Assembly: GCA_013115125.1 (NCBI GenBank)
Contig: JABANN010000080.1
Location: forward strand, 58,729-78,728
DNA: 20,000 bases
Direction of reading: 5' to 3'
From: Perkinsus olseni
Lineage: Eukaryota
Of the stretch, positions 1 through 20,000 are shown one piece after another. The position numbers and the translations under genes were made by a program. Within the stretch, counting starts at the first letter, position 1. Each line of letters opens with the position of its first letter. The notes beneath the pieces were generated by a model. That model saw only the letters and a list, made by a program, of their open reading frames with translations. It was not told where the DNA came from and did not search any database.

Positions 1-8804: not shown

Positions 8805-9214
8805 TAGTAATTAGAGTAAGGTAACCCTCCGTAGGGGGTATGCCACGTCGCTCTGCCTTTAGTGCCGATCGCATTGTACGATAACAACCGACCGCTTGGG
8901 TCTCCGGAGTGAGCGACCCGCGCTTGCAAAGCAGGGAAGCGTCCTGAACTTCGGCAGAGCTTGACACTCAGACGATCTTCTAAGAGTACTCTCACAGTCC
9001 AAGTTATTGCGACCGAGGGGCTCTAACCAAGACGAAGTCTTCGTCACGAAGATGCAACGCAGATCGCCCTCACGACCGGTGCACCTATACCGGTCCGGTA
9101 CTACCGGAGAAGGAAGGCCATTAAAGACAAAGAAACCCAAAGAAAAGACAAAGAATCTTGGCATTAAAGCCAAGATGGCCACCCTGCCTTGGCTTATGAA
9201 AAAGACGTCCCCCT

Positions 9215-11635
9215 ATGAGGGCTTTCAACTACGAGTCGTAGTCAGCGACAAAGGCGAACCTTCATCTTTGCATGCGATGGGCGAACCATCCCTCTCGTCA
9301 GCGATGGAGGTGGTCCCTCTCGCTCAGGCTTAACTCGGCAGTCGTCAAGTCCCCTCGCTGCCGTGGAATGGACTTCTGAATCAGCCGGCCACTCGTCCGC
9401 TGTCATATCCAGCGGAGCTCTGTGGGTACGAGAATCTCCAAACGATGAGCGTTGCCGGCTTGCCGCTTCGTAGATGCTGCTGATGATGATATCGTCAATA
9501 ACAATACTGTTGGTGTACAACACTTCCACTGCCACTACAGCTCATTCAACCTCAGTGGATGGTACACCTCGCTCAGCTCTCCAGGCAACACTCGCGTCCA
9601 TCCAGGTATCATGACCACTGGGGCCGCCCTGGTCAACCACCACCTCACACCGGCGAGGACCGCTCTCTTCGGAGTCTCCAATGCTCTTCGTGTTGGTGTC
9701 TACTCAGACTTCAAGCCTTTCGACTACGAGGCGGTGAATCAGATGCTGACGCCTTGGTTCAACCAGTGGCAGAATGAACTGTAGGAAGGCACCAATGTTG
9801 CAGCTGGAGAGCGGTCGGTAGGTACCTCCTGGAGCTGGCTTTCAATGGCGAGTCCTCGAGCCTGCGTATCCAGAATCGCAGTCTCCTCTACACTGAGAAA
9901 TGCATGGGTGAGAAGCGACTATTTCCACTGGTACCATCGAGGTAGGGATTGCAGATGGTGTCAGACTGACACAGACTCAGTCATAGACAGTCTGTCACTT
10001 AACTACAATGTCGAGAGCTTTGTGCTTTCATCCTGATAGCGCTGGTAGTATATGATCATTTTGTCTCATTTGTCATATAAAGTCGACCGGTTTTCTCTAG
10101 CCTGGTTAGGTGAGACTCAGTCAACTCACGGGGGCTAGCCGGCTAGGCTGGCAATGCTTTACACTAATTGTACTGGGCCAATATCATTGGTCTGATACCC
10201 ACACCTCGTCTCTACGATAGAGGAAATTTTCCTCAGGAAAACATCAACAGGAGCTTACGAGAAACAGTCATAGGAGCTTATAAAAAGCATCATCCTTCTT
10301 TTTAGTCTCTAACAACCTTGTTGTCTCCATTCGAACTAATCACAGCTCCTGTGTCGACAATTGCCACCTTGGCGTCACCTGTGAGGGGCCTTCTACGCCC
10401 GCCCGGACCACTGCCAGCCAGGAAGATCCATGGTGAGCATCTCCTGCTTGCCGCATTCGACCCCGCCTCCCCACATGTACGAAGCAAGCATGCTGCAATA
10501 CCTCGAGAACAGCGAGGCATTCGATGCTGACCCGGATTTGGACTCGACCATCATGGCCGTTGGGGAGGGCGGCCTATCCCTCGCGACGGCGTGAGTGTCT
10601 ACTGCACGCTCTTCACGCTATCTTAACGCCCCAACAGGTTTAGCCTCCAGTTCCGTGACTCTGGAACAATCACTAATGCCGGCTCTATTGGTGCTGCTCG
10701 ATTCTCGGGCCCTTCAGCGTTTGCCTTCGTTGGCCCTGATAATATCCTTTTCGAGTGGCACCCAGTCCTGCATCTCTCAGTTAGTCGCATCCTATTGACA
10801 GCAGTAGCGAAAACCGGTGTATCTAGGTTGTTTATGATGCAGGAAGCATAGGGTCGTTATTGGCGATGAGAGTGTCCTTGGATATGCTGCCGTTGTCCCA
10901 GCAGCTGAGACGCCACATCGGAGACTTCTCGAACTCCCATTTTTTTGTTACGAATGAAATCGGTCAGGTGAGGTCATCTGATCGTCTTTCGATAGTACTC
11001 TGCGGTATATAAGGTCCTGGCCTCTACTGATGATCCAGCAGCCTACATGTCCCCTGCAGCAGCAGATGACGGATCAACACAAGTGCGTCACATCAGTTGT
11101 CACGCGGTCGGAGCGCTCTGCTCAGTTGTCCTTCCAAAGAATATGGGAAGTCTTACCGGCCGTTAAGAGAGAGTACTTCCTTGACCTCCTGCGCTCGGCG
11201 GAGAGGGTAACAGTCGAGTCTGGTAAGATTAGTATCTTTCAAGTCGACCCTGGACTGTTGTCTGCCCACAGACGACATCAGAATCGACTTGGAGATCGCA
11301 GTCTCCTCTGGCGCCCCTCTGATCTTGGTCGCAATTACTTCTATTGGAGATTTCCGAGACGCCGCCTTGGCCTCCATGGCGGTTATGCAGGTTGACCGAG
11401 CTACTGTCGGAGACCGCCATACCATGTTACGTCCTGTGCCAGGTCCTTCTCGCGTTTATTCCCTCCATTATCCTCCTAGCTCAATGGGTTTGGAAGAGGC
11501 ACAAAGGAAGGTTGGTCGAACAGCTCGACTCGAGCTCCAAGTGAAAACAAGAGCTGGTGTTCTCACTGCAGCTCGGTGAGGAGTTCAGCCGATGGCTTCT
11601 TCGACAGCGTAAAGAAGCTACTGCGAGGTTCTTGA
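9215..11635 (+). CDS. Two-TM membrane protein with extracellular Cache-like sensor domain; start (9175 or 9215) and stop (11544 or 11635) uncertain
   Basis: The spliced chain gives TM1 (AVISSGALWMLLMMISSITILLVY) and a long helix (VNHHLTPARTALFGVSNALRVG..YEAVNQMLTPWF). It continues through a Cys-containing segment ending DPWYEAS, then MRVSLDMLPLSQQL..HFFVTNEIGQVLAST, LILVAITSIGDF, TM2 (LASMAVMQVLLAFIPSIILLAQWVW) and KRHKG. The Cache assignment is by pattern resemblance only. Confidence 0.7.
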
Positions 11636-13635
11636 AATTGAGGGATCTCTCATGGATCCCATCCGAGACGATCACTGGCATGGCCATTGTCACCATGGTG
11701 AGAGTGTGAAGGTTTTCTTTGGGAGAGTTTTGAGTTGCATGACAGCAGTCCTTGGTCATGGACAGTAATTGAGAGCAGCAACGGAGGTATCCGGAATCGA
11801 GCGGGTCGATTCGAACCAGATGTTCACCAAGAGAGCGGCGGATTTGCATTCTCTACGCTCTAGGAAATTTTTGTTGGGCAGGAGACCAGATTTCGATGCT
11901 CTCAGTAGAAGTAGTGCAAATTGTGTAATCCGAGAAACTTTGTTTCATCGGTGTAAAACCTGCGCGATCTCGCCTCGCGATGGGCTTGCGTGCGTAAGCC
12001 CACGCGTCACGCAGTGACGCGGGTGTTGCGTCCCAAAAGGACACAAATGATGGAGTCTCGGCAATTGTGTAGATTGTCTCCTTTTTCCCCATTCTGATGT
12101 CCTTGGGACACTGTGTGGGTGGCTTAAGTATCCTTAGCTAGTACACTAGCTGTGGTTCAATCATTAATCATTAAGTAAAAAACTGTGATTACATATTACA
12201 TTGGTGGTTATCATCTACCACCTACGTCGTTATATATAGTGGTAGAGAGTGGGTATTCTCTATCATTGTGGTTATTGATATTGTTATTACTACAAGTCTG
12301 GATCAGTGTTTCCAGTTGTTAATCTGGAAGACCGTGGAATATATTAACCGAAAGGGTTCACAGAAGGCGATCAACACGGGGGGAAGAGTCTCGGGTCGGA
12401 AGAGAGTGGTTAGCGTCTGACCAAGTACAGCTCCTACAATGGGGGTCAGCCATCGAGGCCCTCCATCCCCTGGGATGGTCTGGCCCCTCTGTCTGTGGAG
12501 CTTGCTCGCTTGCGTCGCTTTCCACTGTCTGGTTCGCGAGCTAGCGAGATCGTAGACGGAGTTCTATTCCCAGGGGTTGTATACTACAGTACGTGCAGCC
12601 ATCTAGATTGCGTGCTGTACCGCAGTACGAGCCCTCCATACGCGATGCCTGAGGACTCCTTGTAGAAGATACCCGAATTCTATATGACATATCCGGACAT
12701 TGTCCGTAAGAGCTTCTCCCAGGGGCTGTCTGGATCGGAGGTAGCATCTCAGACTTAGTGGAAAGACGAGGACGCAAATTGCCATTGCGCTGAGAGCTCG
12801 CTAGGCCAGAACACATGACAGGCAGCCAATTGGCTTGAGGCTGGCAGTGTTTGGGATAGTTGTTTCGATGGAAGACTTCAGGTTGAAAAGTAGGTTGAAA
12901 TTGAAACTTGATCGCTCAGTGACCCGCTTCAAGTGGGTCCGGTCACCGAACTCGATAGGGCCACTTGAGTTTGGTGACCGGTAGAGAAAGTAAAGTGCAC
13001 TCTTATAGCACTTCTGTCCCAGGGTAGTGGTATTGGCTTATTCTGGCATAAGACATCCGCTTGTTGAGTTCCCCCTAAGTGATATCCAAGTCAGTACCGC
13101 CGCGGTACACCGCGACAGGCGACGTGACACACTGGCGTCACGGGAGACGTTTGTCTCTAATCAGTGACACCGGTCATGCCGTTTCTTAAGGTAGGAGCAA
13201 GCGTTGGAGATAACCGTTCTGGTCGGCAGGACATCCTGAATTGTCTCGGGTCTGTTCTAGAGCTCGGCGGAATCTTAACAATTATATAGTCAAAATGCGC
13301 CACCGTTTCAGTGGCACCAAGGAGGAGCTCCGTGTACGATTCTACATGCTTATCCTCCCGAGGATTGTCCCCATTCAGCACCACATTGCCATAGCATTCA
13401 TTGAAGACTACGCGCGAAAACCTTTACGAATTTCCCTCCTCGACGATCTGGTGCGAGGTCCTCGTGGATGATTCTCGCAGCGAGGATCATCCTAGCTGGC
13501 TCATCCTTCTCTGCTCAACTTGCTGAGTGGACATGTCTGAGAGAGACACGAGGAAAAGCGTGGAGCATGTCCCCCATTCAAACTCCGAGCTAAGACGAAG
13601 CGAAACTGGTCCGAGAAGCCCCGCCAGCTGGAAGC

Positions 13636-14358
13636 ATGCTCATCATGCACAACATCGTTGTAATTCTGTGCTTCATGTGCCTTGGTGGCACGACCTTGGA
13701 CATCAAGATTCGTCGGTCTTCGGATGGATATTCGTAAGTGATTCACTTGAAGTGAAACCTTAAGCTCTCTCGCAGAGATCCGATTCGTGTCCCGCTCAGG
13801 AAAAGCGAAGCTCAGCTCGACACTCTGTCCGTGAATGGAATGCCGATCGACCTCGCTAACGGTACAAAGTCCCACCAAGAGGATTTAGACGCCGTTGTTG
13901 TGAACTCCGGAAGAGGGCATCTCTACGAGAGGCCGATAGGGGACAAATGTTACAACGACCAGGGTTTCTTAGGAGGATGCATTTGCTACACTAACCTGGC
14001 TCTCACCCTACCCGTGAGTAGAGGATCAATTTCGAAAGGTCTTGAATGACGCTGTTCACCTCAAGCCTTTGGTCCGCTCCACTCAGGACAAGCAAGGCCT
14101 CATTGGCGCCATTGCCTCGATCGTCTGTACGAAAAAATGCAAGAACGTTGGCGAGTGCCCGAAGCCACCCGTCGGCTCGGCAGAGTGTCTCTACGGAGAC
14201 TGCCTCATCAGCTGCAACAAGAACGAGGTAAGCGAACCGAGGCTTCCTCACCGCTCCCAAACTTTTTCGTGCATTGCTAGGATTGCCCGACCTCGGCGCA
14301 CTGCGAATATTTCGCAGAATATGACCCTAAGGGATATGCCTGCGTGTTCGCTCAGTAA
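13636..14358 (+). CDS. Secreted cysteine-rich protein, 184 aa; exons 13636-13733, 13776-14013, 14087-14227, 14281-14358
   Basis: Signal-peptide-like MLIMHNIVVILCFMCLGG. C-terminal domain CTKKCKNVGECPKPPVGSAECLYGDCLISCNKNEDCPTSAHC...YACVF. Three GT-AG introns with consistent phases (555 nt). Confidence 0.85.
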
Positions 14359-14789
14359 CAAGGCTCCGGTAGGAATGGGTCGACCCGTTGCATAGCTATA
14401 AGGCTATGCATATTCATTGAATACTATTTACAAAGATATTATCAATCTCCTTCGAGCTCACTGAGCTCAGCTGAGTCATTTTCTTTTCATCTCGACATTC
14501 CACCCAAGGAGCAGAAGCTCATGTGGAATCGTCCTCTGCTCATTATTTCATATTTCCTCATTGCATATTAGAATATGCGTCGACTTTTTTCGCGGAAGAA
14601 CTAGCTGGGTATCAGGTAATTTCTGTCGTTCAGTTCAATCACTCTCTGCTAGTGAGATTAGACCGTCGAAGAGATGAGTGGCATTGATCCGTAATGTTAT
14701 TGAAGTACCTTTGACAGTCAAAGGTACGTCAAAGTTTGACTTCACCTTCGCTGCACAGGGTGGTTTGTGCGTGCGTCAAGTCGGTCGAT

Positions 14790-14985
14790 GCCGTATAGCG
14801 CGTGAGGTTGAAGACAGCAAGGATCCTGGCTTCTCCCAAATTCCAGTGTCGAGTCGTGCTCAGTGATGGTAGAATATGGCCTCCAAGGTTGCGTCCCAAG
14901 TTTTTGAACCATCCTCGTCGAGGATGGCCGAATGGCTGGAAGATCTCTCGGGCAAGACACTCTTCGAATTGGGTGCTGAGCTCAC
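14790..14985 (+). pseudogene. Possible fragment of a METTL21/Methyltransf_16-type lysine methyltransferase
   Basis: VASQVFEPSSSRMAEWLEDLSGKTLFELGA resembles the family N-terminus (vW.ss..La.wl...l.gk.vlELGaG). There is an upstream in-frame TAG and the similarity stops inside motif I. Confidence 0.35.
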
Positions 14986-15163
14986 TGATGTACGTGAAGG
15001 TCTCGCGAGAGAGCAAGTTCAAGCAAGTGCACGAATGATGGAAGAATTGGAGTGTTCCGCTACCGGCGGTAGCCTACCGCAACCGCATGGTACCGGCGTA
15101 CTAGGGCGCCCATAGCCATAGAGCGTGACAAGTCTCACTGCGATTGCCGGCTTGGCACTGTTG

Positions 15164-15395
15164 TTTTTTTTTTAATCAAGTTGGTTGGGGGACACTAACG
15201 CATGCCGAGTTACCGTGGATCGTACCTGGCGGCACGGTTAGTGTGACCAAGCTTACACTGGGGCTCGAGGCCCGAGGTAAGACCCTGAAAGGGTTCGGGC
15301 CTCGGGTTCACAGTGCTTGGTCCTCTCCCACACTCCCGACCAACTGTCCGCGCCGAGAGGCAGGGGGTTCCGAATAAGGGAACGGGCCTTGATCG
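15164..15395 (+). ncRNA. Candidate structured RNA / retroelement end of unknown family
   Basis: Nested helices 15181-15189/15335-15343, 15192-15199/15237-15244, 15245-15252/15315-15322 and 15261-15275/15295-15309. GAAA- and GAGA-capped hairpins, a closing helix atcaag/cttgat, and a preceding T10. Confidence 0.55.
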
Positions 15396-15396
15396 C

Positions 15397-15441
15397 TAGT
15401 CTACTGAGTAGACTAAAATATGGGGAGTCTCCCCATATTTT
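15397..15441. repeat. Two abutting perfect palindromes with 1-nt centres
   Basis: tagtctact-G-agtagacta 15397-15415 and aaaatatggggag-T-ctccccatatttt 15415-15441. Confidence 0.95.
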
Positions 15442-16092
15442 GCCTCGGCTTCGTCTTTTTCAACGGAGCTATTGAGGCAGGGCAGCATTTGGTATATTCG
15501 CCATTAAGCGGTTGAGGGTATTTGATATTCCTGTCAGAAGAACATGTTCTTGGAAAATGAGCGGTGGCTTTGTTTGCGACGCAATCAGTCATCATACTTA
15601 AGCTCCTCTGGGCCATCAATCTGTCAATCGGTGAGGGTTCAAAATAATTAAAAAGGGTTCATGAACCCGTTGTGTCTATGAAAGGGCTCTCCGCATAACA
15701 CGGCACACTGATCTTGCGGTTTACTTAGTAGATAGCACTTATTGCTCTATGATAGAGCCTCTATCCGTTAGAGATACTCCTGAATACACGTGGCCAGCAG
15801 CGTGGTCGCAAGACAATGTCTCAGGATCTTCATGGCTGATCGCCGGGCACGCTAACGAAGCCCTACGTTGGGCTGCATGCTGCTTTCACATCCGGCCTTT
15901 GCATCCGTTCCTGCATCTTGCTGCTTCGAGACATCGATCACGAGTTCGTCGGTAACAGCTACTCATGAACTCGGAACTGAACACTCTCCAGTACAGTCTA
16001 ACGCGTAACGTGCGATTTCAGAATCGATTCTAAGCTTAGAATTGGTCTATGGAACAACCTCTGTGATAGCTCCGATTCGAACATTGCTTTAA

Positions 16093-19011
16093 ATGTCTTC
16101 AAACTTGGCAGTGCCTCTAGTCGTCACGGAAGAGGTCGGCCCCAAACAGTCACCCAGTGAGTGCTCCTCAGACAGAGGGAACTTGTCTCGTTCCCGCCGC
16201 ATCTTACAGAGTGTCGAACACTCAGTACTCTGTCAGACAATCGTCAGAGCGTCATAATCTCCCCAACTCATGTCACAGCCGCAATGCAATCCTCGCGTCA
16301 GTACAGGCTGTCGAAGCAAAGCAGTGGAATGTGAGGATCCCGTGATGTCGCGCCCCCATGATCCGCCCCTCTGCCAGATCTATCGAGTCCAGCAGCACCT
16401 CTGGTGAGTGGCATACTGCAGGCGGGGTCGGAGGTGCTGGACAGCTATCTGCCTTCTTCAACACAGCCAACGTATCGGATACGTATCAGACGATTCCTCC
16501 GACTGCCATGAAGATGCGGACGCCGAGAGAACTCGTCGTTTCGTCCACACCTAGTTGGTCTCTGCCCCAGCTCCTTCCAGATCATCTCACATTTTCCCCA
16601 GCCATGCGCTCCTCGCTGTGACAGATGTGCGTGGGCATTGGTATCCTTGCCCTCCCGAAAGCGTTGGAATTTTCCGGCTGGGCTCTCGGGGTCATCAGCC
16701 TACTCGTTATCGCTGCGCTCACGTTTTATTCGGTAAGTGCGGCGGTGGTCGTTTCAAATCTTCGGAAGGAAATCGCGCAGCCTGCGCAGGTGAGATTGAT
16801 CGTGGCGGTATCTGCACACTTGGCCCTCCAAGACATCGAAAACAATGATGAATACCCTTCTCAACGTGGAGGAAGAGTCGTGACTCCAGGGTGGGGGCGA
16901 AGACAAATACTGGATCATGGAACGATTGTGTGATACAATTTGTATCCATCGCGAGTCGCGACCAGACTAGAGACCATGAGTTTGCCCTTCCTCTGTGCCA
17001 CAGAGTCTGCGGTTGAACATTGGGCTGGGCCGGACTAGCAGCCCTGCATCGCTGCACTGCCGCTGGGGGCCCTGGCGTCATTCTGAGCCTTGAACGCCAG
17101 AACTGTACGATTTACAGTTTGGGCCCATCGTTTCGTGCTTCGTTCGTTGAAGCAGGAGGCTTACTTCTGATCTGTTGGCATAGGTACGCTGAAGTGGTAC
17201 GCCGATGCCTGGGGTCTTCAGCTGGTGCGCTCGTCACTGCTCTCCTATGCGTATCTCAGCTTGGAGCTAACACGGCGTATCTTATCTTTATTGCTAGCAG
17301 CTTGAAGACTCATTTCCAGAGTAGGCTAGATAATCTCTTCAGTTACCCACCTCCGACTCCGAAGCCGAATAATTTTCCTGCAGGCGCGCCTTGGTTGAGA
17401 TATCCGACTCAGAAATCCCGAAGTCATCCTCTCTCAGTTTCGATGAAATCATCCCTACTAGGCTGCATTGCGGTGCTCTCACCGATATGCTGCTTGCGAT
17501 CCGTGAAATTGTTGTCGTTGGTCTCACTGGTTGGCATTGTAAGTTGTGCTGCAGCGACGGTAACCCTCATCGGAGATGCCTAGGTCTGCATGGCTGTGGG
17601 TTTGATTGCGGCAGCCTTCTGGGCAATAACAGCCGTCGTGGATACTCCAGAAGATGATGACGACGCTGCGGCGGCGCTGCTATCTCCGGCACTAAATGCG
17701 GCGAATTGGGAAACGTATGGTCCCGGTATCTACCTTGCTATTTCGTAGAGTTATCTGACGTGTTGTAAACCAGTGGGATGCTTGTAGTCCTGGAGTACTC
17801 CTTCTAGTAGTCTACTAGCCCAGTACTAGTGGCCCGGTACCAGTAGTAAAATAGTACTACTGGCAGTAGTAAACACAGCATCATGATCCTCGCTTAACCA
17901 CTTCCAGTGACGGTTAGAATCTCTGGCGATTTGCTTCACCTCCAATCGCATCTTCGGAGTGACTCGTGGGATTGACAATCTATGCCGTTGCAGGTACCCT
18001 CTCTTCCTCGGGATAGCTTCGCTGTCCTTCGAAGGCGTGGCCGCGATGGCTCTACCAATCGAGAACTCCATGGCCACCCCTGCCAAATTCCCCAACGTGA
18101 GAAAAAAACTGCTGGCGACAGGTTGCCGCAGTCTGACGAACCAGTGTGCGCCGCCCAGGTGCTCGGGTATGCAGTCGTGTTGATTCTAATCCTGAATCTA
18201 CTGTTTTCCTGCGTTATGGTTGTAGCGGTATCGAGTATCAGTGATGACGTCCCTGGTGTCATCACCCGGGCCATGCCAGAGGGATCTACGGTAAATGCAA
18301 ATTGAGAAGTGTGTTGACGATACAGATCGGCTCAGATCTCACGAGTAGTGAGTGCCTGTCTATCATTGGAGTTGCTGTGCACTTACCCCGGTAACGCCAT
18401 TCCGTTGTTCAAGTTGCTCGAGAGATCGACAGCAGCTGGACGAGTTTTTGGTAGGGGACATGAGATTCCCGTGAAATCGTCTCCAAACTTAACCGATTCG
18501 TGAAGCCTCAGTCGTGGCCCGCTGAGCAAGCCCTTCTCCCTTGTGTATTTTCTTAGGTGGCATGCGACGGCTAGCCCGCGTGACCTATTTCAGTATCATC
18601 AGGATCGTAGTCGTGGCCTTTACCGGTGTAGGAAGGCTTGTTCAGAGAATCGGTCCCACAGGGTGTCCCCTCAGGTCACCGCGTTCGTCCTGGCCGACGC
18701 CTTCGACGTTTTCCTCTCGCTGGTTGGCTCTGTTGCTAACGCTAGCGTGCTCTTCGTATTTCCTGGAATGTGCTTCGTTGCCTCCAGCACTCATGAAGAC
18801 GACAAGCGACGATACCGATGGGCTGCGGTAGGCTGGAAAATGACATCGTGTCTGCGATTCACGGTGACACTCCTCATCCTCGTAGCGGTGAATGCGTTCT
18901 CCGACTCAGGGCCTCGTGGTTGCATTTGGCCTGACTGCGGCGGTCGTCGGTACGGCTATCGGAGCTCGCACGGCCTTGCAGGGAATACTTCCTGCCGGCC
19001 ATTCATCCTAG
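16093..19011 (+). CDS. Amino-acid transporter, AAAP/Aa_trans family (SLC36/SLC38-like), multi-exon
   Basis: SAFFNTAN/MCVGIGILALPKALEFSGWALG, YAEVVRRCLG..SQLGANTAYLIFIA, PICCLRSVKLLS, FLGIASLSFEGVAAMALPIENSMATPAKFP, FLSLVGSVANASVLFVFPG. The last exon GLVVAFGLTAAVVGT..* ends at 19011. Some internal exon borders are unresolved. Confidence 0.93.
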
Positions 19012-19034
19012 ACAGTACTGTTGAGTCGAGTTGA

Positions 19035-20000: not shown

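Follow-up and report, generated by a model that had tools for sequence, protein, structure and literature searches.

Genomic setting of the structured locus

The window analysed here, by which we mean the whole 20,000-nt stretch of DNA, is eukaryotic in character with short exons, and Pfam searches recognise a choline kinase, a leucine-rich-repeat (LRR) protein and an amino-acid transporter, all of which are encoded on the + strand (Table 1). The first ORF corresponds to an NSUN2-like methyltransferase whose best named relatives come from Symbiodiniaceae at 52-56% identity. A 93% match exists only in an unannotated run, and the protein atlas yielded only bacterial RsmB-like clusters for this NSUN fragment. 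The source organism is a protist and probably an alveolate. All recognised genes are on the + strand within positions 1-19000, which suggests a co-oriented cluster of the kind found in dinoflagellate-like genomes.

Several short motifs reminiscent of tRNA sequences are also present in the window. T-arm-like motifs occur in short GT-AG introns of the choline-kinase gene (2338-2377 and 2809-2826) and, reversed, at 1660-1681. Furthermore, a B-box-like pattern is matched 15 times where 7.9 matches are expected, and an A-box-like pattern 17 times where 7.8 are expected, with four of the latter falling in a tandem repeat of ~36 nt at 525-782. These T-arm- and box-like motifs may be remnants of tRNA-derived elements.

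The structured region that is the focus of this analysis lies between genes. One gene ends near 14350 and the transporter gene starts near 16300, and no convincing coding sequence surrounds the region.

Table 1. Features of the locus, numbered from the first nucleotide of the window. X9, X11 and X12 are public runs described in the text.
Feature	Position	Strand	Basis or remark
NSUN2-like methyltransferase	3-359	+	Homology; first ORF
Choline kinase	~2400-2550	+	Pfam
LRR protein	~4850-5000	+	Pfam
Repeated block, ~400 bp	14994-15393	.	Common to contigs of other runs; left end at 14990 in one context
Left half of block, unstructured	14994-15163	.	Fold z; indels between copies
Insertion private to window copy	15059-15080	.	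15060-15073 (14 nt) absent from X11 and X9 copies
T10, internal homopolymer linker, length-polymorphic	15164-15173	+	Only T/A run of at least 8 in window
Structured half	15174-15393	+	Closing helix, three-way junction and two small hairpins; MFE and window scan
Closing helix ATCAAG/CTTGAT	15175-15180/15388-15393	+	Sequence and fold
P1, TTGGTTGGG/CCCGACCAA	15181-15189/15334-15342	+	Helix of three-way junction
Arm P2	15193-15244	+	Three-way junction
Arm P3	15245-15323	+	Three-way junction
Two small hairpins (GAGA loop; GAATAAG loop)	15346-15387	+	Predicted fold
C>T	15235		Other copies regain A-U pair with 15202 on +
T>G	15253		Internal loop; X12 only
G>A	15274		Long-stem G-C becomes A.C on +, G.U on minus; A is majority allele
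T>C	15345		Touches optional terminal pair
Two perfect hairpins right of block (8-bp arms/3-nt loop; 13-bp arms/1-nt spacer)	15397-15441	.	Locus-specific
Amino-acid transporter	16622-17580	+	Pfam

A strong fold on both strands

The first-pass annotation of this DNA had described a compact, multi-branched RNA preceded by a run of ten T residues (T10). T10 does precede the closing helix, and every helix that had been proposed was found again in the predicted structure, including the closing helix itself, P1, the arm helices ACACTAAC/GTTAGTGT and GACCAAGC/GCTTGGTC, a stem of ~19 bp, and the small hairpins GCC-GAGA-GGC and GTTCC/GGAAC. Folding of positions 15164-15395 on the + strand gave an MFE of -110.1 kcal/mol, compared with -84.05 +/- 5.3 kcal/mol for 200 dinucleotide shuffles (z -4.92), and 0 of the 200 shuffles were as stable. 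The segment 15174-15393 on the same strand has an MFE of -109.7 kcal/mol and 79 pairs, 6 of them G-U, with a centroid structure nearly the same as the MFE structure. Among 990 windows of 220 nt that were scanned with correction for G+C content, those starting at 15141-15261 ranked top on the + strand. The strong fold at 15164-15395 is real and far beyond what chance would produce.

The minus strand of 15164-15395 has an MFE of -98.8 kcal/mol and a z of -5.00, again with 0 of 200 shuffles as stable, and in the same scan of 990 windows the minus-strand starts at 15221-15261 were among the best. Its fold over 15174-15393 (-96.8 kcal/mol, 76 pairs, 7 G-U) retains P2 and P3 and exchanges P1 for a hairpin at 15329-15362. 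The + strand is ~13 kcal/mol more stable than the minus strand, an asymmetry that is not significant. The G-U pairs had previously been taken to imply an RNA read from the + strand. This argument fails, since the minus fold is equally significant and has 7 G-U pairs of its own against 6. The balance of G-U pairs and A.C mismatches is likewise unusable as a strand test, because the MFE of each strand chooses its own G-U pairs. Two GNRA tetraloops had also been reported. The GAGA loop, on a stem of 3-4 bp, can be retained, whereas the ‘GAAA’ loop is predicted to be a GAA triloop on the perfect palindrome ACCCT/AGGGT. We regard the evidence for strand as weak.

The fold is half of a probable dispersed repeat

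Copies were sought by comparing positions 14800-15800 with contigs of four public runs (X9, X10, X11 and X12) out of 20 candidate runs; these four come from four studies and two related organisms. This one contig comparison, in which contig cover is absent at 14868-14969 and past 15411, constitutes the evidence on other copies. A block that extends from 14990 or 14994 to 15391-15393 was present in four of the four runs at ~97-99% identity, and similarity was limited to this block. In X9, one contig of 1294 nt matches 14994-15393 with 6 differing letters and 15 gap letters, carries flanks of 784 nt and 125 nt that are unlike the window, and spans both junctions at even depth. The X10 match covers 15090-15392 (5 differing letters, 1 gap) and gives way to 232 unlike letters, and the X12 match covers 15083-15393 (8 differing letters) and is followed by 14 unlike letters that are identical to those in X9. 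Contig pieces from X11 cover 14994-15375, and in this run unlike sequence appears before 14990 (one contig), before 14994 (two contigs), after 15391 (one contig) and after 15392 (two contigs). A second copy of the block within the 20-kb window was not detected by blastn with a word size of 7.

Five different right flanks are represented, the window's own included. These start at 15392-15394, such that all five junctions are no more than 3 nt apart, and the folded half ends exactly where the copies diverge. The two perfect hairpins to the right of the block are not part of the repeat and are covered by none of the contigs compared, and other copies enter different sequence from 15392-15394. The second of these hairpins, AAAATATGGGGAG-T-CTCCCCATATTTT, resembles a bidirectional terminator. 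An element that targets hairpins was considered and dropped, as clear hairpins start only the right flanks of the window and of X9. Three different left flanks, again with the window's own included, define left junctions that rest on only four contigs, with one context beginning from 14990 and the others from 14994. Two of these left flanks are alike at 21 of 30 letters by hand count, echoing the first palindrome of the block itself. The letters to the left of the block in the copies are GTAC (twice), TTCG and TTCA, and thus form no fixed target word.

The first letters of the block are GT (GTGAAG, or GTACGT from 14990), and its conserved 3' end is ...CTTGAT. Its ends read ...GGGCCTTGA(T) on the + strand and ...GACCTTCAC on the minus strand. 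A poly(A) or microsatellite tail is absent at both ends, and the ends are complementary to each other over only 6-7 bp, imperfectly. No target-site duplication was found at the window copy among direct repeats of at least 6 bp (exact) or of 8 bp with one mismatch, and no flanking direct repeat was seen in the X9 contig.

Because the copies share the block through T10 in different contexts, the 220-nt fold constitutes the right half of a larger repeat with dispersed copies. Specifically, we consider it very probable that positions 15174-15393 form the folded end of a non-coding repeat of ~400 bp, which is dispersed over several contexts in the source organism and also in a related one. The repeat looks like a module of a mobile element rather than a single-copy, stand-alone RNA gene. 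The unit had originally been judged to be ~220 nt long, within a stretch of 232 bp, and is replaced here by one of ~400 bp with T10 in the middle. T10 had been interpreted as the poly(A) tail of a minus-strand retroposed copy. That interpretation is refuted by the similarity between copies, which runs through T10 to 14990/14994. Since the copies remain alike for another ~170 bp beyond it, T10 is neither a boundary nor a tail. It varies between copies, with a T>A change at 15172 and one T fewer in X10, X9 and one X11 contig. The left half has none of the folding strength seen to the right of T10: positions 14990-15173 have a fold z of +0.49, and 134 of 200 shuffles fold as well.

The summed depth in X11 is 89-331 over the block versus 2 on the unique flank 14800-14859, an excess that reflects either many copies of the block or an abundant RNA. 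None of the 20 candidate runs is registered as RNA, and the RNA status of runs X11 and X12 is itself an automated guess. As a separate observation, the longest contigs in X9, X11 and X12, which represent two organisms, measure 14141, 14056 and 14029 nt, respectively (i.e. ~14.0-14.1 kb). These contigs may represent one shared long transcript or a small high-copy replicon, which bears on the RNA nature of the runs.

Variation between copies and the question of coding or RNA function

Four substitutions distinguish the other copies from the window within 15174-15393 (Table 1), and none of them is compensatory. The divergence between copies is too small for covariation to be assessed, so selection on an RNA fold may or may not have acted here. 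Read by hand in the open frame of the folded half, all four substitutions are non-synonymous. The indels that distinguish copies are 14 nt and 1 nt in length and break the frame. A coding exon was rejected because none of these four substitutions is silent and neither indel length is divisible by three, and in addition there are no protein relatives and no Pfam match. Specifically, a 79-aa frame at 14876-15112 has 0 relatives among 1.84 billion protein representatives, an 80-aa frame in the left half has no Pfam match, and an 82-aa + strand frame over the fold has no relatives among proteins of similar or greater length (88 longer candidates, none of which scored).

These same observations bear on whether the block might be an immobile conserved non-coding segment, such as the end of an ORF plus its 3' UTR or a UTR plus an intron, that belongs to a multi-copy gene family or to segmental duplications. 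A + strand frame (14873-15115) is open across the left junction, and hand reading of the 30-letter ends finds it open in three other left flanks as well. Moreover, the initial 14 letters of right flank are identical in X9 and X12, which come from different organisms, so that one context has been conserved between the two, and the 1294-nt X9 contig crosses both junctions at even depth. However, the junctions are sharp and coincide within 1-4 nt across unrelated contexts, a pattern that the gradual divergence of paralogues would not produce. When the frame-breaking indels, the uniformly non-synonymous substitutions in the folded half, the complete lack of protein relatives and the lack of convincing coding sequence on either side in the window are also considered, we judge a gene-family origin to be quite unlikely.

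It is also necessary to consider whether the block belongs to a small gene family for a functional, structured + strand RNA, including one that serves as an omegaRNA-like guide scaffold at the end of a transposon with copy-specific sequence after it. The compact three-way junction with its matching centroid and MFE structures, the more stable + strand with its 6 G-U pairs, the coincidence of the fold end with the point where copies diverge, and the high depth in runs guessed to be RNA would all suit such a role. Yet the allele that most copies have at 15274 destabilises the long stem of the + strand, and no change between copies is compensatory. Furthermore, the conserved block includes 170 unstructured nucleotides plus U10, which would stop RNA polymerase III. 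Rfam yields no family even at E<=10, the neighbourhood contains neither a TnpB/Fanzor gene nor any other ORF, and the block has no A or B box beyond one match with one mismatch that lies within a stem. We therefore view a family of functional RNA genes as very unlikely. The earlier proposal of a novel ncRNA or ribozyme is unsupported on similar grounds, given four substitutions without compensation, an A.C mismatch on the + strand in the majority allele at 15274, and a strand asymmetry that is not significant.

Searches for known RNA and transposon classes

Rfam searches gave 0 matches at gathering scores across the window and 0 matches at E<=10 for positions 14900-15700. At E<=5, the whole window produced four sub-threshold matches, none of which is inside the block. 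The families covered include hammerhead, HDV, SRP, snRNA and 5S, whose motifs had not been recognised in the first-pass annotation either, as well as tRNA, RNase P/MRP and group I and II introns. A match to a known Rfam family, which would have refuted the first reading, was therefore not obtained. ARAGORN found 0 tRNAs in the window. Exact-pattern scans for the block in metagenome, viral and prokaryote genome contigs gave 0 matches, and the suggestion of an endogenised viral UTR is left unsupported by the viral-contig scans.

A SINE was rejected since the block has no Pol III A and B boxes apart from one B-box-like match with one mismatch (+ strand, 15262-15272) inside the long stem; no A-box-like match was found within the block. 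A run of ten U residues on the + strand would terminate RNA polymerase III. More generally, the block lacks the 3' tail of poly(A) or short tandem repeats and the target-site duplication of variable length that mark a SINE or another LINE-mobilised retroposon. The lack of a target-site duplication, combined with end complementarity of only 6-7 imperfect base pairs, makes a classic cut-and-paste element unlikely, and MITEs, hAT elements and other DNA transposons with terminal inverted repeats were rejected for the same terminal features and the absence of a flanking direct repeat.

Helitrons begin with 5'-TC, end with 3'-CTRR preceded by a hairpin, and insert between A and T. Neither orientation of the block reads TC...CTRR, and the junction bases are not consistently A and T. 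An LTR was excluded because there are no TG...CA ends and because the flanks, read by hand, are neither a primer-binding site nor a polypurine tract. A spliced-leader RNA gene was rejected because the segment upstream of GT is the variable part, and the dinoflagellate spliced-leader consensus had 0 matches with three or fewer mismatches. Among the 30 window ORFs scanned, 0 carry a transposon domain, and the four Pfam matches are all to host genes. An omegaRNA of the TnpB/Fanzor type finds no support here, with 0 of the 30 window ORFs containing a nuclease or transposase domain; the arrangement of a fold followed by copy-specific flank is present but not diagnostic.

The possibility that the block is an introner, i.e. 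a transposon copy that acts as a spliceosomal intron with the fold joining the splice sites, can be evaluated from its ends and surroundings. The GT at the 5' end of the block would suit an intron, and the run T10 plus AATCAAG resembles a polypyrimidine tract with AG. The best named relatives of a neighbouring gene are from dinoflagellates, and parts of one source describe hairpin-forming introner elements in related parasites (PMC7789003). However, the conserved 3' end is ...CTTGAT rather than AG, and there are no credible flanking exons, as the putative upstream ‘exon’ contains a palindrome with 9-bp arms and has no relatives. Given also that the block sits between the gene that ends near 14350 and the transporter gene, we find an introner extremely unlikely.

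Palindromes and stereotyped 14-bp insertions

Hairpin clusters like that of the block are not unique in the window. A second and stronger cluster at 6230-6600 has an MFE of -143 kcal/mol (z -7.25, 0 of 100 shuffles) and consists of near-perfect palindromes, mostly with a 1-nt spacer (6207-6223, 6282-6298, 6436-6464, 6480-6520 and 6528-6542). Its sole echo in Rfam is a sub-threshold match to mir-190 at 6470-6532 (E 0.17). Across the window there are six palindromes with arms of at least 9 and spacers of 8 or less, compared with 0-2 in each of 20 shuffles. When arms of at least 7 and spacers of 0-3 are considered, 31 of 39 palindromes have a 1-nt spacer.

Many of these palindromes take a stereotyped form. 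In this 22-mer, an 8-bp word T appears as T(1-7), then as the reverse complement of T, and then as T(2-8), for a net gain of 14 bp. The window contains 8 exact cases, 16 with no more than one mismatch and 20 with no more than two, whereas 19 of 20 shuffles contain none and the remaining shuffle contains one. The form is specific to a word length of 8, since lengths of 5, 6, 7, 9 and 10 give 1, 0, 0, 0 and 0 exact cases, respectively. The 20 sites range over 6735-17818 (6735, 7810, 8410, 8476, 8522, 8705, 8776, 9031, 9087, 9228, 10220, 11515, 11796, 13735, 14454, 15059, 15744, 16925, 16991 and 17797), with none in the first 6 kb and eight at 8-10 kb.

One of these sites is within the left half of the block, where 15059-15080 fits the direct-inverted-direct 8-mer pattern exactly. 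Positions 15059-15073 form a perfect palindrome (7-nt arms, 1-nt spacer) that is followed by a 6-nt direct repeat, and the longest palindrome arm at this site is 3 when the 14 nt are removed. Because these 14 extra bases are missing from the X11 and X9 copies, 15059-15080 is a derived insertion.

The 14-bp insertions look like hAT-type excision scars. Parts of the literature describe hAT excision as leaving flank hairpins that are opened and rejoined by the host to create footprints (PMC5499845), and likewise give a target duplication of 8 bp for Hermes (PMC10368747). If a cut-and-paste transposon that duplicates 8 bp of target were to leave, the DNA on either side would seal into a hairpin whose tip has a single unpaired base. 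Once opened, these hairpins would anneal over the 8-bp duplication and yield the direct-inverted-direct form. A 1-nt spacer fits a hairpin with one unpaired tip base, and Zhou et al. are said to have reported in 2004 that the first nick is offset by one base. The resemblance to hAT footprints, which concerns these palindromes and not the block, includes the 8-bp target as in Hermes. Unlike such footprints, however, the insertions occur at very high density (20 in 20 kb), a full 8-nt inverted copy is not the usual short footprint, and the inferred targets do not fit the Hermes pattern nTnnnnAn. Polymerase template switching, as portions of two sources present it (PMC7954356, 10.1101/2023.04.19.537475), is another possible origin, and an assembly artefact is possible as well.

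Whatever their cause, hairpins in the source genome arise at the DNA level, and this weakens any inference from hairpin to RNA function. DNA-level formation would account for the perfect hairpins beside the block (14705-14727, 14909-14927 and 15415-15441) as well as for the 6230-6600 cluster. Thus, hairpins alone provide no argument for an RNA role, because this genome makes palindromes at the DNA level.

This genomic tendency is directly relevant to the idea that the block is a non-autonomous DNA-level element, whether foldback-like, Helitron-like, or mobilised by a tyrosine recombinase or by a single-strand ‘peel and paste’ mechanism. The nested palindromes would then be DNA hairpins for a transposase, and the RNA fold would be a by-product. 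Both P2 and P3 are palindromic and fold on either strand, the block has no poly(A) tail and both of its ends are fixed, the absence of a target-site duplication is as in Helitrons and IS200/IS605-like elements, and the genome bears many scars that resemble cut-and-paste activity. Nevertheless, the inverted terminal repeat is no longer than 6-7 imperfect base pairs, the ends do not fit the Helitron rule, the block lacks an 8-bp duplication like that of the scars, the window contains no transposase, and the left neighbours differ (GTAC twice, TTCG and TTCA). We consider a DNA-level element unlikely.

A tentative retroelement interpretation

The reading we favour, tentatively and with less than even confidence, is that the block either makes up the 3' terminus of a retroelement-like element or represents a short, non-autonomous derivative of such an element, read on the + strand. 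The RNA of such an element would comprise a loosely structured stretch, then a U-run linker, and then a compact three-way-junction RNA that would end exactly at the 3' boundary of the element. This terminal RNA could serve as the handle that is bound by the reverse transcriptase of the element, which would then start copying at the target. Of the options raised in the first-pass annotation, a retroelement terminal structure fits best, in that the fold makes up one end of a multi-copy block whose sharp ends recur in different genomic contexts. The fold itself, the multiple copies, the common ends, the internal T10 and the lack of a coding or Rfam signal are observed, whereas the RNA intermediate, its strand and a partner enzyme are inferred.

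Several observations support a retroelement terminus. The right end, which is 3' on the + strand, is sharper than the left. Examined for the pattern of a non-LTR 3' end, the five right junctions cluster at 15391-15393, and those on the left, at 14990 and 14994, hint at extension. The less uniform left junctions and the similarity of left flanks suggest that longer or extended copies exist on the left side, which is the pattern expected when the 3' end is fixed. Furthermore, the folded half adjoins the end of the element, the + strand is the more stable, neither a tail nor a target-site duplication is present, and there is no coding constraint.

Other observations count against a retroelement. 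The window lacks a reverse transcriptase or any other transposon protein, and neither end of the block carries a tail of poly(A) or microsatellite sequence. The left ends fall almost at one point (14990/14994) rather than being scattered as 5' truncation would leave them. The minus-strand fold is about as significant (z -5.0), and the majority A at 15274 creates an A.C mismatch in the long stem on the + strand and a G.U pair on the minus strand. We also see a slim chance that the fold is a working + strand RNA from a class of mobile element that is undescribed in alveolates. Such an RNA might act as a guide-RNA-like scaffold with copy-specific sequence directly after its last base. Alternatively, it might process itself or recruit an enzyme and mark where an element ends without poly(A), target-site duplication or inverted repeats.

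The block family is an unclassified repeat family. As such, it should be useful for repeat masking, and it serves as a warning against taking a strong fold for an RNA gene. The finding would gain importance should the folded end turn out to serve as a recognition handle for an unknown retroelement or nuclease. Little is known about mobile elements in dinoflagellate-like lineages, and one that lacks a tail, a target-site duplication and inverted repeats all together is hard to place. The 14-bp insertions are possibly a more valuable lead than the block. If real, they are a record of cut-and-paste activity on a massive scale or of a peculiar pathway of repair, and would explain the many perfect hairpins of this genome.

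Comparison with known systems

The block resembles MITEs and foldback DNA transposons in being short, non-coding, repeated and internally rich in palindromes. Unlike these elements, it lacks both a usefully long terminal inverted repeat and a target-site duplication, and it adopts a multi-branch fold rather than one long hairpin. A similar mixture of likeness and difference is evident for the introners of Amoebophrya and other organisms, which are described in parts of PMC7789003 and PMC12130899 and which share with the block the properties of being multi-copy, non-coding and hairpin-forming. As characterised in those portions of the sources, introner elements are introns that carry inverted repeats of 8-20 nt at their two ends and are bordered by direct repeats of 3-5 nt, and the block has neither. 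Also unlike introners, the window copy of the block is not in a recognisable gene.

The omegaRNAs of TnpB and Fanzor systems, as presented in part of PMC10432273, have a comparable layout, with a structured non-coding RNA in the end region of a transposon that is directly followed by copy-specific sequence. The block differs from omegaRNAs in that no nuclease gene lies nearby, nothing points to use of the flank as a guide, and there is no sequence or Rfam similarity.

Parts of the literature on the R2 3' UTR and on the 3' tails of ‘stringent’ LINEs and their SINEs describe these RNAs as recognition modules for reverse transcriptase (PMC4176376, PMC11194090). In contrast to such non-LTR 3' modules, the block is seen without a reverse transcriptase partner, has a nearly fixed left end and no terminal short repeat, and is assigned to a strand by inference. 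R2-type 3' ends need no poly(A) tail and often lack a clean target-site duplication. Like non-LTR 3' modules, the block presents a compact structured RNA of ~200 nt at the very 3' end of the element, and this 3' end is fixed and common to the copies.
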